From Candidatus Peribacteria bacterium (GTDB taxonomy: Bacteria; Patescibacteriota; Gracilibacteria; Peribacterales; Peribacteraceae): a stretch of DNA of 64,000 nt. The number at the start of each line of letters is the position of its first letter. Positions within the stretch are counted from its first letter, which is position 1. Where the stretch lies: the NCBI GenBank assembly GCA_041691135.1, contig JBEPVF010000003.1, positions 1-64,000 on the forward strand, given 5' to 3'. The translations under genes were made by a program, and so were the position numbers. Shown piece by piece: positions 1 through 64,000 of the stretch. The notes below the pieces were generated by a model. The model made no database searches and was not told the DNA's origin. It was given only the letters and a program-made list of their open reading frames with translations.

Positions 1-29
1 TGATAGCTCCGGTGGAAAGACACAAACAC

Positions 30-56
30 AAAAAAGACCGGCAACGGTCTTTTTTT
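30..56. terminator. Intrinsic (probably bidirectional) terminator
   Basis: AAAAAAGACCG-GCAA-CGGTCTTTTTTT: perfect stem with A/T tracts on both sides. Confidence 0.8.
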
Positions 57-163
57 GTTGAAGAGGAGCAATACTCATGGCTAGCATTACTTCTGTTTCA
101 TCAGTGTGGCGCTGCCGCTTTCTACGCAGTAGGTAGAATTTGTTCGATTCATCGCCGGCGGTG

Positions 164-254
164 CCCTCACCCCAGCCCTCTCCCCCATCCCAGTCGCAGA
201 AGAAGACTCGATCATTTGTTCATGATTGAACACCGAAGGCCTGCCGGGAGAGGG
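164..254 (+). repeat. REP-like palindromic element CCCTCACCCCAGCCCTCTCCC...CCTGCCGGGAGAGGG
   Basis: Arms match the inverted copy at 51111-51155 (20/21 and 15/15 identical). Confidence 0.7.
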
Positions 255-362
255 GGATGTGTATGTTTTTTTTAATGCATCTTTCTCATTTACTATTGGC
301 TGTTATTCCCCATCCTCGGTTTCTTCGGTTCCGTCGGTTTTCCTAATCAAAGAACTTATTTT

Positions 363-389
363 CTATCACTCAGCCCATATGATTGATAC
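363..389 (+). promoter_or_regulatory. CIRCE-like HrcA operator overlapping the hrcA -10 box
   Basis: CTATCACTC-N9-GATTGATAC versus consensus TTAGCACTC-N9-GAGTGCTAA (7/9 and 6/9, exact spacing), 11 nt before the hrcA ATG. Confidence 0.65.
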
Positions 390-400
390 ACTTCCTTCGT

Positions 401-1111
401 ATGAACGACCGTCAGGCAAAGCTACTGGTGACTATTATCGATGAATTCATCCAAACCGGTGTACCGGTCGGTTCGAAACAGATTATCGAGCGAGGGTACT
501 TCGATTTGTCGTGCGCCACGATCCGTAACGAGATGCGATCGCTGGGCGAGGAGGGATTTTTGGAACAGCCGCATATTTCGGCGGGCCGGGTACCGACGGG
601 CAAGGGATACCGCGCATATGTGCAGGACTTCATGGAACCGACGCAGTCGTTGCAGCAGGTGCGCAAGCGCTTCGATACGCTCCGGGAGCAGTACTACACA
701 CGGAAGGATCAGGAGAGCGTGTACGAGGCAGTCGCATTGCTGGCCCAGATGACACCCAATATCGCCTTCGCAACGGTGCCGCATAAAGATCGCGTGTATT
801 ATTTAGGACTGGCCAATGTGCTACGGCAGCCGGAGTTTCAGCTTAATCCTGGCATGGCGACTGGCGTTGTGGAAGTTCTTGAAGAACGTCTCACTGATTT
901 GCTTGGTACTATCACCATCGATGATCACGTGCGGTACTACATTGGTGACGAGCATGTGCTCAGCCAGATGCAGAGCTGTGGCCTGATTGTTTTGGACTAT
1001 CATCTGCGTTCTCACAGAGGTGTGATCGGTATCCTGGGCCCCATGCGTATGGACTATGCGTACAATACGGTCGCGTTACAGTTGATTGCGGATCTGCTTC
1101 ATAAAACCTGA
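401..1111 (+). CDS. hrcA: Heat-inducible transcription repressor HrcA (short CPR-type form)
   Basis: MNDRQAKLL..IIDEFIQTGVPVGSK, SCATIRNEM, QPHISAGRVPT.KGYR, GVIGILGPMRMDY motifs. Confidence 0.93.
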   Translation: MNDRQAKLLVTIIDEFIQTGVPVGSKQIIERGYFDLSCATIRNEMRSLGEEGFLEQPHISAGRVPTGKGYRAYVQDFMEPTQSLQQVRKRFDTLREQYYTRKDQESVYEAVALLAQMTPNIAFATVPHKDRVYYLGLANVLRQPEFQLNPGMATGVVEVLEERLTDLLGTITIDDHVRYYIGDEHVLSQMQSCGLIVLDYHLRSHRGVIGILGPMRMDYAYNTVALQLIADLLHKT

Positions 1112-1235
1112 GGTGACCGATGTGACCGAGGTGGCAGAGGGGACCGATGATATGGATTGTGAGGAGTACTCCTTTTGAATCTTTTGCATCCCTATCGCCG
1201 GTCATCTCGGTCACGTCTGTTTCCTCTGTCACCGT
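1111..1235. repeat. Inverted pair of ~9-bp periodic tracts (GGTGACCGA-like)
   Basis: GAGGTGACCGATGTGACCGAGGTGGCAGAGGGGACCGATG followed by CCGGTCATCTCGGTCACGTCTGTTTCCTCTGTCACC; same unit at 28612. Confidence 0.6.
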
Positions 1236-1259
1236 ACATCTGTACTATAGATTCCAACC

Positions 1260-4004
1260 ATGCCACGTATTCCTAGCCAACAAGTCCTTCTCCGTATCCG
1301 ACCTTCTCTTCCTGACCCCGACGAGGTGAGTGCGGGCCGTGGGCCGCTGATGATGGAGACCGTTCTGTCGGCGATACATTCGCTGCGTGGAAAGAATGCC
1401 CGAGTGGGATTCGAAGTCGGCTTTGCGGAAGGGAAAATCGGCCTGTTCGCGCGCACGACGCCGCGGGCGGCGGCCCTGATCGAGAGTCAGCTGTATTCCC
1501 AGTATCCCGATGCCGAGATCGAGCGCACACCGCTGCAGATCTTCGAGGCGAAGGCCAATGAGACGGTCTACACGACTGATTTGGTATTCACCAATCCGGA
1601 ACTGTTTCCGATCAAGCGGCATCCGCAGTTTGTTGATGTGGCCAGCCGCCAGAGCGTCGATCCGATCGCCGGCATCACGTCGACCCTCGTGCGCTATTTT
1701 AAGCCGGGCATGCGTGGTCATGTACAGATCATCATCACACCGCTCGGCGGGCATTTCCGCAAGCGCGCGCTGACATTTCTGCCGCTCCTCACGCGGGGTA
1801 TTCCGCACCATTGGGAAGCGTATGCCAATTTTTTCACACGGGTGCACTTTGCGCATGGAACCAGGCGTTTACTCTTTTTTCCCATTGATATGCTGATGGG
1901 CGGCTTCCGGACTTGGTTCGGGCATGGCGCCAAATCACAAATTTCACTGCTCACTGGCGAGGAATCGACGGAGGGGGCGCATGAGGAAGATATGAAGATC
2001 GGCATGCGTAGCCACGATCGGGAAGACGGCGTCACGGCTGCTGTCGATAAGGTCAACCGTCTGCTCTTCCTGGTGAATATCCGGGTCAGTGTGATTTCTC
2101 CTGCAGGATACGACGAGGAGGCAACGGCGAAAGTGGAAGAAATCGCCAGCAGCTTCCGGCAGTTCAGTTTGCCGCATTGCAATGGATTGAGGCCGCTCAA
2201 GATCGAGCAAATGCCGCAGATCTCCACCGATTTCCGTGCCACGCCGTACGCGATGTCGGCCGAAGAGGTGGCGACCATCTGGCATGTGCCGAATATCCTG
2301 GTCAAAACACCCAACATCGACTGGGTGATGAGCAAGAAGATCGAGCCGCCCGTCGACTTGCCGTTGTCGGAAGGGGAGAACAAGGATGCGGAAGAACTGA
2401 CCGTACTCGGCGAAGCGGTGTTCCGGGGCGAACGGACCAAATTCGGTATCCGCGTCGACGACCGCCGCCGTCATATGTACGTCATTGGAAAGACGGGTAT
2501 GGGCAAATCGACACTGCTCGAGAATATGGTGTGCTCCGATATTCAGGCCGGTAAAGGTCTGGCGGTGATCGATCCGCACGGCGACCTGATCGAAGCGGTG
2601 CTCAAGTTCGTGCCGGCGCACCGGACCAACGATGTCATCCTGGTCGAACCGGCGGACCGTGAATTCCCGATTTCGTTCAACATGCTCTCGTGTCCCAATC
2701 CGGAGCAGCGCGGATTGGTGGCATCGGGATTGATGAGCATCTTCAAGAAGCTATGGCCGGAGGCGTTCTCGGGACGCATGGAGTACATCCTGCGCAATGC
2801 GCTCCTGGCATTGCTCGAAGCCGAAGGGAATTCCATGCTTGGCATCATGCGGATTTTTTCGGACGATGTGTTCCGCCGGAAAGTGATGGAGAACGTGACG
2901 GATCATATGGTGAAGACGTTCTGGGAGGTGGAATACACGTCGTGGTCTGACAAATACCGTACCGAGGCGATTGCGGCCATCCAGAATAAGATCGGACAAC
3001 TGCTCTCCACCCCGCTGGTGCGCAATATCGTCGGTCAGGTCCATTCGTCGCTCGATATCCGCCATGCGATGGATACGGGCAAGATCATTCTGGTCAACCT
3101 GAGTAAGGGCAAACTGGGCGAAGACAACTCAGCCTTTATTGGTTCGATGCTCGTGACCAAATTCCAGCTCGACGCGATGAGCCGCGCCGATATCCCCGAG
3201 AACGAACGCCGCGACTTCTTCCTATACGTCGACGAATTCCAGAACTTCGCCACCGAATCATTCGCGACAATCCTGTCCGAAGCGCGCAAGTACCGTCTGA
3301 GTCTCACGATGGCGCATCAGTACATCGGGCAGCTGCTCCTGGCTAATAAATCCACCGCTTTGCAGGATGCTGTCTTCGGCAACGTGGGAACCATCTGCAG
3401 CTTCCAGGTTGGATCGGACGATGCCGAACCGCTCAGCTTGCAGTTCGAGGAAGTCGTCTCGCAGAAAGATATTTTGAGTCTTCCCAAGTACCACGCGTAC
3501 ATGCGCCTGATGATCAAAGGCATTCCCAGCAAACCGTTCTCGGTGTCCACCTTGCCGCCTCCATCCATCGATGTGGACGATCAGCGTGTGGAAACCATTC
3601 GTCGGCTTTCTCGCGAGCGGTATGCCGAAAAGCGCGATGTCGTGGAAGACAAGATCGCCAAATGGCTGGCAACGGCCAAAGATGCGATCACCAGTTCCAA
3701 GTCGCTGGAGAAGCAGAAGGAAAAAGAGGAGGAAGAGAAGAAGAAGGCCCGCACCAAGGGTATGAGTCTGGAGCAGTATCGGAAGTGGCGCGATCGCGAG
3801 ATGTGGATCAATGAATACAATCAACTGCGCAAGAAACGCTTCCTAGCCGAAACAGCCGGTGGCGACGCGATGAATGATATCGATTGGGCCAAGTGGCAGG
3901 AGCTGGAGCAGAAACTGACCGAAACGGGCGGCATTCCGCCACCGAGCAAAACGCTGACGGGGGAGGGGAAAAAGCCGAAAGAAGAAAAAGAGAGTAAGGA
4001 ATAG
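1260..4004 (+). CDS. VirD4/TraG-TrwB-like (HerA/FtsK superfamily) coupling ATPase, CPR type
   Basis: DRRRHMYVIGKTGMGKS Walker A, IDPHGD, YVDEFQNF Walker B, SEARKY..AHQY motifs. Confidence 0.85.
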   Translation: MPRIPSQQVLLRIRPSLPDPDEVSAGRGPLMMETVLSAIHSLRGKNARVGFEVGFAEGKIGLFARTTPRAAALIESQLYSQYPDAEIERTPLQIFEAKANETVYTTDLVFTNPELFPIKRHPQFVDVASRQSVDPIAGITSTLVRYFKPGMRGHVQIIITPLGGHFRKRALTFLPLLTRGIPHHWEAYANFFTRVHFAHGTRRLLFFPIDMLMGGFRTWFGHGAKSQISLLTGEESTEGAHEEDMKIGMRSHDREDGVTAAVDKVNRLLFLVNIRVSVISPAGYDEEATAKVEEIASSFRQFSLPHCNGLRPLKIEQMPQISTDFRATPYAMSAEEVATIWHVPNILVKTPNIDWVMSKKIEPPVDLPLSEGENKDAEELTVLGEAVFRGERTKFGIRVDDRRRHMYVIGKTGMGKSTLLENMVCSDIQAGKGLAVIDPHGDLIEAVLKFVPAHRTNDVILVEPADREFPISFNMLSCPNPEQRGLVASGLMSIFKKLWPEAFSGRMEYILRNALLALLEAEGNSMLGIMRIFSDDVFRRKVMENVTDHMVKTFWEVEYTSWSDKYRTEAIAAIQNKIGQLLSTPLVRNIVGQVHSSLDIRHAMDTGKIILVNLSKGKLGEDNSAFIGSMLVTKFQLDAMSRADIPENERRDFFLYVDEFQNFATESFATILSEARKYRLSLTMAHQYIGQLLLANKSTALQDAVFGNVGTICSFQVGSDDAEPLSLQFEEVVSQKDILSLPKYHAYMRLMIKGIPSKPFSVSTLPPPSIDVDDQRVETIRRLSRERYAEKRDVVEDKIAKWLATAKDAITSSKSLEKQKEKEEEEKKKARTKGMSLEQYRKWRDREMWINEYNQLRKKRFLAETAGGDAMNDIDWAKWQELEQKLTETGGIPPPSKTLTGEGKKPKEEKESKE

Positions 4005-4079
4005 GACAGTGAGAAAAAGATATTCGTCACTCGTTCTGTCCAATTTTTTGTGCTATAGTAAGAAGAAATACGTACCTCT

Positions 4080-4997
4080 ATGCCGAAGCGCCTCACTCCT
4101 GCCCCCGATCGTGTCGTTGCATCTCTGCAGGCGGCCATTGCCGTCCTCGCCATTGCGATTTCGATTGGACTGTTAGCCAGTTACTCCACCGACCTGCGCG
4201 CCCAGGCCGGCGATTTCAATCCGTTCGAACAGTACGCAGCGTCCTCACAGAGTGCTGATCCGAATGCGTTTCCCTCGTGGGCTGATCTTCCTACCTACGA
4301 CTATTCATCATCGTCTTCGTACAATCCATTCGGCTACTCCTATAGTGCGGATAGCTCCTCTGTTTTTGTAGATCCTTCCGTGCAAGAGGCATCGACGTCT
4401 TCGGCGACACCTGTGTTGCCGGCACCAATGCCAGCTTCGTCGTTGCCACTCGTCACGCATTTTACGGATGTCGATGAGCGAACATTGGAGGGAATGGCTG
4501 CCGCGGCGTTGGGACAGCAGGGAGTTGTACGAGGGTTCGAGGACGGAACACTGCGACCCGGTGATCCGCTCACACGCGCACAGGCGGTGAAACTCCTGAT
4601 CAAAATGAAAATTCCACAAGACCCGACCTCGGCCGGCGATCAGCATTTCTCCGATGTTCCGTCCGACGGCCAATGGTACGTACCGTACGTGAACATCGCG
4701 GCAACGATCGGCTTCATCAAAGGTAATCCCGACGGTACTTTCCGTCCCAATGCGCTTGTAACGCGTGCGGAATTCGCCACGATGCTCGTCCGTTTCCTCG
4801 GCCTTCAAACGAAAGCAGGGGCGACGGTGACTGCCACGGATGTTCTTGGTCAGGAGTGGTATGCCGACAGTGCCAAAATCGCCCTCTCGCACGGGCTTTT
4901 CCCGGGCGATCCCAAGCATTTCTACCCCGAAAGGATTACGACGCGCAGTAACGCCATTATCGCTCTCTACGAATTCATATTGGAGCAGGGCAAATAG
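4080..4997 (+). CDS. S-layer homology (SLH) domain protein
   Basis: N-terminal TM/signal, Ser-rich linker, three SLH repeats (FTDV..GVVRGFEDGTLRP...TRAQ; FSDV..GFIKGNPDGTFRPN..TRAEF). Confidence 0.88.
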   Translation: MPKRLTPAPDRVVASLQAAIAVLAIAISIGLLASYSTDLRAQAGDFNPFEQYAASSQSADPNAFPSWADLPTYDYSSSSSYNPFGYSYSADSSSVFVDPSVQEASTSSATPVLPAPMPASSLPLVTHFTDVDERTLEGMAAAALGQQGVVRGFEDGTLRPGDPLTRAQAVKLLIKMKIPQDPTSAGDQHFSDVPSDGQWYVPYVNIAATIGFIKGNPDGTFRPNALVTRAEFATMLVRFLGLQTKAGATVTATDVLGQEWYADSAKIALSHGLFPGDPKHFYPERITTRSNAIIALYEFILEQGK

Positions 4998-5187
4998 ATA
5001 GAAACAGGATAATTTTGACATCAGTCTGTGATTTTTTCGGGCAAAGCATTCGAAATGTAGCAAATCGAAGGCTGTTTCGTATAATCGAGCTATGTCTGGA
5101 GTAATGCGATCCCTTTTGTGAAGGGTCATGCGGTGTTCGAACTGTCGCATATTCCAGTCAGAAAATCTTACTGATCCTACTTTTTCT

Positions 5188-5532
5188 ATGAATAGAGAGG
5201 CATTGCTAGATTTGGTTGCGTACGCAGGTATACCGGATGGTACACGTTTAGTCCGATGCGCGGGGGCAGAATCTCTTGCCGACGTTCATGTGAATCTGGA
5301 GCTTACCAATGATCATGGATTTTGGATTCCCCATGCCCAGGAGTTACGTGCGCGCTTAGAACGAATAACCATTTCTGATGTGAGCGTCGGACTATCTGCC
5401 TGGGAAAATGTGCAATGCCGTACGACTGTCGAAGAGTTTTATGATGAGGAAGGGGATGAGCCACACTCTGACGATGGAGGATTGCGAGGGCATAAACTGC
5501 GTACGTTAGATGAAATATCGCTTGCTCGCTGA
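5188..5532 (+). CDS. Hypothetical protein (paralog of 5556-5903)
   Basis: MNREALLDLVAYAGIPDGTRLVR; colinear similarity with the next ORF. Confidence 0.7.
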   Translation: MNREALLDLVAYAGIPDGTRLVRCAGAESLADVHVNLELTNDHGFWIPHAQELRARLERITISDVSVGLSAWENVQCRTTVEEFYDEEGDEPHSDDGGLRGHKLRTLDEISLAR

Positions 5533-5555
5533 CTCCGTGTTATCAAGCCACTGCT

Positions 5556-5903
5556 ATGAATAGAAAAGAAATACTCGATGCCATTGCCTATGCGGGTATT
5601 GAAGACGGCGCGCGCCTTGTCCGCTATGACGGCAGTGACAGGCGACAAAAAATTATGGCGCTCTTGCACACAAATCGACAAGGGCACTGGATTGATCATG
5701 CGACGGAGTTACGGGCGCTACTTGAGCAGCAGATACCGGAATGTGCCTTCATTGATGATAGAATCACCAATTCTACCCGGGCAACATGCTTCCGCATTGT
5801 CGAAGAATTCTATAGGCGCCGTGGCACCGAGCCCAATGCGTCCTCTTATGGATTGATGTACGACAAATTCGATGTACTGAACCACATTGATTCCATCAGA
5901 TGA
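5556..5903 (+). CDS. Hypothetical protein (paralog of 5188-5532)
   Basis: MNRKEILDAIAYAGIEDGARLVR; shared W..HA.ELRA.LE, C...VEEFY. Confidence 0.7.
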   Translation: MNRKEILDAIAYAGIEDGARLVRYDGSDRRQKIMALLHTNRQGHWIDHATELRALLEQQIPECAFIDDRITNSTRATCFRIVEEFYRRRGTEPNASSYGLMYDKFDVLNHIDSIR

Positions 5904-7169
5904 TCACGCTGCAATCCCCGGCACGGGGAATTTTTTGCAGAAGGTCTTCACTTCCTCGTGCAGTGCGTTGATCGCCGATGCATCGTCTTTTTTGGCGATG
6001 GCTTGGAGCATGAAATTGCCCAGTATCTCCATCTCTGCTTCTTTCATACCGCGAGTGGTGATGGCCGGCGTGCCGAGGCGGACGCCCGATGGGTCCATCG
6101 GCGATCGCTTGTCGTCGGCGATCATGTTCTTGTTCAGCGTGATGCCGATGCTGTCGAACAGGTGTTCCACTTCTTTGCCGGGCATGTTCCACGATGTGAT
6201 GCAGTCGATCATCATCAGGTGATTATCCGTTCCGTTGGTGACGAGCTTCACGTTCTTATCCATGAAGAACTTGGCCAGATGTTTGGCATTCTTGATGATC
6301 TGTTGGGCGTAGTCTTTGAATTCCGGCTTCTGCGCTTCGCCGAAGGCCACGGCCTTGGCTGCCACCATCTGCATGATCGGGCCGCCCTGGAAGCCTGGGA
6401 AGACCATCTTGTCCATCTTCTTGCCCAACTCCGCCTCGCGGGTCAAAATCATGCCGCCGCGGGGTCCGCGCAGTGTTTTGTGCGTGGTCGTGGTGATCAC
6501 GTCGAAGCCATCTTCAAACGGATTGCGCAGCGCCTTGCCAGCGATGAGGCCGGCGATGTGCGCCATGTCGGCGACGGTGTAAGCACCTACTTCGTCGGCA
6601 ATCGCTTTCATCTTCGCGTAGTCGAGTTCACGTGGGTAGGCCGAGAACCCAGCCAGAATGATCTTTGGCTTCTCGCGCTTGGCGACCTCGCGCATTTCGT
6701 CGTAATCGATGGCGCCCGTCTCGACGTCCTTCATCTTGTACCGCACGAATTTGAAGATCTTGGTGAGGTAGGTGATCGGATGTCCGTGGGTCAGGTGTCC
6801 GCCGTGGCTCAGGTCCATGCCCATCACTGTGTCGCCTGGTTCCAACAGTGCGAAGTACATGGCCACGTTGGCGGGTGCTCCGGCATGTGGCTGTACGTTG
6901 GCATGGCCGGCATCGAACAGCTGCTTGGCTCGGTCGATGGCCAGTTGCTCCACTTGATCGGTGTATTCCTGTCCGCCGTAATAGCGCTTGCCTGGATAAC
7001 CTTCGGAGTATTTGTTGTTGAACACGGTGCCCATCGTCTCGAGGACGGCAGGGGACACGTAGTTCTCGGATGCGATCAGTTCCACGCCTTCCACCTGGCG
7101 CTTCATTTCGCCCATCAGTGCGGCGTACACGGCGGGGTCGGCGGCTTGGAGGGCGGTGTAGGTGGGCAT
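5904..7169 (-). CDS. glyA: Serine hydroxymethyltransferase
   Basis: LIASENY, NKYSEGYPGKRYYGG, GGHLTHG, TTTHKTLRGPRGG (PLP Lys), SGVRLGTPAITTRG. Confidence 0.98.
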   Translation of the reverse strand: MPTYTALQAADPAVYAALMGEMKRQVEGVELIASENYVSPAVLETMGTVFNNKYSEGYPGKRYYGGQEYTDQVEQLAIDRAKQLFDAGHANVQPHAGAPANVAMYFALLEPGDTVMGMDLSHGGHLTHGHPITYLTKIFKFVRYKMKDVETGAIDYDEMREVAKREKPKIILAGFSAYPRELDYAKMKAIADEVGAYTVADMAHIAGLIAGKALRNPFEDGFDVITTTTHKTLRGPRGGMILTREAELGKKMDKMVFPGFQGGPIMQMVAAKAVAFGEAQKPEFKDYAQQIIKNAKHLAKFFMDKNVKLVTNGTDNHLMMIDCITSWNMPGKEVEHLFDSIGITLNKNMIADDKRSPMDPSGVRLGTPAITTRGMKEAEMEILGNFMLQAIAKKDDASAINALHEEVKTFCKKFPVPGIAA

Positions 7170-7237
7170 GATGCGAAGGGAAGGGCTCTTAGAGTAACGG
7201 AAAATAGCGAGAGTGAAACTTTGACTTTTAAAAATAA

Positions 7238-7768
7238 ATGTTCTTAAATGTTAAAGTGTCAGTACTAAAAACACTTGAGGCAGAAATATTTCGAGAACCT
7301 CTTGCTATAGATGAAGTAGATCGTCATTTGGATGAAGAACTCGAAGAGTATCGCTCATCGCCTGAGGCTGATCCTGACGAACTTGGGAGCTTCGAAAGAG
7401 GTCAGGTGAGGACGAAAATTGTTATTGCTTCACTGCGAGCAAGGATACTTGAATGCTTTGGTGGTAATCAGCCGACGATCAAAAACCTCATACTCTTAGC
7501 TCCTGGAATGAAAGAGGAGGTCGAACGTGGCAGCGAGGAGTCATTGATGAGGATTGCACATTCGGAGTTTGAGAATGAGCTGGTTATACATGCTGTCAAA
7601 TCAGTGTTAGGACGAAGTAGTCCCGATAGAATTCAAGCGGTAGGCCAGACGTTGGGTTTCGGTAGAAAAAAACGAACGAACGTTGACAAGATTGCAGATG
7701 CGCTTTTTCCGAGGATTTTGGGAGTGATTTATCAGACGCCGCTTTCAGAGATAGCAGATTCCAACTAA
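7238..7768 (+). CDS. Hypothetical protein (AT-richer than its neighbours)
   Basis: 176-aa ORF filling the gap between glyA and the cyclo-ligase; no motif recognised. Confidence 0.55.
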   Translation: MFLNVKVSVLKTLEAEIFREPLAIDEVDRHLDEELEEYRSSPEADPDELGSFERGQVRTKIVIASLRARILECFGGNQPTIKNLILLAPGMKEEVERGSEESLMRIAHSEFENELVIHAVKSVLGRSSPDRIQAVGQTLGFGRKKRTNVDKIADALFPRILGVIYQTPLSEIADSN

Positions 7769-7773
7769 GACGA

Positions 7774-8349
7774 CTAGGAAAGCAGAGTCCCTCGTGCCGT
7801 CATAATCATGTCCATCTTTTCGTCATGCGGTTCGGTCGGAATTTCATTCAAGAGCTGACATTCAAACGCGATGCCCCAGTATTTGGTCTGAGGGTTGAGG
7901 GTGCGTTGTTTAGAAATCCACTTGTCGTACCCGCCGTTGCCGCGGCCGATGCGGTAGCCTCCACGGTCAAATGCGCGGCCTGGAACAAGGATCACGTCAG
8001 CGTTTTTTCGTTCCAGCAGGGGGCAATCGAAACCCGGCTCACGGATATTCAGTTCCCCCGGTATAAGGCTCTTCATGTCTGTTACTTGACGGAACGTCAG
8101 TTCCATCCTGTCAAAGCGCGGCAGATAGAGTTCGATGCCGTGCTGAAGAAGTTCGTCAATTGCCAATTGGAGATCGACTTCATCCTTTAAAGCCACGTAG
8201 CCGCACACGATTTTCGTTCCCTCTGGCATATTTTCGATGATGCGCCGACAGATGGAGCGGCTTTCGGCTGCGCGGTCGCCGTCGCTCATACGGAGGATGC
8301 GGTCTTTGATAGATTGCCGGAGGTGGGCTTTCTCGTCTTGGATGTGCAT
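7774..8349 (-). CDS. 5-formyltetrahydrofolate cyclo-ligase
   Basis: EKAHLRQ, DEVD, LYLPR, IREP, VPGRAFDRGGYRIGRGNGGYDK, EPHDEKMD; start placed at MHIQDEK. Confidence 0.92.
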   Translation of the reverse strand: MHIQDEKAHLRQSIKDRILRMSDGDRAAESRSICRRIIENMPEGTKIVCGYVALKDEVDLQLAIDELLQHGIELYLPRFDRMELTFRQVTDMKSLIPGELNIREPGFDCPLLERKNADVILVPGRAFDRGGYRIGRGNGGYDKWISKQRTLNPQTKYWGIAFECQLLNEIPTEPHDEKMDMIMTARGTLLS

Positions 8350-8366
8350 GGGTGAATTCAGATGTG

Positions 8367-9872
8367 TCAAAAGATTTCCGCTGCCGCTTCGGCCAGATTT
8401 ACAAGATCGCTGCGCGGGGGCGGGGCGGATTTTTCCTGGTCGAGCACGCAATCGAGTCGCAAGGGTTGCTGGAACATCTCCTGCAGAACACGTTCGATAG
8501 TGGTGCTGGCATCGGTCTGAGCCACACGGTCGCGGTGGAAGGCCGATGGAAAGCTCACCGTGACCCTGCCATTCTCCACGGTCGTCACACGTCCGTTCTT
8601 GAGCGACATCTTTACCGATGACGGCGTTGCCTGATTCACGACATCGTGCCAGCGGGAGACGACAGACTCGAAGGTGAGAAACGAAGAATGAGGACTTCGG
8701 TCTTGGGGATTGGGACTTGGGGATGGAGGTGTTGAGGAGGATTTGGGGATTGGGACTTGGGCCTTAGGACTGGGGACTTCGGTACGGATGATGGGAGGAG
8801 TAGCACTTGCTGCTTTGACGGGTTCTTCCTTCACATTTCGCTGACCACTGACCACTGCTTGCTGATTACTTGTGTGGGAAATAGCGGACAGCAGTGCCGC
8901 TTCCAGTGCCAACGACGGAACCGGCGATAGTCGCATATCTTTGACGGCATCGAGCAGCAGCTCGAGCAGCCGGACCGTGGCATCGATCGGTTCTTTCCGT
9001 TCGATTTTGCGATGGAGTTCGCGCCGCGCTTCGGCCAGCAGTTCGCGGGCGAAGGCCTCAAGGGCCACGCCTGCTTCGTCCAGCGCATCAATGGTTGCAA
9101 CGATGGCATCTGCGTCGCTGCTGGCGAGCGCGTCGAAGAGCTTGGTAACATGTTCGAAACCGATGGTGCCCACGCGTTGTTCGACGTCGGGCAGGCGGAT
9201 TTTGGGCAGTGAACGCAGTTGATCGAGCAGAGAGATCGCGTCGCGCAAGCCGCCCTGGGCATGATGGGCAATTGCCTTGAGCGCGGCGTCATCAATATCC
9301 ATTGTCTCCTGATCGGCGATAAAGCGCAGTCGTTTGATCATGTCGTCATCCTGGATATGCCGGAAACCGAAGCGCTGGCAGCGCGATTGGATGGTGGCTG
9401 GGACTTTCTGCAGTTCGGTGGTGGCGAGAATGAAGTACGCGTACGGCGGCGGCTCCTCCAGTGTTTTGAGCAGCGCATTGAACGCCTCGCGCGTGAGCAT
9501 GTGTACTTCGTCGATAATGTAGACCTTGGCGCTGCCTACAATCGGCGAGAATTGAATCTTCTCGACGAGTGATCGAATGTCATCAATACCGCGATTGCTG
9601 GCTGCATCGATTTCGATTAAGTCGGTAATCGTCCCTTCTTCCACCCCTTTCTCGATCTGCGTGCTCAGCACGGCATCTTCAATGCCTTGGGTCAGGAGCT
9701 TCTTTGCCAAAATACGCGCCATGGATGTTTTCCCGGTTCCGCGTGGTCCGGCAAACAAATAGGCATGTGCAATTTTGTCCTGCTTCACCGCCTGTTCCAA
9801 GGTTGTCACGACGGCTTCCTGCCCGGAGACATCACCGAAGGATTGAGGCCGGTATTTGCGATACAGAGACAT
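8367..9872 (-). CDS. dnaX: DNA polymerase III subunit gamma/tau
   Basis: LYRKYRPQSF, GPRGTGKT, EIDAASNRG, IIDEVHML, LLKTLEEPP, TIQSRCQ. Confidence 0.96.
   Translation of the reverse strand: MSLYRKYRPQSFGDVSGQEAVVTTLEQAVKQDKIAHAYLFAGPRGTGKTSMARILAKKLLTQGIEDAVLSTQIEKGVEEGTITDLIEIDAASNRGIDDIRSLVEKIQFSPIVGSAKVYIIDEVHMLTREAFNALLKTLEEPPPYAYFILATTELQKVPATIQSRCQRFGFRHIQDDDMIKRLRFIADQETMDIDDAALKAIAHHAQGGLRDAISLLDQLRSLPKIRLPDVEQRVGTIGFEHVTKLFDALASSDADAIVATIDALDEAGVALEAFARELLAEARRELHRKIERKEPIDATVRLLELLLDAVKDMRLSPVPSLALEAALLSAISHTSNQQAVVSGQRNVKEEPVKAASATPPIIRTEVPSPKAQVPIPKSSSTPPSPSPNPQDRSPHSSFLTFESVVSRWHDVVNQATPSSVKMSLKNGRVTTVENGRVTVSFPSAFHRDRVAQTDASTTIERVLQEMFQQPLRLDCVLDQEKSAPPPRSDLVNLAEAAAEIF
8692..8782. 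repeat. Heptamer (GGACTTG-like) periodic tract inside the dnaX linker
   Basis: ggacttc/ggtcttg/gggattg/ggacttg ... ggatttg/gggattg/ggacttg/ggcctta/ggactgg/ggacttc. Confidence 0.65.
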
Positions 9873-10020
9873 ACTGACAGTATGGATTGAGAAGGGGGAA
9901 TTGAGAATTGAAAATGGCGTACTTTCTCCAGAAAAGAGACCAGATCTCAATTTTCTTATGAATCCTTAATCTTGTCCGAGGTAGTGTACAATTCCACCGT
10001 TACCAGTTCCCCATTCCTCC

Positions 10021-10614
10021 ATGAAACGTCTGGCTCTCATCGCTCTCACACTTCTTGGTTTAACTGCCTGCGGCGTCGATACGACCGGCATTTCCAAGGA
10101 AACAAGTCGCAAGCCGGAAGGTAATCCGGATGCGGCGATTCATGTGACGGAGTATGCGGATTTGGAATGCCCGGCTTGCCGCTCGGCATATTCCATTATT
10201 GTGCAGCCGTTGCTGCTGCAATACAGCAGCGAGATCAGCCTGGAGTACAAACACTTTCCGCTGCGCACGATCCACCCGTACACAATGGACTTGGCCGAGG
10301 CCGCCGAATGCGTGGCCGATCAGGGGAAGTTCTGGGAGTACGTGAACACGGCCTTTACCAAGCAGCCCGATTTGAACAGCGCTGCAGTGCGCCAGTGGGC
10401 AGCGGATCTGCGTGTCGATATGAGTCTGTACGATCGCTGTACCAAGTCGCACATCAAACGTGCCGAGATTCTGGCTGACTATCAGCAGGGAGTGGATGCC
10501 GGAGTAGAAGGAACACCCACATTCTTTGTGAACGGCAAGAAGGTCAACAGTGCTCTGGCAGACATCACAGCTGCCATCGAAGAATCGAAGAAGGGGACGG
10601 GGCAACGATTATAA
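10021..10614 (+). CDS. DsbA-family thioredoxin-fold lipoprotein
   Basis: Lipobox LTAC, EYADLECPAC, HFPL, GVEGTPTFFVNG. Confidence 0.92.
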   Translation: MKRLALIALTLLGLTACGVDTTGISKETSRKPEGNPDAAIHVTEYADLECPACRSAYSIIVQPLLLQYSSEISLEYKHFPLRTIHPYTMDLAEAAECVADQGKFWEYVNTAFTKQPDLNSAAVRQWAADLRVDMSLYDRCTKSHIKRAEILADYQQGVDAGVEGTPTFFVNGKKVNSALADITAAIEESKKGTGQRL

Positions 10615-10713
10615 AGTGATCGAGGTAGTAGAGGTGATCGAAGATAGGGACGTATAAGGAAAAAAGAGAGGATTACTCTCTTCTTCCTAATCGACGGTCA
10701 TACCAGTCACCGC

Positions 10714-11298
10714 TTATTGCTTTGCGAGCTGCGCGAATCCGTAGAGTCGCTTTAGCCGCGTATCATAAAGGACGACGGTGGAGTACGGGCCAGCCTGACT
10801 GGTCGGCAGTGAGTACATCTGGGCGCTATACGGGTTTTTGAGGCGCCCAAGGTCCAGATCGTTTTTTCCGGGGAATGTTCCGTCGCGCGGGTCGACGTTC
10901 TTGGTCAGATATACGTGCAGTTCGGGGCCCGGATCGGTGATGAAATCGGCGCCCAGATACACTGCGCTGTCGGTCACCAGTACATGGCCCTGAGGCTGCT
11001 CTTTGACCGGCACGAAACTACCTAGGAGTCCCTTCACTATCACGGTATTTGCTTCTTTGGAGCGTCGGGTGGCCTCATCTTTTACATTTCCGATATACGT
11101 CTTGAGGGCAGGATCCTTTTTGAGCGCATCATCTTCGCTGATGATGATATCGACCATGCGCTGGCCAAGGTCGTCGTAGTACTGCTTGGTGTAGAGAGGA
11201 TTTTTTATCAGATCAGCCGATGGAGCCGAGGCAACCGAGCCGCCACAGGCGGTGAGGAACACTGCGCCAAGCAGCGCAAAAGGGAGGAAGTGCTTCAT
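10714..11298 (-). CDS. Lipoprotein with C-terminal DM13-like domain
   Basis: Lipobox LTAC; GPELHVYL, DLGRLK, QMYSLP, VVLY...FAQL typical of DM13. Confidence 0.72.
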   Translation of the reverse strand: MKHFLPFALLGAVFLTACGGSVASAPSADLIKNPLYTKQYYDDLGQRMVDIIISEDDALKKDPALKTYIGNVKDEATRRSKEANTVIVKGLLGSFVPVKEQPQGHVLVTDSAVYLGADFITDPGPELHVYLTKNVDPRDGTFPGKNDLDLGRLKNPYSAQMYSLPTSQAGPYSTVVLYDTRLKRLYGFAQLAKQ

Positions 11299-11320
11299 AG
11301 TGATGCTACTATACAATGCT

Positions 11321-13084
11321 TCAGCCCATACTCAAGGTTTGTGCCTGACGACTCCGGCCTTGTCCCTGGAGTTTTTCGCGCTCTCGCATCAGGGCCTTTA
11401 ATTTGTGATCGAATCCGAAAGTCGTGCTTCGTTTATCCGAATCAGGTATGCCGTGAAAGACGGGAGTCATCCAATAAATCCATTCCCTGTTGGTGGCATG
11501 CGTTTCACATTCCTTCAGATAATCGGTGATTTCGTCCGGACTGACATGGACGACTGTGGCGGCCCGCGTTCCGTTTTGATAATCGCGAATCACGTTCCCT
11601 GTATCCGGCCGTTCCGCACTGCGGATGTCGACGTTCTCCAGCGTGAATCGTTTATCTTGCGAGCGGTGTGCGATATCGGCAGTCGATTCTTCGGCCCGTT
11701 CGTGCATGAGTATCTTCCGTTCGGTGTCCAAATAGCCTCGGTCGGTCGCCCACCATTCGTTGAACTTGCTTTTTCGGAACGCCTCGAAGGTGGCAAAATT
11801 TTTCTTTGCCACTTTTTTGTACATTTGCGTCATGGAGCCGGGGGCTTCGCTATTGATCAATTCTTCAATTTCCTCATCCACATCTTCTACCAAGCGAGGC
11901 GGCTTCTGTTCGGGAGGATTCATTCGTGAGTATTCCCTGTCGTGGCTGAGCAGACGCTCCATGCGAAACAGCAGTTGTTGAGATTCGGGAAACAACATTG
12001 ATGCCTTTGCTTTCATCATTTCGAAGGCGGCGACGTCGAAATTCCCGTCCGAAATAAGTTCGTCGATATTCGCGCACTGGCTCTGTTCGGCATTCCATTG
12101 TCCCAAAATCTCTTTATAAGTCTCTACTTGTTTCGTTCGTACATCGTAGTCCAGTCGTAGAAATTGCGGCAGCGACAAGCTTTGCAATCGGGGCGGCACA
12201 CCGTTTTGGTCCATTTGATCTTTGATTTTTTCGAAGTCGCCAGCCACATCCTGCCAACGGCCAATCAGTTCAGGCAGCCGTTTAGCGAGGAAGGTTGCCG
12301 TATCCTCTTCCGTTCCATTCCATTCGTTGAAGATCCGGTCCAGCCAACGTGATGCGCTCGCAATGCATTTTCCTTCCAACGGTTTGAGAATTCCTTTTGC
12401 CTGCAGCTGCAGCAGTTTCATCCCATTGCTCTTATCGTGCATGCGCAGGGCCTCTTCCACTTGTTCCACCAGCGTCATTTTGTCGGGGTAACTCAGTGCC
12501 GCAAACTTTTCTTTGGAGTTGAATGCGTCCAGTGCTTTCGGGTCGATATTTTTGTCAGTGAGCTTTTTGAATGTGGGATTATTCATGATTTTTTGACGCT
12601 GCTCTCCCAGTTCAAGCCATGTCTTGAGGTGCGGGAAAAACTTCTCATTCAGATACGCTTTGCGGTCGGCTTCCAATACCTCCTGATTTTTGAATTTATC
12701 ACGCCACCAATTGGCTTTATCGGCTGTCATTACCTGCATGCGAACGGCGTCGGCCAAGCCCTTCTCGAATTTGCTCCCATAATCTTTCGCCTCACTGATG
12801 ACGCGCGATACGAGGAAGATGTTCTCGCGCATCCAATCGATGTGACGGCCCCGCTCTAGTTTCTCAAAGTCTGCCAAGTACGCCTGCTTGGTTTTGGCGC
12901 TGACAATGTCATTGTTTTCTTCCAGAAGCCTTCGACAAGTATTGATGCAGCCGCGGATTTCCTTTCGGACCTTTTCGTCCTGCGCTTTCTCTGTCCCTTC
13001 ATTCTTGTCGTCTTCCACTTCCGGGCTGTTCCCGTCAGCACGCGGCCGCGCTGATGGACCTGCCATTTTATAGAGGAACCGCAT
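11321..13084 (-). CDS. Large helical hypothetical protein with internal duplication
   Basis: 587-aa ORF, charged and helical; no family recognised. Confidence 0.75.
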   Translation of the reverse strand: MRFLYKMAGPSARPRADGNSPEVEDDKNEGTEKAQDEKVRKEIRGCINTCRRLLEENNDIVSAKTKQAYLADFEKLERGRHIDWMRENIFLVSRVISEAKDYGSKFEKGLADAVRMQVMTADKANWWRDKFKNQEVLEADRKAYLNEKFFPHLKTWLELGEQRQKIMNNPTFKKLTDKNIDPKALDAFNSKEKFAALSYPDKMTLVEQVEEALRMHDKSNGMKLLQLQAKGILKPLEGKCIASASRWLDRIFNEWNGTEEDTATFLAKRLPELIGRWQDVAGDFEKIKDQMDQNGVPPRLQSLSLPQFLRLDYDVRTKQVETYKEILGQWNAEQSQCANIDELISDGNFDVAAFEMMKAKASMLFPESQQLLFRMERLLSHDREYSRMNPPEQKPPRLVEDVDEEIEELINSEAPGSMTQMYKKVAKKNFATFEAFRKSKFNEWWATDRGYLDTERKILMHERAEESTADIAHRSQDKRFTLENVDIRSAERPDTGNVIRDYQNGTRAATVVHVSPDEITDYLKECETHATNREWIYWMTPVFHGIPDSDKRSTTFGFDHKLKALMREREKLQGQGRSRQAQTLSMG

Positions 13085-13188
13085 GCCAACCTATTGTGGC
13101 TATTTTGCGGCTAAGCCACAAGCGGTCCGCGCACTTTCTTTGCACGATAAGCGCTTCCTTTTGCGATTCGGTCTGCTATTCTCGCCGC

Positions 13189-13776
13189 ATGATCCTGTCC
13201 GATCGTGATATCAAAAAGGCGCTCGAAGCTGGCCGCGTTAAAATCGATAGGCCGGCAAGTGACTACCTGCCCCATATCCATGCCTCGAGCATGGACATGC
13301 GACTCGGCAGTACATTCAAGTTGTATGAGCACAGCAAATTTGCCGTTCTGGACCCCAAGCGGCCCGAAACGTTCCATGGACTGATGCGGACGATCGTAGT
13401 TGCCGAAGGCGAGTCGTATATGGTGCAGCCGGGGGAGTTTGTGTTGGGTGTGACGCAGGAAACAATCACATTGCCGGATGATCTGGTGGCGCGGGTGGAA
13501 GGGCGCAGTTCACTTGGTCGACTTGGCATTATCGTTCACTCAACCGCAGGGTTCGTGGACCCGGGTTTCTCGGGCACCATCACGCTCGAGATCAGCAATC
13601 TGAACCGCATGCCGGTGGCGTTGTATCCAGGCATGCGCATCTGCCAATTGGCCTTCGAAGTGATGTCGAGCCCGGCCGATATGCCGTACAATATGAAGCC
13701 GCACAGCAAATACCAGAATCAGGTGTTACCGGAGGAAAGCAGGCTGTCGAGCGATCCGGAGTTCGTAAAGGCCTGA
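13189..13776 (+). CDS. dcd: dCTP deaminase
   Basis: MILSDRDI, EGRSSLGRLG, TAGFVDPGFSGTITLE, GMRICQL, KYQNQ. Confidence 0.96.
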   Translation: MILSDRDIKKALEAGRVKIDRPASDYLPHIHASSMDMRLGSTFKLYEHSKFAVLDPKRPETFHGLMRTIVVAEGESYMVQPGEFVLGVTQETITLPDDLVARVEGRSSLGRLGIIVHSTAGFVDPGFSGTITLEISNLNRMPVALYPGMRICQLAFEVMSSPADMPYNMKPHSKYQNQVLPEESRLSSDPEFVKA

Positions 13777-13824
13777 TAAGGGGATGACTCCGGCATACGT
13801 TTCTATTACCATTCACTCCCGCTT

Positions 13825-13853
13825 GGACGATTATCGGCCCAGGCCGATGGTTA
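13825..13853 (+). repeat. tRNA-Val 5' fragment copy 1 with hairpin substitution
   Basis: GGACGATTA-TCGGCCCAGGCCGA-TGGTTA versus tRNA GGACGATTA-GCTCAGC-TGGTTA. Confidence 0.8.
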
Positions 13854-13883
13854 CAGACTAGGACTCATCTTTTACTCTCACAT

Positions 13884-13915
13884 GGACGATTATCCGCCAC
13901 AGGCGGATGGTTAGA
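13884..13915 (+). repeat. tRNA-Val 5' fragment copy 2 with hairpin substitution
   Basis: GGACGATTA-TCCGCCACAGGCGGA-TGGTTAGA. Confidence 0.8.
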
Positions 13916-13941
13916 CCCTCAGATCTCTCTCATTCTTACTT

Positions 13942-14018
13942 GGACGATTAGCTCAGCTGGTTAGAGCGTGCGATTCACATTCGCAAGGTCACTGGTTCGA
14001 ACCCAGTATCGTCCACCA
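13942..14018 (+). tRNA. tRNA-Val (anticodon CAC)
   Basis: Cloverleaf: GGACGAT/ATCGTCC acceptor, GCTC/GAGC D stem, TGCGA-TT-CAC-AT-TCGCA anticodon arm, ACTGG-TTCGAAC-CCAGT T arm, encoded CCA; 77 nt. Confidence 0.96.
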
Positions 14019-14037
14019 CACAATTCTCGCATCGTGT

Positions 14038-14304
14038 ATGTATAGCGTTTATGTTATTCAAAATATTCAAGGTATTCTCTATAAAGGATTTACGAAGGAT
14101 CTAAAAAAACGGATAGCACAACACAATGCTCCTGATGGTTTCAAATCCTATACTTCTAAGAGAGGTCCCTGGAAACTTGTATATGTAGAAGAGTTTCCAA
14201 CAGAACTAGAAGCAAAAAGCAGAGAAAAATTCCTTAAGTCAGGAAAGGGCAGAGATTTTTTAAAAGAAATGATTGGACGATTATCGGTCCAGGCGGATGG
14301 CTAG
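14038..14304 (+). CDS. Stand-alone GIY-YIG nuclease family protein
   Basis: YSVYVI...LYKGFTKDLKKRIAQHN...YTSKRGPWKLVYVE...AKSREKFLKSGKGR. Confidence 0.92.
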   Translation: MYSVYVIQNIQGILYKGFTKDLKKRIAQHNAPDGFKSYTSKRGPWKLVYVEEFPTELEAKSREKFLKSGKGRDFLKEMIGRLSVQADG

Positions 14305-14374
14305 AGCGTGCGATTCATCCGCCGAGGCGGACAAGGTCTCCGACTAGGCGGTTCGAACCCAGTATCGTCCACCA
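14275..14374 (+). pseudogene. Full-length tRNA-Val copy disrupted by three hairpin substitutions
   Basis: Aligns end to end with 13942-14018; 77+7+8+8=100 nt; the anticodon is destroyed. Confidence 0.85.
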
Positions 14375-14384
14375 TCAATTTTCT

Positions 14385-14894
14385 TTAGAAAATAGTTAGC
14401 CGTTTATTTAAAGGGGTAGCCATGACGCTAGCAATAGCAAACCAGGAAACCATCCATAACAGAATCCACATCGCAAACATATTTGGTACTGGCCCCCACT
14501 CTAGCCCCGCTAAACCATCAAGAACTTTTTTTATAAAATAGAGGGTTCCCATGAGCATAAAAATTCCAGTCACAACAAAAAGGAGTCGATTCCATTTTTC
14601 TGAAAAATACCGACGCAAGATTACAATAAGGAATATGAAAATTGGCAAAAAAATGGTGAATGCAAGCAGTGCTGTCACTCGATTTCCCACACCCTGATAA
14701 TACTGCACACCGAGAGCGTAATTTCCAATTTCTTGTAAGCTCATAATCATTTTATCCCCCCTTTGTCCTGCAAGTCCTGGCGTTGGCACTTGAAACGGTG
14801 AAACATACAATCGAGAAGCTATGAAATATATCGCACATAAACCAAGTATTATTGCAATGAGGCTGGCGGCTTTTATTGTGTGAGATTTAGTCAT
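14385..14894 (-). CDS. Hypothetical membrane protein (about 4 TM), AT-rich
   Basis: 169-aa ORF with four hydrophobic segments. Confidence 0.7.
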   Translation of the reverse strand: MTKSHTIKAASLIAIILGLCAIYFIASRLYVSPFQVPTPGLAGQRGDKMIMSLQEIGNYALGVQYYQGVGNRVTALLAFTIFLPIFIFLIVILRRYFSEKWNRLLFVVTGIFMLMGTLYFIKKVLDGLAGLEWGPVPNMFAMWILLWMVSWFAIASVMATPLNKRLTIF

Positions 14895-14952
14895 AGAGAA
14901 GAAGTAATACTGTGTGGATTATCCTGCTTATACAGTTTAGCAGGTACAACTG

Positions 14953-15100
14953 CACCATGGCACGGTCGTGTCATTTTTCGAAAAAGACACCCTGCGCAAT
15001 CAGGCGTAAGCTGTTTGCTAGAGCAGAGAAAAGACACTTTCCAATTTTGAATACGTTTCATTAATCTCAGTTCGAACGTCGTACAGTTTCGTCCACCAAG
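14953..15100 (+). repeat. 148-bp degenerate direct repeat A ending in the tRNA-Val 3' end (att-like)
   Basis: CACCATGGCAC...CGTGTCATTTT...CAGGCG.AAG...CGAACGTC...CAGTTTCGTCCACCAAG; same length and anchors as 15971-16118. Confidence 0.75.
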
Positions 15101-15141
15101 AACTTGCAAAATATGAGATATGTATTTAATGTACATTTCAT

Positions 15142-15957
15142 ATGAAACCGCGCAGCCCAGAGTTTGGTAATTGGGTGAGAACTACTAGAGAGGAAAACAG
15201 GCTTTCGCAGCAAGATCTAGCTAAATTAGCGAGTATCAGTCAACAAACAGTATCGAAAATTGAACGTACGGGAATTGTCCCTCCCGATGTCTCAATCGAG
15301 CGCATTTGTATGGCCTTGCATAGGGAGATGTCTGAAGGGTTGGCAATAGTGAACAGACAGACAACCAATCAATTATTTTTACTATGTGAAGGTTCACGAC
15401 GAGAATTCATACAGCGCCTTAGCCAACACGCTAGCAAAAATGATAAAGTAGGTGTCTTCTTCTTGGAAGAAGGAGGCCCGTTAGATCCTCAAAAATTCGC
15501 AATTGATTGGCATCGTCGAGTACTTGATACGTCACCAAAAATATATTCTTCTCTATTGTTTCGTTTCCCGGAGGACTCGATCAATTTCAATTTATACTGG
15601 CATGAAATGCAAAGATTAGTTCCTGGAAGTGAGAACCGTTTCAGGGGTTTTAATCGTCATCCAAATTTTGTGGAAGATAGAAATAGAGCTTTACCAGTTG
15701 CAAGAGAACAGATTCTCATGACTACCCCCCAAGGTCCAGACCTCTACTCTCATTTTTTGGACCCAGATGCTTTTGACGCAGAACTTCATCTTAAGACGCC
15801 TCATTTTGAGGCAAAATCCAAAGCTATGAAATTACAACCTTCAACTCCAGAAAGAGCAACAAAAGCTTCCCAGTATCTGGGTTTAACTTCTTTTACAGAA
15901 GTTGATCCTGAGCGATGGATTCATATAAATCCGTTGGCTAGTGGCAACGAAAAATAA
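15142..15957 (+). CDS. XRE-family HTH protein with unknown C-terminal domain
   Basis: FGNWVRTTREENRLSQQDLAKLASISQQTVSKIERTG. Confidence 0.82.
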   Translation: MKPRSPEFGNWVRTTREENRLSQQDLAKLASISQQTVSKIERTGIVPPDVSIERICMALHREMSEGLAIVNRQTTNQLFLLCEGSRREFIQRLSQHASKNDKVGVFFLEEGGPLDPQKFAIDWHRRVLDTSPKIYSSLLFRFPEDSINFNLYWHEMQRLVPGSENRFRGFNRHPNFVEDRNRALPVAREQILMTTPQGPDLYSHFLDPDAFDAELHLKTPHFEAKSKAMKLQPSTPERATKASQYLGLTSFTEVDPERWIHINPLASGNEK

Positions 15958-15970
15958 TTGAACGTCAAGT

Positions 15971-16118
15971 CACCATGGCACTCACGTGTCATTTTCGCGA
16001 AAAGCTGACATGTAAAAGCAGGCGCAAGTCGCTACCTGTAGGAACGAAAGTGAACCCTTCAATCGCTGACAGGTATCGCAAACCTCATTCCGAACGTCAT
16101 GCAGTATCGTCCACCAAG
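15971..16118 (+). repeat. 148-bp degenerate direct repeat B ending in the tRNA-Val 3' end (att-like)
   Basis: Ends CAGTATCGTCCACCA, identical to the last 15 nt of tRNA-Val. Confidence 0.75.
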
Positions 16119-16121
16119 TCA

Positions 16122-16151
16122 TTGACATGTATATTAAAAAATGTCTAAAAT
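16122..16151 (+). promoter_or_regulatory. Sigma70-type promoter
   Basis: TTGACA-N18-TAAAAT, 6 nt before the ATG at 16158. Confidence 0.6.
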
Positions 16152-16157
16152 TTATTT

Positions 16158-16562
16158 ATGGGAAAGTTTGAACTTAAAATTGGGCGACTTGATATCGATC
16201 CCCGGCGTTTAGAATTCACTGGGAGTGATCCATACGATGCTGTTCATAAATTTATTGTCGAGCATGCAGACGCTGCAATGCTTCTTTTTGCATGTGCTGA
16301 TGCGAGTAGACACTGGGAGGTAAGAAACCATTTTGGAAAGAGGGATGATGATCTTGTAGCGGGCGGAAGTTTGTACACGAGAGATGAAAAACTGATTCTG
16401 GCTGATTATTCGGGAGATTATGGCGCTCTTCCCCCAGAGGAGGCTCAAGTATTGGCAGAGCTGACATTGCAACACCTGGCTGAAAATTTCGGCCTTAACC
16501 TTAAAAAGGCTTCAGGCATACCTTCCAATCGAGGTTCAGTGAATCCAATGTGGTCTAAATAA
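16158..16562 (+). CDS. Hypothetical protein
   Basis: 134-aa ORF with its own promoter. Confidence 0.65.
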   Translation: MGKFELKIGRLDIDPRRLEFTGSDPYDAVHKFIVEHADAAMLLFACADASRHWEVRNHFGKRDDDLVAGGSLYTRDEKLILADYSGDYGALPPEEAQVLAELTLQHLAENFGLNLKKASGIPSNRGSVNPMWSK

Positions 16563-16657
16563 CTATTAGATGTAAATCATTTGCTGCAATAGAGCAAAAG
16601 CACGTTCCATTTGGGCATATGTCTTCCTGATTTCCTGTCTGTCTTCTTCAAATAAAT

Positions 16658-18100
16658 TTGATTAGCATGCTCACTATGAACTTCGCCGGAGTGTTGTTCT
16701 GGTTATTTTTTGCCTTCTTCTACGGTGTTTTTTTACTGGTTCGAAAAAACATTCCGCTTCGAAATGTGTATCTCCTTGCCGTCAGTTATTGGTGTATCTG
16801 GCTATGGGATGGCCGATTGGTAGCCGTTTTGCTTGTGGTAACCGCCAGTAGTTTTGCGATTGGGCAATTGCTGCCGCGTATCCAGCGGACTGCGAGTCGC
16901 AGAACTGCATTCATTGCTGTTATCTGCTTGTACGTGGGGCTGCTGGGCTATTGCAAATACACCGGGTTTTTCGCCGATACGTTGTCATCACTCCTACGGC
17001 CTTACGGTTTTGCGATTGATACTCCTACTGTCGGCATTCTGCTGCCGCTCGGTCTTTCTTTTTACCTCTTCCAGGTCATCAGCTATCTGGCTGATATTTA
17101 TACCGGTAAACAGGAACCAAGCACGAACTGGATTCAATACGCGCTTTTCCTCGCGTTTTTCCCTAAATTTATTGCGGGTCCCATCGAACGCGCATCGCAT
17201 CTGCTGCCGCAATTTGATGCACAACAGCCGGTGACCAGATCCATGCTTTCCGAAGGTTTGTATCTGATCGTATGGGGACTGATTCTCAAATTCTGCATTG
17301 CCGATAATGCGGCGCCTATTGCCGCGTTGCAGTTTGCTCAGTACGACAATCTGCAATTCTATGCGATTGGGAGTCCGCTGGCGCTTACCTTGCAAATCTA
17401 TGCCGACTTTTCGGGTTACACGAATATCGCCCGGGGCATGGCGCAGCTGATGGGATTCTCGCTGACTGCGAACTTCGACATGCCGTACATCTCGCGCTCG
17501 CCGCGCGAATTTTGGCGGCGCTGGCACAGAAGTCTGTCGCAGTGGGTTCGCGATTACATCTACATTCCACTCGGCGGCAACCGGCACGGCACCCTCAAAA
17601 TGTATCGTAACCTGTTCATCACCATGCTGCTTGCCGGGCTGTGGCACGGAGCCAGCTGGCCGTTCGTGTTCTGGGGCATGTATCAGGGGCTCCTCCTCAT
17701 CTACTACGATATGTTTGGCAAGATGTTGGAGCCGTATCCTGCGTTCAGTCGGGTTCTTGCACATCCTCTCATTTCGATTCCGTTTTACTTTCTGCTCACC
17801 GTAGTCGGTTGGATCCTGTTCAGCAGTCAATCGGTCGCGCAGTTTCTGGTTATCCTCACATCGATTGGCAAACTGATCCTACATGGCCAGGTGCTGACAA
17901 ATGATTACGCACTGCCGCTGGCAATTGTTCTCTGGTTGCCGATTATTCTGATGGAGTCGCTGCAACTGCTCTCGAAGCAGCAGTATGTCGTGCCACGCCT
18001 ATCGATCTTCTCTCAGGTACTTTTTTACTATGCCGCCTGCTACGCCTTGATCTTTTTCACGCCTTTCACCGTACAAGAATTCATCTATGGTCAATTCTAA
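16658..18100 (+). CDS. MBOAT family O-acyltransferase (AlgI/PatA/DltB-like); start may be slightly downstream
   Basis: LPLGLSFY, FFPKFIAGPIER, QIYADFSGY, EFWRRWH.SLS.W.RDYIYIPLGG, GLWHGA. Confidence 0.93.
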   Translation: MISMLTMNFAGVLFWLFFAFFYGVFLLVRKNIPLRNVYLLAVSYWCIWLWDGRLVAVLLVVTASSFAIGQLLPRIQRTASRRTAFIAVICLYVGLLGYCKYTGFFADTLSSLLRPYGFAIDTPTVGILLPLGLSFYLFQVISYLADIYTGKQEPSTNWIQYALFLAFFPKFIAGPIERASHLLPQFDAQQPVTRSMLSEGLYLIVWGLILKFCIADNAAPIAALQFAQYDNLQFYAIGSPLALTLQIYADFSGYTNIARGMAQLMGFSLTANFDMPYISRSPREFWRRWHRSLSQWVRDYIYIPLGGNRHGTLKMYRNLFITMLLAGLWHGASWPFVFWGMYQGLLLIYYDMFGKMLEPYPAFSRVLAHPLISIPFYFLLTVVGWILFSSQSVAQFLVILTSIGKLILHGQVLTNDYALPLAIVLWLPIILMESLQLLSKQQYVVPRLSIFSQVLFYYAACYALIFFTPFTVQEFIYGQF

Positions 18101-19109
18101 GATCCTCCGGCGGCTTCGGTCCTCGGCACCGGTTCTGATTTTTCTGCTACTGTTGATCGGCACCGAAATGGTCAGTGCCGTGATTCTGAACCATGTGCAT
18201 GTCGCCGGCGCCGAGCAGGATATCTTTGAGCACGACAAAGCAGTGAGCCGGGGGAGGGAGTCCTACGATGTCCTGTTTCTGGGTGATTCCACTGCCGCCC
18301 ATGGCGCCATTCCGCGTTTGTTTACGCAGGCAACCGGTGCGAGTGCCTACAATCTGGCGACCTATGCCGGCGTTGCGGCGTTCGCGGACTTGTCGTTGCT
18401 CGAAAGCTACCTGCAGAAACATGCGGCACCTCAGGCGATTTTTGTCACCCGCAGTGCCGAGATGTGGTCGACGAAGCAGGCTTATGATGTGTACCGGGAA
18501 GATTTCTCGCGTTCAGACATCACTTCATTGCTGTGGAGGAACGGACTGTTTTCCGACTCTCAGATCAGTCAGCAGGTATTGGCCGATCTGCTTCCATCAA
18601 TACATCTGCGTTATCAGTGGTTGCATGCACAAGCCGAGCGTCCGACGACTTCGCCCCAGCAAGTGATCGATATGCGCAGAGAACGGGGGTACATCCGATT
18701 GGATACCGTCTACGATCCGGCGAGCTCCAATGCCGATGCAGGGTCCCGGATACTGATGGACGGTGCAGATCACTACGGGGTGTTACCCGAAAACCTGCTG
18801 CTGCTCTCTCGGCTGTGCGATGTCGCGGCAGAGCATCATATTCAGGTGTATATCCTGACGGCGCCGTTTGCATCGGCACCACGCGAGCAAGCTCTGACGT
18901 ACAACATTCGAAAACTCCAGCGCACGCTGCGTGTGCAGTTGGAGAATCAAAAGACATGTCACGTGATCGGCGGCGCAACCGTGAGCCCTGATTCGTTGAT
19001 GGCTGACCTGACACATTTGAATAACACGGGAGCCGTACTCTTTACGCGAAAGCTGGCTGATCTTTATAAGCATGACCGACTGGCAAAAATGCGGATCAGC
19101 GCGGAATAG
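18087..19109 (+). CDS. SGNH/GDSL-like partner of the MBOAT (AlgJ/PatB/DltD-like)
   Basis: N-terminal TM, LFLGDS, YNLA, D..HLN..GA; overlaps the MBOAT stop. Confidence 0.75.
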   Translation: MVNSKILRRLRSSAPVLIFLLLLIGTEMVSAVILNHVHVAGAEQDIFEHDKAVSRGRESYDVLFLGDSTAAHGAIPRLFTQATGASAYNLATYAGVAAFADLSLLESYLQKHAAPQAIFVTRSAEMWSTKQAYDVYREDFSRSDITSLLWRNGLFSDSQISQQVLADLLPSIHLRYQWLHAQAERPTTSPQQVIDMRRERGYIRLDTVYDPASSNADAGSRILMDGADHYGVLPENLLLLSRLCDVAAEHHIQVYILTAPFASAPREQALTYNIRKLQRTLRVQLENQKTCHVIGGATVSPDSLMADLTHLNNTGAVLFTRKLADLYKHDRLAKMRISAE

Positions 19110-19188
19110 CATTCAACTCTCAAGAGCGCAGTTATAAATTCTCCACATAATTTGTAACGCAAGCCACAAAACGTCGTTCTTTGCAACG

Positions 19189-20964
19189 ATGCCTACGACT
19201 ATTCACCATCGGCAGGTGCTCTTGTTCATGTGGAGCTATGTCCGCAGTCACCTAGGCGTGCTGCTCGTGATGCTGCTCACGTCAATTCTGTCGACGGCAG
19301 CGGTGCTGATACAGCCATTCTTTTATAAATGGGCGGTAGATGTGGTCACGCACAACTCAGCAGGAAATCCAGCGGCGCTGTGGCAGGCGAGCAAGTTCAT
19401 CGTCTTTGGCGTCGCGATGGGGGCCATTGCTCTGTTCCTGGATCAGGCGTCGAACATTCTGCTTGGATGGGTGGAATCACGCATTATGCGCACGGTGCAC
19501 GTCGAGGTGTTCTCGCGCGTGCAGCGGCTGTCGGCCGGGTTCCATGTGAATGAGTTTGCCGGCGCTACGTCGCGCAAAATCGGTCGTGGTGTCGATGCGA
19601 TCGAGGGGCTGATGGACCGCATCTGGCAGAACTTTTTACCGGCCATCATTCTGATGGTCGGTCTGATGATTGTCTTGATGTCCACTGCGCCGATTATCGG
19701 TATCGCGATGCTGACTGGGAGTCTGTTCTATGCCGTGCTCATGATCTGGCTGAATATCAAATTGGCCGCTTGGTATAGCTGGGTCGATCGGCAAGACACG
19801 CGCGTGACGGCCAGTTTAGTCGACACCATCTCGGGCAATCCACTCGTTAAATCTTTCGCTGCCGAGGTGCGGGAAGACCGGCGGCATGATGCGGTGGTGG
19901 CCGAGTGGCAGCGTCGGATCTGGAAGACGTGGAACATCGCCACGGTGCTCTTCCTCTTCCAGTTCATCTTCATGATGGGCATCGAAGGCATGATCCTTCT
20001 GTTGGCTGTGTATCAGTGGTACATCGGCCACTTCACAGCCAGTGATTTCATCGTCATCATTTTCTACATCGGACAATTATGGAACCGGTTGCTGGATATC
20101 GGCCGCAACATGCGTGAGTATCTGAAGAATGCCGCTCACTGCGAAGAGATGATCGAATTAGCGGAACGCGAATTTGCTGTAGCAGATGCAAAAGGTGCAC
20201 AGTCGTTGGAAGTACCACAGGGAGCGATTGAGTTTCAAGCGGTTACGTTTCGCTACGAGCAAACAACATCGCCGATCTTCCGCGATTTCTCGGTGGCCAT
20301 GAAGCCGGGCGAGAAAGTGGCATTGGTCGGTCACTCCGGCGGCGGCAAGAGCACGTTCGTCAAACTGCTGCTGCGCTTGTACAACCTCGACCACGGTCGT
20401 ATCTGCATCGACGGGCAGGACATCGCACATGTGACGCAGGAGAGCTTACGTACAGCTATCGGACACGTGCCGCAGGATCCGATTCTGTTCCACCGCTCAA
20501 TTGCCGAGAACATCTCCTACGGCAAGCCAGACGCTACGCTCGACGAGATCCGTCACGCAGCCAAGCTTGCACATGCAGCGGAGTTCATCGAAGTACTGCC
20601 CAAAGGCTACGACACGCTCGTCGGTGAGCGCGGTATCAAACTCTCGGGTGGCGAACGCCAGCGTGTAGCCATCGCTCGGGCGATCCTGGCCGATAAGCCG
20701 ATCCTTGTGCTGGACGAAGCCACGAGCAGCCTCGATTCGATCTCGGAGCAGTACATTCAGGACGCGCTGCAACACCTGATGGAAGGACGCACGTCGATCG
20801 TGATCGCGCACCGTCTGTCGACCATCAAGAGTGCGGACCGAATTCTCGTGATCGATGCTGGCGCCATCATAGAGCAGGGTTCCCATGCGGAGCTGCTCCA
20901 GCGCGAAAACGGCATGTATCGCCAATTATACGAACTGCAGGCGGGAGGGTTTATCGGGGAATAG
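19189..20964 (+). CDS. ABC exporter, fused permease and ATPase (ABCB type)
   Basis: Multi-TM domain, GHSGGGKS, LSGGERQR, LDEATS. Confidence 0.93.
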   Translation: MPTTIHHRQVLLFMWSYVRSHLGVLLVMLLTSILSTAAVLIQPFFYKWAVDVVTHNSAGNPAALWQASKFIVFGVAMGAIALFLDQASNILLGWVESRIMRTVHVEVFSRVQRLSAGFHVNEFAGATSRKIGRGVDAIEGLMDRIWQNFLPAIILMVGLMIVLMSTAPIIGIAMLTGSLFYAVLMIWLNIKLAAWYSWVDRQDTRVTASLVDTISGNPLVKSFAAEVREDRRHDAVVAEWQRRIWKTWNIATVLFLFQFIFMMGIEGMILLLAVYQWYIGHFTASDFIVIIFYIGQLWNRLLDIGRNMREYLKNAAHCEEMIELAEREFAVADAKGAQSLEVPQGAIEFQAVTFRYEQTTSPIFRDFSVAMKPGEKVALVGHSGGGKSTFVKLLLRLYNLDHGRICIDGQDIAHVTQESLRTAIGHVPQDPILFHRSIAENISYGKPDATLDEIRHAAKLAHAAEFIEVLPKGYDTLVGERGIKLSGGERQRVAIARAILADKPILVLDEATSSLDSISEQYIQDALQHLMEGRTSIVIAHRLSTIKSADRILVIDAGAIIEQGSHAELLQRENGMYRQLYELQAGGFIGE

Positions 20965-20968
20965 AGCC

Positions 20969-21355
<387 letters not shown>

Positions 21356-21432
21356 CAGGCAGTGGGGAAAGAAGTAGAGATAACTCTAACAGGGCGCGCT
21401 CAAAACTGATACTTCAAAATCGAGAATTATCA

Positions 21433-23007
21433 TTATTCAATCTCCCGCAGGAGCGTTTTTGCCTTCGTATTTGTCGGGTCCAGCCTGAGGGTCGTTCGTA
21501 GCTCGCGTCTGGCCTTTTCGCGTTCGCCGATGTCGCCGTACGCGATGGCGAGGTTGAAGTGGGCGATGGCGAAGAGGGGATCCAGCGCGATGGCGCGTTG
21601 GTATTCCCGTATTTCTTCATCGTGACGCTCCTTCGCGCCGTACGCGGCGCCCAGGTTGCTGTGCACATCTGGGTCATTGGGATACAGAGCGATAGACTTC
21701 TCGTATTCCTGAATCGCTTCATCCCACCGCTCCTCGCGTGCGTACTGGATGCCCTGTGCGGAATAGGGAAGGTAGAAATCGGGGGAGAGCGCCTCAGCTG
21801 AATGGAAGAGCGAACGAGTGTCGCGCCAGGCAAAGGCACGCTTGTAGGTCATGGCGCTCAGAACAATCAGCAGAATGCCGCTCACCAGCAGGATGTTTTT
21901 CTGCCCTATTTTTCGTTCACTGAGTTGGTGTAGGACGATCAGCACGAGAGCGATCAGTCCGATGGATGGCAGGTAGATGTAGCGTTCGGATCCGACGTAG
22001 GCGATACCGCGGGTGAATGCGTTGCCGAAGGTGGGGGAGAGAGTCAGGAGGAAGAAAAAGTAGGCCGATGCTGCCAGTCGCTTGTTCTTGTAGAAAAGGA
22101 AACCGAGGCAACCGAGGGACCCGATGACAAAGACGAGAGGAAGGAAGAAAGCGGGTGAGCGCAAGGTGATTGGCTCAAGGTAGGGATGAACGATGGAGAG
22201 GTGGATGGGCAGGAAGAATTTTCCGAGGGCGAAGACGATGGTTTTGGGAGCCATTAGGAGGAGGGTTGAGAGTGGGGCTTTGTGGATCAGACTGACTTTG
22301 CCGAGGAGGGCCACCCACGCGAAGAGGCCACTCAGGATGGCGTAGGGGATTTTGTCGATCAGCATGTGTTTGGTCAGACGTCGGTGCTCCACGTAATCGA
22401 TTAACAGCAACGTGAACGGGAGCGTGATAATGACGACTTTGCTCAGGAGACCGAGGAAGAAGAGGGCCAGGCTGAGGATGTAGTTGCTCGGCGTATTCTC
22501 TCGTCGGTAGCGGATGTAGGTGAGAGTGCTGAGCAGAAAGAATGCAGTCGCGAGCAGGTCTTTGCGGGTCGAGATCCAGGCGACGGTGCCGCTCATCAGC
22601 GGGTGAACGAGGAAGAGTATGCCTCCGAGCAGCGCCAGACTTCGACGCTGCTCAGTCTGACAATTCTTACAGAAGAGCCAGAAGAAGGCAGTCACAAGCA
22701 ACGCATTAAACGCGTGGAGGAGGACGTTATCGATGTGGTAGAGGAGCGGATCGAGGCCAGCGAGTTGGTACTCAATCTGATACGTGAGAAGCGTCACTGG
22801 GATGTAGAGCTCGGGGTCGTAGGTCGTGAAAATTCCTCTCAGTGTTTGTGGATTGATCGCATGGACCAAGGAGTTATCGCGAACCAGCAACGCATCATCG
22901 AGCTCGATGAATTGGCCGTGGAGGGCGGGGAAATAGAGAGCAAGTGTCACAAGCAAGAAGCAGGCAAAGAGAAGGAGCCAATGTGAGAGCTTCGTTACGT
23001 GAAACAC
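21433..23007 (-). CDS. TMTC-like GT-C membrane glycosyltransferase with C-terminal TPRs (start uncertain)
   Basis: ELDD acidic motif after TM1, YH..NVLLH, HP...VAWI..RKD, ERY.YLP, 3-4 TPRs. Confidence 0.8.
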   Translation of the reverse strand: MFHVTKLSHWLLLFACFLLVTLALYFPALHGQFIELDDALLVRDNSLVHAINPQTLRGIFTTYDPELYIPVTLLTYQIEYQLAGLDPLLYHIDNVLLHAFNALLVTAFFWLFCKNCQTEQRRSLALLGGILFLVHPLMSGTVAWISTRKDLLATAFFLLSTLTYIRYRRENTPSNYILSLALFFLGLLSKVVIITLPFTLLLIDYVEHRRLTKHMLIDKIPYAILSGLFAWVALLGKVSLIHKAPLSTLLLMAPKTIVFALGKFFLPIHLSIVHPYLEPITLRSPAFFLPLVFVIGSLGCLGFLFYKNKRLAASAYFFFLLTLSPTFGNAFTRGIAYVGSERYIYLPSIGLIALVLIVLHQLSERKIGQKNILLVSGILLIVLSAMTYKRAFAWRDTRSLFHSAEALSPDFYLPYSAQGIQYAREERWDEAIQEYEKSIALYPNDPDVHSNLGAAYGAKERHDEEIREYQRAIALDPLFAIAHFNLAIAYGDIGEREKARRELRTTLRLDPTNTKAKTLLREIE

Positions 23008-23036
23008 AGAGTCATACTCTACGTTCGAATTTTTAC

Positions 23037-24716
23037 TTAGTACACTTCCGCCACATAACACTCCTGGCAATACACCTTTTCGGGTCGCTGCTCGGTGTAG
23101 GTACTCATAATCTCTTTGTGACAATGATCACATTTTCTGGGCCATAGGTGACGCGGATTTCTGAGTCGCATGCGTGCGTCGTAGCGGCAATCGGGGCAGC
23201 GGCGCGGCAGGGGAATGCGGTTGGTACGGTAGAAGCTGAGTTCCTGCGGGATGATGCGGTAGTTCTTGGTGCAGTCGATGCAGGCGAAAATTTCCTGAGT
23301 CAGTGAATCGGTTGTGTCATCGATCGATTCGGGAAGCGTTGCCGTCTGCGGACGGTAGTCGCGGATATCCCGTTCGCGCCAGTAGAAACCTTTGGCCGTG
23401 GCTTCCTCTTTCGTCAGTGGGAAGTATTCGCTGGCCAGCGATTCGTTGTAGCCGAAGGGGCTCATCGATGCCGGAAAGAACTGGCCCCACTCTTGGCTCT
23501 TCTGCATGTGTTCAATAATCTTCGGAACGAGCTGTTCATATTCTTCCTGCGTGTACTGCTTGTTGAAGATGCAGTACTTTTTGCGCACCATACCGATGCA
23601 GCCGAAGCAATCGCTGGAGTAGTAACAGGTGTCGGAGTACAGCATGCGCTGGCTGTAAAAGACATAGAGGCAGTAGGCCACATTGTACGCTTCGATCGTC
23701 CCGAGCGTGTCGTAACAGAGCTCCGGTTTCAGATACATGTTCGAGCAGTCGTAACAATCCTTCACGTTCACGCCCACGCACACATTGCGGCAGTCCTGGC
23801 TGTCGTTCATGTCGTAACAATCGTGGCAGTTACTGGAATTTTCGATGTAGTCGCCGGTGCAGTTCTCGCTGTTCACGATGTTGGCATATTTGCGGATCAT
23901 ACCCTTCGTCTGTTCGGTCAATGCTCCTTTCATCTGCTCGGTCCGTGTGAAATTGCCACGGAATTCAGCCAGGCGCTTCTCGTACTCTTCTTTGCCCAGC
24001 TGCTCGTTCAGAAAATAGTATTCTTTGTGCGATACGTTGGTGCACAGGCAGCAGTTTTTGCACGACTGCAGGTTGGACGAAAAGAAACAATCGCTGCAGT
24101 TTTGGCTGAACTGCAGATACTGGCAGTTGTAGCAGCCGTAGCAGCTGAAGCATTCGTAACACAGTTGGCTGTCGTACAGATACGCGCAATCGACTGAATC
24201 TTTGCACTTCTGATACAGCTTGCCGTAGTAGCACTCCTCGCAGTACTCAGATGAATTGATGAGATAGCAGTTTTTGCAGTAGCCGGTACCGGTCGTGAAG
24301 GCGGAGTTTTCGTTCGACACGGTAATGAGCGCCAGGCGCGGCACGTCTTTCTGCAGTTCGGCGAATTGTTCGAAAAACGGTCGCTTGAAATCGAAGTCAC
24401 GGCCATAAATCAGCGGATCCCATCCATCGCTGTTCCATTCATCCTGCGAGTAGATTCTGTAGGGCTCCCCCCACAGCGGCTCCGGCGTGTAGAGCGCGAC
24501 GATTTCTTTGCCCGAAAAATCCGAGCGGGCTTTGTTCAGAAAGCGTTCATTACGATGCATGGTACGAAGTTGCAGGCGGCAATCAGAACAGTAGCGCGAA
24601 AGAGCGGGGTGGAAGGTCTTGCTCCCGTAGGTGAAGCCGAGCTTCTGCACGAACTGCTCTTCGTCGGGCTGAATGGTGAACGAGGCAGAGCAGAGTTGGC
24701 ACGATTGTTCTTGCAT
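23037..24716 (-). CDS. Cys-rich CPR-family protein (Zn-ribbon ends, Cys-periodic core), paralog 1
   Basis: CxxC ends, RNER, WDP..YGRDFDF.RPFF.QF, IIPQEL.FYR...PLPR.CPDCRY, RNPRHLW. Confidence 0.85.
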   Translation of the reverse strand: MQEQSCQLCSASFTIQPDEEQFVQKLGFTYGSKTFHPALSRYCSDCRLQLRTMHRNERFLNKARSDFSGKEIVALYTPEPLWGEPYRIYSQDEWNSDGWDPLIYGRDFDFKRPFFEQFAELQKDVPRLALITVSNENSAFTTGTGYCKNCYLINSSEYCEECYYGKLYQKCKDSVDCAYLYDSQLCYECFSCYGCYNCQYLQFSQNCSDCFFSSNLQSCKNCCLCTNVSHKEYYFLNEQLGKEEYEKRLAEFRGNFTRTEQMKGALTEQTKGMIRKYANIVNSENCTGDYIENSSNCHDCYDMNDSQDCRNVCVGVNVKDCYDCSNMYLKPELCYDTLGTIEAYNVAYCLYVFYSQRMLYSDTCYYSSDCFGCIGMVRKKYCIFNKQYTQEEYEQLVPKIIEHMQKSQEWGQFFPASMSPFGYNESLASEYFPLTKEEATAKGFYWRERDIRDYRPQTATLPESIDDTTDSLTQEIFACIDCTKNYRIIPQELSFYRTNRIPLPRRCPDCRYDARMRLRNPRHLWPRKCDHCHKEIMSTYTEQRPEKVYCQECYVAEVY

Positions 24717-24817
24717 GGGAACAGGTAAATAGATTGATAAAAGCTATAAAACAGTCTTTACTTAACTGTAAGGGTACATGGTCTGTAAACTGTTCTTCCT
24801 TCTGAACAACACGATTC

Positions 24818-25582
24818 ATGCTCGCTCAGTACTTTCAAAAGCTCGGCTTTTCGGACAAAGAGCAGAAGATTTATCTAATATTGGCGGAGGTTGGGCTGCA
24901 GCCGGCATCAGTGGTGGCTCGTCGCTCGGGCCTCGATCGGGTTACTACGTACAAGCAACTGAAGCGCCTGGCCGAGCGCGGCTTTGTAAAAGTCTACTTC
25001 CGCGAAGGCACTCAGTACTTCGGTATCGACAGTTTCGAGAATATCGAAGCGCAATTGCGCGAAAAGGCCGAGACGTTCGGTGAACTGCTCGAGATGTTCC
25101 CGACGGCGATGAACCTACTCAAATCGCTCAAAGAAGGCGAGGATGTGATGCCGCGGCTGCAGATGTTCGAAGGAGAAGCGGGCATCAAGAGTCTCTTCCG
25201 CGATCTACTGATGGAAGTGCGGCACGAAAAGGTGCGGCAGGTGCGCATGCTCAGTTCCAATACGTTCGAGGAATGGCTGGGGGATGATGCATTGGCCAAA
25301 ACGGTGCGTGAGTTTTACAAAGAGTTGCAGCAGAAATCCGTCGCACTGGAATTGTTCGAAATCACCGGTGGATTGGTGCCGGAGCGGGTGCAGCGTCTGT
25401 CGCATCAGACATTGCAGAAGGGGAAATTGCCCGTGGCACACGGATCAACGAATATCTTCATTGTCGGTCACACAGTCTATTTCGCTTGCTACAAAGGGAT
25501 GCAGATTGGGCTCAAGATTAAGCAGGCCGAACTGAGTCAGATTTTTCATTTTGTGTTTGATGTATTGGGGAAACAAAAATAG
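24818..25582 (+). CDS. TrmB-like wHTH transcriptional regulator
   Basis: LGFSDKEQKIYL.L...ASVVARRSGLDRVTTY..L..L...G; P.LQMFEGEAGIK. Confidence 0.85.
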   Translation: MLAQYFQKLGFSDKEQKIYLILAEVGLQPASVVARRSGLDRVTTYKQLKRLAERGFVKVYFREGTQYFGIDSFENIEAQLREKAETFGELLEMFPTAMNLLKSLKEGEDVMPRLQMFEGEAGIKSLFRDLLMEVRHEKVRQVRMLSSNTFEEWLGDDALAKTVREFYKELQQKSVALELFEITGGLVPERVQRLSHQTLQKGKLPVAHGSTNIFIVGHTVYFACYKGMQIGLKIKQAELSQIFHFVFDVLGKQK

Positions 25583-25612
25583 CCGCTGGCTTTGGCGCTC
25601 TCCGAACTTGTG

Positions 25613-27280
25613 TCAATAAATCTCCTTCAAATAACATTCCTCGCACACCACTCTCTCCGGACGATCAGGTGCGTAGCTGGTTTGAATCGGCTTTTGACAG
25701 TCAGCGCAGGTGCGCTGCCACAGATGCCGTGGATTGCGTGTCATCAGTCGGTCAGTGTAACGGCAATCGGGGCACAGGCGGGGGAGCGGAATCATGTGCG
25801 TTCTGTAAAAGGCGAGTTCCTGCGGGATGATCCGATAGTTTTTGCGGCAGCGCTCACAGGCCAGGATTTCTTTGGTGATCGCATCCGATACCTCTGTGAT
25901 CGACAAAGAACTGTCGTGTAAGCGGATTGTTTCTTTGCCGGTGGATGTTTCGGTTTCTTCTTTCCATTTCCAGCCATGTGCTAACACTTGTTCCTTCGAG
26001 AGTGGACGGTGTTGTTCGTGGGCCAGGGTTTCGTTGTACGCGAAGGGGCTGAGAGTGATGGGAAAGAATTCGCCGTATTCCCCGGTCGATTGCATGTGTT
26101 TCACAATTTTTGGCAAAAGCAGACCGTATTCTTCTTCGGTGTACTGTTTGTTGAGAATGCAAAACTTGCTTTGCTGCAGTGAAATACAGCCAAAACAGTG
26201 CTCGGTATGCTGGCAGGTATCGCAGTAAAAATTGCCGTGGCCTTCCCAGCATTGGATGCAAAAGGCGGAGCTCTGTTGGCTGACCAGCGAATAGGATTCG
26301 TAGATCAGTTCGGACCAGCCCGGATGATAGCAATCGAGGGCATCCTGCACACCATCGGTATCCTGGACCCATTGGCAATCTTCGCACCGATACATCTGAA
26401 AGCAGTCGACACAGGTTTTGGATTCGAAAATGTAGTCGCCGGTGCACTGTTCGGTCTTCTCTTGCACCGAATACAGGTGCGGATGATTCCGTTTTAATTC
26501 GACCAACTTCTTCATTGCCGCCTCTCTGTGCTCGGGATTCTCCAGATCGATCTGGGCCATGCGGGCTTCGTAGTCTTCTTTGGTGAGCTGCTGGTTGAAC
26601 AGGCAGTACGATTTTTTTCGTAACCCCACGCAACCGAAGCAGTTGGTGCAGCCACGGCAGTCGTACAGAAAGAATGAATCGGTACAGTTATGGCTCAGGA
26701 TGCAAGATCGACAGTGGTAACTGTGATTGCAATCGGTGCAGTCATAACAGAGTTCGCACTCGAAGCAGTAGCTGCAATCGACGCAGTCGCGGCAATTCAG
26801 CAGCCAGTAGGCGTAGAGCAACGATTCGCACACGTAGACGCACTGACACATATAACAGGTGCGCGAATCGAAAGCGAAATTACAGTAGTCGGCGTTCTCG
26901 GTATTTTGTCCGTTGAGTGCCGCGCGCGGAACCACGGCGAGGAGATCGGCAAACTGATCGAAGAAGGGCCGTGAAAAATCGTAGTCGCGGCCGTAGCGCA
27001 ACGGATCCCAATCATCCTGTAACCACTCTTTGCGTTCGTAGACTGGAAAGGGGGTATCAGCCGGATAGACCGATAAGATTTGCTTGCCTGTTTTACTGCA
27101 GGGTCGGTGATACAGCGACCGCTCATTTCGCCAAGCCATCCGGCGTTGCAACCGACAAGCGGGACAATAAGTGGGTGAGGGGACAGAACCGACATCGAAC
27201 GTCTCACTGATTTTTTGACGCAGTGCAGCGGCGGTTGAAGTATCCTCGAATGGTTGTTGGCATGATCGACAAAGAGTCAT
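25613..27280 (-). CDS. Cys-rich CPR-family protein, paralog 2
   Basis: Same motifs as 23037-24716. Confidence 0.85.
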   Translation of the reverse strand: MTLCRSCQQPFEDTSTAAALRQKISETFDVGSVPSPTYCPACRLQRRMAWRNERSLYHRPCSKTGKQILSVYPADTPFPVYERKEWLQDDWDPLRYGRDYDFSRPFFDQFADLLAVVPRAALNGQNTENADYCNFAFDSRTCYMCQCVYVCESLLYAYWLLNCRDCVDCSYCFECELCYDCTDCNHSYHCRSCILSHNCTDSFFLYDCRGCTNCFGCVGLRKKSYCLFNQQLTKEDYEARMAQIDLENPEHREAAMKKLVELKRNHPHLYSVQEKTEQCTGDYIFESKTCVDCFQMYRCEDCQWVQDTDGVQDALDCYHPGWSELIYESYSLVSQQSSAFCIQCWEGHGNFYCDTCQHTEHCFGCISLQQSKFCILNKQYTEEEYGLLLPKIVKHMQSTGEYGEFFPITLSPFAYNETLAHEQHRPLSKEQVLAHGWKWKEETETSTGKETIRLHDSSLSITEVSDAITKEILACERCRKNYRIIPQELAFYRTHMIPLPRLCPDCRYTDRLMTRNPRHLWQRTCADCQKPIQTSYAPDRPERVVCEECYLKEIY

Positions 27281-27328
27281 TGGGAAATACTATACCTCAA
27301 TGTCCGGCTTCTTCGGTTGTCTCAATAC

Positions 27329-27718
27329 CTAAGCTTCCTTGTTCGGAAATCCCAGGATATTCTCGATATTCGCAATCACGCTCTTCAGGGTGATCTGCGC
27401 CTTCATGTAGCAATCGCGGGCGCCGAGCTGTTTGGCCCTGGCCAAGTTCTCCGGCTGTGTCAGGTTGGTCATGACCATCACAGGAGTCTCTTTATTTATG
27501 GTCGTTGCCTTGGCTTCCAACACACTGTAACCGTCCTTCATCGGCAGAATCAGGTCCAGAAGGACCAAATCGAACTTCTCCTTCTGCAAGATATCGATAG
27601 CCTGTTGGCCGTCGCTGCAGATGGCCGGTTCAAATCCCTTCTTGATCAACTTGATATAGAGGGTGGTCTGGAGGGCCTTTTCGTCTTCTACGATGAGTAT
27701 TTTTTGTTTGTTTGCCAT
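27329..27718 (-). CDS. Single-domain response regulator (receiver)
   Basis: ILIVEDE, LLDLILPMKDG, MTNL, K. Confidence 0.9.
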   Translation of the reverse strand: MANKQKILIVEDEKALQTTLYIKLIKKGFEPAICSDGQQAIDILQKEKFDLVLLDLILPMKDGYSVLEAKATTINKETPVMVMTNLTQPENLARAKQLGARDCYMKAQITLKSVIANIENILGFPNKEA

Positions 27719-27810
27719 AACACCTATTAGTATAGCGGATTTTGCTCCTTTTCGCAATGAGATGATTCGGGGTAAAAGGGCAATAAAGCTTATTATTTGA
27801 TGTTTATAGG

Positions 27811-27888
27811 CAAAATTCGAAATTCGAAGCACTAAATTCGACTACATGAAGGTTTTTCGAATTTCGGATTTCGAGCTTCGTGCTTCCC
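27811..27888. repeat. Inverted heptamer tract (TCGAAAT/AGCACGA family)
   Basis: AATTCGAAATTCGAAGCACTAAATTCGA ... TCGAATTTCGGATTTCGAGCTTCGTGCTT; similar tracts at 44207 and 55150. Confidence 0.75.
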
Positions 27889-27931
27889 ACTTATTGGCAT
27901 TTTCTTGCTTTCCGTCTGCTACAGTTTCCCC

Positions 27932-28600
27932 ATGCCCATCAACCCCGACCGTGTCCTCTACGAAGACCAGCATCTGCTTGCTGTAAATAAGCTGTCGGGT
28001 GAATTGGTGGTAAAGGGCGCAGGCCGGGTCGATAAGCTGCCATTGCTCGATTTTCTGAAGCAGCAGTACTCGGGACTTCGGCCCCTCAATCGTCTGGATT
28101 TCGAAACGTCGGGCATCGTGTTATTTGCGCGCACCAAGCAGGCGTTTGAACTCATGGTGGCGGAAACGAAATCTGACGAACCGGCGATTCTCAAAACGTA
28201 TCAAATGTTATTGTCGGGCCGGGGATTGCGCGAGAAGGGCGAGATCACGAAGCCGTTGCCTGCCCGTATGGGTGATGGAGAAGTATCGGCCAAGACAGTC
28301 TTTCGTGTGTTGGAGCGGTATATCAATTCCCTCTACGTTGAGGCCGATATTGTGACCGGTCGCTACCATCAGATTCGTAGGCACTTTGCCGGAATAGGAC
28401 ATCCGTTGGCGCTGGACCAAGTGTACGGTGATAAGAAGTTCAACCGCGTCTTCCAAACCGAATTCCATCTGGCCAAGTTTTTCCTCCACGCCTGGAAAGT
28501 GCAGCTGAAGCATCCGCTGACCGGCGAGACAATCGTGATCGAGGCGCCAATGCCGAGGGTATTCGAATCTATTCTCAAGAGGCTGCGGTCTTTAAAGTAG
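27932..28600 (+). CDS. RluA-family RNA pseudouridine synthase
   Basis: YED..LLAVNK, NRLDFETSG, TGRYHQIRRH...GHPL..D..YG, FLHA. Confidence 0.92.
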   Translation: MPINPDRVLYEDQHLLAVNKLSGELVVKGAGRVDKLPLLDFLKQQYSGLRPLNRLDFETSGIVLFARTKQAFELMVAETKSDEPAILKTYQMLLSGRGLREKGEITKPLPARMGDGEVSAKTVFRVLERYINSLYVEADIVTGRYHQIRRHFAGIGHPLALDQVYGDKKFNRVFQTEFHLAKFFLHAWKVQLKHPLTGETIVIEAPMPRVFESILKRLRSLK

Positions 28601-28682
28601 TAGTCTACTAAAGGTGACCGATGTGACCGAGGTGACAGTTTCATCTCTGTTTCCTGCGTCAGAGCTCCTGTACACTTTTTTC

Positions 28683-29648
28683 ATGCGCGTCTTAACCGGA
28701 CTCCAGCCTTCGGGCGCCCTGCATCTGGGCAATTATTTCGGATCCATCGTGCCCAATTTGGAATGGGTCGGTCAGTCGGATCAGAGTTTTCTGTGCATCG
28801 TCGATCTACATGCGCTCACCAGCGTGAGGAATCCGAAGGATCTGGCGCAGTTTCGGCGCGATGCGTTGCTTGATTTTTTAGCCTGCGGATTCGATCCGGA
28901 AAAAATAACGCTGTTCTATCAATCTGATGTGCCGTTTCATACGGAGCTGATGTGGATCCTGTCGACGCTCACACCGGTGGGTTTGCTGGAGCGGGCAGTG
29001 AGCTACAAAGAGAAGGTGCAGAAGGGGATTCCGGCTACAGCCGGGCTCTTTACGTATCCGGTGCTCATGACTGCCGACATTCTGCTCTACGATACCAATG
29101 TGGTGCCGGTCGGGAAGGATCAGAAGCAGCACTTGGAGATTGCCCGCGATCTGGCGATCAAATTCAACAATGAATTCGGCGATACGTTGATAGTGCCGGA
29201 GGAACAGATACGCGAGGAAGTTGCGGTGGTGCCTGGCACCGACGGCCAAAAGATGAGCAAGAGTTACGGCAATACGATTCCCATTTTTGGTGATGAGAAA
29301 GTGATTAAGAAAGCGATCATGGGGATTGTGACCGATTCGAAGGATGCAACCGTCCCCAAGGATCCCGAACACTGTGCAGTCTATCAGATCCACCGGTTGT
29401 TTTTGAGCGAGGGAGAAGCAAAAACCTTAGCCGATGAGTATCGCGACGGTTTGTCCTACGGCGATGCCAAGAAGCGACTGTATCAAGCGTATCTGGATCA
29501 TTTTGGTCCGATGCGCGAGAAGCGGGCCAAGCTGGAGAAGGATTTATCCTATGTGCGTGACGTCGCAGCGGAAGGCGCCAAAAAAGCGACCGCAGTCGCC
29601 ACTATCACCATGGACCGTGTGCGCCGTGCAGTCGGCCTTTCCGTGTAA
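28683..29648 (+). CDS. trpS: Tryptophan--tRNA ligase
   Basis: TGLQPSGALHLGNY, YPVLMTADIL, VPVGKDQKQH, KMSKSYGN. Confidence 0.97.
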   Translation: MRVLTGLQPSGALHLGNYFGSIVPNLEWVGQSDQSFLCIVDLHALTSVRNPKDLAQFRRDALLDFLACGFDPEKITLFYQSDVPFHTELMWILSTLTPVGLLERAVSYKEKVQKGIPATAGLFTYPVLMTADILLYDTNVVPVGKDQKQHLEIARDLAIKFNNEFGDTLIVPEEQIREEVAVVPGTDGQKMSKSYGNTIPIFGDEKVIKKAIMGIVTDSKDATVPKDPEHCAVYQIHRLFLSEGEAKTLADEYRDGLSYGDAKKRLYQAYLDHFGPMREKRAKLEKDLSYVRDVAAEGAKKATAVATITMDRVRRAVGLSV

Positions 29649-29650
29649 CC

Positions 29651-30253
29651 ATGCCTGACCGATTGATTCTTGCATCGGCCAGTCCACAGCGGAAGCAGCT
29701 GCTAAACGGACTCGGTTTGTCGTTCGATGTGATTCCCAGCACGGTTAGCGAGGAGCAACATACCGAGAAAAATCCCGGCAAGCGGGCCGTCGATTTGGCC
29801 GTACTCAAGGCGAAAAACATCGCGCAGAAATACGATGGTGCCTGGGTGATCGGCTGCGATACCCTTGTCTTGGCTCACAATGGAACACTCCTCGAAAAGC
29901 CCAAAGATGCGGAGGATGCGCGTCGTATGATCGCGATGCAGAGTGGCAAAACGTCGGTCGTGCATTCCGGTTTGTGCCTGCAGGCTCCGGATGGTCGTTC
30001 GATGCATGATCTCTCATCATCATCGGTTCATTTTGCGGCGCTGACGGAGGAGCAAATCGATTGGTGGGTACAGACAAATCTATGGTCGGAGCGGTCAGGC
30101 GCTTTCCAGATCGATGGCTTGGGGCAGTTGATGATCGAACGAATCGAAGGTGACTGGACGAGCATCGTGGGGCTGCCGGTGTTTTTGCTGGGCACCATGA
30201 TGCATGCGATGAACTACAGCGATCAACGAATGGCGCCCAGTGAGCAGCGTTGA
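29651..30253 (+). CDS. maf: Maf-like nucleoside triphosphate pyrophosphatase
   Basis: LILASASPQRKQLL, IGCDTLV, LEKP, GAFQI.G, I.GD...IVGLP. Confidence 0.92.
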   Translation: MPDRLILASASPQRKQLLNGLGLSFDVIPSTVSEEQHTEKNPGKRAVDLAVLKAKNIAQKYDGAWVIGCDTLVLAHNGTLLEKPKDAEDARRMIAMQSGKTSVVHSGLCLQAPDGRSMHDLSSSSVHFAALTEEQIDWWVQTNLWSERSGAFQIDGLGQLMIERIEGDWTSIVGLPVFLLGTMMHAMNYSDQRMAPSEQR

Positions 30254-30418
30254 GTTCTACAGAAGGTTCTCATGCTCCGGTCGCTCGCCTTCGCCGATGC
30301 GGCCAACCTCTTCCGGTGCGACATTGTCCGATGGCTCAGCCGGATTCTCTTTCTTGTCTTCGTCATCGCCGCCGTCAAAAGAAGAATATGTCATGGGAGA
30401 GTGGAGGAAAGAGAACGA

Positions 30419-31105
30419 TTACAAGGATGTAAGACGATAATTGCGCAATTTCTTACGCATTTCGTCGTAGTTCGGCAGGACGGATTCTACCACGCGCCAG
30501 TAGGTAGCCGAATGATTGCGCTGCCGGCGGTGACTGAGCTCATGAATGATGACGTATTCCAGTAGCTCGGGTGACGTAAAAAGCAGAGCGGTATTGATCA
30601 TTATGATTCCGTAAGGGCTGCAACTGCCCCACTGCGATGACGCGTATTGCAGGCGCGTGCGCGCGACATGCACATCGATGGTGCGCGCGTTGATCTCGCG
30701 AACCAGCCTGTCGATCACAGATTTCTCTTTTTCGGCGATCAACTTCCACAAAAACCGGTTCAGAGTGGCTCGTTTCATATGTGGACCGACTTCAATCAGC
30801 CAACCGTTCATTGTGGCCTTTGCCTTCGTTCGTTCGCCGGGTTCCAGACGGAACTCGTAGGTATGACCGGTGACGGTTTCGATGGTGGCTGAATTCTCGC
30901 CGTCGAGCAGCATCCGGAATGGATCCACCCGCGTTCTCTTGTGCTCCTTGTTCACCTGTTTGACCATCCGACGCAGCAAATTATTCACGTGTTCCTGCTC
31001 TTCCCGCGTCGATAAGTTCTTGGCGAGACGGATGATAATTGTGTCGTCCTTCACAAAGGCGCGCGAATGACGGTTGCGGGAATGTTCAATGCGATAGGGG
31101 ATCAT
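30419..31105 (-). CDS. YgjP/DUF45-like metal-dependent hydrolase
   Basis: QWGSCS, EYVIIHELSH...NHS..YW..V. Confidence 0.88.
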   Translation of the reverse strand: MIPYRIEHSRNRHSRAFVKDDTIIIRLAKNLSTREEQEHVNNLLRRMVKQVNKEHKRTRVDPFRMLLDGENSATIETVTGHTYEFRLEPGERTKAKATMNGWLIEVGPHMKRATLNRFLWKLIAEKEKSVIDRLVREINARTIDVHVARTRLQYASSQWGSCSPYGIIMINTALLFTSPELLEYVIIHELSHRRQRNHSATYWRVVESVLPNYDEMRKKLRNYRLTSL

Positions 31106-31165
31106 AGAAGGACTTCGGAAGGAGGACCCAAGACGTAGGATCAGTCGTTTGTCCCTAGGTCGTTG

Positions 31166-32056
31166 TCATTTGCTGCTGCCCGTTTGCGTACTACCTGAGC
31201 CGGTCGTGACGGATGGCGGACTGGCCTCGGGGGTTGTTGCCATTGCGTCGGTGCATGTCTGAAGATCCGTGATTGCCTGGCGATAGGCGCCACGTTTGTC
31301 GGTCGTGCTGTCGTCGAGTACCGATCGCAGCGCAAGGTCCGCGTTGGTCAGGCAGCTGATCGAACTATCCCATGCCGGTATCGGTTGCCCGGCGATAATG
31401 TTCTGCTGACGTTGCACGTCCGTGACTTGCGGGAGCAGACTGGCGGTCCAGTACAGCAGGCGATCGGCCTGGGCCATTGCCACCGCATCCAGCGCGGCGA
31501 TGCGGTAATTCTGGTACAGGTTCTTGCGGGCTTCACGAATCTCATCTTCGCTCTGGAAGACGTTTTTATCGATGGCATTGATGAAGCCATTGAGTGCGTC
31601 GAGCAGCGAATCTACTGGCGTGGTCAATTGCTGTTTTATGTTGATGGCCAGCGAAGGTATGCCGTCGAAATATTTTTTCTCTTCCACCATCAGCTGCCGA
31701 TCGAGCGTCAGCTCCCCGCGATAGCAGCGCAAGGTGGTCGGCAGTTCGGTATCGCGATTGCTGCGACGCAGGTCTTCGCGACACTGCTTTCGCAGATCCA
31801 GACGCTCACTGTAGTACGTGTCCAGGGCCGCCTGATATGCCTTGCTGCCTGCCTTATTCTGCAGCTGAAAGATGACGAAACCGTCGGCCCGCTTGGCACG
31901 GTCACGTTCGATGCGCAGAGTTTTGGCGTCCTTTTGCTCAGGAATTGCCGTGCTCCCGCTGGCAGTGGTTGCAGGAGCATCTGCGCCGAATACAAGGGAT
32001 GTACTCATCACCCACAGGCAAGCCGGCAGAAAAACTACGAGAGCAGTTCGTTTCAT
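31166..32056 (-). CDS. Secreted helical hypothetical protein
   Basis: Signal peptide MKRTALVVFLPACLWV, low-complexity ends, paired Cys. Confidence 0.7.
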   Translation of the reverse strand: MKRTALVVFLPACLWVMSTSLVFGADAPATTASGSTAIPEQKDAKTLRIERDRAKRADGFVIFQLQNKAGSKAYQAALDTYYSERLDLRKQCREDLRRSNRDTELPTTLRCYRGELTLDRQLMVEEKKYFDGIPSLAINIKQQLTTPVDSLLDALNGFINAIDKNVFQSEDEIREARKNLYQNYRIAALDAVAMAQADRLLYWTASLLPQVTDVQRQQNIIAGQPIPAWDSSISCLTNADLALRSVLDDSTTDKRGAYRQAITDLQTCTDAMATTPEASPPSVTTGSGSTQTGSSK

Positions 32057-32112
32057 CCGGAAGATACTGTACTGAATGCGCAGGAAAAATTCGAGGAGAT
32101 TCAAGCATAAGT

Positions 32113-33075
32113 TCAAACTGTTTCCGATTGAAATGCTTTGTCGAAAGACTGATCATCAATTTTGGTGACACTGCAAAGGATACTTGCTTTCCTTTCTCGT
32201 TCCACATACCAACCGCCCGTAGCGTCGCCACCAATATCAAAGCGACGGTCCTTATCCGTATGTATCTCTCTTTGTAGGTTTTCCATCAAAGGCTGTGCTA
32301 TTGAGATTGGTTCTTCCAATACAGTTGCCAATTCCATTAAAGTAAGCGCCGTTCCATCGCGCAAGTGACGATCAAAGAGCAGAGTAATAATTTCCAAGTA
32401 GCTCTCGTTGTGCGCTTTCCTAATAGAGAGAAGGAATTCCTGAGCTAAGTGTCTGGCGTCACTATTTTGTCTAAAAGTGAATTTCTTCTTTTTATGAGAA
32501 AGATGAATGTGCCAGTTCTGAGGTAAATGATTAGATTGCCAATGCTGCCATTTAGGAGGAAACCATTCTTTGCTTAGTTGAGGTCTTAACCTTGGATCCA
32601 TACAAGCAGCCAGCTGTCCCCAAGCGCGTTGAGCGCTAATGCCAGCCCTTGCAGCAAGCTCATCTACATGTGTTAAGGTCGCATCTTGCACGACCAGTTT
32701 CTCCAGGAACATGCCACAGGCAATACGTATGATTCTATCCTCAGTTAATCCTTCATTGATCCACTCCTTTAAGAAGAGAGCAGCTTTGCCAGTAAAAGCG
32801 GCGTCCTTTGAAGAGGGATGTGCTGCTGCAGCTGGAACGACAAATACAGTTTTTGGCTGCTTTGGGTGCTGAAAATGACTATAGAAAGTTCGTCTTATGA
32901 CTGACTCTATTGCGTGCAGACTGTATCTGTCAGGCCGGAGTGAGTCAGGCTTCGAGGCAACGAGATCCGTCTTTTTCCGAATATCTTCTGCTACTTCGCC
33001 TATAATGCGTTTCACTGCATCTTCGAGTGCCAAAGAGAATTCCTCATAGTGGCGTTGTCGCAAACTTTCTCTCAT
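32113..33075 (-). CDS. Hypothetical protein, AT-richer, possible HTH segments
   Basis: 320-aa ORF; LTHVDELAARAGIS and LTLMELATVLEEP resemble HTH starts. Confidence 0.6.
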   Translation of the reverse strand: MRESLRQRHYEEFSLALEDAVKRIIGEVAEDIRKKTDLVASKPDSLRPDRYSLHAIESVIRRTFYSHFQHPKQPKTVFVVPAAAAHPSSKDAAFTGKAALFLKEWINEGLTEDRIIRIACGMFLEKLVVQDATLTHVDELAARAGISAQRAWGQLAACMDPRLRPQLSKEWFPPKWQHWQSNHLPQNWHIHLSHKKKKFTFRQNSDARHLAQEFLLSIRKAHNESYLEIITLLFDRHLRDGTALTLMELATVLEEPISIAQPLMENLQREIHTDKDRRFDIGGDATGGWYVERERKASILCSVTKIDDQSFDKAFQSETV

Positions 33076-33177
33076 AGCGAATGCCTAGGAACGTTGGTTG
33101 ATAACCAAGACGGATCATGACACTTTAAATTACCCACTACTAAAGATTACAGTTTCATAAAGTTTCGGAACTCTGTT

Positions 33178-35229
33178 CTACTTCCCACCCAAAATTTCCT
33201 TTTCTTTCTCCAAGAACTTCAGCACCGTTTCGACATACGTTGAATGACTCCATGTGAGCGGTGCGACTGACAACGGCGCGCCGGTCATCGGATCCATCTG
33301 TTCGGGTAGAATGCCGCTCTTCGAAGCGCGCATCGCAACCCATTCGAGGATGGAATGTGCGGCGACGAGGTCCTGCACGGTGCGGGCGCGGGCGATGTAC
33401 CATTGGGCCAGCCACAGGGTGGTGATGATCCATGGGTTGCCGGGAACTTCTTTGCTGAGCGGAAGATTGCGGTGATAGACGTCGTTGGGATAGCGGGCCA
33501 GTCCGCCGATGCCCACTTTCACTTCCAGGTTTTGCTTCAGCTGGTCCATGGTCGAGATGATGCGTGGGTCATCGATTGGCAAAATATCCAGCATCCACAC
33601 GACCATGATGCTGGCGTCCGGCGTGTCGTCGCGTTCGATGGTCTCGCCGTTCTTGCGGCGTATTTTTTTGAGAAAACGGCCTTTTTCTTCGTCAAACAAA
33701 TGGAAGAGGAGTGCCTGCTTCATCGTATCTGCGGCGTGCTGATAGCGTTCGGAGTGCTTGTGATGGCCCAGAATATGGGCGATCTGTGCGGCGGCGTGCA
33801 GTCCGGCAATCGTCGTGGCCGTCGTATAGGTAAAGATGCCGCGATGCTCTTCCCATGGATCGTAGCTGGGCAACGGCAGGCCGGTGGCCTCCTCGCGGAA
33901 TTCGGTCATGAATTCAGCTGCTTTTTTGACGAACCTCTCGTACATGTTCTGCAGAAATTCGAAGTCCTGCACGTGTTCAAAGTGCTTCCAGATGGCGTAG
34001 ACGACCAGGGCAGTTTCATCCTCCTGGATCGGCAACTGCGGCTCTTCGTCGGCATACCACGGGTGCCACGATGATCCCAGCGACCCATCAGGATTGTATT
34101 TATGGAGCAGGTAACCGTCGGGCATCTGGGCCTTGGCACAGAACTCGAAGAAGTTGCGCGTCACTTCGCTGTAACCGGCACGGTCGAGAGCCAACGACAC
34201 AAAGGCGCCATCGCGCGGCCACACGTAGGTGTAGGTGTCGCGATTGAAGGCCATAATATCGCTGTCGGCTGCGGCGATGATGCCGCCATGACTGTCGACG
34301 TGTGTGCGGATCAGCAGTAGGCTGCGCTTGTATAGGTCCACCAGTGTTTCGTTGAGCGTGCTGAAGCTCTGGGTGTTCTTGTTCGACCAGCTCTTCCAGT
34401 AGTTGTGGCAGTTGCGGTGCAGACGCTCGGGTGTTTCGCTGAGTACCGTCTGTTGCAACGTGAGTACCTCGTTCAGTGTTTGGCCGATGCACAGCCACAG
34501 CACCACTTCGGTCTGTGTCGTCGGTTCCACTGTTGCATCGATGCTGATGGTCGAATCTACCGAACCTTGCTCAATCGGATTGCGCGACAAATGTCCGTCT
34601 TCGGCATCGCGCCACGTTCCTTCGAGCCCGCGGTATTCCGATTTCCCGGTCGTGAACGACGAAATGCCGCAGCTCTTGAGCTGTTCCATACTGGGCAGAA
34701 TCGATCCGTAGCGGCCGCCATGATGACCTACAAAGCACTTGTCCGATTTGTCGCACGTGCCGCCGACCAGGAAGTAGCGAGTCTGGCGGAAGTGAATCAC
34801 GCTGTTGGTGTACGGTTCGTAGAAGGCGGTGTCTTTTTGTTTGTCACCGTAGATGTGAAAGTCGTGATTGAAGAAGAAGCGGACGTTCTTGGTGCGGCCA
34901 TCGGTGCTGCGCACTTTGAAGTGCCGGAGCAGGATGTTGTGGACCGGATGGACGTAATCTTCGACGTTCATTTCGATGCCCAGTTTCTCATTTCGCAGGG
35001 TACTGTCACCGACCAGCGTATCGGGCCGGTAGCGCGCTTCGATTTGCCACGTGCCATCGTTCAGCCACGAAAAGCCGGTACCTTCGATATACACGCCCAC
35101 GCGGTGCAAGTGGCCGTACGTCGTCTGGTCCTCCATGCCGACGTATGGGTAGTACAGATCACGCAGCAGCAGGTGCTCGTCGAATGTCGCGAGGACGGAG
35201 CCGTTGCCGAGGACGAGGGAGCGGGGCAT
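33178..35229 (-). CDS. Glycoside hydrolase family 15 (glucoamylase-like)
   Basis: MPRSLVLGNG, YTYVWPRDG, QEDET, SYDPWEE, LPEQ, PLTWSH. Confidence 0.93.
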   Translation of the reverse strand: MPRSLVLGNGSVLATFDEHLLLRDLYYPYVGMEDQTTYGHLHRVGVYIEGTGFSWLNDGTWQIEARYRPDTLVGDSTLRNEKLGIEMNVEDYVHPVHNILLRHFKVRSTDGRTKNVRFFFNHDFHIYGDKQKDTAFYEPYTNSVIHFRQTRYFLVGGTCDKSDKCFVGHHGGRYGSILPSMEQLKSCGISSFTTGKSEYRGLEGTWRDAEDGHLSRNPIEQGSVDSTISIDATVEPTTQTEVVLWLCIGQTLNEVLTLQQTVLSETPERLHRNCHNYWKSWSNKNTQSFSTLNETLVDLYKRSLLLIRTHVDSHGGIIAAADSDIMAFNRDTYTYVWPRDGAFVSLALDRAGYSEVTRNFFEFCAKAQMPDGYLLHKYNPDGSLGSSWHPWYADEEPQLPIQEDETALVVYAIWKHFEHVQDFEFLQNMYERFVKKAAEFMTEFREEATGLPLPSYDPWEEHRGIFTYTTATTIAGLHAAAQIAHILGHHKHSERYQHAADTMKQALLFHLFDEEKGRFLKKIRRKNGETIERDDTPDASIMVVWMLDILPIDDPRIISTMDQLKQNLEVKVGIGGLARYPNDVYHRNLPLSKEVPGNPWIITTLWLAQWYIARARTVQDLVAAHSILEWVAMRASKSGILPEQMDPMTGAPLSVAPLTWSHSTYVETVLKFLEKEKEILGGK

Positions 35230-35266
35230 GGGAGTTACTTGAGAATTGAAAATTGATAATTGAGAA

Positions 35267-36547
35267 TTATGAGAGTGATTCGGCACGCGGATCCTTCGTG
35301 AGTTTTTTGGATCCATCGATTCGTTCTCGGAGATCACACAGCGCGTGGCTAAAACGACGATATGCTTCGTAGGGAGAATCGTACGGGCTGAAGTATTTGT
35401 GCACGTCGCCGTCGCTCCAGTACTTGGTGCACATGTAGTAGAAGTGGTCGGAGGTCGAGAGTTTGCGCCAGGTTTCGAGCAACGAATCATCGCCGGTTGC
35501 CTTGATATCGTGCTCGAGGTCGAACAGCGCCTGCAGTGAGGCATCCTGGATCTTATTGCCCTGCCAAGCCGACAGGTCGCGCTCGATATCGGCCCACGAG
35601 ACGAACGAATGGGCGTCGAACACCTGCGAGTGTTTGGCCTGCCAGCCGTCGATCACTTCGGATGGGGTGGCGGTTTTGATGCCGCGGTCTTGCCACATTC
35701 TCGGCAATGCCCGTACGAAGTCGAAAATGCCGGTGTCGGCCCACTGGTGCTCGCCGAACGTTTCGTAGTCCATGAACAGGTTGATCGAGTGGCCGCCCGA
35801 TTGCATCAGCCAGTCGGTGAAGGTATCGGCATGCAGCGGAAAGCCGACCCACGATTTGTCCGAGAAGCGGAACGCAACGTCGTCGGAGAGCTTGTAGTTC
35901 TTCAGCAGCACTTGGATCGATTCAGAACGCTGGGGCAGGGGACGGAATTTCTGGATGATCGCTTCCTTGGATTTTGGCAGGCGGAACTTGGGTGGCACGA
36001 ACGGTTCGTTGGGACTGCGGCCATGCAGCACGTGGTCGGCGCCCTCGGCCAAAATGCCACGGAAGCCCATCAGGCGGGCGACATGGGCGATCTCGTTACT
36101 GTAGATCAGTTCGGTATTGCGGAACACACTTGGTATGACGCCGAACAGTTCCTGCAGTTTGCGCGTGTGTTTGGCCACCTGCTGCACGAACTCGGGCAGC
36201 GATTTTAGATAGCTCAGTGAGTGGTAGTAAGTTTCGGCCATGAACTCCACCTGTCCGGTGGCAGCCAGGGCACGGAACGAATCGAGCACATCCAGTCCGT
36301 ATTCCTGACATTGATCCAGGAACACACCCGATAGCGAGTAGCTGATATGGAACTCGGGATGAGCCCGCAACAGATCGAGCATCAGCGCATTCGCCGGAAG
36401 GTAACATTTCTCGGCTACTTTGCGGAACACGGCGTGGTTCTTCGCATCATCGAAGTACGTGGCGTCGCCCTTGCCGATATCCGTGATGCGCAGATCGCGG
36501 AGGCGGTAGGGTTGGTGGACCTGGAAGTAGAAACAAATCTGAGGCAT
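35267..36547 (-). CDS. Glycoside hydrolase family 57 (alpha-amylase-like)
   Basis: FQVHQP, ETYYHSL, FRNTEL, LSDDVAFRFS, MDYETFGEH, TSDHFYYM. Confidence 0.94.
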   Translation of the reverse strand: MPQICFYFQVHQPYRLRDLRITDIGKGDATYFDDAKNHAVFRKVAEKCYLPANALMLDLLRAHPEFHISYSLSGVFLDQCQEYGLDVLDSFRALAATGQVEFMAETYYHSLSYLKSLPEFVQQVAKHTRKLQELFGVIPSVFRNTELIYSNEIAHVARLMGFRGILAEGADHVLHGRSPNEPFVPPKFRLPKSKEAIIQKFRPLPQRSESIQVLLKNYKLSDDVAFRFSDKSWVGFPLHADTFTDWLMQSGGHSINLFMDYETFGEHQWADTGIFDFVRALPRMWQDRGIKTATPSEVIDGWQAKHSQVFDAHSFVSWADIERDLSAWQGNKIQDASLQALFDLEHDIKATGDDSLLETWRKLSTSDHFYYMCTKYWSDGDVHKYFSPYDSPYEAYRRFSHALCDLRERIDGSKKLTKDPRAESLS

Positions 36548-36560
36548 AAAAAATTGAGAA

Positions 36561-37781
36561 TTAAGTGTTAATGAGATCTTGGTAAATCGATGAAACTTTG
36601 TTGGCCTGGTTCTTCCAGGTAAGGCGTTGCAATACGCGCGGTGCTTCGGCCCGGAGCTGCTCTGCCAACGGTTGCTCGCGCAGAATGGTCAGAATGCAGT
36701 CGGCCATTTTGTCGCTGTCCCAGAAGTCGACCTTGTACGCATGTTCGACGACTTCGGCGACACCCGATTGTTTGCTCAGCACCACGGGCGTGCCGTGGCT
36801 GATCGCTTCGAGCGCGACGAGCCCAAACGGTTCGCTAAGCGATGGCATCACGAAGCAGTCGGCTTTGCGGTACAGCTGATCGATCTCGCGCCCGGCGACT
36901 TTACCGGTGAACAGAACATTGTCGCTCAATCCCAACGAGCAAGCGCGTTCGATGAGCTCCGGCAACATGCCGCCGTCGCCGGCCATGACGAATTCGACAT
37001 CCGGATTGATGTCGTTGATTTTACGAGCGACATCCAGGAATGAGTGGGGATTCTTCTGTATCGTCATGCGACCCAAAAACAGGACCAGTGGTCGGCGTGT
37101 CGCATGATCGGTGAGAGAAGACGGACCGCGCGTTTCGATATACGACTGCTGATGGCCGTTGTGGACCACGGCAATTTTGTCGGCCGGGATGCCATAGTGC
37201 TCCACCAGAATGTTCTTGGTGTATTGACTGACGGCAATAATCCGATCGGCAGCCAACATCCCCAGTCGCTCACGTTCCATGATCCATTGGTTCGGTCCGA
37301 AATTCGTGCGGTCCAGTTCGGTGGCATGAATATGCGTGATCAACGGCTTGCCGTGGTAGTTCGCGGCACGCCGGCCGGCTTCGAAGGTCATCCAGTCGTG
37401 GCTGTGCACGACGTCGGGTGAAATATCGCGGGTCATCTCGATGGCCATGCTCGTGTAGTTCTCGACGGCCTGTCCCAAGTCGGGTCCGTAAAGGGCCGCA
37501 GTTTCGCGCGGAAGATGCGACAACTCCAGACGCAGCGCGTATTCATCAACATTGTCGTACGGTTGCAGTGCACTCTGAACCAGAATCGAATTCCAAACAC
37601 TGTCGGTGGGGAAGCGCACGCTCAAATTCTGTTCCTCGGATGCATGATTGTGGGGAAGCACGAGGGTCACTTGCACGCCGTTCTGCGTCAGTCCGCGGAC
37701 AAGACCCTGACACGCCACACCCAGACCTCCGGAGTGATGGGGAGGATACTCCCAGCCGAACATGAGTGTGTGCAGCGACAT
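36561..37781 (-). CDS. GT4 glycosyltransferase (glycogen-synthase-like)
   Basis: FGWEYPP..SGGLG, HSHDWMT, HIHATE, PSLSEPFGLVALEA. Confidence 0.92.
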   Translation of the reverse strand: MSLHTLMFGWEYPPHHSGGLGVACQGLVRGLTQNGVQVTLVLPHNHASEEQNLSVRFPTDSVWNSILVQSALQPYDNVDEYALRLELSHLPRETAALYGPDLGQAVENYTSMAIEMTRDISPDVVHSHDWMTFEAGRRAANYHGKPLITHIHATELDRTNFGPNQWIMERERLGMLAADRIIAVSQYTKNILVEHYGIPADKIAVVHNGHQQSYIETRGPSSLTDHATRRPLVLFLGRMTIQKNPHSFLDVARKINDINPDVEFVMAGDGGMLPELIERACSLGLSDNVLFTGKVAGREIDQLYRKADCFVMPSLSEPFGLVALEAISHGTPVVLSKQSGVAEVVEHAYKVDFWDSDKMADCILTILREQPLAEQLRAEAPRVLQRLTWKNQANKVSSIYQDLINT

Positions 37782-38096
37782 GAGTGTGAGTTTTTGTTTT
37801 GCAGTTGTGGGTTTCCCGATCTCGGGACATCTCAGAATTATAGCAGAAATTCTCGTTTTCTTCAATGACTTTGCCACTCTAACAGGTATTGCAGAGGCAA
37901 TCAGATTTTATCTTCTATAAGCCAAAAGTGAGGGAGGCAGTCCCGACCCACGATGAAGGGATTTCGGTGCGCATTCGGTGAATAAAGAGATAGCGACATA
38001 TTTTTTATTTTTAATCAAGTGTTCGATTGCTCGTTGTGGTCCATCCGTGTGTTCGTCCTATTTGTTCTCCCTGCATGGGGCAGGTACCCTTTTTGC

Positions 38097-39389
38097 ATGA
38101 CCCCACTTCACCCACTTGCCGTCACTCTCAACGAGACCTTTCAGAAACAATCGCCACAAATTTTTTCGCTCTTATCCAAGCGTGGCGTGTCCGCATACTT
38201 TCCCAAGCTCGGTATTCTGAGCCAGGCGGCTGATGCCGATGGCAAGACGATCAATGCGACGATCGGTATTGCACTCGACGAGGACAAAACGCCGCTCCAT
38301 ACGTCCACGATTGCAAAGGCGGTGAACCTGCCGGCCAAGGACGTGTTTCCGTACACGCCGAGCTACGGAAAAAAGCCTCTGCGCGATAAGTGGCAGGAGG
38401 AGATCCGCAAAAAAAATCCGTCACTCAAAGCGGACATCAGTTTGCCGGTGGTGAATGCCGGACTTACGCACTCGCTGAGCGTTGCCGGTTACCTATTTCT
38501 CGATCCGGGCGAAGAGATCATTCAGCCCGACATGTACTGGGACAACTACGAACTCATTTTTGAAGAAGCGTACGGTGCCATACTGACGATGTTTCAGACG
38601 TTCGAAGGACAGCGATTCAATGTGGCAGGATTAAGAAAAACCCTTGAACAGAAGTCAGGAAAACAGGTTGTGTTCCTCAATTTTCCGAACAATCCCACCG
38701 GTTATACGCCACTCACATCGGAGATGCAGGATATCGCGCAGGCGTTGAAAGAAAGTGCCGAGCGCGGCAATAAAATCGTCGTTCTGATCGACGATGCGTA
38801 CTTTGGTTTGATTTACGACGAGGGTGTCTACACCGAGTCGCTGTTCTCGCTTGTGGCCGATCTGCACGAGAACATTCTGGCGGTGAAAGTGGACGGTGCG
38901 ACGAAAGAAGAATTTGCCTGGGGTATGCGCATTGGTTTTCTCACATACGCCGGAAAGGGGATGACCAAAGACACGCTGAAAGTGCTCGAAGAGAAAACGG
39001 CTGGTGTCGTGCGTGGCACGGTGAGCAACTGTTCGCATATGGCGCAGAGTCTGATCCTGCAGGCACTCCAGACGCCTGGCTATGAGGAGGAGAAGCATCA
39101 GAAGTTCGAACTGCTGAAAACGCGCTTCCAGAACGCAAAAAAAGAGGTGGCGAATCCGCAGTATCAGGACCAATTTACGATGCTACCCTGCAATTCGGGT
39201 TACTTCTTGTGCCTCAAATTACGCGATGGTCTGGATGCCGAGCTGGTGCGTCAGAAGCTGCTCCATGATTACTCCACCGGCATCATCGCGCTGGGCAGCC
39301 TGATTCGGGTTGCATTTTCGTCTGTCCCGAACAAAGATTTACCCACGCTGTTTTCGAATATTTACGCCGCGTGCCAGACGTTCTCATAA
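38097..39389 (+). CDS. Class I/II PLP-dependent aminotransferase
   Basis: INATIG, NFPNNPTG, DDAYFG, GATKEEFAWGMRIG. Confidence 0.9.
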   Translation: MTPLHPLAVTLNETFQKQSPQIFSLLSKRGVSAYFPKLGILSQAADADGKTINATIGIALDEDKTPLHTSTIAKAVNLPAKDVFPYTPSYGKKPLRDKWQEEIRKKNPSLKADISLPVVNAGLTHSLSVAGYLFLDPGEEIIQPDMYWDNYELIFEEAYGAILTMFQTFEGQRFNVAGLRKTLEQKSGKQVVFLNFPNNPTGYTPLTSEMQDIAQALKESAERGNKIVVLIDDAYFGLIYDEGVYTESLFSLVADLHENILAVKVDGATKEEFAWGMRIGFLTYAGKGMTKDTLKVLEEKTAGVVRGTVSNCSHMAQSLILQALQTPGYEEEKHQKFELLKTRFQNAKKEVANPQYQDQFTMLPCNSGYFLCLKLRDGLDAELVRQKLLHDYSTGIIALGSLIRVAFSSVPNKDLPTLFSNIYAACQTFS

Positions 39390-39414
39390 TTTCTTCCCTC
39401 TCCTGATTTCTCCC

Positions 39415-41055
39415 ATGGATACTCTCGCTCAGTCTATCGACCAATTTTTGTCTTCTCATAAGAACGTCGCCACCAATTTGACGCGCTCCCAACTGATTCA
39501 GACATCCATCGATCGCCGTGAATGCATCGTCACCGAAAGTGGTGCAGTAGCCATCTGGAACCCGAAAAACGCGACTGGCCGCATTCCCAAAGATACGTAC
39601 ACCGTGCGTCATCCGGACAGCAAAATGAACATCGCGTGGGGCATGCCGAATAACATCGCGATGGAGCCGGCAATGTTCGAGAGCATGTTGCAAGATGCAT
39701 TGTCTACGCTGGGTCAAAAGGATCAATTGTTCGTTCTTGATCGCAGTGTGGGCGCCGATCCGAAATACACCCTGCCGGTGCGCACGATTTCACCGCGCGC
39801 TATCACGGAACTCTTTGCCGACAATATGTTCCGCGCACTGCCGGCCGATCTGAGCCAGAGTATTTTCAAAGATGATCGGTTCACCATCGTCGTGGTACCG
39901 ACCGACAAAGTGCAGACCGCCAAGTACAAGGGAAAACTGCGCGAAGAGAACGGCAAAATCGTCGACCACCTGATCGTCATGGATCTGGAGCGCCGAATTG
40001 GCATCGTGTACGGGACGCTGTACTGTGGCGCGGTGAAGAAGCTCGTGTTTACGGCGATGAATGCGTTATTGCCCACCAATGGCGTTCTATCGCTCCATTG
40101 CTCTGCATCGCAGGATACGGAGGGGAACGCTCACTTGTTTCTGGGCCTCTCGGGTACGGGAAAAACGACGCTTTCCGTCGATCCCAAGCGCTCTTTGATC
40201 GGCGACGACGAACATCTGTGGTCCGATGATGGTGTGGCGAATTTGGAGAACGGCTCGTATGCCAAGCTCATCAGGTTACGCAAAGATAAGGAACCAATGA
40301 TCTTCGAGGCGGTTTTCGGCAAGCGGCCGGTGCTGGAACATGGCTGCATTATCGAGAACACGATGGTCTATCCCGATGGATCGGTGGATGTCGACGATGA
40401 ACGCTTGGCCGAGAATTCACGTGCTGCCTTCCCGCTGTCGTTCGTTGGCAACGTGGTGACGAGTGCGCGCGGCGGTCATCCCAAAACAGTAGTGTTCCTG
40501 ACGGCTGATGCGAATGGCGTCCTGCCGCCGGTGGCGTCGCTCACGCACGAGCAGGCGATGTTATGGTTCCTGATGGGCTACACCAGCAAATTGGCCGGTA
40601 CCGAAGCCGGTGTCACGTCACCGACTACGACGTTCTCTCGCTTCTTCGGCGGACCATTCATGCCGCTTGCGTCGGAGGAGTACCTCAAACTGCTCAATGC
40701 CAAACTTAAAGACCATGGCACGAACGTCTATCTGATCAACACCGGATGGACGGGCGGTCCGTACGGCGTCGGCAAGCGCATGGATATCACGCTCACGCGC
40801 GCGGTGGTGGATGCGGCGCTGACGGGACAACTCGCGAACGTGGAATGCCGCGACGATCACCGCTTCCATCTGCGCGTACCAGTCACGTGTCCTGGCGTGG
40901 ATGCGACGGTGCTCGATCCCAAAGCAACATGGCCAGATAAGGACGCCTACGAAGCCGCTGCCAACAAGCTCTCCAGCGAGTTCGCCGCTCACTTCGACAA
41001 GATGTACAAGGGGCAGGTGCCGCCGGAAGTGGAGGCGATGTGTCCGGGGAAATAA
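39415..41055 (+). CDS. pckA: Phosphoenolpyruvate carboxykinase (ATP)
   Basis: TGRIPKD, HCSA, GLSGTGKTTLS, IGDDEH.W, YAK, ENSR, NTGW.GG..G.GKR. Confidence 0.95.
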   Translation: MDTLAQSIDQFLSSHKNVATNLTRSQLIQTSIDRRECIVTESGAVAIWNPKNATGRIPKDTYTVRHPDSKMNIAWGMPNNIAMEPAMFESMLQDALSTLGQKDQLFVLDRSVGADPKYTLPVRTISPRAITELFADNMFRALPADLSQSIFKDDRFTIVVVPTDKVQTAKYKGKLREENGKIVDHLIVMDLERRIGIVYGTLYCGAVKKLVFTAMNALLPTNGVLSLHCSASQDTEGNAHLFLGLSGTGKTTLSVDPKRSLIGDDEHLWSDDGVANLENGSYAKLIRLRKDKEPMIFEAVFGKRPVLEHGCIIENTMVYPDGSVDVDDERLAENSRAAFPLSFVGNVVTSARGGHPKTVVFLTADANGVLPPVASLTHEQAMLWFLMGYTSKLAGTEAGVTSPTTTFSRFFGGPFMPLASEEYLKLLNAKLKDHGTNVYLINTGWTGGPYGVGKRMDITLTRAVVDAALTGQLANVECRDDHRFHLRVPVTCPGVDATVLDPKATWPDKDAYEAAANKLSSEFAAHFDKMYKGQVPPEVEAMCPGK

Positions 41056-41567
41056 CATTCATTCTCGTCGCCTTGAGTTCACCTTTGCACCATGAATGGG
41101 AGGAAAAAGTTCAATCGCTCCAGCTCCCCGAGCTGGTGACGGACGAAGCCCAAGTTCAGAAAGTTGTCGACCTACTTGACGACATCCAACGTACGGTAAA
41201 TGGCATACGTGTTGAAATAGCGAGCAGTGCGCAAATGTTGCTCTCGCGACTTGAGGGAAAATCCTTTGGTCCACATAATCGTGAGATTGCGACAAGAATT
41301 CAGCAAGTACTAATCGATCTTCAGCATCGGCTCGTCTGCCAGCATGAAGGCACGCGTGAGCGTTGTGCGAAGCCTTCAGTTCTTCGCTTCCAGGATAAAG
41401 GCCAGTACGGAACGTTCCATTTCGAGCATTGTGAAGCCGGTCGTAAAACGCGGCATCTCGGGCCGGCAAAGCTTCCCACGCTCATCCTCGTTCCAGCTAC
41501 TCCCAACCCCCTCCTTCGCCACTCCGTCGAGAGTAACGACGTGTTGACGCGCGCCTTAGACAAGTGA
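41040..41567 (+). CDS. Hypothetical protein (start uncertain)
   Basis: 175-aa ORF following pckA; C-terminal C..C..H..H pattern. Confidence 0.45.
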   Translation: MSGEITFILVALSSPLHHEWEEKVQSLQLPELVTDEAQVQKVVDLLDDIQRTVNGIRVEIASSAQMLLSRLEGKSFGPHNREIATRIQQVLIDLQHRLVCQHEGTRERCAKPSVLRFQDKGQYGTFHFEHCEAGRKTRHLGPAKLPTLILVPATPNPLLRHSVESNDVLTRALDK

Positions 41568-41704
41568 TGTTCCCCTCACTCGCCGTTTCTCCCGTATGAA
41601 GAAGAGTCGCTCCAGGCAAGCGTCGCTTGCCTTCGCGATGTTGTTTGAAGGCAGCGATATCCACTCGACATGACAATTAGCATCGTCCTTGTTATGCTTC
41701 TGTC

Positions 41705-42085
41705 ATGTCTGATGACAATGCAATCGGCGAGGGGATTTCTACTGATGCGAATTTGGTGGTCGGTGCCAGGACGACCAAGGCCTATCACTTCGTTTACTAC
41801 GTGCTCACGGTGCTCGAAATCCTGTTCGCGTTCCGTTTCTTTCTCAAGCTGTTGGCTGCCAGCCCGAACAATGTTTTTGCAGAGGTGGTGTATGGCATCA
41901 CCTATGTATTCCTGTTGCCGTTCGCCAGTCTGTTTCCCCCGGCCGTGACGACGGATGGCAAGATGCCCAGCGCATTTGAACCATCAACACTGGTGGCAAT
42001 GGTGTTCTATGCAATTTTGGCGTGGGCGGTCGCTAAATATATCGTCATTTCGAGGAGTCGATCGGACAAAGCGAAGAAGCGATAG
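41705..42085 (+). CDS. YggT-like membrane protein
   Basis: LEILFAFRFFLKLLAA...F...VY.IT...L.PF, EPSTLVAM..Y. Confidence 0.75.
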   Translation: MSDDNAIGEGISTDANLVVGARTTKAYHFVYYVLTVLEILFAFRFFLKLLAASPNNVFAEVVYGITYVFLLPFASLFPPAVTTDGKMPSAFEPSTLVAMVFYAILAWAVAKYIVISRSRSDKAKKR

Positions 42086-42125
42086 CTATGCTCTTTCCGC
42101 CCCTGAGGTACTAGGAGTAGCGAGA

Positions 42126-43052
42126 CTACGCTTTCCCAAGCGCCGGCACAGTTTCCCTGAACAGCGACGCAACGACGTCCAAGTCTTCATTCACGATCAA
42201 GTGATCGAAGAGATCGCGGCGTTCTTTGAAGAATGCCAGATCCAGTTCGGCGTTCTTGAGACGATCTTGAATGTTCTCTTCCGTCTCACGGCCACGGCCG
42301 CGAAGGCGGTGGAGCAGGGAACTGAGCATAGCGCGCTTGCTCTTGCCCGGCGGCAGCAGGCCGAAGCTGAGAATGGAGCGGCGGCCAAAGTGTTCGCCCA
42401 GGCCTTGAAGCAGGTGCATTTCTGTGATGACGATCGGCAGCAGTCCGGCGTTCCAGATAGCTTTGATATCGCTGGCGCGGTAGCCGTACCAACGGTCTTC
42501 GGATCGGGAGGGGATGTTGGTGGCGGCAATAATCTCACCGGCACGCTGTAGGCGGTCGAATTCTTTTTTGGTCATGTACACGTACTCGCCATCGTCGCCT
42601 TTCTTTTTCGTCCGCGTCGTCAGAATGGGGACATTGCGCGACGAGGTGCTGAACATCGAGACGAGCATGCGGGCGATCGTGGTCTTGCCGACGCCGGACG
42701 GTCCGGTCAGCGCGAGGATGTAGCCGGGGAAAGCGATGGTTTCTTCGCTTACCGGAGCGGTTTTCGTGGCAGGGATTTCGTACGCCACTTCGTAGATGCG
42801 CAGATGATCTTTGGCGACGTAACTCAGGCGCATGCGCGGAATAACCATCATGCCGATTGCTGGTTTGGAACCGGTCAGCGGAGCCATCACTTTCGATCCG
42901 TCAGCCAGCTTGATAAGTGCGATGCTGCGATGGCCGGCACCGAAATGTTCCGGCGGATGTGCGAGCGTCGTAAACGACAGGATCGTTCCTTCTTGCATTC
43001 TACGGCGTTCCTCGGCTTGTCGGCGGGCGATACTGGGTGATGATTCGGGCAT
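42126..43052 (-). CDS. DUF35 OB-fold (no Zn ribbon) fused to a guanylate-kinase-fold P-loop kinase
   Basis: aa ~20-93 EGTILSFT..AHPP..F...IALIKL.DG.KVMA...IGM; aa ~110-305 GPSGVGKT, TTR, WYG, RL.GRG.E....I..RL..A, FDHLIVNEDL. Confidence 0.82.
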   Translation of the reverse strand: MPESSPSIARRQAEERRRMQEGTILSFTTLAHPPEHFGAGHRSIALIKLADGSKVMAPLTGSKPAIGMMVIPRMRLSYVAKDHLRIYEVAYEIPATKTAPVSEETIAFPGYILALTGPSGVGKTTIARMLVSMFSTSSRNVPILTTRTKKKGDDGEYVYMTKKEFDRLQRAGEIIAATNIPSRSEDRWYGYRASDIKAIWNAGLLPIVITEMHLLQGLGEHFGRRSILSFGLLPPGKSKRAMLSSLLHRLRGRGRETEENIQDRLKNAELDLAFFKERRDLFDHLIVNEDLDVVASLFRETVPALGKA

Positions 43053-43066
43053 GGATCGGTGGGAGT

Positions 43067-44194
43067 TTACTGGAGATGTTCAAGAATGTGGAGGCCGCAG
43101 GTGGCTCCGGCACCGCCGAAATTATGGCTCAGTCCATAACGTGTGCCGGCTGCCTTTAGTTGTTTGGCGATGTCGATGAACTGCTTGATGCCCGTCGCGG
43201 CGACAGGGTGGCCGCAGGCTTTAAGACCTCCGCTTTTGTTTACCTGGAGGCCCATCATCGTCGGACGCTCATACAACTCGCGGTAGATGCTGATGCCGTC
43301 GCCTTCGTTGGCAAATCCCAAATCTTCCATGTTGATGACGGCGGCGATGGAGAAGCAGTCATGCGTTTCGACATGGCTGATTTCGTCGCGATCGATGGCG
43401 GCTTCGGCCAGGGCCTTCTCCATTGCTTTTTTTGAAGCGCTGAACGAGGTGAGGCTCGGGCGATCGGCCAGACTGAGTGTGTCGGTGGTGAGTTGTGACG
43501 CCGCTACGCGGAAGTTGCTCTGGTATTTGGTCGAGAGGATGCAGGCGGCCGCACCGTCGCTGATGGGAGAGCAGTCGAGGAGTCGCAGTGGGTCGGCGAT
43601 CGGCGAGCTTTTGGAGACGGCTTCAGGTTTCACTTCCATGCGAAACTGCGCGAAGGGGTTTTCCAATGCCTGACGATGATGCACAGCTGAAACCAAACTC
43701 AATTGGTCTCGCGTCAGACCATAGTCGTGCATGTAGCGTTGGGCGACGAGTCCAAAGATTCCCGGGAACGTGAGTCCGGCCGGCCGGTCCTGCTCGCTAT
43801 CGGCAGCGCCCATCAGGGCCGAGGCAATCTGATCGTTCGTCGCGTCGGTCATTTTTTCGGCACCGATGACGAGAATTGTCTGCGCTCGGTTCGATTCGAG
43901 TAAGGCGCAGGCAGTGTGAATAGCCACTGATCCGCTGGCACAGGCCGCTTCCACGCGAATGGCAGGAGGTTTGTGCGGCAGGAACGACGCGACCATGGCG
44001 CCCATATGCGCCTGATCCGATGCTACTTCGCCGATCATATTGGCGACGATCACCATATCGATGTCGAGTGCAGTGGCTGGAGAATGCTCGATGGCGCCAT
44101 CGACGACTTCGCGCGCCAGATCGCGCAGGCTTTTATCCCAATGCTCGCCGAAGCGGGTTTGAGATGAACCGATGAGAAAGAGGGGCTTTTCCAT
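43067..44194 (-). CDS. Acetyl-CoA acetyltransferase (archaeal/SCP-x-type thiolase)
   Basis: VEAACASG, GAEKM, DCSPISDGAAA, ETHDCF, GHPVAATG. Confidence 0.92.
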   Translation of the reverse strand: MEKPLFLIGSSQTRFGEHWDKSLRDLAREVVDGAIEHSPATALDIDMVIVANMIGEVASDQAHMGAMVASFLPHKPPAIRVEAACASGSVAIHTACALLESNRAQTILVIGAEKMTDATNDQIASALMGAADSEQDRPAGLTFPGIFGLVAQRYMHDYGLTRDQLSLVSAVHHRQALENPFAQFRMEVKPEAVSKSSPIADPLRLLDCSPISDGAAACILSTKYQSNFRVAASQLTTDTLSLADRPSLTSFSASKKAMEKALAEAAIDRDEISHVETHDCFSIAAVINMEDLGFANEGDGISIYRELYERPTMMGLQVNKSGGLKACGHPVAATGIKQFIDIAKQLKAAGTRYGLSHNFGGAGATCGLHILEHLQ

Positions 44195-44206
44195 TATGAG
44201 AGACGG

Positions 44207-44275
44207 AAAGCACGAAATTCGAAATTCGAAATTCGAATTTTTTTCGTGCTTCGTGCTTCGGATTTCGAATTTTTC
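44207..44275. repeat. Inverted heptamer tract (TCGAAAT/AGCACGA family)
   Basis: AAGCACGAAATTCGAAATTCGAAATTCGAA ... TTCGTGCTTCGTGCTTCGGATTTCGAATTT. Confidence 0.75.
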
Positions 44276-45314
44276 ATGAATGAGCAGAAGAAAGAGCCTT
44301 GGTATGATTCAAATACTCAGCGTAGCTCAAGTAGGCAATGTCGCGATCATCGGGAGGAAGCAGCACTCCATTGCGCTGCATCGTCATCAGGAAGGCATCG
44401 GATCCGGCGCCGGATCCGTAACTCACCAATAGAATGGTTTCGGCTTTCTTGGCATGTTGCAGCACTTCCGTGAGTCCGAGCGGGGAGCAGGCGCTGTAGG
44501 TGTTGCCGATGCGCGGCACGATGAATCCGTGATGGCACTGCTCGTGCGTGAAGCCGAACTTCTTGAGGATGCGGGAGGGGAATTTGGCGTTCGGCATATG
44601 GATGACGACGTGGTCGATCTCCTCTACTTTCTTGCCCGTTACTTCCAGAATGCCGCGCAACGCTTCTTCGATATGGCGGAAGTAAGCCGGTTCGCCGGTA
44701 AAGCGCCCAGCATGGTTTGGATATTTTTCGCCGTTCGCACGCCAGAAATCAGGAGTATCGGTGGTAAAGCTGAGCGTGTGATCGATGCGACAGAGCGCAT
44801 TCTTGGCACCACTTGAGCCAATCACGAAGGCAGCGGCGCCAGCGGCAGCCGTGTATTCCAGTGCATCGCCCGGTCTGCCTTGTGCCGTATCTGTTCCAAT
44901 CGCCAGGCCATACTGGATCTGTCCGCTGCGCACGAACGTGTCCACGATCTGCATGGCGGCCGTGCCGGCTTTGCAGGCAAATTCCAGATCCGCAGCGTGC
45001 GAAAAAGGATGGAGGTTCAGCGCGGCAACGAGCATGCCGCTCGTTGGTTTGACGGCGTACGGATGACTCTCGGAGCCGACGAAACACGCCGAGACCTCGC
45101 TCGATTCAATGCCGGCAATCTCGATTGCCTGACGGGCGGCTTCGAAGGCCATGGTAAAACTGTCTTCATCCTTGCCGGGAACCGTCTTTTCCTCAATACC
45201 CAATGTCTTTGCGGTCTCCTCGCCGTCTTGCTGCCAATGCTGGGCGATGGCGGCTGTCTTCAGTCGGAAGGCAGGCAGGTAGCGGCCGAAACCGATGATG
45301 CTGGAAGGCGTCAT
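44274..45314 (-). CDS. Hydroxymethylglutaryl-CoA synthase (archaeal type)
   Basis: VGSESHPYAVKP, DLEFACKAGT, DTPDFWR, RFTGEPAYF, HMPN.KFP, IGNTYS, SYGSGAG. Confidence 0.94.
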   Translation of the reverse strand: MTPSSIIGFGRYLPAFRLKTAAIAQHWQQDGEETAKTLGIEEKTVPGKDEDSFTMAFEAARQAIEIAGIESSEVSACFVGSESHPYAVKPTSGMLVAALNLHPFSHAADLEFACKAGTAAMQIVDTFVRSGQIQYGLAIGTDTAQGRPGDALEYTAAAGAAAFVIGSSGAKNALCRIDHTLSFTTDTPDFWRANGEKYPNHAGRFTGEPAYFRHIEEALRGILEVTGKKVEEIDHVVIHMPNAKFPSRILKKFGFTHEQCHHGFIVPRIGNTYSACSPLGLTEVLQHAKKAETILLVSYGSGAGSDAFLMTMQRNGVLLPPDDRDIAYLSYAEYLNHTKALSSAHS

Positions 45315-45627
45315 GAGACGAGAGGATAGCAAAAAACGGGCCAGAAGTCAGCGAAAGGCGGCTTCTTTCTCTTACAGTGGCTATTCTTGTGGCAATGCGC
45401 TATCTGCCTGTGGAAGCGGTATAGGAAGCAGCCGTATTCGCATTGCTGCCACAGGTTCATCACGTGGTACTTGTAACTCAACCAAACTTGTCGTTTTGGC
45501 ATCAGACGTCGGCTGCGCAAAGGCAGTTCCGATAGTGGCTCCTATTTGGTTGCGAGTATGAAAGGGTTTTCTACTTTTCACATCATGCGTGGTTCGTTGG
45601 CTCACGATGAAGGAAAAATCTGCCTCA

Positions 45628-46314
45628 TCAGGTCTTGGTTGATAGATTAATGGTCTTTGAATGCGTTTGCGTATCGACTGAGCCTTTTCCTCCTTCCATT
45701 TTCAATACTTCCGGTCCTACCTCATGTTCTTGTGCCATAAGTAATCTGGGCGTGCCTTTTTTATGCGGGTCCCATCCATTGAACGTCTCTTGTATGTCCC
45801 CGGAAGGGAGTGTCTCTCGCAAAAGTGGTATATCGCCGACACGTGTCACAAAAACGATCTGCTCAGTTTTTTCTCCCGACGCCATGACGATGTTCCCACG
45901 TCCATCGGAGCACAGTTGATTGAAGTCATTGGTGCGATGCAGGTTACGGGGATCGGTAAAGTTAAAAACGACGAAACCAAATTGCCGGCCCGGTTCAAGG
46001 TAAACGCAATAGTGTGGTGTGGCTTCGTCAGCTCCCTCAAGCGTGAACGGTTCGACAGAGTGCTGTTGAAGAGCAGCGTTTTCATCGTCTGGATTCATCG
46101 AGAGGAACTTTATTCCCACAACGCCGCCGTCAAATTTCTGAACCAAACTTCCATTAAGCATGAGGGGCATGGTCTGATCAATGATCTTTTCCTCCGGGAG
46201 GCCTTTGAGTATCTGGTTCCTCGCTTCAAGTTGTCGAATTATGTTTGGGTTGTGTTCAATAAGGTGCATCGTCGGATGCTCGCTTTGGTCTGCCAGTATG
46301 AGTGATCTGTTCAT
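45628..46314 (-). CDS. Hypothetical protein inserted in the mevalonate cluster
   Basis: ~228-aa ORF on the cluster strand, AT-richer than flanks; no motif recognised. Confidence 0.6.
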   Translation of the reverse strand: MNRSLILADQSEHPTMHLIEHNPNIIRQLEARNQILKGLPEEKIIDQTMPLMLNGSLVQKFDGGVVGIKFLSMNPDDENAALQQHSVEPFTLEGADEATPHYCVYLEPGRQFGFVVFNFTDPRNLHRTNDFNQLCSDGRGNIVMASGEKTEQIVFVTRVGDIPLLRETLPSGDIQETFNGWDPHKKGTPRLLMAQEHEVGPEVLKMEGGKGSVDTQTHSKTINLSTKT

Positions 46315-46375
46315 AAGGTATAGAACGAAAAAGGATTCATAGTGCCAAGGCAATGGGGGAAGTCAAAATATTTCT

Positions 46376-47533
46376 TCACCGGCCATGTTCCTTATGCGCC
46401 TTTGCCAATGTATGGCTCGCTTGGGCCGCTAGGAGTGAAATTTCTCCGGCCAGTACGGCTGCGCCAATACTTTCGGCCAATTGTTGGGTGGGCGACAGAG
46501 ATGTTGGGCTTTTCAGGAGCAAGTGCAGACATTGCTGCTGCGTGGGGAGTGCCGTGCCGCCGCCGCGAATACCGACGAGAAGAGCGGGAAGTCGCACATA
46601 TACTTTTAAGCCTTCATCCGTCAGCTCGACGCCGGTCGTGGCCATCGATCCCTCTACGGTGTGGGCGACGTCCTGCCCGGTTGCCAGATAAAGTGCGGCG
46701 ATGATATTGGCGACATGCAGATTGCGTCCAAGCATGCCGGCGACATCGGATCCGGCGATGAGTTTTGCATTGGCGACGGCGATCATTGTTTCGGCCGAAG
46801 ATTTTAACGACTCCTGCATCACTGCATGGGCGAGTGTTGCCTCAGCCGTCACTTCGTAGCCGCGCCCGCGCTGAATGGTGCGGAGGCTGGGCTTTTTGTC
46901 GCTGTCGACGTTGCCGGCGACAGTGATGAACTCGGCGATCTTCATGTCATTGCCGATCCATTCGCCGATGGCCTGTGCGGCGATGGTCACCATATTCATG
47001 CCCATGGCTTCGCCGGTATCGCAGAAAATAGTCAGGAAGACGAACTCCTCCTCCTCGTCCAGATCGAAAGTCAGAATCTTCAGATGGCTGCTCGTCGCTT
47101 CGCCTATTTTTGTCCATTCATCCTTGTGTCGAGTAATCAGGCGAATCGCCGAACGCGGATCCACGGACCGGAAGGCGATGGAACGGTTGGTGCCATGATG
47201 AATCGAGGAGGTGCGGACACCGCCGCTCTGCGTGAGCGCTTTGCAACCGCGGTTCACACTGGCTACCAGTGCGCCTTCGGTGGTGGCGAGCGGCAGATGG
47301 AGTGAAGACTCTTCGCCGGAACTGAACTGCACAGCCAGTGGTCCCGCGTAGCCGACAGGAACCGATACGATGCCGAACATCTGCTCGCAGTTCTTCTCGT
47401 CGGCCTGGCCGATATGCTGTTCATCCGCTTCCAGGAGAGACAGGTCGATGCCCAGTTCCTGTTCGATCAGCCGCCGACGTGCGGTGACGCGTTGCTCAGA
47501 AGACAGATCGGGTGGTAGGGAGCGGAGATCCAT
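46376..47533 (-). CDS. hmgA: HMG-CoA reductase, class I
   Basis: NCEQMFG, PLATTEGALVAS.NRG, GEAMGMNM, DKK, ATGQD.A, LAGE.S, AH...GR. Confidence 0.93.
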   Translation of the reverse strand: MDLRSLPPDLSSEQRVTARRRLIEQELGIDLSLLEADEQHIGQADEKNCEQMFGIVSVPVGYAGPLAVQFSSGEESSLHLPLATTEGALVASVNRGCKALTQSGGVRTSSIHHGTNRSIAFRSVDPRSAIRLITRHKDEWTKIGEATSSHLKILTFDLDEEEEFVFLTIFCDTGEAMGMNMVTIAAQAIGEWIGNDMKIAEFITVAGNVDSDKKPSLRTIQRGRGYEVTAEATLAHAVMQESLKSSAETMIAVANAKLIAGSDVAGMLGRNLHVANIIAALYLATGQDVAHTVEGSMATTGVELTDEGLKVYVRLPALLVGIRGGGTALPTQQQCLHLLLKSPTSLSPTQQLAESIGAAVLAGEISLLAAQASHTLAKAHKEHGR

Positions 47534-47555
47534 TGTGATGAAAGATTCAAGAGGT

Positions 47556-48554
47556 TTAGAGCAGCGAGGCACCGGTGCCGGCTTGGGCTTCGAAGATGGT
47601 GCAGTTGGTTTGTTGTTTGGCATAGCCACGGATGGCTTCTACTGCTTCCTGGGTGCAGATCAGATGGACGGTCGCACCGGCATCCATGGTATAGAGGACA
47701 GGCAGATGCTGCGTGCGTCGCAGTTCGTTGATCTCGTCGACGATGCGGTTGGTGTCGGGCGTCAGGTAATTGAGTGATGGCGTACTGGTGCGCATCACGT
47801 CGTGCATGTTCAGACAGTCTTCCTCGGCGATGATTTGCAGCTTCTCAAAATCCTGCTGCTGGATGGCGTCGATGCATTCTTCCTGGCGGTGCGGAATCGA
47901 GGCGACGCGCCCGGCGAACAGGGGACTGCTCGGGGCGAACGTATGTCCTTCGGTGGAACCGTACTGCTTCTCGTTCATGCTGGGCGCGATGATGATGTCG
48001 TACAGGATCCAATAATCTTCCGGTGCAATCTGCACGGCGTACGCGCCGTCGATACTATCGTTTTCCACATGCATGGCACTGTACCCGCCGAACACGCCGC
48101 GACAGGCTGACCCACTGCCCAGACGAGCCAGGATACTGATCTGTTCCGATGTCAGTTCGATGTGTTCCTTGATCAGTCCGGCATACGCCGTTGCGACACA
48201 GCTAAATACAGCAGCCGACGAAGCGAGGCCGATAGCCGGTGGAATGTGCGACCGGATGGTGAGTGATACGGCCTGTGGCAGCACATCCGGTTGATCGAGC
48301 GTCGCCAGATAATGGCGGCAGAGTTCGAGGTGCTTCTGGAAGCGTTGCGTGTCTTTTTCTCGCAGTACTTTCGGTTTGCCATCAGCGTCGTACGAATCGA
48401 TATGCCATTGATCATGGGGTTCCACGCTGATGTCGACGGTGGGATTCGACAGCGTCATCGACAGCGAATCGGCGGCCGGAATGCGGAGCTCGGCATTGCG
48501 GTTTCCCCAGTATTTGATGAGGGCGATGTTGGGTGTGGAGCGGGCGGTAACCAT
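47556..48554 (-). CDS. mvaD: (Di)phosphomevalonate decarboxylase, GHMP family
   Basis: NIALIKYWG, SLS.TL, GLASSAA, ARLGSGSACR, YTMDAG. Confidence 0.93.
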   Translation of the reverse strand: MVTARSTPNIALIKYWGNRNAELRIPAADSLSMTLSNPTVDISVEPHDQWHIDSYDADGKPKVLREKDTQRFQKHLELCRHYLATLDQPDVLPQAVSLTIRSHIPPAIGLASSAAVFSCVATAYAGLIKEHIELTSEQISILARLGSGSACRGVFGGYSAMHVENDSIDGAYAVQIAPEDYWILYDIIIAPSMNEKQYGSTEGHTFAPSSPLFAGRVASIPHRQEECIDAIQQQDFEKLQIIAEEDCLNMHDVMRTSTPSLNYLTPDTNRIVDEINELRRTQHLPVLYTMDAGATVHLICTQEAVEAIRGYAKQQTNCTIFEAQAGTGASLL

Positions 48555-48587
48555 CGGAATTGAAAATTGAAGAATGGAATTTTTACT

Positions 48588-49457
48588 TCATCGATGCTCG
48601 ATGAGTGAGTAATCGTAGCGTTTTGCGATCGTCTGAACCACATCTGATTCCCGGTGCAGTGTCATCACCATGCCTCCGCCACCGGTTCTGGCTCCGGCAC
48701 CGATGATTTTGGCGACGCCGCCTTGGACTTCGATATCGGCGATGAGGCGTTGCACTGGCTCGGGGACAACTCCCAATTCCACTTGGGCCCGGTGATGATC
48801 CGGAATAACGGTCTGTGGAGACTCACCCTTCAGGAGTCGCTCAGTGCATTGACCTATGGCTTGAAGAGCGGGTTCAAGCATTGCCGCATGCTCCTTTACC
48901 CAGTCGACCAATGCCGGTGTCGTTTCGCCGGGTTTGCCCGTGTCGATGAGTATCGCGTTTGCCAAAAAATCGGTGCTGATGGGTGCCGATTGTACTGTCT
49001 CTCCGCGGCGGAAAAGGATGGGCTGATTGCGCCAGATGACCTCGAAATCAATGCCGCTGTGTCCGGGATTGAACTGATTTTCCATTTGCCGGCAAGCAGC
49101 TTCACAGTCATCGCCCAGGAGTGCTCTGCCGATTGCGATCAGAAGGGCGGTCGAGGACCCCATGCCACGCCCAAGTGGAAGAGCGTTGTCGATTGTGAGT
49201 ACTCCACTGAATTTTTCCCCCGCGTGTTCTTCGCAGGCAATAATCAGTCCGCTCACATATTTCTGCCATTCTTTACTCCATGGAATACCGGTCTGCCTGA
49301 TTTCCAGCCCCTTGGTTTCTGGTTTCTGGTTTCTGGTCTCGTCGTAACAAACCTGCATTCCCATCACAGATGGCGCCGCAATTCCCCGATGTCCGAATAC
49401 CACGGCATATTCACCGCTGAGGATGATCTTGCCGGAGGCGACACCGGTGCGGATCAT
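48588..49457 (-). CDS. mvk: Mevalonate kinase
   Basis: GKIILSGEYAVVFG, PLGRGMGSS, SGID, KIIGAG..GGGG. Confidence 0.88.
   Translation of the reverse strand: MIRTGVASGKIILSGEYAVVFGHRGIAAPSVMGMQVCYDETRNQKPETKGLEIRQTGIPWSKEWQKYVSGLIIACEEHAGEKFSGVLTIDNALPLGRGMGSSTALLIAIGRALLGDDCEAACRQMENQFNPGHSGIDFEVIWRNQPILFRRGETVQSAPISTDFLANAILIDTGKPGETTPALVDWVKEHAAMLEPALQAIGQCTERLLKGESPQTVIPDHHRAQVELGVVPEPVQRLIADIEVQGGVAKIIGAGARTGGGGMVMTLHRESDVVQTIAKRYDYSLIEHR
49313..49340. repeat. (TGGTTTC)3-TGGTCTC heptamer tract inside mvk
   Basis: Direct tandem heptamers, translated as ETRNQKPETK. Confidence 0.75.
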
Positions 49458-50131
49458 GAGCCGAATCGGCGTGTCCGTTTGGAAAAATCGTCAACTGCAT
49501 GGGCCAGATCCTCAGTCGTGAAATCGGGGAAGAATTTGTCGATGAACAGCCACTCGGCGTAGGCGCTCTGCCACAGAAAAAAGTTGCTGGTGCGCTGCTC
49601 GCCCGATGTGCGAATGATGAGGTCGATGTCGGTGAGTTCGGGATGATCTAGTTGTATGTGTATCGATTCTTCTGTTGCGGTTGAGGGGTCGGGAAGCTTG
49701 TGAATGGCACGAATCAGCTCATCTTTGCCGCCGTAGTCGACAGCCAAATGCAGCGTGAGTTCGGTTTGATCCTTCGTTTCCTCGGTAATGTCGCGGATCA
49801 AGTTGGCGAGTGACGAGGGGATCCGATCGAGACGGCCCGAATGCACGAAGCGCGTTTTGTTCTGCAGAAATACCTGGCGCTCGCGTCGCAGATAGTCTTC
49901 CAGCAGCGTCATCAGATGGGCCACTTCGTCAGGATCCCGTTTCCAGTTCTCAGTCGAAAAGCACCACACGGTGAGGGTCTGCACCCGCGGATCGTCTTGA
50001 CACCACTCGGTAAGCGTGCGGAAGTTTTCTACTGCTCGTTCGTGGCCCTTCCACGGAAACAGCGTTCGTTGCTTGGCCCAGCGGCGATTGCCGTCGGGGA
50101 TGATGGCGATATGGAGCGGAGAATCGGGCAT
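49454..50131 (-). CDS. uppS: Undecaprenyl diphosphate synthase (cis-prenyltransferase)
   Basis: HIAIIPDGNRRWA, FSTENWKR, YGG, DLIIRTSGEQRTSNF.LWQ.AYAE. Confidence 0.96.
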   Translation of the reverse strand: MPDSPLHIAIIPDGNRRWAKQRTLFPWKGHERAVENFRTLTEWCQDDPRVQTLTVWCFSTENWKRDPDEVAHLMTLLEDYLRRERQVFLQNKTRFVHSGRLDRIPSSLANLIRDITEETKDQTELTLHLAVDYGGKDELIRAIHKLPDPSTATEESIHIQLDHPELTDIDLIIRTSGEQRTSNFFLWQSAYAEWLFIDKFFPDFTTEDLAHAVDDFSKRTRRFGS

Positions 50132-50133
50132 GG

Positions 50134-50685
50134 TCAGTTCCAGGTAACGGCAGGGGATTCGATGATCATGCGCAGACCGAGGTGGAACCACGGCGCATAG
50201 TCGAGCGCATGTTCTTTCATATCAGTGCCGAGTTCGTCGAGATCGATCCATTTCCACTCGGCGACTTCATGGGGATCGGCATTGATGCGGATGTTCTCGT
50301 CGGCTTCACCGATCAGGAGAGTGACGTATTCGTGTTCGATACCTCGCTGCTGCGGATCTTCGGCGCGGTACACGAAAGACAGATGAGGGCGGAGGGGGAC
50401 GGAGAAACCCAGTTCCTCACCCAGTCGGCGTTCACCGGCTTGCTCCGGTGCTTCATGGTCCTGCGGATGACTGCAGCAGGTGTTGGCCCAAATGAGCGGC
50501 CAGAGCATTTTTTTGGCACTGCGTCGTTGGATCAGTATTTTGGATCGGTCGGCATTGAAGACATAGACCGAAAAAGCCAAATGCAAAGAGCCTTCGCCGG
50601 TGTGTGCCTGCACGATCTCCATCGATCCGGTGGGCATGCCATTCGGATCACTCAGTATCACCGTCCTTTTGGCCTGGGGTTCCAT
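50134..50685 (-). CDS. idi: Isopentenyl-diphosphate delta-isomerase, type 1
   Basis: LHLAFSVYVF, QRRS..K..WP..WANTCCSHP, RRL.EELG, EHE, EV. Confidence 0.94.
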   Translation of the reverse strand: MEPQAKRTVILSDPNGMPTGSMEIVQAHTGEGSLHLAFSVYVFNADRSKILIQRRSAKKMLWPLIWANTCCSHPQDHEAPEQAGERRLGEELGFSVPLRPHLSFVYRAEDPQQRGIEHEYVTLLIGEADENIRINADPHEVAEWKWIDLDELGTDMKEHALDYAPWFHLGLRMIIESPAVTWN

Positions 50686-50875
50686 AATTGAAGCATGCGG
50701 CAGCGCCGAAGCTTTTGCAATAACCCTTTCATCATTATCTGCTTTTCACCTCCACTTTTTTTGGGTTTTCTGCCCGCGAATGCTCACCCTTCACCCTCAT
50801 CTGTAGCAGCAGCCGTCCCCGGCTGCGGTGTCTGAGATATTCCCCGGCACAAACTTCTCCAGTCACCACTGGTGT

Positions 50876-51155
50876 CCTTTCTTTTGTCTCCCCGCGACAA
50901 AAGAAAGTACCAAAGAAAAACGCACCGCCTATGACCCACCTCACTTCCTTGTCGCGCCTAACGGCATGCGACAAGGAAGTTCGTAACCACTCATCCCCAC
51001 CACATAGGCGGAGGGACTGTTCCCTGGAATAGCGAAGGTACGAAGAGGCTCGGCGGCCTCTAGCCGCCTGGGAGTAGTGGAGAGTTCGTAAAAACAAAAC
51101 ACACACATCTCCCTCTCCCGGCAGGGCGGGCGGAGGGAGAGGGCCGGGGTGAGGG
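50876..51155. repeat. Hairpin-rich intergenic repeat cluster (REP/MITE-like)
   Basis: CTTTCTTTTGTC..GACAAAAGAAAG, CTTCCTTGTCGC..GCGACAAGGAAG, and CCCTCTCCC..GGGAGAGGG element. Confidence 0.55.
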
Positions 51156-51177
51156 GGGCCAGGCGGATGGGTTATAA

Positions 51178-51208
51178 CAAAAAAAGAGCTCCTACTGGAG
51201 CTCTCTTT
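51178..51208. terminator. Intrinsic terminator for the histone-like gene
   Basis: AAAAAAAAGAGCTCC-TACT-GGAGCTCTCTTT just past the stop at 51216; U-tract on the minus strand. Confidence 0.75.
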
Positions 51209-51215
51209 AAGCTAT

Positions 51216-51839
51216 TTAGCGTCGGCTCTTCTTCTTACCCTTGCCGCCCTTCTTCGCTGCCGCTTCCTTAGCCGGCTTGCTGCGCTTCGCTGCTTTCTTG
51301 AGTGGCTTCTTCGTTTTCTTGGCCGCTTTCTTCATGGTCTTCGTTACTTTCTTGGCGGCTTTCTTTACGGGCTTCTTCGCTTTGGTCGGTCGCTTCACTG
51401 TCTTTTTGATAGCCTTTTTCTTGGCGACTGGCTTCGTTGCCTTCTTTGCTTTGGCAGCAGCTTTCTTGACCGGAGCTTTCGTGGGCTTCTTGGCCGGGGT
51501 CATTTTCGGGACCGGTACTTTGATCGTCTTCGGTGCGGCGATGCCGGACTTGGCTGTGTCGTCGAACATGGTGCCACCGGCATTGTTTGCCTGCTTGTCA
51601 CCTTTTTCTCCGTCATCAGGCGACGATGTGCCGACACGCGGCTTCACACTGCCTGCCTGCTTCGGTTGTTTGTCGGTGAAGGGCGACAGATCATTTTTGG
51701 AGGTGGCATTGTCGGAGTCGCTGCGTCCCGTGTCTTTGTAGTCGAAGCTCTGGCCCGGTCCATCCGTAGGCGGGTTGGCATTGGGCGTATTCTTGAAAAT
51801 AGACTGGAAAGGCCGTTGCTGTGGTTGATCGGAGAACAT
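51216..51839 (-). CDS. Histone H1-like Lys/Ala-rich protein
   Basis: C-terminal half of KKAAKK/KKPVKK repeats; polar disordered N-terminus. Confidence 0.7.
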   Translation of the reverse strand: MFSDQPQQRPFQSIFKNTPNANPPTDGPGQSFDYKDTGRSDSDNATSKNDLSPFTDKQPKQAGSVKPRVGTSSPDDGEKGDKQANNAGGTMFDDTAKSGIAAPKTIKVPVPKMTPAKKPTKAPVKKAAAKAKKATKPVAKKKAIKKTVKRPTKAKKPVKKAAKKVTKTMKKAAKKTKKPLKKAAKRSKPAKEAAAKKGGKGKKKSRR

Positions 51840-51935
51840 GGGTGTTGAGAGTAAAAGTAGGTAAAGAACTCTATGCCTCGCGATGAACTGAAACAAGCCT
51901 TTGAGTGAATATGTTCAAAAAAAGAGCACAAGGCT

Positions 51936-53462
51936 CTATGTGTTGGCAGACAAATCGGCACTGGACGGGCCATTGATCACAGTCCCATCCGTTTCGTACC
52001 GCGAGCCGTGACACGGGCAGTCCCATGTTTTTTCGGTGGGATTCCAGGCAACAATGCAGCCTTTATGCCGACAGACTGCCGACAACTCGTGCTTTGCACC
52101 TTTGGTATCGCAGTAGATGGCGATGCGCTTGAGGCCGCGGCGGACGACCCGGCCGCTGTCCGGCTGCATCTGATCCTCTGATTCTCCCGGTTTCACCCAT
52201 TCGAGCAATTCGGTTGCCACATTTGCGCTCTCTTTCAGGAATTCCTTGGCACTGCGTACATTTACCCGGCTGGGATCGTACAGATCCTGCCAGGGGTTTT
52301 TGCGATCCAGGATCAGATCGCGGAGCAACATGCCGGCGATCGTGCCGTGTGTGATGCCGTTGCCCGAATCGCCGGTCGCAATGAAGATATTCTCGGCATC
52401 CAGCGGATTGCGGCCGATGAAGGCTAATCCATCAATCGGTTCCATTACCTGTCCCGACCAGCTGTAGAGCAACTCCTGTGCCTGTGGAACACGCGTGCGT
52501 GCCCACGTTTCGAGACGCGAGAAGCGCAAGCCGCCATCCGTTGCTTGACCGGTCTTGTGATCTTCGCCCCCTACAATAAGCACGTCATGATCTTCCTCAT
52601 GAGCGATGCGCATGTAGTGGTATGGATCAGCAGTATCCCAGTAGAGCGCTTTGCGTACCGCCCCTTTGGGAATTTTCAGTCCTACAACGTATGTACGGTA
52701 GGGTGCCTGACGCGTGTATATGGCAAAATTATCGTTGATCGGTGCATTGGTGGCGATCACCACGCTGTCGGCGCGCACCGTGTGCCCATCCTTGGTAGTG
52801 ACAGTTGCCTGTTTGTCGCCTTCCACCGACGACACATGCGTGCCCTGATACACACGCCCGCCTTGTTTCTCGATGCTCTTGGCGACGGCGAACAGATAGT
52901 GGAGTGGATTGAACTGCGCCTGATGCGGGAAGTGGAGCGTGACACCCAGATCGTACGTATTGAGGGCCGCAGTCGTTTGTAGTTTGATGTCCTTCAGGCC
53001 GGCTCGGTGTGCCGCAGCCAGTTCTTTTTCCAGTACGTCTGTCGATTGGTCCGGCGGTACGAACAAATAACCGTCGACCCGCTCGAAATCGCACGCGATT
53101 TTTTCCTGCTTTACGATCCGTTCGATCTCATTGATGGCTGCCGTATGGCTGCTTGCGGCCAGCTTGCTCCCGAATTCACCGTGCAGTCGTTCCAGTTCAT
53201 AATATCTATCATCCAACGCATTGGTGATGTGTGCCGTGGTGCGCTGCGTTTCGCCACTGACAATTTTTCCATCCTCCAACACAGTGACCTTTTTGCCTTC
53301 GACTGCCAGCAGGTAGGCCGTCGTGAGCCCGGCAATACCGGCGCCGACCACGCAGACGTCCGTCTCGGTATTTTCTTTGAGACTCGGGAAGGTCGGTGTC
53401 GCTGCCGTCTGGCTCCAGTAGGGAGTCGTGGCGCCTGCCGAAGAATTCAGAGACAGGTTCAT
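51936..53462 (-). CDS. FAD-dependent oxidoreductase with C-terminal Rieske [2Fe-2S] domain (YhfW-like)
   Basis: VVGAGIAG, CRHKGC...WDCPCHGSRY. Confidence 0.92.
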   Translation of the reverse strand: MNLSLNSSAGATTPYWSQTAATPTFPSLKENTETDVCVVGAGIAGLTTAYLLAVEGKKVTVLEDGKIVSGETQRTTAHITNALDDRYYELERLHGEFGSKLAASSHTAAINEIERIVKQEKIACDFERVDGYLFVPPDQSTDVLEKELAAAHRAGLKDIKLQTTAALNTYDLGVTLHFPHQAQFNPLHYLFAVAKSIEKQGGRVYQGTHVSSVEGDKQATVTTKDGHTVRADSVVIATNAPINDNFAIYTRQAPYRTYVVGLKIPKGAVRKALYWDTADPYHYMRIAHEEDHDVLIVGGEDHKTGQATDGGLRFSRLETWARTRVPQAQELLYSWSGQVMEPIDGLAFIGRNPLDAENIFIATGDSGNGITHGTIAGMLLRDLILDRKNPWQDLYDPSRVNVRSAKEFLKESANVATELLEWVKPGESEDQMQPDSGRVVRRGLKRIAIYCDTKGAKHELSAVCRHKGCIVAWNPTEKTWDCPCHGSRYETDGTVINGPSSADLSANT

Positions 53463-53571
53463 TGGGTGCTCTGACGTGGGGTTGAGCGCGTACTTACAGC
53501 CATACTCAAAAATAAAAAACGGCTGTTGCTCCCAATTTCTTTGTAAGAATTTGATAGTTGGTCGGCAAGCG

Positions 53572-54372
53572 TCAGTATTTCTTTTTCAAGGCCAAACTGC
53601 CTAAAAATAACGCCAGTGCCACCAGTACGATGGTGCCGCCGCTGGGCAGGTTCCATTGATACGAAAGGACAAGTCCGGTGAGGACCGAGAAGAGAGACAG
53701 AAGAACAGCCAGAATCGTCGTGCGCCGAAAACTGCCCGACAACTGCATGGCGGTGAGAACAGGGATCACCATCAGTGCGCCGATCAACAGAATGCCGACG
53801 ATGCGCATCGACAGCGATACGGTGATGGCGGCGAGTGCCACCAGCAAAATATTGAAAACACTGGAACGAATGCCGCCCGATGTGGCCAATTCCTCGTCGA
53901 GTGACAGAAGGAAGAGGGGACGGCGGGCAATGATCACGACGAGCAACACGATCAACCCAAGGCTGCCGATGAGCCAGAGGTCCGATGCTGAGACGGTTGT
54001 GATGCTGCCGAACAGATAGCTGAGCACGCTGGTATTCAGATTGTGTGCCAGACTCATCAGTACGACGGCGAGGGCCAGGCTGCCGGATAGGAAGAGCGCG
54101 AGCAGTGATTCACTCTGCGCGGCGCGGCGCATGCGCAGGTACTCGATGCCGACTGCGCCCAGCACCGAGACGATGATGGCGGTGACGAGCGGCTGGAGCC
54201 CTGCAAGAAAGCCGATGGCCACACCGGCCAACGCGATATGCGACAGCGTATCGGCCATCAGTGAGTAACGGCGAGTCACAAGATACGTGCCGATAATGGG
54301 CGCAATGATGCCGATGAAGATGCCGGCGGCGAACGCCCGTTGCATAAAGCCGTACTGGAGGATGGCAAACAT
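53572..54372 (-). CDS. Zn/Mn ABC transporter permease (ZnuB-like)
   Basis: FMQRA, RRYSLMADTLSH.ALAG, YLFGSI, VG.LL..ALM.IP, PSG.TIV. Confidence 0.92.
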   Translation of the reverse strand: MFAILQYGFMQRAFAAGIFIGIIAPIIGTYLVTRRYSLMADTLSHIALAGVAIGFLAGLQPLVTAIIVSVLGAVGIEYLRMRRAAQSESLLALFLSGSLALAVVLMSLAHNLNTSVLSYLFGSITTVSASDLWLIGSLGLIVLLVVIIARRPLFLLSLDEELATSGGIRSSVFNILLVALAAITVSLSMRIVGILLIGALMVIPVLTAMQLSGSFRRTTILAVLLSLFSVLTGLVLSYQWNLPSGGTIVLVALALFLGSLALKKKY

Positions 54373-55118
54373 CAATGAACGTGTGGAAGGGCGCCGGTCA
54401 CATGACGCGTGACATGATCGTGGCGGTGCAGTTCTTCGGTGGAACACTGACACAGAGATCCTTCCTGCAGGCACAGCATGCAGGTCACTTCTTTCATGAG
54501 GGCGTGCGTATCGTGCGAGACGAAGAGAATGGTCATGTTGCGTTCATCATTCAGCTTCTGCAGAAAGCCGTAGAAGATTTCCTGCGATTCGGTGTCGATG
54601 CCGACCGTGGGTTCATCCAGAACCAGGATTGCCGGTTCGCCGGCCAATGCGCGCGCCAAAAAAGCGCGTTGGCGCTGTCCGCCCGACAGCTGATCGATGC
54701 GCCGTTGCCGTAAGTCGCCCAGATTGGTGGCGGTGAGCGCGTTCTCCACTGCTATTCGATCCACATCCGTCGCGCGCTTCAGCATGCCCAGATGTGGCGT
54801 CCGGCCGCTCCACACGATTTCTTCGACCGTGGCTGGAAAAAAGAAATCCGATTGTGCGATGCGCTGCGGAACGTAGCCGATGATGCGCCGTGCGGTCGGG
54901 TCTTTCGTATTTTTGCCGAACAGCAGTATCTCGCCGCTGGTCGGTTGCAGAATGCCCAAAATCAGCTTGAGGAGGGTGGTTTTACCACTGCCGTTCGGTC
55001 CGATGATGCCGGCATACTCACCGGCGGGGACCGACAAGTTCAGTGACTGAAAAATAGTCTGTGATCCGTAGCGGAATTCCAGATGACGAACCTCAATAGC
55101 GGGAACGGATGAAGACAT
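54372..55118 (-). CDS. Zn/Mn ABC transporter ATP-binding protein (ZnuC-like)
   Basis: GPNGSGKT, GYVPQ, LSGGQRQR, LDEPT, His-containing tail. Confidence 0.92.
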   Translation of the reverse strand: MSSSVPAIEVRHLEFRYGSQTIFQSLNLSVPAGEYAGIIGPNGSGKTTLLKLILGILQPTSGEILLFGKNTKDPTARRIIGYVPQRIAQSDFFFPATVEEIVWSGRTPHLGMLKRATDVDRIAVENALTATNLGDLRQRRIDQLSGGQRQRAFLARALAGEPAILVLDEPTVGIDTESQEIFYGFLQKLNDERNMTILFVSHDTHALMKEVTCMLCLQEGSLCQCSTEELHRHDHVTRHVTGALPHVH

Positions 55119-55149
55119 TGCAGTTTGATGATAACAAGGTCCTGATCGA

Positions 55150-55222
55150 AAAGCACGAAGCACGAAATCCGAGTTTCGAAAATCGTCATCATTTTCGTAT
55201 TTCGTACTTTGAATTTAGAATT
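55150..55222. repeat. Inverted heptamer tract (TCGAAAT/AGCACGA family)
   Basis: AAGCACGAAGCACGAAATCCGA ... TTCGTATTTCGTACTTTGAATTTAGAATTT. Confidence 0.7.
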
Positions 55223-55266
55223 TACCCGGTCTGTTCTTCTCTTCTGTCTCATTCTATAGTGCCTCC

Positions 55267-55794
55267 ATGAACATCCACCCGCTCCTCGTTCACTTTCCCA
55301 TCGCTCTCCTTACCCTCTATTCCATGATGGAAATTGGGCGATTCCCGGCATTCACGCGTCAACCGTACTGGTTCTTCACCAAAGCCATTCTGTGCATTGT
55401 GGGGTCGTTCAGCGGGATACTGACGATTATCAGTGGGAAGATGATTGTCGATCAGTTTCTGGGCGGCAGCCGCGACAAGCTCATCAATGCCCATGAGAAT
55501 TTTGCCATACTCTCGATCTGTGTATTCCTGATTCTTGCCATTTCGTATCTTATTCTGTGGTGGAATCGTTCGAGGGAGGCCCGTCTGACAGGCCAACAGC
55601 AGCCGAGGAACGGCCTCTGGAACGTACTTCTTCGTGTTGCGCGATTCGTCGTCGAAACGCCGTTGTCGATTCTTTTAGCGATCATTGGTTTTATTGCCCT
55701 GACAATTACCGGCGCCTTGGGTGGTGCCACTGTCTACGGTCCTGATATCGATCCGGTGGTGCGGTTGGTCTATGGGATCGTGATAGGACAATAA
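55267..55794 (+). CDS. DUF2231-like membrane protein
   Basis: MNIHPLLVHFPIAL, AHE, TG.LGG..VY. Confidence 0.8.
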   Translation: MNIHPLLVHFPIALLTLYSMMEIGRFPAFTRQPYWFFTKAILCIVGSFSGILTIISGKMIVDQFLGGSRDKLINAHENFAILSICVFLILAISYLILWWNRSREARLTGQQQPRNGLWNVLLRVARFVVETPLSILLAIIGFIALTITGALGGATVYGPDIDPVVRLVYGIVIGQ

Positions 55795-55862
55795 CAAGTG
55801 GCCAGAAGACTAGTCAGATTTTACTAAAAAATTCCTTCTTTGCTGACCACTGACCGCTCATT

Positions 55863-57068
55863 TTATTTCACGAACGTTTCCAGTGCGGGCGTCGTTTCTT
55901 TGGTGATCTGAAATGGGAGGGTGATGATGAAGGTCGTCCCTTTGTTCTCTTCGGATCGGAAGGTGATGGTGCCGCGCAGCAGCTCGATCAGATTTTTGAC
56001 CAGGTATAATCCCAAGCCGTTGCCCGTGTTTTCGATGTAGCGGACATTGTCGCCGCGGAAGAATTTACTGAACACTTTGTCCTGTTGGCGCGCGAGAATT
56101 CCGTAGCCGGTGTCCTGCACTTCGATCAACACCTGATCATCTTTGCGTGTTGCCCGTAACGTCATCGTGCCTTTGGCGGGCGTGTACTTCACCGAGTTGT
56201 TGAGCAGGTTGGAAAGGACTTCCTTCAGCAGGGCCGGATCGGTGGAAAGGGTCATAGTAGCCGGACAGTCGATGGTGATCTGCTGCTCTTTCTTCAGATA
56301 CTCCGGCAGCTGTTCGCTGCGCACTGTTTCGAACAGCGTCACTAGCTCCACTTGGGTGAAATTCGGCTGCGTCTTGCCCACTTCCAAGTTCGACAGTTGC
56401 ATCAGTGTATCGATCGTTTCGGCCATCCGTTTGCTGCTGCGATGCGTGCTGCCGATGAGCGTACTGATCTGGTCCGGAGGCAATTTGCGCAGGTCGATGT
56501 CCTGCAGGATTTCCAGATTCCAGATGATGGACGTGAGCGGCGTACGCAGCTGGTGCGAAACCAGTGACACGAATTCCGATTTGGACGTGTCGGAGATCTT
56601 GCGGGCGGTGATGTCCTGCTGCAGAGCGACGAAATGCCGTGCCGTGCCGTTCTCATTAGCCGGGTAAAGATGCAGCGACACGTAATATTCTGTTCCGTCT
56701 TTGCGGTGATGGACCAAATCGTCCGATCCAAACTGCGTGTGATTGCGCAGCGCCTCGTCCAGCGCTTGTGATGTGCCGATACTGGTCTTGTTGCTGCGGA
56801 GCATCGACAAATCCTTTCCGATCGACTCCTGAGAAGTATAACCGGTGAGGGTTTGCCATGAAGGGTTCGTGTAAGTGATCATTCCTTTGTCGTCCAGGAT
56901 GGCGACGGCATCGGCAGATGATTCAGCAGCCTTCTGAAAAATGAGCGAATCGGCGATTTGGCGTTCGTAAGCGGCATCGATTTTTGCCAGCAAATCCTGC
57001 ACATCTTTGGGAAGTGATTCGAGTGTAATTCCTGCCAGCTTCAGTTGTTCGAGCAGCAGAGCGTGCAT
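55863..57068 (-). CDS. Cytoplasmic PAS-domain sensor histidine kinase
   Basis: PAS (N.SW..LTGY..E.IG, RKDG), SHQLRTPL, NLL.NS.KY, DTGYG, G.GLGL. Confidence 0.93.
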   Translation of the reverse strand: MHALLLEQLKLAGITLESLPKDVQDLLAKIDAAYERQIADSLIFQKAAESSADAVAILDDKGMITYTNPSWQTLTGYTSQESIGKDLSMLRSNKTSIGTSQALDEALRNHTQFGSDDLVHHRKDGTEYYVSLHLYPANENGTARHFVALQQDITARKISDTSKSEFVSLVSHQLRTPLTSIIWNLEILQDIDLRKLPPDQISTLIGSTHRSSKRMAETIDTLMQLSNLEVGKTQPNFTQVELVTLFETVRSEQLPEYLKKEQQITIDCPATMTLSTDPALLKEVLSNLLNNSVKYTPAKGTMTLRATRKDDQVLIEVQDTGYGILARQQDKVFSKFFRGDNVRYIENTGNGLGLYLVKNLIELLRGTITFRSEENKGTTFIITLPFQITKETTPALETFVK

Positions 57069-57241
57069 GGGTGTTGGTATTACCTTATATTATAGCATAT
57101 TGGCGGATAAATGGCTATATGACGAGATGACCGGATTGAACAAGGTGACAGGCGTGACCGACGAGAAGGATTTGAGGGCTTGTTCAGTCTTCTGACTTCT
57201 GCGGTCGGCCTAAATTCAGCTGTGACCCGCACTGATTTTTT

Positions 57242-57250
57242 TGCTATACT
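57242..57250 (+). promoter_or_regulatory. Extended -10 promoter directly before the start codon (probably leaderless)
   Basis: TGcTATACT-N6-ATG at 57257. Confidence 0.65.
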
Positions 57251-57256
57251 ATCTGC

Positions 57257-57649
57257 ATGTCACAACCCGCACCGTTACGGAAAATGTTGATCGTGGAGGA
57301 TGAAAAGATGCTGGCCAAAGCTATGGATTTGCATTTTCAGAAACATGGATTTCAGACCACCGTCTGTTACGACGGACAGTGCGGCATTGATGCGCTCCAG
57401 CAACAGAAATTCGATTCCGTTCTGCTGGATCTGATTCTGCCCATCCGCGATGGGTACGCGGTGCTGGAAGAGCGCAAGAAAACGATCAACAAAGACGTGC
57501 CGGTCTTCGTGCTCACCAATCTGAGCCAGGAAGAAAGTTTGACCCGCGCCGAAGCGATGGGTGCCACCAAGTGCTTCATCAAGGCGAAGGTGTCGCTCAA
57601 CGAAGTGATCGACGAAATCGAAGCCATCACGAAAGAGATGAACAAGTAG
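57257..57649 (+). CDS. Single-domain response regulator (receiver)
   Basis: LIVEDE, LLDLILPIRDG, LTNL; paralog of 27329-27718. Confidence 0.9.
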   Translation: MSQPAPLRKMLIVEDEKMLAKAMDLHFQKHGFQTTVCYDGQCGIDALQQQKFDSVLLDLILPIRDGYAVLEERKKTINKDVPVFVLTNLSQEESLTRAEAMGATKCFIKAKVSLNEVIDEIEAITKEMNK

Positions 57650-57715
57650 ACTGATCGGTGAGTCCTTAGTGTCTTAGTCTGCGGTTCCGTCGGATTCATC
57701 GGAAACCTCATGGAA

Positions 57716-60058
57716 TTAAGCGCTCATTTTCGCGAAGGCGAAGAATGCTGCAGCGAACAGAAGTCCCATAAAGACCGGTGCCAGCTCGGAGACGATGTCG
57801 TTTCGGTGCGGTGTGAAACGGCGCAGCAACAGGGAGTTGGTGACGACCGAGACGGAACTCATGGCCATGGCCAGGCCGGCGAGCTCGGGGCGCAGAAGAA
57901 TGTCCCAGTGTACGAAGGCGCGGGCGGCGATGGGAATGCCGATGATGTTGTAGGCCAGAGCGAAGAACAGATTTTGACGGATCTTCGTCATCGCTGCACG
58001 GCTGAGTGCGAGCGCGGTTGCCACATCCCGCAGGTCGCTGCGGACAAGCACGATGTCGCCGGTATCCATAGCGATATCGGTGCCACTGCCCATGGCGATA
58101 CCCAGGTTTGCTTTGGCCAGAGCAGGACTGTCGTTGATGCCGTCACCCACCATCGCCACGATGCGTCCGTTCTTTTGCAATTCTCGTATTTTTGCCGCCT
58201 TCTGTTCGGGTAACACGTCCGCCAATACGGTGACAATGCCCACTTGTTTGGCGATTGCCTGTGCCGTGCGAAAGTTATCGCCGGTGATCATGTACGGTGT
58301 CAGACCCATGCGCTTCAGTTCGGTCACCGCTTCTTTCGATGTCTCTTTAAGAGTGTCCATGGCAGCGACGATTCCGATCACATGCGTTTCGTCGGCGACG
58401 ATCATCGCGGTCTTCCCCGTGTCCTCCAGAAAAAAGAGTTTCTGTTCGACACTTGCATCTACAGAGATGTTACGATGTGCCATCATCGTGCGATTCCCAA
58501 GCAGATATTGTTTGCCATTGATTGTCCCTTCAATCCCTTGGCCGGCTACGGCAAGGAAGTCCTCCACTGGCGCAAGTTCCAGATTGGTCGCGGCAGCGTG
58601 GCGCACGATACTGGCAGCGAGCGGGTGTTCCGATGGCCGTTCCAGACTCGCCGCGATATGCATGATGGCCAATGGATTCATCATCGGATCAAGGACGACT
58701 ACATCCGTCACCTCCGGTTTGCCATGGGTGAGGGTGCCTGTCTTATCGAACACGATGGTGTCGACGTTCTCGGCTGCCTGTAGGGGCTGTCCGCCGCGAA
58801 TCAGGATGCCAAGTTCCGCACCGCGTCCGGTCGCAACCATGATGGCGGTGGGGGTGGCCAAGCCCAGTGCACAGGGGCAGGCGATCACGATTACCGAGAC
58901 GAATGCGAGCAGCGAAAAAGTAAGATCTGCGCCCAGCAGCAGCCATATAACCAAAGTGAGCACTGCGCTTCCGATCACCAGTGGAACGAACCAGCTGGCC
59001 ACCCGGTCGGCGAAGTCCTGCAGCGGCGCCCGCGAACTCTGGGCTTCCTCCACGAATCGCACAATGCGTGCCAGCGCGGATTCACTTCCCAGTCGTTCGG
59101 CTCGCAATTCGAGCGCGCCATTGCCATTCATGGTGGCGCCGTACACGCGGTCGCCATTCTTTTTTTCCACCGGCATGCTCTCGCCGGTCAGCATCGATTC
59201 ATCCACCGACGAAGAGCCGCCTATCACGATGCCGTCGACCGCAATCTTTTCGCCGGGTCGTACGTGCACGGTGTCACCGACCATAACCTCTTCCATCGGA
59301 ATATCGATTGTCTGGCCGTTGCGGACCACCCGCGCCGTTTTGGGCTGCAGGGCAACGAGGCTCTGGATGGCCATGCTGGTGTGGCCTTTGGCACGCGCTT
59401 CCAGCCACTTGCCCAGCAAAACGAACGTAATCAGAAGCGCCGATACTTCGAAGTACAGATCATGCATGGGCACCAGGATTGTCCGTTCCATAAGGGCATG
59501 TCGCAGCAGGTTGATCACGCTGAACACGTACGCTGTAGTGGTGCCGATAGCGACGAGGCTGTCCATGGTGAAGGTTCGCATCCGCAGTGCCGACCAGGCA
59601 CCGCGATAGAATCCGCGTGCCAGATAAAATTGCACCGGCGTCGCCAGCAGGAACGACACAATGCCCATCCAATTTTCCACGGCACTCAGCAGAGGAGAAG
59701 GCAGAGCTGAAACCGGCAGGAGCGAGAGCACCATAAAGAACACCAGCGGCGTACTCATCACGGCGCTGAGCGTAAAAGTGTTGCGATAGGCGCGTACTTC
59801 CGCCTGTCGCCGCTTCTGTTCGCCGTCACGGTCTGTATCGTCGGCAATAATTCCGTCGTAGCCAGCTTTGCGGATGGCCGCGATCAGATCCGGTGGCGTT
59901 GCTTGCCGATCGTCAAAACGAATGTGAGCCCGGCTGGTCGCATAATTTACCGTCGCTTCCTGCACGCCCGGTGTTTCGTTTAATTTGCGCGTAATGAGGG
60001 CCGCACAGTTGGCGCAGTGCATGCCGGTAATGGATACGATAGTGCGTACGGGAGGCAT
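57716..60058 (-). CDS. copA: Cu(+)-type P1B ATPase
   Basis: [49 protein letters not shown]. Confidence 0.93.
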
Positions 60059-60155
60059 CAGAGTTGCATCATAGGATACTCATCTCGGAATCGCGATGGT
60101 TCGTTTGATCGGTGAAAAAACGGTCAATAATTCATGCGAAGCCAATGACTACGAC

Positions 60156-60620
60156 TTACTCTTGGCCGGTGTACTTCAAGGCAGGCAGACCCTGATACGT
60201 CGTGGGCACCGCATTCAGCGTTACAGATTGTCCGGACGTCAGTGTCTGTATCACTGTATCCGGCACATCGACCACCAGCGATTCATCGGCATGCAATGTA
60301 GCTGCTCGATGGACCGGATCGAGCGCACGGTTTGTTTCTACCGTGGCCGACAGCACCACGTAGCCGGAATCGGCGGGACAAGGTGCAGGGGCGGGAGTCG
60401 GTTTTGAGGTATGGAACATGCAGGATGTTGTTTTGAAAATCACGTACCCGGAAACGGGCCACGAGATGGCGCTCAACGTATTGCCCGCCGATGACGGAGA
60501 TACTGCCGAGTTATCCGAAGAAGAATCGGCTTTCGTCGAATCAGACGACATGGCGGGGGATTGGCATGCCGCAAGGACGAGACAGGCAATCATCGCCAGC
60601 GTTGCGTGTATTGGTTTCAT
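60156..60620 (-). CDS. Lipoprotein, hypothetical
   Basis: Lipobox LAAC followed by Ser-rich linker. Confidence 0.7.
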   Translation of the reverse strand: MKPIHATLAMIACLVLAACQSPAMSSDSTKADSSSDNSAVSPSSAGNTLSAISWPVSGYVIFKTTSCMFHTSKPTPAPAPCPADSGYVVLSATVETNRALDPVHRAATLHADESLVVDVPDTVIQTLTSGQSVTLNAVPTTYQGLPALKYTGQE

Positions 60621-60886
60621 CCTTCTGATTGTACGTGACACTGAAAGAAAAGATCAATTTCGCGATCAAGTTCCGCTTGCCACAGTCGTCTTGTTTCTTC
60701 CTCCACGTGGATCGAATACTCATCATCTTTTTCAGACCAGCCGCGATCTTTAATTATTTCTGCTGCTTGTTCTCGAGCAGTTTGCCATCGTACGAGATCT
60801 GTTTCTATCGCGTGCTCGATCTGTTCGTCGGAGATGTCGGGGTACATCGGAAGTGGGGAAAGAATATCCACAGTATCGTTGTGCAT
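60617..60886 (-). CDS. Small acidic hypothetical protein
   Basis: 89-aa ORF whose stop overlaps the next start (ATGA). Confidence 0.5.
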   Translation of the reverse strand: MHNDTVDILSPLPMYPDISDEQIEHAIETDLVRWQTAREQAAEIIKDRGWSEKDDEYSIHVEEETRRLWQAELDREIDLFFQCHVQSEG

Positions 60887-61047
60887 TCGAAGATAAATCT
60901 ACGGATCCGCACCAGGATAAAATTGCGGCTAGACTTTTTTGTCTCAAAGCAGAGATAAAAAGCGTTCCATGGATACATAGAACAGCCGAAGAGTTTGTGT
61001 CGCTGTGAATGTTTACCAAAAGGCAAATCGGCACTATGATGCATTCT

Positions 61048-61644
61048 ATGAGAAAAGTTATCGTCCTATCGTTCATCACGCTCGACGGCGTCATGCAGGC
61101 ACCCGGCGGTCCAGAAGAGGATACCTCCGGCGGCTTTGCGTACGGTGGATGGACGGTGCCCTACATGGACGAAGCTTCCGGCGACATCATGCAAGAGCAG
61201 ATGAAGCTTCCTTTTGCCTTGCTGCTTGGCAGAAAGACCTATGACATCTGGGCGGCGTACTGGCCGCAACATGCAGAGTTCTGGCCCGGCATCAATGACG
61301 TCAAAAAGTACGTCGCATCACATACCCCCAAGGTATTGGAGTGGAGTCATTCGATTCTTTTGAAAGACGATGTTGTGGAAGAAGTACGAAAACTTAAAGC
61401 TGAGGATGGTCCTAACCTTCATGTGTACGGCAGCGGCAACTTCTTGCAAACACTTTTCAAGCATGATCTCGTGGATGAGCTCTGGCTCAAGATATTCCCC
61501 ATTACGCTCGGTAGGGGAAAGCGCCTCTTCGCCGAAGGGACGATTCCGGCTGCTTTCAAAATGTCCACTAGCAACGTATTAAAGACGGGTGTCATTTTCG
61601 CCAATTACGAGCGTGCAGGCGACGTGAAGACGGGATCGTTTTGA
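61048..61644 (+). CDS. Dihydrofolate reductase/RibD C-terminal family protein
   Basis: FITLDGVMQAPGG, LLGRKTY, GSG, LVDE, P..LG.GKRLF. Confidence 0.9.
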   Translation: MRKVIVLSFITLDGVMQAPGGPEEDTSGGFAYGGWTVPYMDEASGDIMQEQMKLPFALLLGRKTYDIWAAYWPQHAEFWPGINDVKKYVASHTPKVLEWSHSILLKDDVVEEVRKLKAEDGPNLHVYGSGNFLQTLFKHDLVDELWLKIFPITLGRGKRLFAEGTIPAAFKMSTSNVLKTGVIFANYERAGDVKTGSF

Positions 61645-61678
61645 AGTAAGATTAGTGGATAGTTGTCATTCCAATCCT

Positions 61679-62350
61679 CTACTTCAGAGTGAAAAATGAG
61701 TCGCCCGTATCGCTTGCAATGAGCTGAGTTATAAACGGTTTAGAATAATCTGATTGGGTTCCGCTCGTGTCAGGCGACAGGATTTTTTCGCCGTCAAATT
61801 TATCATACCCATCGGTTAAAATATCCACAGGACCTTCGAGACCATTACTTGGCCTCTTGTCGCGTATCAAGAAAAGCACTTTATAGTGTCCGCCAGGAGG
61901 CGCTTGCACAGATGTATCAAGCCCGCCCCAATGCTGAAGTTTTTCGGGGTGCCAGACAAAATATGTTGCCGAAAGGTCAGTAACTCCCGTTATATAACCT
62001 TCAATTAAGCCATCGGGTTTGAGTAAGTATAGTTCTTCAAGTGTGTCTTTTGTTATTTTCTTCTTAAGCGTTTCGCTGAGTGTAAAACGAATAGTAATGT
62101 CAGATGTCATGCTAAAGTTTTCTTCGTCGTTTGGGTACAAGATAGAAATATCAGGAGAATGCATGGTGGGCTGAATTGTTATTGATGCCTGTGTACCTGA
62201 TTGCATTGCCTCAGTGCTTGCAGAAAACGAAGAGATGGAAGAACTAGAGACAGCATCCTGTGTAACGAACACTGATTGCTGTTTTTGACAGCTGATGAGC
62301 AGTAAAAGCGGCACAATGAGCAAAAATCTTTTCAAGCGAGAGTGAGTCAT
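61679..62350 (-). CDS. Lipoprotein, hypothetical (possible Ig-like domain)
   Basis: Lipobox LISC, Ser-rich linker, ISILYPN..E. Confidence 0.65.
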   Translation of the reverse strand: MTHSRLKRFLLIVPLLLLISCQKQQSVFVTQDAVSSSSISSFSASTEAMQSGTQASITIQPTMHSPDISILYPNDEENFSMTSDITIRFTLSETLKKKITKDTLEELYLLKPDGLIEGYITGVTDLSATYFVWHPEKLQHWGGLDTSVQAPPGGHYKVLFLIRDKRPSNGLEGPVDILTDGYDKFDGEKILSPDTSGTQSDYSKPFITQLIASDTGDSFFTLK

Positions 62351-62390
62351 AAATAAAGTCGGGGAACTATGACAACCGTGATGTGTGGTT

Positions 62391-63584
62391 CTAGGCGTGT
62401 ATATCCATGAGTATGGCGTTACTTTTGTTCGGGAGAAGCGCAAAGAAGATGATAGAGACAAGAGCGCATAGTGCGGCGAAGAGAAATGTGGCTGAAGAGC
62501 CGATGCTCGACCACAATAATCCGCCAATCAATGATGCAAAAAATGTGGCTATGCCCATAAGCATTTGCATCGTTCCGTAAGCTCCTGCGGCTTTTTCTTT
62601 AGCAATAAAGTCACTTGCGAGCGCTTTGGATATGCCATCGGTGAGTGCTATGTATCCTCCGTAGATTGCAAAAAGTGGCCAGATTGCCAATGAATTGGTC
62701 GTAAAAGCAAAGCCAAGATACACGAGTATGTAGATCATAATCCCAAGAAGCATCACCTTTTTGGCACCCAAACGGTCACTCACTTGTCCTGCGGGGACAG
62801 AAAGCAAAGAGTAGACGGCGTTATAGACGACGTAGGCAAGTGTTACGGTAATGAGGCTCATTCCAAGATTCTTTGCCTTAAGAATGAGAAACGCATCGGA
62901 GCTGTTTCCTAGAGAAAAGATAAAAAGACCGGCGAGCAGGAACTGAAATTTTCCTGTAAAGCCATCAAAGGAGAAGTTGAAGACGGTTGTGGATGCTTGG
63001 GGCACGCGATGTTTTTCTTTTATCAAGAGAAAAAGGAAAATGCTTCCCAAAGCGGGAATGGCCGCAATCCAGAGGACAAACCGAATGTCGTAACCGGAAT
63101 GTAATAAAAGAACGGCAATGAGTGGGCCAAATACTGCTCCTGCTGAGTCCATGGCACGATGAAGACCAAAAACCAGACCACGATTGTTCTCGTTGGAGGC
63201 ATCAAGCAACATAGCGTCTCGTGCGCCTGTTCTCAGTCCCTTTCCAAAACGGTCTACCGTTCTTCCCAATAAGACAAGTGGCCATGTTCCACTAAGCGCA
63301 ATGATGATTTTGCTTATTGCTGAACTTGAATACCCGGCAACAACGAATGATTTTCTTATGCCGAGCTTGTCCGAAAGACGCCCAAAGATGCCCTTAAAAA
63401 TCGATGCCGATCCTTCGGCAATTCCTTCAATCAATCCAACGATTGCCACGGGCGCACCAAGAATTTGCGTGAGGAAAATCGGTAAAATGGGGTAGAGCAT
63501 TTCAGAGGCAATATCGTTGAAGAAGCTTACAAAACCCAAGAGCCAAACCTGACGAGGAATCTTATTTTGAAGAATAGTTTCCAT
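62391..63584 (-). CDS. MFS transporter
   Basis: Multi-TM; GRLSDKLG.RK, DRFGKGLR..ARDA, GQVSDRLG. Confidence 0.93.
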   Translation of the reverse strand: METILQNKIPRQVWLLGFVSFFNDIASEMLYPILPIFLTQILGAPVAIVGLIEGIAEGSASIFKGIFGRLSDKLGIRKSFVVAGYSSSAISKIIIALSGTWPLVLLGRTVDRFGKGLRTGARDAMLLDASNENNRGLVFGLHRAMDSAGAVFGPLIAVLLLHSGYDIRFVLWIAAIPALGSIFLFLLIKEKHRVPQASTTVFNFSFDGFTGKFQFLLAGLFIFSLGNSSDAFLILKAKNLGMSLITVTLAYVVYNAVYSLLSVPAGQVSDRLGAKKVMLLGIMIYILVYLGFAFTTNSLAIWPLFAIYGGYIALTDGISKALASDFIAKEKAAGAYGTMQMLMGIATFFASLIGGLLWSSIGSSATFLFAALCALVSIIFFALLPNKSNAILMDIHA

Positions 63585-63657
63585 AGAAAGATGTTAGCAG
63601 TGATTGGTCTGCTTCATCATTTCTTTTTCGTCCACTAAGAGCTGACATGCAAAAATC

Positions 63658-64000
63658 TTATTCAGACTTTGTGAGCCTAGTCATATTCTGATGTGCTTCT
63701 GTAATGGAAGCATTAAGAGTCGTTGCAATTGGATCATCTGGCTTCAGACCCAATAGATATTTGAGGTATTGTATTTTAGCTGCATATATTTCGGCAGGAG
63801 CCTCTTCTTCTTCATTATCGAGTAGTATTCCTCCCAATCTTTGTATATTGCGGAGTGCTTCCTCTATCTTGAATAAGAGAGCGAAGCGAACTGCTGGATC
63901 TGTTGCTAAAGCGAGCTCTTGCTCAAAATATTCGAGACGAAGTTTCCACATCGCAACAGCAGGCTGTAAGCCGTCTGTTGTCGCATTGATTGTATTTATA
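63658..64000 (-). CDS. 3' part of a hypothetical protein (frame open to the window edge)
   Basis: No in-frame stop upstream of 63951; two tandem helical-hairpin segments. Confidence 0.6.
   Translation of the reverse strand, partial: INTINATTDGLQPAVAMWKLRLEYFEQELALATDPAVRFALLFKIEEALRNIQRLGGILLDNEEEEAPAEIYAAKIQYLKYLLGLKPDDPIATTLNASITEAHQNMTRLTKSE

What the first reader, a model, noticed from the sequence alone, without database searches (positions are those of the whole stretch)
13825..14374. tRNA-Val with a GIY-YIG nuclease and three tRNA copies overwritten by a TCCGCC-N2-3-GGCGGA hairpin
Seen: an intact tRNA-Val(CAC) at 13942-14018 is followed 20 nt later by an 88-aa GIY-YIG gene and then a complete tRNA copy (14275-14374). 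In that copy three segments are replaced rather than simply interrupted: GCTCAGC becomes TCGGTCCAGGCGGA, CATTCG becomes TCCGCCGAGGCGGA, and ACT becomes TCCGACTAGGC. Two upstream 5' fragments have the same GCTCAGC segment replaced by TCGGCCCAGGCCGA and TCCGCCACAGGCGGA. Copy 1 shows a compensatory change that preserves the stem. That gives five hairpins, all within tRNA-derived sequence. The nuclease ORF takes its last codons and TAG stop from the modified copy. Inference: a minimal mobile or homing-like unit in which a small nuclease targets tRNA genes, and the short palindromes are its recognition or immunity marks or the footprint of repair. Alternatively the copies yield decoy or guide RNAs.
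Basis: partly seen in the sequence, partly recalled or inferred. Interest (0 to 1): 0.85.

Follow-up and report, generated by a model that had tools for sequence, protein, structure and literature searches.

The report
GIY-YIG nuclease cassette with palindrome-disabled tRNA copies
A tiny nuclease gene sits between a working valine tRNA gene and a disabled copy of it whose stems are overwritten by short GC-rich palindromes, and the same arrangement recurs at other tRNA genes in many small-genome bacteria and in unrelated low-GC bacteria, which points to an undescribed kind of mobile element that lives in tRNA genes.

Summary
tRNA-Val(CAC) at 13942-14018 is followed after 19 nt by an 88-aa GIY-YIG ORF. 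The ORF ends inside a second, non-functional tRNA-Val copy (T*, 14275-14374). Two 5' fragments lie upstream. Five palindromes replace tRNA segments: three are stable and two have decayed.

This is not a one-off.
- Small domain-only GIY-YIG genes lie beside a same-strand tRNA in 28 of 29 loci fetched from the family and in 24 of 29 fetched from the phylum.
- All 7 cassettes of the window's protein group (Val/Ile tRNAs) carry a palindrome-bearing T*.
- The same anatomy occurs at tRNA-Met in low-GC contigs, and a Ferruginibacter record carries a palindrome-bearing T*. There too the stop codon comes from the D-loop TAG and the palindromes have TCCGCC...GGCGGA arms.

The palindromes are not tied to the nuclease in cis.
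- 12 of 17 D-arm-palindrome loci have no GIY gene within 1.5 kb.
- Per-genome counts of the two do not correlate.
- Pairing is conserved through compensatory changes.

Best reading (about 0.45): a horizontally mobile, homing-like GIY-YIG element that duplicates its tRNA target. The palindromes mark or disable the dead copies. How the palindromes arise is unexplained. I found no description of this in print.

The parts
13809..13867 (+). Upstream unit 1: about 16 nt of leader-like sequence plus a tRNA-Val 5' fragment (from 13825) with the D-arm segment replaced
   Evidence: the repeat finder D4-D6; alignment A1
13834..13847 (+). Palindrome TCGGCC-CA-GGCCGA, replacing GCTCAGC
   Evidence: DNA fold -5.5 kcal/mol, z -2.96
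13868..13925 (+). Upstream unit 2: leader-like sequence plus a tRNA-Val 5' fragment (from 13884)
13893..13907 (+). Palindrome TCCGCC-ACA-GGCGGA, replacing GCTCAGC
   Evidence: DNA fold -7.3 kcal/mol, z -5.0
13942..14018 (+). Intact tRNA-Val(CAC), the only one in the genome
   Evidence: ARAGORN; Rfam 68.6 bits
14038..14304 (+). 88-aa domain-only GIY-YIG (UPF0213-like) nuclease ORF; last 10 codons and TAG stop lie inside T*
14275..14374 (+). T*: full-length disabled copy of tRNA-Val with three substituted segments
   Evidence: not called a tRNA
14284..14297 (+). Decayed D-arm palindrome TCGGTC-CA-GGCGGA
   Evidence: fold -1.0 kcal/mol, no better than shuffles
14318..14331 (+). Palindrome TCCGCC-GA-GGCGGA, replacing the 3' side of the anticodon loop and stem (CATTCG)
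   Evidence: fold -4.7 kcal/mol, z -2.7; same module at the same place in G003, G077 and Met-type loci
14339..14352 (+). Decayed palindrome in place of the 5' strand of the T stem
   Evidence: fold -1.5 kcal/mol; perfect counterpart in G007
14019..16116 (.). Low-GC array of three small cassettes, each ending with the tRNA-Val 3' end (14360-14374, 15084-15098, 16102-16116)
   Evidence: GC 0.41 against about 0.53; repeats D2 and D3
14385..14894 (-). Cassette 2 ORF, 169 aa, no family match
14945..15098 (+). Conserved ~150-nt cassette end finishing in a degenerate tRNA-Val T loop and 3' end
   Evidence: alignment A2; found in 7 of 80 other family genomes
15142..15957 (+). Cassette 3 ORF, 271 aa, N-terminal HTH (XRE type)
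15960..16116 (+). Second copy of the conserved ~150-nt cassette end
   Evidence: alignment A2

Best explanation
The locus is one copy of a widespread, horizontally mobile element that lives in tRNA genes.

Conserved anatomy: a live tRNA; a few to about 20 nt later a ~85-aa GIY-YIG nuclease ORF that consists of the catalytic domain only (UPF0213/SLX1-like); then a second, dead copy of the same tRNA (T*) into which the ORF runs. The stop codon is often the TAG of the D loop. Extra dead 5' fragments often lie upstream of the live tRNA.

Shown: the gene-tRNA linkage, the duplicated target, the insertion character of the cassette, its occurrence at different tRNA species and in distant hosts, and the conservation of pairing in the palindromes.

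Inferred: the nuclease breaks a tRNA gene that lacks the element. Repair from an element-bearing copy uses the conserved tRNA sequence as homology arms. This leaves one live tRNA plus dead duplicates. One-ended repair would give the tandem partial copies.

The 14-17-nt palindromes TC[CG]GCC-loop-GGC[CG]GA replace one strand of the D, anticodon or T stem in the dead copies only. I take them to be functional marks of those copies. They stop the copies folding as tRNA and break homology with the live gene. They may also be sites that the nuclease binds or avoids. How they are written is not explained.
For: (1) Linkage. In the own genome, 4 of 6 GIY genes lie 19-255 nt downstream of a same-strand tRNA and a fifth lies 1.36 kb downstream. 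In the family, 78 of 81 genomes have the gene. Of 29 fetched loci, 25 have it just downstream of a same-strand tRNA (gaps 6-377 nt), 3 just upstream and 1 has no tRNA. In the phylum, 147 of 201 genomes have it and 24 of 29 fetched loci have a same-strand tRNA within 500 nt.

(2) Mobility. The cassette is low-GC. There is no cassette at the syntenic dcd-tRNA-Val site in G021 and G015. Near-identical proteins sit beside different tRNA species, for example Leu-TAA, Arg-TCG and Met-CAT in one supported clade. Many hits carry in-frame stops.

(3) Conserved unit. All 7 rows of the window's protein group sit at Val or Ile tRNAs and have a palindrome-bearing T* next to the ORF.

(4) Same anatomy in another setting. 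Exact D-arm palindrome plus D loop was found in 15 metagenome loci. Nine are 38-42% GC tRNA-Met loci. L359 and L360 read T* fragments, tRNA-Met, GIY ORF, then the T* 3' part with the same palindrome. In L360 the stop is the D-loop TAG. A GIY lies next to the tRNA in 5 of the 8 loci that have enough flank.

(5) Nuclease probably active. Y5, Y15, G17, R25, H29 and E63 are invariant and N30 is nearly so in 17 sequences. The assignment of these residues as catalytic is recalled.

(6) Palindromes are specific and selected. With complementarity not imposed, TATC-SSSS-N2-4-SSSS-GATGG gave 51 matches against 1 in the reversed control. By my hand count 35 have perfect arms, where chance gives 1 in 16, and there are three stem types. 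All 17 palindromic loci fetched are tRNA-derived and none of the 13 non-palindromic ones is.

(7) T* is not a copy of the resident gene in G003. It has a different acceptor stem but the same palindrome at the same place.
Against: Palindrome-bearing tRNA fragments mostly occur without a GIY gene in cis: 12 of 17 family loci, the Ferruginibacter locus among housekeeping genes, and L356 and L363.

Counts of GIY genes and palindromes per genome do not correlate (rho 0.08, p 0.47, n=81; relatives are not independent).

The largest GIY group (20 of 33 rows, at Met/Leu/Arg/Glu/Trp/Pro/Gly tRNAs) usually has no T*.

The protein has no DNA-binding domain, unlike characterised homing GIY-YIG enzymes. 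The live tRNA in an occupied site keeps the native sequence, so simple target-site immunity does not explain stability.

Random decay or immunity mutations would not give one specific palindrome. The same arms in two distant host groups demand a mechanism that this model does not supply.

No cleavage, transcription or transfer has been observed. Only one sample holds this exact locus.
Confidence: 0.45

Rival explanations
1. Two independent things share tRNA loci. Palindrome-bearing tRNA copies and fragments (T*) are a separate, widespread class of tRNA-derived element with its own function, such as a leader, processing signal, decoy or protein-binding site. The GIY-YIG gene is an unrelated selfish gene that also prefers tRNA transcription units and in one subfamily has settled in the T-T* spacer.
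For: 12 of 17 D-arm-palindrome loci lack a GIY. Eleven of the 17 lie directly upstream of an intact cognate tRNA, with the palindrome starting 32-58 nt before the tRNA where there is a single unit. G055 has tRNA, then 55 nt, then T*, with no gene between them. The Ferruginibacter T* lies 33 nt upstream of tRNA-Met among housekeeping genes. Counts do not correlate. Pairing is kept by compensatory changes. At least 10 other tRNAs in this genome have upstream 5' fragments with hairpins.
Against: GIY adjacency at palindromic loci is 5 of 17 in the family and 5 of 8 assessable metagenome loci. In the own genome only about 5 of 50 tRNAs have a GIY. The full triad recurs at tRNA-Met in low-GC contigs with the same palindrome arms. 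Two of the three palindromes of the window's T* have decayed, which argues against strong selection on that copy. No promoter-like site was found and no RNA evidence exists.
Confidence: 0.25
2. These are ordinary tandem integrations of integrase-driven islands into the tRNA-Val 3' end. The tRNA pieces are att-site remnants and the GIY-YIG gene is passive cargo.
For: Four direct copies of the 15-nt tRNA 3' end bound three low-GC cassettes. Cassettes 2 and 3 share a ~150-nt end that is also present in 7 of 80 family genomes; in G021 it lies 13 kb downstream of tRNA-Val on the same contig. tRNA fragments from integrations are a known source of partial tRNA genes (PMC9897764, passages read).
Against: The island has no integrase. 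The genome's three PF00589 hits lie elsewhere. There is none between tRNA-Val and the cassette end in G021, nor near the ends in G097 and G048. Serine recombinases were not tested. Cargo would not lie 6-22 nt from the tRNA in nearly every genome, nor run into T*. Att remnants do not explain 5' fragments upstream or palindromic substitutions.
Confidence: 0.1
3. The palindromes are REP-like sequences spread by the genome's Y1 (IS200/RAYT-type) transposases. They accumulate in dispensable tRNA-derived DNA.
For: The genome has 4 Y1_Tnp genes, each flanked by its own GC-rich hairpins. Larger nested hairpin elements with a TCCGCC core occur free-standing in relatives.
Against: None of 24 Y1_Tnp loci in 5 genomes (a sixth, G044, had no match) is flanked by the TC[CG]GCC type. 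G000 has only 4 such palindromes, all at this locus. They replace the same tRNA segments in different tRNAs and hosts rather than inserting at random.
Confidence: 0.07
4. The copies are an assembly artefact.
For: The genome is a metagenome bin, and only one sample holds the exact sequence.
Against: A second assembler gives the same 1.1 kb with 0 differences. The same architecture is present in dozens of other genomes and contigs.
Confidence: 0.02

Closest known systems
Free-standing GIY-YIG homing endonucleases of phage T4 (Seg proteins; SegB lies in the T4 tRNA gene cluster)
   Same: A GIY-YIG nuclease gene placed among or next to tRNA genes and thought to spread by breaking the allele that lacks it and being copied in during repair (PMC2330249, abstract seen in the listing).
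   Different: By recollection, Seg proteins are more than 200 aa and have DNA-binding domains; here the protein is 88 aa and catalytic domain only. T4 shows no duplicated, palindrome-substituted tRNA copies. The hosts here are cellular genomes, not phages.
UPF0213 proteins (BH0048, EF2693) and the SLX1 structure-specific endonuclease
   Same: These are the closest solved sequences: 1zg2 at E 3e-7, 1ywl at E 1e-5 and SLX1 7wme at E 3e-4. They share the same single-domain size.
   Different: As far as I recall, the function of bacterial UPF0213 proteins is unknown and no tRNA linkage is described for them. SLX1 works with a partner on branched DNA. No partner is known here.
Organellar free-standing GIY-YIG/LAGLIDADG ORFs that insert at gene ends with partial duplication of the host gene, and GC-rich palindromic clusters or double-hairpin elements of fungal mitochondria (recalled; no paper read here)
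   Same: A selfish nuclease ORF fused to or abutting a host gene. A displaced or duplicated gene piece is left beside it. Short GC-rich palindromes are associated with such rearrangements.
   Different: Those targets are protein genes in organelles. The palindromes there are not reported to replace defined stem strands of a tRNA copy.
tRNA gene fragments left by integrative elements (att sites)
   Same: Direct repeats of the tRNA 3' end bound inserted, compositionally foreign DNA (PMC9897764, passages).
   Different: There is no integrase. Fragments also occur on the 5' side, in tandem, and with palindromic substitutions.
REP sequences and RAYT transposases
   Same: Short GC-rich palindromes with conserved pairing. 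Y1 transposases are present in the genome.
   Different: There are few copies, they are confined to tRNA-derived DNA, and they are not the hairpins that flank the Y1 genes.

Membership tests
GIY-YIG nuclease superfamily (Pfam PF01541) | Profile match above the curated cut-off | tested here: met
   63.3 bits against a cut-off of 22.6, E 2.7e-17, residues 1-70
GIY-YIG nuclease superfamily (Pfam PF01541) | Conserved Tyr, Tyr/Gly, Arg, His/Asn and Glu positions of the active site (their role is recalled) | tested here: met
   Y5, Y15, G17, R25, H29 and E63 invariant and N30 at least 90% in 17 sequences
UPF0213-type single-domain GIY-YIG proteins | About 80-110 aa, catalytic domain only, sequence similarity to BH0048 and EF2693 | tested here: met
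   88 aa; 1zg2 at E 3.1e-7 and 1ywl at E 1.1e-5; no NCBIfam model matched
Homing endonuclease gene (free-standing) | Nuclease gene inserted in or beside a conserved host gene, with occupied and empty alleles | tested here: met
   Beside tRNAs in 28 of 29 and 24 of 29 loci; syntenic dcd-tRNA-Val sites without the gene in G021 and G015; L356 and G055 have T and T* without the ORF
Homing endonuclease gene (free-standing) | Site-specific cleavage of the empty allele and copying of the gene into it | not testable with these tools
   Needs enzyme assays or crosses
Homing endonuclease gene (free-standing) | A DNA-binding module that reads a long asymmetric target (as in I-TevI and Seg proteins; recalled) | tested here: not met
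   The Pfam domain covers residues 1-70 of 88 and no other domain is above cut-off
Homing endonuclease gene (free-standing) | Degenerate copies, as expected from an invasion-decay cycle | tested here: met
   Many hits have in-frame stops inside the match; some of those flagged in the window's group are the natural stop
Integrase-driven tRNA-targeting island | Direct repeats of the tRNA 3' part at both ends | tested here: met
   15-nt repeat at 14004, 14360, 15084 (1 mismatch) and 16102
Integrase-driven tRNA-targeting island | A tyrosine recombinase gene in the element | tested here: not met
   No PF00589 hit in the window island, nor near homologous cassette ends in 3 genomes; serine recombinases were not searched
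REP/RAYT system | Palindromes identical to those flanking a Y1 transposase gene, in many extragenic copies | tested here: not met
   0 of 24 Y1 loci flanked by the type; 4 copies in G000
Functional tRNA (for T*) | Cloverleaf recognised by tRNA models | tested here: not met
   No ARAGORN call; no Rfam tRNA match at E<=1 in the window; none at gathering score for T* in 12 related loci
Group I intron with a GIY-YIG ORF in a tRNA gene | Intron ribozyme interrupting the tRNA | tested here: not met
   The tRNAs are uninterrupted; Rfam finds no intron in the window region or in 12 loci

The most novel reading that the evidence does not exclude
The palindromes and the mini-nuclease form a two-part system of a new kind. 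A dimeric, domain-only GIY-YIG enzyme recognises TC[CG]GCC-loop-GGC[CG]GA as duplex or cruciform. It breaks tRNA-derived DNA at a fixed distance from the palindrome. This drives the duplication of tRNA genes and the site-specific rewriting of single stem strands in the spare copies. On this reading the palindromes are actively written, portable cis-sites of a tRNA-gene-targeting mobile element that crosses phyla.
Probability: 0.2. Interest if true: 0.9.

Novelty: new variant of a known kind. Interest (0 to 1): 0.75.

Why it matters
tRNA genes are the classic landing sites of mobile DNA, but the known agents are integrases. Here a minimal nuclease gene of a family with no assigned function is almost always embedded in tRNA transcription units across a whole phylum of small-genome bacteria. 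It travels with dead copies of its host tRNA that have been edited in a stereotyped way.

If the nuclease and the palindromes work together, this would give three things:
- a function for UPF0213-type proteins;
- a new route by which tRNA genes are duplicated, replaced and exchanged between distant bacteria;
- a very small structure- or palindrome-directed nuclease of possible practical use.

Even on the cautious reading, annotators should know that these genomes contain many palindrome-bearing tRNA look-alikes.

Tried and rejected

Local scans:
- TRF found no array at 13600-14500. The '59-nt tandem' rests on the repeat finder only.
- The sigma-70 scan found no promoter in 13700-14450, so the idea that the fragments supply a promoter has no support.
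- Folding T* as RNA gave z -1.15.

RAYT idea: no Y1 locus is flanked by the palindromes.

Integrase idea. Only PF00589 was searched.

Collection scans:
- Viral contigs held no D-arm palindrome plus D loop.
122 of its 123 matches look like chance hits in GC-rich genomes. It therefore says nothing about overall distribution.

Alignment: MAFFT put the 2-nt-loop and 4-nt-loop palindromes out of register. I did not run the count of structure pairs. The count of 35 perfect arms out of 51 is my hand count.

Sequencing runs: only X1, the probable source, holds the stretch. RNA run X23 and the other runs covered only the tRNA itself, so nothing is known about expression.

Correlation of counts: none.

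Literature: eight searches and passages of PMC4736985 and PMC9897764 gave no description of GIY-YIG/tRNA linkage in these bacteria or of palindrome-substituted tRNA copies. Subscription journals and supplements were not seen.

Taxonomy: not established for G000. Relatives have 0.7-1.9-Mb genomes. A record titled Candidatus Peribacteria shows a D-arm-palindrome fragment 36 nt upstream of tRNA-Ala.
Full report
WHAT IS THERE

tRNA-Val(CAC) lies at 13942-14018 (ARAGORN; Rfam tRNA 68.6 bits) and is the only tRNA-Val(CAC) of the 1.74-Mb, 35-contig genome. Nineteen bases later an 88-aa ORF starts (14038-14304). It matches Pfam GIY-YIG (E 2.7e-17) over residues 1-70 and nothing else above cut-off. Its nearest solved relatives are the UPF0213 proteins BH0048 and EF2693 and, more weakly, SLX1.

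The last ten codons and the TAG stop lie in a second copy of the tRNA (T*, 14275-14374). T* keeps the first 9 nt, a 20-nt block (95% identical) and the last 25 nt (100%) of the tRNA. T* is not recognised as a tRNA.

Upstream, two 5' fragments start at 13825 and 13884. Each is preceded by about 16 nt resembling the tRNA's own leader, and each has the D-arm segment GCTCAGC replaced by a palindrome.

Three of the five palindromes are stable as hairpins. The D-arm and T-arm ones of T* have decayed. The strict motif is far above chance in the window (2 against 0.01) and rare in the genome (3 in total). A second assembler reproduces the region from what is probably the same sample.

SURROUNDINGS

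From 14019 the GC content drops to 0.41, against about 0.53 elsewhere. The 15-nt 3' end of the tRNA recurs at 14360, 15084 (one mismatch) and 16102. It bounds three small cassettes: the GIY ORF with T*, a 169-aa ORF on the minus strand, and a 271-aa HTH protein.

Cassettes 2 and 3 share a ~150-nt end. This end recurs in 7 of 80 other family genomes. No tyrosine integrase lies in the island or near those ends in three other genomes.

THE NUCLEASE GENE IS TIED TO tRNA GENES

The genome has six GIY paralogues.
- Four lie 19-255 nt downstream of a same-strand tRNA (Val-CAC, Pro-TGG, Gly-CCC, Leu-CAG).
- One lies 1.36 kb downstream of tRNA-Met.
- One lies near a contig end.

In the family, 78 of 81 genomes have matches, up to 12 each. 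Of the 29 best non-own loci, 25 have the gene 6-377 nt downstream of a same-strand tRNA, 3 have it just upstream and 1 (at a contig start) has no tRNA.

With a 17-sequence profile, 147 of 201 genomes of the phylum have it. In 24 of 29 fetched loci a same-strand tRNA lies within 500 nt, often abutting the ORF.

The conserved active-site positions are kept. Many copies carry in-frame stops.

A tree of 33 proteins is short and weakly supported. It shows the window's group only at Val and Ile tRNAs. It also shows a large group in which near-identical proteins sit at different tRNA species. The gene therefore moves between tRNA loci.

At the syntenic dcd-tRNA-Val site, G021 has neither cassette nor fragments. 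G015 has only a 5' fragment.

T* IS PART OF THE CASSETTE

All seven members of the window's protein group have a palindrome-bearing second tRNA copy next to the ORF.
- The D-arm segment is replaced by TC[CG]GCC-[CT]A-GGC[CG]GA in G042, G060 and G066, as in the window.
- The 3' side of the anticodon arm is replaced in G013, G008 and G075.
- The T loop is replaced in G013.
- Longer structured inserts occur in G060.
- One 20-nt perfect palindrome sits in the anticodon loop of an Ile copy (G042) and in the T loop of a Phe fragment (G048).

In the same genus, G003 has no GIY gene at this locus. It does have a T* remnant with the same palindrome at the same anticodon-side position. That remnant's acceptor end differs from the resident tRNA.

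THE PALINDROMES

In 81 family genomes TC[CG]GCC-N2-4-GGC[CG]GA occurs 541 times, against 105 for the reversed control. Of 38 sites fetched from three genomes, 12 lie within about 500 nt of a tRNA. I estimate chance at 4-5%.

These sites fall in several contexts:
- the D-arm substitution;
- the core of a nested hairpin inserted at tRNA position 12|13 of upstream fragments;
- part of a recurrent element right after tRNA 3' ends;
- free-standing copies.

A pattern that fixes only the tRNA flanks and asks for G/C in the arms gave 51 matches against 1 control. By hand count, 35 have perfectly complementary arms of three different sequences. All 17 palindromic loci fetched are tRNA-derived (Val, Ile, Asp, Ala), with the acceptor strand matching the neighbouring tRNA. 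None of the 13 non-palindromic matches is tRNA-derived.

Tandem arrays occur: five 44-nt units in G062, three units in G013 and four 63-nt 3' units in G007.

Pairing, not sequence, is conserved within the family. Because the flanking acceptor strands differ between tRNA species, simple homologous transfer of the palindrome is unlikely. That is an inference.

BEYOND THE FAMILY

A record titled Ferruginibacter sp. carries a full T* of tRNA-Met 33 nt upstream of the intact gene. Both the D arm and the 3' side of the anticodon arm are replaced by TCCGCC...GGCGGA. The locus lies among housekeeping genes and has no GIY in 8 kb. That 3.1-Mb, ~38% GC genome has 7 such palindromes against 0 control, and 4 of the 7 lie in tRNA-Met-derived fragments.

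An exact search of metagenome contigs gave 15 loci. Nine are low-GC tRNA-Met loci and six are Val/Ile loci.

In L359 and L360 the order is T* fragments, tRNA-Met, a terminator-like hairpin, a GIY ORF, then the 3' part of T* with the same palindrome. In L360 the stop codon is again the D-loop TAG. L356 has the same layout without the ORF. A GIY lies beside the tRNA in 5 of the 8 loci with enough flank. That the low-GC contigs are Bacteroidota is my inference from their likeness to the Ferruginibacter record.

WHAT ARGUES AGAINST A SIMPLE NUCLEASE-PALINDROME LINK

- 12 of 17 D-arm-palindrome loci have no GIY within 1.5 kb.
- Per-genome counts do not correlate.
- At least 10 other tRNAs of this genome have 5' fragments with hairpins 59-100 nt upstream, mostly without a GIY gene.
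- The largest GIY group usually lacks T*.
- The protein has no DNA-binding domain.

READING

The best-supported account is a homing-like selfish element that inserts into tRNA genes with duplication of the target and crosses host boundaries. The palindromes are a selected feature of the dead copies.

Which enzyme writes the palindromes remains open. So does their role, whether immunity mark, binding site or structural block. I also cannot exclude that T* is an independent tRNA-derived element that one GIY subfamily has colonised.

Y1 transposases and tyrosine integrases were examined and gave no support. Eight literature searches and two papers read in passages gave no prior description.

Noticed in passing
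window 14019-16116 (and 16117-16650): Array of three small low-GC cassettes, each ending in the tRNA-Val 3' end. Cassettes 2 and 3 share a ~150-nt end that recurs in 7 of 80 family genomes. In G021 it lies 13 kb downstream of tRNA-Val on the same contig. A further low-GC stretch with a 134-aa ORF (16158-16562, no family) follows without a terminal repeat.
   Followed up: partly
G000 outside the window, e.g. L006 (G000:C1:90574-93774) and L005 (G000:C3:117435-120647): At least 10 other tRNAs of the genome have a copy of their own first 12-20 nt lying 59-100 nt upstream. Five continue as GCTCAGYTGG-CCTAGC followed by a 5-6-bp GC hairpin (Ala-CGC, Ile-TAT, Ala-GGC, Met-CAT, Asp-GTC). Others carry a nested hairpin at position 12|13. 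Most have no GIY gene nearby.
   Followed up: partly
G000:C4:130487-130610 and G000:C9:35477-35600 (own genome, outside the window): ~100-nt elements with inverted ends (CCACGTAAAG...CACGTGGCA) start directly at the CCA of tRNA-Arg(CCT) and tRNA-Ser(GGA). The same start motif follows about 8 tRNAs.
   Followed up: no
L006:1323-1500, L005 (after tRNA-Met), L021:1578-1650, L116: A recurrent structured sequence TTCGACTCG-[hairpin]-CTCGCTCATGG follows many tRNAs. In the large GIY group it fills the 120-380 nt between the tRNA and the GIY gene, so it may be that group's cassette end.
   Followed up: no
L162-L165 (G000:C8:12924, C11:30505, C5:61831, C1:268373): Four Y1_Tnp (IS200/RAYT-type) genes, each flanked on both sides by its own inverted GC-rich hairpins. 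None of these is of the TCCGCC type.
   Followed up: partly
L037 (G042), L059 (G048), L117, L369: A 20-nt perfect palindrome CCTGCCTGCCGGCAGGCAGG, or a close variant, is inserted in the anticodon loop of an Ile copy and in the T loop of a Phe or Ile fragment in different genomes. It is a second portable palindrome module.
   Followed up: no
L154:1501-1713 (G062), L008:1578-1860 (G007): Long tandem arrays of palindrome-bearing tRNA pieces: five identical 44-nt 5' units before tRNA-Val(GAC), and four 63-nt 3' units after tRNA-Val(CAC).
   Followed up: partly
L122-L125 (G088): Another repeat family with a TCCGCC-loop-GGCGGA core, flanked by ...AACGCGAACTCG and CTCAAACAGCGCGTTTTT. At least 4 copies, not near tRNAs.
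   Followed up: no

Follow-up and report, generated by a model that had tools for sequence, protein, structure and literature searches.

Repeats downstream of a tRNA-Val gene in a Candidatus Peribacteria genome as probable displaced 3' ends of large serine recombinase genes

Genes and repeats downstream of tRNA-Val(cac)

The window, a 64,000-nt stretch of a Candidatus Peribacteria genome (contig JBEPVF010000003.1 of assembly GCA_041691135.1), carries a live tRNA-Val(cac) gene, preceded by two tRNA-Val-like 5' fragments and followed by a pseudo-copy of the tRNA and by single short genes with repeats between them (Table 1). As already noted in a preceding interpretation of the letters, referred to here as the sequence-only reading, the region is AT-rich, with a GC content of 0.39-0.45 across about 13900-16700 versus 0.50-0.59 in both flanks. 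The final 15 nt of the tRNA gene, CAGTWTCGTCCACCA, had been counted four times in the window, and these are the only copies in the whole 1.74-Mb assembly, all on the + strand, with no match in the reverse direction and none for a reversed-pattern control.

The pseudo-tRNA-Val is called by neither ARAGORN nor Rfam; a palindrome interrupting it is also found at the equivalent place in G003, a genome of the same genus. Of the five paralogs of the GIY-YIG domain protein in the genome, four are encoded directly after tRNA genes. The 169-aa predicted membrane protein gave no match in Pfam, PHROGs, PADLOC or NCBIfam, and was rejected as a homologue of c26, a membrane protein encoded next to the repeat unit (BLASTP E 1.2). 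The array is not one of uniformly oriented cassettes, since the gene of this protein, ahead of R1, is encoded on the minus strand. The 134-aa protein gave no match in Pfam, PADLOC or NCBIfam, and the 271-aa XRE-type protein was dismissed as a hidden recombinase or a standard element gene, only its HTH matching any family and just two of 151 family genomes having a homologue. The promoter-like site described after each repeat is present after R2, but none passes the consensus scan after R1, and the same scan gave four sites overall versus 6.8 expected, i.e., no enrichment. Recombinases of the families PF00589, PF00239 and PF07508 are absent from the window, which agrees with the earlier statement that it holds no integrase, and from contig C3; their matches are confined to contigs C1, C2, C12 and C28. 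When 13500-17200 was compared with the assembled contigs of one DNA run, the probable source of the assembly, no joints or alternative forms were seen, assembled contigs being unable to reveal rare forms.

Table 1. Features at and downstream of the tRNA-Val(cac) gene, in positions of the window
Feature	Position	Strand	Basis
5' fragment, tRNA-Val-like: GGACGATTA, GC-rich palindrome, TGGTTA	13823-13865	+	repeat families D1, D2, D5
Second tRNA-Val-like 5' fragment, same build	13882-13920	+	repeat families D1, D2
tRNA-Val(cac), live gene	13942-14018	+	ARAGORN; Rfam tRNA 68.6 bits
Core copy 1, final 15 nt of tRNA-Val(cac)	14004-14018	+	pattern search
GIY-YIG domain protein, 88 aa	14038-14304	+	Pfam PF01541, E 2.7e-17
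Pseudo-tRNA-Val, full-length copy interrupted by three GC-rich palindromes	14273-14374	+	alignment; repeat families D3-D7
Core copy 2, end of pseudo-tRNA-Val	14360-14374	+	
Predicted membrane protein, 169 aa, family-less	14385-14894	-	ORF list
Unit R1 (coding sense, minus strand)	14943-15100	+ (coordinates)	relatives-only HMM E 2.7e-35, model positions 2-157; covariance model 147.2 bits
R1 hairpin ATGGCAC-GGTC-GTGTCAT, then TTTTT	14957-14974	+	alignment fold; terminator scan
R1, putative remnant of recombinase C-terminal tail: WWTKLYDVRTEINETYSKLESVFSLL, then premature TAG	15018-15098	-	translation; comparison with 32 units
Core copy 3, end of R1	15084-15098	+	
XRE-type HTH protein, 271 aa (HTH N-terminal; C-terminal ~200 aa without family)	15142-15957	+	Pfam HTH_31, E 1.6e-8
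Unit R2 (hairpin at ~15975-15992)	15963-16118	+	relatives-only HMM E 9.7e-28; covariance model 121.4 bits
R2, putative recombinase tail remnant, diverged (WWTILHDVRNEVCDTCQRLKGSLSFLQ...)	15982-16116	-	translation
Core copy 4, end of R2	16102-16116	+	
Promoter-like TTGACA-18-TAAAAT before the 134-aa gene	16122-16151	+	consensus scan 11/12, consensus match only
Hypothetical protein, 134 aa, family-less	16158-16562	+	ORF list
Unit R3, truncated remnant, model positions 53-126	16561-16634	+	relatives-only HMM E 7.2e-7
R3, antisense reading: RQEIRKTYAQMERAFALLQQMIYI, then stop	16561-16634	-	translation

The repeat unit and the recombinase gene

R1 and R2 are homologous well beyond the tRNA core, as had been proposed. 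With the core removed (14953-15083 versus 15971-16101), 81 of 131 ungapped positions are identical (z = 10 against 1000 mononucleotide shuffles); within the middle 76 nt the identity is 39/76, a score reached by two of 1000 shuffles. Both are also recognized by a profile HMM trained on 37 units from other genomes only (Table 1). The pair of 148-bp repeats of the sequence-only reading is nevertheless an incomplete description: the unit is about 157 nt long, and a third copy, R3, devoid of both the hairpin and the core, had been overlooked.

The hairpin, of 7 pairs, is the only conserved helix in the unit according to the alignment fold; compensatory variants are present in relatives when the alignment is read by eye, and in R1 the hairpin with its T-run resembles a terminator on the + strand. 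It is extremely improbable that the unit encodes a structured RNA resembling a tRNA, with no protein product but with a T-arm and an acceptor-like 3' end, whose gene was duplicated near tRNA-Val. The 3' end does resemble a T-loop, acceptor and CCA, and most genomes have a single copy, but Rfam contains no match to the unit at E up to 10 (only the tRNA itself was found), single-sequence folding gave z-scores of -1.07 to +0.58, consistent pairing is limited to the hairpin (RNAalifold on 4 and 14 sequences, pair scan on 40), this hairpin and its T-run are located at the 5' end on the + strand, and a three-base periodicity fits a coding region.

That periodicity belongs to a frame on the opposite strand. 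In ten loci of relatives an ORF of 493-592 aa lies directly after the tRNA gene on the opposite strand. The one from locus L139, the only one included in the domain scan, matches Recombinase PF07508 (E 1.3e-12) and Resolvase PF00239 (E 1.6e-7), with 20.4 bits for Zn_ribbon_recom PF13408, under the Pfam cut-off of 25.3; the others are tied to it by BLASTP clustering. The match to NCBIfam CcrB is weak (49.7 bits, cut-off 900). The frame of this large serine recombinase (LSR) traverses the CCACCA end of the tRNA in antisense as ...WW or ...WL, and all ten full-length LSRs in the fetched loci run from the reverse strand into the target tRNA in this way, as do 7/7 database homologues of the LSR C-terminus, all integrated forms, retrieved by a word-index search. 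Read antisense in the WW frame, the unit is open for 30-33 codons, encoding the conserved peptide WWxKLYDVRTEIxETYxxLxxAFSLLQxxxYA and a stop; of 32 units compared, 20 have this frame full and intact. Within the frame the mean column entropy at the three codon positions is 1.04, 0.88 and 1.44, and past the stop it is 1.48, 1.45 and 1.32.

The two parts are also found joined. An exhaustive search yielded four public proteins (P0021, P0028, P0068 and P0014) that read ...EWW-S-x-LYDVRTEI... without interruption. In metagenome locus L164 a c1-like gene is followed by a 538-aa LSR with the C-terminus ...VWWRGLYDVQTEILGTVEKMEHAFSLIQTGILA, then by the hairpin and lastly by a gene in convergent orientation, and the whole unit is matched there on the opposite strand (E 6e-25). 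Contig C1 of the source genome carries the gene of an intact 526-aa LSR belonging to this family, accompanied by a unit of its own (C1:18155-29853). The gene c1, neighbouring the LSR, has no match in Pfam, NCBIfam or PADLOC, and no detectable serine-recombinase domain. Judged by these frames, the unit in antisense is the terminal stretch of ~32 codons of the LSR gene, after which come a short 3' UTR and the hairpin. The enzyme belongs to the large serine recombinases and is no tyrosine integrase, whether of the integron type or another.

Integrons are arrays of short gene segments with repeats at one site; they are served by the integrase IntI, and their attC sites form a long imperfect hairpin. 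The sequence-only reading had seen in the 148-bp unit a portable att arm of an integron-like platform anchored at the tRNA, with which a recombinase acting in trans would insert cassettes of 0.7-1 kb. Spelled out, the arm would be like attC or like an arm of attP, and the recombinase a tyrosine integrase. The layout of repeats and genes is indeed regular, and a tyrosine integrase, split into two ORFs, resides in the tRNA-Asn island of contig C2 that also has a unit. Such a platform is very improbable, being contradicted by the antisense coding of the unit, with its codon periodicity, and by its continuity with the LSR ORF in unsplit copies. Unlike in integrons, no IntI is present (no PF00589 on C3), the repeat is coding and no hairpin of the attC type is formed, the unit folding into the 7-bp hairpin only, with energies no better than those of shuffles; the genes occur in both orientations, and a promoter-like site precedes at least one of them. 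In G003, G041 and G121, with 2-6 units each, there is one Xer-type PF00589 gene each, on other contigs or far away. An integrase whose attP flank resembles the unit had been put forward as a thing to look for; the attR beside the C2 integrase is unlike the unit.

Several other candidates were set aside. The PF00589 scan of 151 genomes and 10 named ones placed a tyrosine integrase in the vicinity of a unit at just two loci, G036:C4 and the C2 island; the identity between these integrases is 19%, and at the G036 locus an LSR is present as well. Use of the housekeeping recombinase in the Xer/IMEX manner, considered in view of the lone PF00589 gene of most genomes, was dropped once the LSR link had emerged; inspection of the unit by eye shows no dif-like inverted repeat. 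As to a phage origin, the sole IMG/VR match of the hairpin pattern reaches 26.6 bits and is embedded in a long ORF, and was therefore taken as chance.

Islands in relatives and the array in the window

Searched for genome-wide and in relatives, as the sequence-only reading had proposed, the unit was found by the covariance model in 44 of the 151 genomes and 35 of the 84 genera of this family of small-genome bacteria (Candidatus Peribacteria according to the MAG titles), mostly as a single copy. Upstream of the unit, 21 of 26 fetched loci have a tRNA gene in the same orientation. Islands of relatives span 5-14 kb between the tRNA and a single unit, with the LSR adjoining the tRNA. The target genes in the family are tRNA-Val, -Asn, -Ala, -Tyr and -His, and the type of unit tail tracks the type of tRNA: Val(cac) loci end in ...TCGTCCACCA, all six Asn loci in ...AGCCA-type tails and the His locus in ...CTCGCCC. 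The hairpin pattern matched 61 stretches of a genome collection versus about 69 expected by chance, a figure from our own arithmetic with uniform base composition. Eighteen loci (17 from the pattern scan and one viral contig) were scored by the unit model, and 11 proved strong matches; ten of these bear the titles Peribacteria, Peregrinibacteria, Patescibacteria or 'uncultured bacterium', and one is a contig binned as Pseudobdellovibrionaceae, with a score equal to that of a Peribacteria contig.

These arrangements suggest integrative elements of 5-14 kb carrying an LSR gene whose reading frame itself contains the attachment site. The site would coincide with a conserved pair of codons, Trp-Trp or Trp-Leu, the antisense of the tRNA CCACCA being TGGTGG; the crossover would fall within the final ~6-15 nt of the tRNA. 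Integration into the tRNA 3' end would leave the body of the LSR gene beside the tRNA, reading antisense into it, and would carry the last ~32 codons with the 3' UTR and hairpin to the far end of the element, where they would abut the repeat of the tRNA 3' end. The hairpin would then face the cargo genes, presumably as a terminator. The window would accordingly hold three severed tails downstream of tRNA-Val(cac) and its pseudo-copy, with one AT-rich gene before each and no LSR.

On the whole it is quite probable that the repeats are displaced 3' ends of LSR genes, located just upstream of the tRNA 3'-end repeat, and that the array consists of relics of successive insertions. The window most likely preserves at least three such insertions at tRNA-Val, each cut down to 0.5-1 kb. 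If the repeats are severed LSR gene ends left one per insertion, the supposed cassette array is a set of worn-down insertions and not integron-like. The alternative named in the sequence-only reading itself, relics of larger islands, is borne out by the islands of relatives. That reading is partly supported: the homology of the repeats, the repeated insertion at the tRNA-Val 3' end that they mark and the absence of the enzyme from the window stand, and the att arm with its integron-like cassettes does not.

All three tails of the window are damaged. In R1 the frame runs for 26 codons to a premature TAG, versus 30-33 in intact copies, and in R2 the conserved stop is lost and 44 codons precede the next one. 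Among units associated with an LSR 9/10 are intact by script label, or 10/11 if the C1 unit is counted as LSR-bearing; in the eleventh the frame is open and the model cover partial. Among LSR-less units 10/21 are intact. The best-preserved unit of the window adjoins the tRNA and the most eroded lies farthest from it; the array would have been built by successive insertions, and would now be immobile. Homologues of the XRE protein occur in two of the 151 genomes of the family, including the syntenic place in G003. The XRE genes of G000 and G003 are 43% identical and the housekeeping neighbours 38-76%; the divergence is within the range of the neighbours and fits old, vertical inheritance. The unit sequence of the two genomes is 76.5% identical over 145 nt, above the neutral expectation at that divergence, so the copies are either younger than the intervening genes or under selection.

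Other tandem arrays of units are found in G003:C8 and G041:C1. G003 has six units and no LSR in a search with the L139 query, its sole PF00589 match being of the Xer type. In G041:C1 all three LSR-less units have an intact tail frame, and the contig has an LSR with one internal TAG. Islets bounded by a tRNA and a unit but lacking an LSR are frequent among relatives, about half of them with an open tail frame.

It is also worth mentioning that many LSR-less units elsewhere retain an intact tail frame, and that a left edge as tidy as that of the LSR-less cassettes of the window and contig C2, with 41-57 nt from core to start codon, is not obviously expected from random deletions; both observations count against the relic reading, as does the high conservation of the unit between G000 and G003.

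Alternatively, the one-gene segments could resemble cis-mobilisable elements (CIMEs) that have lost their recombinase and kept usable attL/attR-type sites, and an LSR acting in trans, either the 526-aa protein of C1 or an incoming one, could excise, reshuffle and co-mobilise them by accretion; the full-length tail would be restored to an LSR that landed next to an orphan unit. This is unlikely. Core repeats do bracket each one-gene segment, with no recombinase among them, the distance from core to ATG is regular, an intact LSR of this family is present in the genome together with a unit of its own, LSR-less islets are common, and the same idea was proposed for the module-less ssrA islands of Dehalococcoides (PMC3146451). 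However, the tails of the window are damaged throughout, and R3 has lost its core; the C1 LSR occupies a site of the tRNA-Tyr type, with ...CTGACCACCA instead of the Val type at the end of its unit; the XRE cassette is restricted to two genomes, at the same locus and diverged about like its neighbours; and G003 keeps its six units where no LSR was found.

Unlikely too is the possibility that the split is a switch. A full-length LSR with the 32-residue helical tail would then exist only on the circle or beside an orphan unit, the integrated form would be short-tailed, with altered activity or directionality, and orphan units would act as spare 3' exons that re-arm incoming recombinases, the one-gene segments co-travelling by accretion.

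Precedents and significance

The closest precedent for the relic array and the intact islands is the group of Dehalococcoides ssrA islands, described by McMurdie et al. in 2011 (PMC3146451) as tandem and located downstream of a small RNA gene, the 3' end of which is repeated at the end of each island. According to that paper DsiB, a CcrB-like serine recombinase of ~540 aa, is encoded on the reverse strand beside attL, its 3' end always overlapping attL; an integration module is missing from many of the islands, which are considered as possible cis-mobilisable elements; and the authors suggest that a complete recombinase may exist only on the circle or beside an island with 'the requisite 3' gene fragment'. 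The likeness to the Peribacteria loci comprises the tandem order, the 3'-end repeats of an RNA gene, the reverse-strand serine recombinase overlapping attL and the module-less islands. The targets are, however, tRNA genes here and the tmRNA gene ssrA in Dehalococcoides, the host belongs to a CPR lineage, and c1, unlike DsiA, is without a detectable serine-recombinase domain. Whereas the C-terminus of DsiB is described as divergent (PMC3146451), here the 3' fragment is identified as a conserved 32-codon peptide and is seen joined to the LSR gene. With no second recombinase of the DsiA type and with tRNA genes instead of ssrA as targets, the Peribacteria islands can be considered architectural relatives of the Dehalococcoides elements and not members of that family.

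The Islander database (PMC4383910) collects islands in tRNA and tmRNA genes with a displaced 3' fragment, including tandem arrays, and with tyrosine integrases. The present loci share with them the intact tRNA at one end, the 3'-end repeat at the other, a foreign base composition and the reuse of the target. The window itself has the intact tRNA, the direct repeats of its 3' end and the shift in composition, but no internal recombinase. In contrast to Islander-type islands, the enzyme is an LSR, and the conserved DNA beside the displaced fragment is a part of its gene.

Streptococcus thermophilus provides examples of cis-mobilisable elements and of elements moved by accretion. The concept of accretion-mobilisation of ICEs and IMEs is cited in the Dehalococcoides paper (PMC3146451) and has been reviewed (PMC5704250). 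As in these elements, the segments of the window are flanked by att-type repeats, contain no recombination or transfer genes and stand in tandem at one site, although the tails in the window are damaged.

Genes interrupted by integration have other parallels, such as the int gene of SSV-type archaeal integrases, which is split when the element integrates. A review is available (PMC8371274). Integration-dependent immunity is described for mycobacteriophage BPs (PMC4557955). In both the attachment site is within an ORF of the element and the integrated and free forms differ in the C-terminus, but both use tyrosine integrases, and the gene split in BPs is that of the repressor. Here a serine recombinase would lose ~32 residues and gain a short tail encoded by the antisense of the tRNA.

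A literature search for Peribacteria, tRNA and integrase together yielded no paper in the collection searched, and the mobile elements of CPR bacteria are poorly described. The window itself is ordinary, a probable graveyard of old insertions, in which a tRNA-anchored integron gives way to documented tails of an LSR. In Peribacteria the ~157-nt unit may serve as a marker for the far end of serine-recombinase islands and of their relics, and, since it flags that end, island borders in fragmented MAGs may be drawn from sequence alone. If the split were a switch, it would amount to a recombinase-completing landing pad in CPR bacteria. The loci also offer the clearest sequence evidence known to us for an idea dating from the 2011 work on Dehalococcoides, namely that the gene of a serine recombinase can straddle its attachment site, so that integration would remove the true C-terminus of the recombinase.

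Repeat units behind the tRNA-Val gene

The last 15 nt of the tRNA-Val(cac) gene (CAGTWTCGTCCACCA), referred to below as the core, recur three times downstream on the same strand, and no further copy is present elsewhere in the whole 1.74-Mb assembly. As the sequence-only reading had described, the four occurrences bracket four genes and the window has no integrase; its whole contig contains no recombinase. The array has a GC content of 0.39-0.45 vs 0.50-0.59 in its surroundings. The second core copy is the end of a pseudo-tRNA-Val interrupted by three GC-rich palindromes, while the third and fourth end two repeats, reported initially as 148 bp long. Both repeats are real, but the unit is about 157 nt in length and a third, truncated copy follows. 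Their similarity extends beyond the core, as had been claimed: without it, 81 of 131 positions match between the first two copies, R1 and R2 (z = 10 against shuffles). A promoter-like sequence, said to follow each repeat, is present after the second, whereas the scan passes none after the first. The loose 19-nt end of one Logan contig, assembled from the run that is probably the source and starting at about 14926 in the window, is presumably a Nextera transposase adaptor; this contig start is an assembly artefact, not biology.

The palindromes of the pseudo-tRNA-Val pieces are of the TCCGNCNAGGCGGA type and occupy the D-loop, anticodon-loop and T-stem places. A pseudo-tRNA-Val of the congener G003 bears the same palindrome at the anticodon-loop place, and the live tRNA-Val(cac) of that genome differs in its acceptor stem, as if replaced by an incoming copy.

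Location of the array features and of related loci (window positions unless a contig or locus is named; C1, C2 and C3 are contigs of the same assembly)
Feature	Position	Details
tRNA-Val(cac)	13942-14018	plus strand
Core copies	14004 (in tRNA), 14360, 15084, 16102	
Pseudo-tRNA-Val pieces	13823-13865, 13882-13920, 14273-14374	
GIY-YIG protein	14038-14304	88 aa
Membrane protein	14385-14894	169 aa, minus strand
Protein with XRE-type HTH	15142-15957	271 aa
Hypothetical protein	16158-16562	134 aa
Unit R1	14943-15100	
Unit R2	15963-16118	
Unit R3	16561-16634	truncated
Other GIY-YIG paralogs	C3:96322-96549; C1:92077-92268; C1:144632-144865; C3:143947-144153	
tRNA-Asn island	C2:136485-145840 (L013 2486-11840)	
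Region downstream of tRNA-Tyr	C1:2235-29853	
Second, odd tRNA-Tyr call	C1:2235-2319	
Complete element	C1, unit 29695-29853	526-aa LSR, c1, c12, copper or heavy-metal ATPase cargo
Gene with Terminase_2 match	L139 5749-6366 (G121:C1)	E 5e-6
Pseudo-tRNA-Val of G003	L159 (G003:C11), ~880-950	minus strand

An HMM built from 37 units of other genomes only recovers the three window copies with E-values of 2.7e-35, 9.7e-28 and 7.2e-7, and nhmmer finds four full copies in the genome, two in the window, one on C1 and one on C2, inside the tRNA-Asn island. With a covariance model trained on 14 copies, the unit is detected in 44 of the 151 genomes of the family and in 35 of its 84 genera, generally once per genome; its hairpin motif occurs in 12 of the 60 family genomes sampled vs none of 40 from other families of the class. 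The matching contigs are labelled Candidatus Peribacteria, Peribacteraceae or Peregrinibacteria. One contig labelled uncultured Pseudobdellovibrionaceae (L086) carries a full unit scoring 130.9 bits, equal to the score of a Peribacteria contig of that study, and is probably a mis-binned Peribacteria contig.

Units and large serine recombinases in relatives

Stretches of up to 20 kb around units were fetched for 26 loci. A same-strand tRNA gene lies 0.5-14.5 kb upstream in 21 of these, and the terminal bases of the unit track its identity: AGCCA-type tails in all six tRNA-Asn loci, ...TCGTCCACCA in tRNA-Val(cac) loci and ...CTCGCCC in a tRNA-His locus. The cargo in between varies among genomes. 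Ten loci share a module consisting of an opposite-strand ORF of 493-592 aa, its last codons beginning within the tRNA gene, and in most cases a gene of about 210 aa (cluster c1) next to it. This ORF encodes a large serine recombinase (LSR): in the member scanned, L139, Pfam finds Recombinase and Resolvase domains and a zinc ribbon below threshold, and the NCBIfam matches, to CcrB and XisF, are weak. Some LSR islands also contain a gene with a small-terminase (Terminase_2) match, at L139 and in L142 (cluster c22), a hint that some members of the family could be related to phages or resemble satellites.

In the LSRs of all ten loci the tRNA end CCACCA (or GAGCCA), read antisense, encodes Trp-Trp (or Trp-Leu), past which the frame extends over anything from a few codons to some twenty, all antisense to the tRNA. 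Translated on its antisense strand, from its own CCACCA and in the LSR frame, the unit has 30-33 open codons, a fixed stop position and the conserved peptide WWxKLYDVRTEIxETYxxLxxAFSLLQxxxYA. Over 32 codons, column entropy is 1.04, 0.88 and 1.44 at codon positions 1, 2 and 3; past the stop it is 1.48, 1.45 and 1.32 and the periodicity is lost. What is conserved in the unit is thus a protein-coding sequence. Body and tail occur in a single chain in P0021, P0028, P0068 and, more distantly, P0014, among 157 proteins (150 relatives from an exhaustive profile search with one LSR query and 7 from a separate homologue search). On the metagenome contig L164 a c1-like gene precedes a 538-aa LSR that ends in ...VWWRGLYDVQTEILGTVEKMEHAFSLIQTGILA; the hairpin lies about 20 nt further on, and a convergent gene comes next. 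The entire unit is matched on the opposite strand (E 6e-25) and no tRNA lies nearby. Such an unsplit form is to be expected of a free or attP state, or of a tandem junction, and L166 is the integrated form at tRNA-Tyr.

The attachment site of these elements lies inside the LSR ORF, about 32 codons before the stop, at Trp-Trp codons mirroring the tRNA 3' end. Because integrated and unsplit arrangements are both present, in different loci, integration would part the LSR body, kept beside the tRNA, from the tail, which would reach the far border of the element, immediately left of the tRNA 3'-end repeat. The crossover would fall in the terminal ~6-15 nt of the tRNA. The sole structure kept among 14 and 40 aligned unit copies is a 7-bp hairpin with compensatory changes, followed by a T-run, which may halt cargo-gene transcription before it enters the LSR gene from behind. 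The unit as an RNA was rejected, as Rfam gives no match and it folds no better than shuffles. The sequence-only proposal of integron-like, tRNA-anchored cassettes with the repeat as a portable att arm found no support, and the array is not an integron: the unit encodes an LSR tail, IntI and an attC-type fold are both lacking, and the genes lie in both orientations.

State of the window array

R1, R2 and R3 are three severed LSR tails. In R1, WWTKLYDVRTEINETYSKLESVFSLL is cut short by a premature TAG, R2 is diverged and has lost the conserved stop, and R3 retains only ...EIRKTYAQMERAFALLQQMIYI, with hairpin and core both gone; unit model scores drop with growing distance from the tRNA. Of the 32 units scored, those accompanied by an LSR are intact in 10 of 11 cases (the C1 unit included, although its LSR falls just beyond the sequence fetched) vs 10 of 21 for those lacking one, all three window units being among the failures. 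At the same locus G003 carries a pseudo-tRNA-Val, a one-gene segment and a unit, and its syntenic contig continues with a unit, an XRE gene and a partial unit. The XRE proteins of the two genomes are 43% identical and adjacent housekeeping genes 38-76%. G003 has six units; its only tyrosine recombinase is Xer-type, and no LSR was found in it with the L139 query. In the congeners G002 and G004 (L161 = G002:C4, L160 = G004:C32) the tRNA-Val(cac) gene has the opposite orientation with respect to the dCTP deaminase gene and is not followed by a unit array at the locus. The G002 locus lies ~2.2 kb from genes that are 13 kb away in the window.

All this fits an old, largely inactive insertion pile differing between congeners, and relics of larger islands, originally offered as the alternative, are the best reading of three damaged tails without a recombinase. 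It is rather improbable for this array that the LSR-less segments lead a cis-mobilisable, accretion-type life, as proposed for Dehalococcoides. The left edges of the segments are tidy (core, 41-57 nt, start codon), many orphan units of other genomes keep the tail frame open, and a single complete element of the family sits on C1 of the same genome, which together make such a life conceivable. The C1 region downstream of tRNA-Tyr contains three serine recombinase ORFs of 256, 614 and 526 aa, and the 614-aa (plus) and 526-aa (minus) genes appear convergent on an 11-nt tRNA-Tyr 3' fragment near C1:18160.

Other inserts at tRNA ends and known islands

Four of the five small GIY-YIG paralogs of the genome directly follow tRNA genes (Val-cac, Gly-ccc, Leu-cag and Pro-tgg). 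At tRNA-Gly(ccc) the paralog is, in addition, flanked by a 15-nt repeat of the tRNA-Gly 3' end, with one mismatch, and so resembles a separate class of tRNA-end insert; GIY-YIG genes (cluster c8) are present in relatives' arrays as well. The C2 tRNA-Asn island carries, in order, an SNF2-type helicase of 1323 aa that weakly matches DpdE/ZorD, then an Asn-type unit and a second, frameshifted paralog; next come a tyrosine integrase, broken into ORFs of 96 and 213 aa, and a GGGGAGCCAAA repeat of the tRNA end. This tRNA seems to carry a stack of two different element types.

In the open-access literature searched, no paper joining Peribacteria, tRNA and integrase was found. The closest counterparts, with a matching architecture, are the ssrA islands of Dehalococcoides, which are tandem, with 3'-end repeats and some without the module, and encode on the reverse strand a CcrB-like serine recombinase of ~540 aa whose 3' end always overlaps attL (PMC3146451). 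Its authors suggest that the gene may be whole only in the circular form or next to an island that bears the 3' fragment (PMC3146451). The Peribacteria elements differ in their host, a CPR lineage, in targeting several tRNAs rather than ssrA, and in a neighbour gene with no detectable DsiA-like domain; unlike in the Dehalococcoides islands as described there, their tail is a clearly conserved peptide and the unsplit gene has direct sequence evidence. For the window array the best reading is relics of an element type already known, here with a new family in a little-studied lineage, and the split recombinase gene is the part meriting a bench test.

What the first reader, a model, noticed from the sequence alone, without database searches (positions are those of the whole stretch)
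42126..50685. Mevalonate cluster with no PMK or IPK: a guanylate-kinase-fold domain may be a new enzyme for the missing phosphorylation
Seen: the same-strand cluster runs idi, uppS, mvk, mvaD, hmgA, (orphan), HMG-CoA synthase, thiolase, DUF35-kinase fusion. It has only one GHMP kinase and no amino-acid-kinase-fold isopentenyl phosphate kinase. Established: getting from mevalonate-5-P to IPP needs a second monophosphate-to-diphosphate kinase (PMK before decarboxylation, or IPK after it). Guanylate-kinase-fold enzymes perform this type of chemistry, PhnN is a precedent for a Gmk-fold enzyme with a non-nucleotide substrate, and animal PMK has an NMP-kinase fold. Seen: the fused domain keeps the P-loop (GPSGVGKT), TTR, both phosphate-side Tyr (GEY, WYG) and the lid (RLRGRG). 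By eye it lacks the guanine-side residues of Gmk: SVS(H)TTR reads VPILTTR, FLEW reads IIAA, and EID reads ITE. Inference: it is a non-homologous isopentenyl-phosphate (or phosphomevalonate) kinase that completes a variant mevalonate route.
Basis: partly seen in the sequence, partly recalled or inferred. Interest (0 to 1): 0.9.

Follow-up and report, generated by a model that had tools for sequence, protein, structure and literature searches.

The report
Guanylate-kinase-like isopentenyl phosphate kinase candidate
In this Peribacteria genome the mevalonate operon lacks both known enzymes for the last phosphorylation, and comparative evidence indicates that a guanylate-kinase-like domain fused to the pathway's scaffold protein does that job, most likely by phosphorylating isopentenyl phosphate.

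Summary
The minus-strand cluster 42126-50685 encodes idi, uppS, a divergent mevalonate kinase, an MvaD-type decarboxylase, HMG-CoA reductase, an orphan, HMG-CoA synthase, an archaeal-type thiolase, and a DUF35(OB)-guanylate-kinase-like fusion.

The 92%-complete genome has:
- no GHMP or animal-type phosphomevalonate kinase (PMK);
- no amino-acid-kinase-fold isopentenyl phosphate kinase (IPK);
- no IspH;
- a separate ordinary gmk.

1. Relatives carry either PMK plus an MvaD with Arg/Lys at the beta-phosphate site (14 of 14), or no PMK plus an MvaD with Asn there (19 of 19). The solved Anaerolinea phosphomevalonate decarboxylase also has Asn. The window has Asn.
2. The kinase catalytic residues are intact in 119 of 120 close homologues and in all PMK-less clusters, but eroded in 7 of 10 clusters that have PMK. 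The two cluster types interleave on a core-gene tree.
3. Stand-alone copies persist in genomes without mevalonate genes. One overlaps idi and lies beside uppS and a trans-prenyl synthase.

Proposed route: MVK, then phosphomevalonate decarboxylase, then a Gmk-fold IPK. There is no biochemical evidence, and I found no publication of this idea.

The parts
42126..43052 (-). DUF35(OB)-guanylate-kinase-like fusion, 308 aa
   Evidence: AF2 model has mean pLDDT 91.5. 569 homologues were found; all 120 listed are 285-334 aa with PF00625.
42768..43052 (-). N-terminal helix plus five-stranded OB fold (aa 1-95), homologous to the DUF35 scaffold of thiolase/HMG-CoA synthase complexes. It has no Cys and no zinc ribbon.
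   Evidence: PF01796 over aa 20-70, 29.4 bits. Strands at 22-30, 42-49, 54-60, 69-79 and 85-92 in the model. The sequence has no Cys in aa 1-110.
42129..42740 (-). Gmk-fold P-loop kinase domain (aa 105-308), proposed isopentenyl phosphate kinase
   Evidence: PF00625 45.7 bits. Foldseek 1GKY: E 1.8e-16, TM 0.88 on the target, rmsd 2.4. PDB profile best single-domain Gmk match 84.7 bits. K123, R147, Y157, Y191, R253 and R255 are all kept in 119 of 120 homologues.
42681..42704 (-). P-loop GPSGVGKT (aa 117-124)
   Evidence: G117-G122 are invariant in 59 sequences. K123 is present in 120 of 120.
43067..44194 (-). Archaeal-type acetoacetyl-CoA thiolase
   Evidence: Pfam Thiolase_N 93.3 bits and Thiolase_C_1 84.1 bits. 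NF004720 376.6 bits is below its 420 cut-off, and NF053570 339.6 bits is below its 600 cut-off.
44274..45332 (-). HMG-CoA synthase, archaeal type
   Evidence: NF003274 430.3 bits, cut-off 244; TIGR00748 400 bits, cut-off 353.
45628..46353 (-). Orphan ORF, 241 aa; not a conserved part of the system
   Evidence: No Pfam or NCBIfam hit. No phmmer hit at E 1e-5 in 20 related loci.
46376..47629 (-). HMG-CoA reductase class I. The true start is probably downstream of the first start codon, because the ORF overlaps mvaD.
   Evidence: PF00368 313 bits. TIGR00533 286 bits is below its 441.8 cut-off.
47556..48554 (-). MvaD-type decarboxylase, proposed phosphomevalonate decarboxylase (type B: KYWGN, GSTEGH)
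   Evidence: Best PDB hit is 6N0X, the Anaerolinea PMD, at 178.9 bits. Asn sits at the position that is Lys21 in S. epidermidis MDD (Dellas 2013 Table 4).
48588..49457 (-). Divergent GHMP kinase, assigned as mevalonate kinase
   Evidence: TIGR00549 80.3 bits, below cut-off. PDB hits are only MVKs, best 2OI2 at E 2.1e-10. The tree places it away from the PMK clade.
49454..50191 (-). cis-prenyltransferase UppS
   Evidence: TIGR00055 208.6 bits, cut-off 109.55.
50134..50685 (-). Type 1 IPP isomerase
   Evidence: NF002995 159.6 bits, cut-off 127.

Best explanation
The window encodes a haloarchaeal/Chloroflexi-style mevalonate route whose last enzyme is non-homologous to the known one. The steps, from acetyl-CoA, are:
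1. Thiolase and HMG-CoA synthase make HMG-CoA. The OB half of the fusion probably holds them together, as DUF35 proteins do.
2. HMG-CoA reductase makes mevalonate.
3. The divergent GHMP kinase makes mevalonate 5-phosphate.
4. The MvaD homologue acts as a phosphomevalonate decarboxylase and gives isopentenyl phosphate.
5. The guanylate-kinase-fold domain of the fusion transfers the gamma-phosphate of ATP to isopentenyl phosphate, giving IPP for Idi and UppS.

In step 5 the residues that hold the GMP phosphate in Gmk (Arg147, a basic residue three positions on, Tyr157, Tyr189/191, and the lid arginines) would hold the substrate phosphate. The guanine pocket has been rebuilt.

Shown here:
- the gene content;
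- the absence of PMK and IPK;
- the Gmk fold;
- the residue patterns and their correlation with PMK presence.

Inferred:
- the substrates of the decarboxylase and of the kinase;
- the scaffold role of the OB half.
For: A. The gap is real.
- The own genome has no GHMP PMK, no animal PMK and no IPK above cut-off. All three amino-acid-kinase-fold proteins are proB or UMP kinases, and there is a separate gmk.
- In the order sample, IspH is found in 0 of 151 genomes and IPK above cut-off in 0 of 151.

B. The missing enzyme is the PMK lineage, not MVK.
- 13 of 151 relatives have a third GHMP kinase.
- In a 31-row IQ-TREE that kinase groups with CPR PMKs (support 100/99). Those PMKs score 215-218 bits on TIGR01220, cut-off 165.7.
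- The window's kinase lies in a separate clade (support 100/100). That clade sits, with weak support, beside the MVK-like kinases of other CPR.

C. The decarboxylase type tracks PMK.
- Without PMK, MvaD reads KYWGN in 19 of 19 clusters: 10, 4 and 5.
- With PMK, it reads KY[WM]GR in 10 of 10 Peribacteria clusters (9, 1) and KYWGK in 4 of 4 other CPR clusters.
- That position is Lys21 of S. epidermidis MDD. It contacts the terminal phosphate and is non-basic in MPDs (Dellas 2013, Table 4 and text).
- The solved Anaerolinea PMD 6N0X has YWGN and GSTQGH. The deposited variant 6N0Z has YWGK and GM (alignments). The window has YWGN and GSTEGH.
- PMC9254496 identifies 6N0X as AthPMD with MVA5P bound. 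It also says Thomas et al. switched PMD to DMD by mutagenesis.

D. Kinase integrity tracks the absence of PMK.
- K123, R147, Y157, Y191, R253 and R255 are all kept in 119 of 120 closest homologues.
- They are kept in 14 of 14 PMK-less or stand-alone sequences.
- At least one of the six is lost in 7 of 9 order-sample clusters with PMK.
- A tenth PMK-bearing cluster, L045, showed intact motifs by regex and by eye. That gives 7 of 10 overall.
- The substitutions differ between lineages: TTA, KTC, TTC, ATH, GVGRT.

E. The two cluster types interleave on a concatenated HMGCS+thiolase+HMGR FastTree. Three A/B sister pairs have support 1.0, so the correlation has independent replicates.

F. Stand-alone kinases with intact motifs survive without the pathway.
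- L046/G445 has no HMGR and no GHMP in the genome.
- Its kinase overlaps idi by 4 nt, is divergent from uppS, and lies 1.1 kb from a trans-prenyl diphosphate synthase.
- In G101 and G146 the kinase lies next to uppS.
- A PMK would have no substrate in these genomes.

G. Distribution and fold.
- The kinase is found in 106 of 108 HMGR-positive genomes of the order.
- In the two exceptions the contig ends 1.0-1.3 kb after HMG-CoA synthase.
- The fold is Gmk.
Against: - No enzyme assay exists.
- The NCBIfam model for diphosphomevalonate decarboxylase (TIGR01240) passes its cut-off for the window MvaD (178 against 171). The PMD model NF040704 scores only 129 against 475. The same is true of the PMK-linked type, so these models do not discriminate.
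- The PMK-linked MvaD type is overall closer to the Anaerolinea PMD (261.6 bits) than the window type is (178.9 bits). It also keeps the His of GSTQGH. Only one of the two specificity positions separates the types.
- I deduced the two engineered positions from sequence differences between PDB entries. I could not read Thomas et al. 2019.
- Three of 10 PMK-bearing clusters keep the six residues: G027 and G076 by alignment, L045 by regex and eye.
- G001 keeps an intact kinase but has no MvaD-type or UbiD-type decarboxylase at all.
- G008's stand-alone copy has no isoprenoid neighbour.
- G146 and G008 show no idi.
- The source of isopentenyl phosphate in pathway-less cells is unknown.
- The loci examined are a sample: 24 of 110 kinase-bearing genomes of the order sample, plus 13 from other scans.
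Confidence: 0.6

Rival explanations
1. The Gmk-like domain is a phosphomevalonate kinase. The route would be MVK, then Gmk-fold PMK, then MvaD acting as a classical diphosphomevalonate decarboxylase.
For: - The same gap analysis applies.
- The window MvaD passes TIGR01240.
- The kinase decays where a GHMP PMK is present, which a one-for-one replacement of PMK would also predict.
- Animal PMK has an NMP-kinase-like fold (recalled; Pfam PF04275 exists).
Against: - If only the PMK were exchanged, the decarboxylase need not change. Yet every switch also swaps the MvaD type and the basic residue at the beta-phosphate site: 19 of 19 Asn without PMK, 14 of 14 Arg/Lys with PMK.
- Stand-alone kinases persist, with intact motifs, in genomes that lack MVK, MvaD and HMGR. 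One is translationally coupled to idi.
Confidence: 0.15
2. The domain is not the missing pathway enzyme. It would be a regulatory or structural appendage of the DUF35 scaffold (as MAGUK guanylate-kinase domains are protein-binding modules), or a kinase for another prenyl or polyprenyl phosphate. The second phosphorylation would then be done by a promiscuous MVK or an unrecognised protein.
For: - The fusion is retained even where its catalytic residues are eroded (7 of 10 PMK-bearing clusters). The domain therefore has some value beyond catalysis.
- MAGUK domains appear among weak PDB matches.
- Stand-alone copies sit beside uppS in G101, G146 and L046. That would also fit a longer prenyl-phosphate substrate.
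- G001 has the kinase but no decarboxylase.
Against: - P-loop Lys, Arg147, both Tyr and the lid arginines are kept in 119 of 120 close homologues. They are kept in divergent stand-alone forms at 34-59% identity.
- Erosion occurs only where PMK plus a DMD-type MvaD make the activity dispensable.
- No other conserved unassigned gene lies in the clusters. The orphan is not conserved.
Confidence: 0.2
3. It is simply a second guanylate kinase (or other nucleotide monophosphate kinase) that happens to be fused to DUF35.
For: Pfam PF00625 is above its cut-off. Sources name some homologues 'guanylate kinase'. The fold is closest to Gmk with GMP bound.
Against: - TIGR03263 scores 74.8 against a cut-off of 160.45.
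- The genome has another gmk that keeps the residues lost here.
- The family has a narrow distribution. In the 301-genome phylum sample only four genomes, all of the window's own GTDB family, score 250 bits or more; the next best scores 100.4 bits.
- It is in strict synteny with mevalonate or idi/uppS genes.
Confidence: 0.04

Closest known systems
Isopentenyl phosphate kinase (amino-acid-kinase fold; NCBIfam NF040647; Methanocaldococcus, Thermoplasma, Roseiflexus, plants)
   Same: - The proposed reaction is the same: ATP + isopentenyl phosphate gives IPP.
- The proposed pathway position is the same, after a phosphomevalonate decarboxylase.
- The genomic behaviour matches what Hoshino and Gaucher describe for CPR IPK. 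It is syntenic with mevalonate genes, it sometimes coexists with PMK and DMD, and in genomes without the pathway it is still linked to idi (PMC6107057, section 8; compare L046).
   Different: - The fold is unrelated: a P-loop Gmk fold, not an amino-acid-kinase fold.
- It is usually fused to a DUF35 OB domain.
- No member has been assayed.
Guanylate kinase (Gmk; PF00625, TIGR03263; e.g. yeast 1GKY)
   Same: It shares the fold (TM 0.88 on the target, rmsd 2.4 A, 26% identity), the P-loop, the TTR arginine, the two phosphate-side tyrosines and the lid arginines.
   Different: - It scores far below the equivalog cut-off (74.8 against 160.45).
- Residues aligned with Ser, Glu, Thr/Ser and Asp of the genome's own gmk are Pro/Ile, Ala, Tyr and Glu/Met.
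- It has a four-residue insertion, IPS., before the YGY motif.
- It is not the housekeeping copy.
Haloarchaeal/Chloroflexi-type mevalonate pathway (MVK, phosphomevalonate decarboxylase, IPK; Dellas 2013, PMC3857490)
   Same: It has the same three lower-pathway chemistries, no PMK, and an MvaD homologue with a non-basic residue at the Lys21 position. The Asn is identical to that of the solved Anaerolinea PMD.
   Different: The third enzyme is non-homologous. The organism is a Patescibacteria (CPR) bacterium. Close relatives instead carry PMK plus a DMD-type MvaD.
DUF35 scaffold of the thiolase/HMG-CoA synthase complex
   Same: It has an OB fold matching PF01796 and is encoded directly after the thiolase and HMG-CoA synthase genes. 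A tripartite HMGS-ACAT-DUF35 complex is described in PMC12960953 (abstract seen in the listing). The archaeal complex of Voegeli et al. 2018 is recalled, not read here.
   Different: It has no zinc ribbon and no Cys. It carries a C-terminal kinase domain. Binding to the two enzymes was not tested here.
PhnN ribose 1,5-bisphosphokinase and animal phosphomevalonate kinase
   Same: Both are P-loop kinases of the NMP-kinase/Gmk type that phosphorylate a non-nucleotide phosphate monoester. There is a weak PhnN match over the lid region (TIGR02322 24.1 bits).
   Different: There is no significant family membership: PhnN scores far below its cut-off of 156, and PF04275 gives no hit in the genome.

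Membership tests
Guanylate kinase (functional Gmk, TIGR03263) | Gmk fold with P-loop | tested here: met
   PF00625 45.7 bits, cut-off 25.2. Foldseek 1GKY E 1.8e-16, TM 0.88.
Guanylate kinase (functional Gmk, TIGR03263) | Score above the equivalog cut-off | tested here: not met
   74.8 bits against 160.45. The stand-alone L046 copy scores 87.5.
Guanylate kinase (functional Gmk, TIGR03263) | Guanine-contacting Ser, Glu, Ser/Thr and Asp. The identity of these contacts in yeast Gmk is recalled, not from a call. | tested here: not met
   In the alignment with the genome's own gmk, SATTR aligns with P-ILTTR, FLEW with IIAA, YGT with YGY, and EVDIQ with ITEMH. The same appears against mouse Gmk.
Isopentenyl phosphate kinase (NF040647, amino-acid-kinase fold) | Amino-acid-kinase fold and model score | tested here: not met
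   The fusion is a P-loop protein. The genome's only NF040647 hits are proB and two pyrH, at 38, 26 and 25 bits against a cut-off of 120. The claim is 'works like', not 'is a member'.
Isopentenyl phosphate kinase (NF040647, amino-acid-kinase fold) | Catalyses ATP + isopentenyl phosphate to IPP | not testable with these tools
   Needs an enzyme assay.
Phosphomevalonate kinase (GHMP TIGR01220/TIGR01219/NF040957; animal PF04275) | Homology to either PMK family | tested here: not met
   No such family appears among the fusion's hits. The genome has 0 hits to TIGR01220 and PF04275.
DUF35 / OB_ChsH2_C scaffold (PF01796) | OB-fold domain above the Pfam cut-off | tested here: met
   29.4 bits against 27.1, over aa 20-70. 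Five strands in the AF2 model.
DUF35 / OB_ChsH2_C scaffold (PF01796) | N-terminal rubredoxin-like zinc ribbon (typical of DUF35 proteins; recalled) | tested here: not met
   No zinc-ribbon family appears in the Pfam scan. There is no Cys in aa 1-110.
DUF35 / OB_ChsH2_C scaffold (PF01796) | Binds thiolase and HMG-CoA synthase | not tested
   No complex prediction was run. The inference rests on gene order only.
Phosphomevalonate decarboxylase (for the window MvaD) | MvaD/GHMP fold with catalytic core | tested here: met
   PF22700 125.2 bits and PF18376 60.1 bits. 18 PDB decarboxylases match at E below 1e-5.
Phosphomevalonate decarboxylase (for the window MvaD) | Non-basic residue at the Lys21 (S. 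epidermidis MDD) position | tested here: met
   Asn, as in 6N0X AthPMD. The residue is Asn in 19 of 19 PMK-less clusters, against Arg/Lys in 14 of 14 with PMK.
Phosphomevalonate decarboxylase (for the window MvaD) | NCBIfam PMD model NF040704 above its cut-off | tested here: not met
   129.4 bits against 475. The PMK-linked type also fails at 165-170 bits, so the model does not discriminate here.
Phosphomevalonate decarboxylase (for the window MvaD) | Prefers mevalonate 5-phosphate over the diphosphate | not testable with these tools
   Needs an enzyme assay.

The most novel reading that the evidence does not exclude
A previously unrecognised enzyme family, a guanylate-kinase-fold isopentenyl phosphate kinase, arose in Peribacteria-type CPR bacteria.

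Fused to the DUF35 scaffold, it would tether the last step of the mevalonate route to the thiolase/HMG-CoA synthase complex that performs the first two steps.

As a stand-alone gene coupled to idi, uppS and a trans-prenyl synthase, it would form a minimal salvage module. That module would let bacteria with neither the mevalonate nor the MEP pathway make IPP from scavenged (host-derived) isopentenyl phosphate.

The lower pathway (PMK + DMD versus PMD + this kinase) would be a swappable cassette, exchanged repeatedly among close relatives.
Probability: 0.35. Interest if true: 0.85.

Novelty: new variant of a known kind. Interest (0 to 1): 0.78.

Why it matters
- The Peribacteria genome paper called the mevalonate pathway only 'near-complete', with no step from mevalonate-5P to the diphosphate (PMC4736985, passages seen). 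This reading closes that gap.
- It would add a third, unrelated fold to the enzymes that make the isoprenoid diphosphate, beside GHMP PMK and amino-acid-kinase IPK. It would be a clear case of non-homologous displacement.
- It shows that the classical and 'alternative' lower mevalonate routes coexist and are exchanged within one bacterial order. This bears on arguments about which route is ancestral (PMC6107057).
- It corrects 'guanylate kinase', 'OB-fold domain-containing protein' and 'diphosphomevalonate decarboxylase' annotations in hundreds of CPR genomes.
- It suggests how pathway-less episymbionts could obtain IPP.
- A small soluble P-loop IP kinase could also be useful for engineered isoprenol-utilisation pathways.

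Tried and rejected
- The orphan ORF (45628-46353) as the missing enzyme: rejected. It has no family hit and no homologue in 20 related loci.
- A second pyrH-like gene as a hidden IPK: rejected. Both copies pass the UMP kinase equivalog, at 333.9 and 312.0 bits against 243.9.
- Sub-threshold IPK-model hits in relatives (19 of 151 at E below 1e-12, 48-68 bits): the one inside a mevalonate cluster (G118) is proB, in an inserted run of proline-synthesis genes. The other 18 were not inspected. Their frame lengths of about 280-640 aa and partial matches look like proB or aspartokinase.
- The idea that the window's small GHMP kinase is the PMK, so that MVK would be the missing enzyme: I considered it seriously because the third GHMP of some relatives passes the MVK model. 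I rejected it on the tree, where that third kinase is sister to bona fide PMKs. The root is a midpoint, and the link of the small-kinase clade to other CPR MVKs is weak (62/37).
- An archaeal dehydratase/UbiD route: no UbiD in G000, G001, G008, G101 or G146. AcnX was not searched.
- MEP pathway: IspH in 0 of 151 genomes. Other MEP genes were not searched.
- Looking for more stand-alone contexts:
  - The genome-contig scan gave 9 family loci among the 80 kept (130 relatives).
  - The metagenome scan gave 8 family loci among 64, all of them fused type-B clusters.
  - 'Candidatus Kentron' homologues were not retrieved.
- Phylum sample: it includes one unpublished genome, G302. That genome contributes only a weak gmk-like hit (79.6 bits) to the statement that strong matches are confined to the window's family.
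- Literature: searches for 'isopentenyl phosphate kinase' + 'guanylate kinase' (2 papers, unrelated), DUF35 + mevalonate + kinase + fusion (1 paper, unrelated), and phosphomevalonate decarboxylase with CPR terms found no description of this idea. Subscription papers and supplements were not searchable. Supplementary figures 8-10 of PMC6107057 may show where Peregrinibacteria GHMP proteins fall; I could not see them.
- Not run: complex prediction, the ESM Atlas and the read-laying tools.

Full report
WHAT IS IN THE WINDOW

Nine co-directional minus-strand ORFs fill 42126-50685. Pfam and NCBIfam name them as follows:
- type 1 IPP isomerase;
- the cis-prenyltransferase UppS;
- a GHMP kinase that resembles mevalonate kinase only weakly (TIGR00549 80.3 bits, cut-off 163);
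- an MvaD-type decarboxylase (TIGR01240 178.1, cut-off 171.35; PMD model NF040704 129.4, cut-off 475);
- class I HMG-CoA reductase;
- a 241-aa orphan with no family;
- archaeal-type HMG-CoA synthase;
- an archaeal-type thiolase;
- a 308-aa protein with an OB_ChsH2_C (DUF35) domain at aa 20-70 and a Guanylate_kin domain at aa 114-295.

The kinase domain scores 45.7 bits on Pfam. On the guanylate kinase equivalog TIGR03263 it scores only 74.8 bits, against a cut-off of 160.45.

IS THE PATHWAY GAP REAL?

The window is contig 3 of a 1.74 Mb assembly (35 contigs, 92.3% complete, 3.8% contamination).
- GHMP_N matches only the two cluster genes.
- The Gram-positive PMK model and the animal PMK family give no hit.
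- The IPK model gives three hits, at 38, 26 and 25 bits against a cut-off of 120. These are glutamate 5-kinase and two UMP kinases, each above its own equivalog cut-off.
- A separate gmk lies on contig 2 (Pfam 88.2 bits; TIGR03263 134.8 bits). It has the usual SATTR, FLEW, YGT and EVDIQ motifs.
- IspH is absent from all 151 sampled genomes of the order, so the mevalonate route is the only recognisable source of IPP.

The first Peribacteria genome paper likewise lists the steps up to mevalonate-5P and from mevalonate-5PP onward, and calls the pathway 'near-complete' (PMC4736985, passages).

THE FAMILY

The fusion has 569 homologues. All 120 listed are 285-334 aa and carry PF00625. By my reading of the table, 114 also carry PF01796. 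Named ones are from Candidatus Peregrinibacteria or Peribacteraceae, and some are called 'guanylate kinase' or 'OB-fold domain-containing protein'.

An exhaustive search with the kinase domain found only 19 clusters (at 50% identity) with E below 1e-30. These include both fused forms (about 300 aa) and stand-alone forms (about 195-225 aa). Ordinary Gmks score below about 100 bits.

In 151 genomes of the order, which form a single GTDB family of 68 genera:
- 110 have a strong match (E 1e-60 or better) to the fusion;
- 108 have HMG-CoA reductase;
- 106 have both.

The two reductase-positive genomes without the kinase have contigs that end 1.0-1.3 kb after HMG-CoA synthase. Four genomes have the kinase without the reductase: one is probably an assembly gap, and three (G008, G101, G146) have the kinase domain alone.

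In a 301-genome sample of the phylum, scores of 250 bits or more occur only in the window's family. The next best is 100.4 bits (the sample includes one unpublished genome, G302, which shows only a weak hit).

WHICH ENZYME IS MISSING?

Thirteen of the 151 genomes have three GHMP hits instead of two. In nine such clusters that I fetched:
- the extra gene sits next to a decarboxylase that is only distantly like the window's (118-138 bits, against 338-406 bits for the decarboxylases of two-GHMP clusters);
- both lie on the opposite strand to the rest of the cluster.

The extra kinase passes the mevalonate kinase model (190-202 bits) and resembles archaeal MVKs (E 3e-37). That raised the possibility that the window lacks MVK rather than PMK.

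Clusters from other CPR lineages resolved this. Two of them have a bona fide PMK (TIGR01220 215-218 bits, cut-off 165.7) beside an MVK-like kinase. In a 31-sequence IQ-TREE:
- the extra kinase groups with those PMKs (support 100/99);
- the window's kinase and its orthologues form their own clade (100/100), placed with weak support among the other CPR MVK-like kinases.

PDB hits of the window's kinase are MVKs only. I therefore read the window as having MVK and lacking the PMK lineage. Caveats: the root is a midpoint, and the long stem of the small-kinase clade (2.46) leaves its exact affinity unsure.

THE DECARBOXYLASE CHANGES WITH PMK

Dellas et al. (PMC3857490, Table 4 and text) list Lys21 of S. 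epidermidis MDD among the residues around the terminal phosphate of mevalonate diphosphate. The residue is Lys in MDDs and Leu, Met or Tyr in MPDs.

The best PDB match of the window MvaD is 6N0X (178.9 bits). PMC9254496 identifies that entry as Anaerolinea thermophila phosphomevalonate decarboxylase with MVA5P bound.

In the printed alignments, 6N0X reads YWGN and GSTQGH at these positions. The deposited variant 6N0Z reads YWGK and GM. [quoted passage not shown] I could not read that paper, so the link between these two residues and the switch is my deduction.

The window MvaD reads KYWGN and GSTEGH. Across the clusters I examined:

| Cluster class | Residue at Lys21 position | Count |
|---|---|---|
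| No PMK | Asn | 19 of 19 |
| PMK present, Peribacteria | Arg | 10 of 10 |
| PMK present, other CPR | Lys | 4 of 4 |

Evidence against a clean separation: the PMK-linked type also keeps the His, and overall it is closer to 6N0X (261.6 bits).

THE KINASE'S ACTIVE SITE CHANGES WITH PMK

K123, R147, Y157, Y191, R253 and R255 are all present in 119 of 120 close homologues. They are invariant or nearly invariant in a 59-sequence alignment that includes stand-alone forms.

In an alignment of 23 family members plus the genome's own gmk:
- All 14 sequences from PMK-less clusters, from G001 and from stand-alone genes keep the six residues.
- Seven of nine sequences from PMK-bearing clusters have lost at least one of the six. 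Examples are TTR to TTA (twice), KTC, TTC and ATH; the P-loop Lys to Arg in G058; and lid arginines lost in six.
- The other two have changes at neighbouring conserved positions: T124K and Y189F in G076, and T210/E211 in G027.

A tenth PMK-bearing cluster, L045, looks fully intact by regex and by eye.

On a FastTree of concatenated HMG-CoA synthase, thiolase and reductase (30 taxa, 1095 columns), the two cluster types interleave. Three A/B sister pairs have local support of 1.0. The lower-pathway module has therefore been exchanged several times, and the erosion has arisen in separate lineages with different substitutions.

STAND-ALONE COPIES

- In G101 and G146 the kinase domain alone (212 and 203 aa, 58-60% identical to the window's domain, motifs intact) lies next to uppS. 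The genomes have no reductase and at most one weak GHMP hit.
- G008 has a copy beside secY and adk.
- The clearest case is L046, a record titled Candidatus Paceibacterota bacterium. Its 219-aa kinase has all motifs. The kinase overlaps a type 1 IPP isomerase (NF002995 202.6 bits) by 4 nt, is divergent from uppS, and lies 1.1 kb from a trans-prenyl diphosphate synthase. That genome has no reductase and no GHMP hit. Its completeness is not given.

A phosphomevalonate kinase would have no substrate in these genomes, whereas an isopentenyl phosphate kinase would feed the neighbouring enzymes. Hoshino and Gaucher describe the same behaviour for the conventional IPK of other CPR (PMC6107057, section 8).

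STRUCTURE

AlphaFold2 with a 59-sequence alignment gives a confident two-domain model (mean pLDDT 91.5):
- a helix plus a five-stranded OB fold (aa 6-92);
- a dip in confidence at aa 100-110;
- a Gmk-like alpha/beta domain.

Foldseek's best matches are guanylate kinases, led by yeast 1GKY with GMP bound (E 1.8e-16, TM 0.88 on the target, rmsd 2.4 A, 26% identity). The profile-to-PDB search gives 84.7 bits for the best single-domain Gmk match (the top row overall is the multi-domain FAP42 at 151.5 bits). It shows a four-residue insertion before the YGY motif and Ala/Ser in place of the guanine-binding Glu.

MECHANISM PROPOSED, AND ODDS

The proposed route is MVK, then phosphomevalonate decarboxylase, then a Gmk-fold isopentenyl phosphate kinase. 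The OB half is probably docked on the thiolase/HMG-CoA synthase pair. That docking is inferred from gene order and from published DUF35 complexes (abstract of PMC12960953).

My odds:
- 0.60 for isopentenyl phosphate kinase;
- 0.15 for phosphomevalonate kinase;
- 0.20 for some other or non-catalytic role;
- 0.04 for a plain second Gmk.

The main unexplained facts are:
- G001 has MVK and an intact kinase but no decarboxylase of either known kind.
- The fusion is retained where its site is eroded.
- The source of isopentenyl phosphate in pathway-less cells is unknown.

NOVELTY

The pathway logic is known from haloarchaea and Chloroflexi. What would be new is the enzyme family proposed for the last step, its fusion to DUF35, and the repeated swapping of lower-pathway modules within one bacterial order. 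Three literature searches found no description of it.

Noticed in passing
G000 contig 1 (L005 1489-2199, next to frr) and contig 20 (L004 1495-2199): The genome has two UMP kinase genes. Both are above the TIGR02075 cut-off (312.0 and 333.9 bits against 243.9). This is either a true paralogue or the 3.8% contamination.
   Followed up: partly
window 45628-46353 (-): A 241-aa ORF sits between hmgA and HMG-CoA synthase. It has no Pfam or NCBIfam hit and no homologue in 20 related clusters. The same intergenic position holds other insertions in relatives.
   Followed up: partly
L038 7840-10971 (G118): Three genes lie inside a mevalonate cluster between hmgA and mvaD. By eye they are a glutamate 5-kinase with a PUA-like tail, a ProC-like reductase and a ProA-like dehydrogenase. 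They explain the sub-threshold IPK-model hit there. I read them from the ORF translations only.
   Followed up: partly
L028 (G001:C1:25000-44999): A complete-looking mevalonate cluster in a 100%-complete genome has no MvaD gene. Only about 400 bp lie between hmgA and mvk. No MVD-like_N hit other than the MVK, and no UbiD hit, is found anywhere in the genome.
   Followed up: partly
Proteins P0123, P0269, P0270: A stand-alone member of the kinase family (52% identical to the window's domain) carries names of several 'Candidatus Kentron' (Gammaproteobacteria) MAGs. This could be horizontal transfer or a binning artefact. I did not retrieve its genomic context.
   Followed up: no
L014-L021, L030, L045 versus L022-L029, L038-L044, L048: Close relatives, even members of one GTDB genus code (g4, g32, g46, g52), differ in having PMK plus a DMD-type MvaD or a PMD-type MvaD alone. 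In most PMK-bearing clusters the PMK-MvaD pair is inverted relative to the rest. This suggests cassette exchange.
   Followed up: partly
L013 5150-5779 (G146): A histidine-phosphatase-family gene sits between the stand-alone kinase and uppS. Its best match is the alpha-ribazole phosphatase model, at 81.9 bits against a cut-off of 162.9.
   Followed up: no
window 51216-51896 (-) and 39310-41055 (+): By eye only: a Lys/Ala/Pro-rich, histone-H1-like basic protein lies downstream of the cluster, and a 581-aa ORF resembling ATP-dependent PEP carboxykinase lies upstream. Neither was scanned.
   Followed up: no
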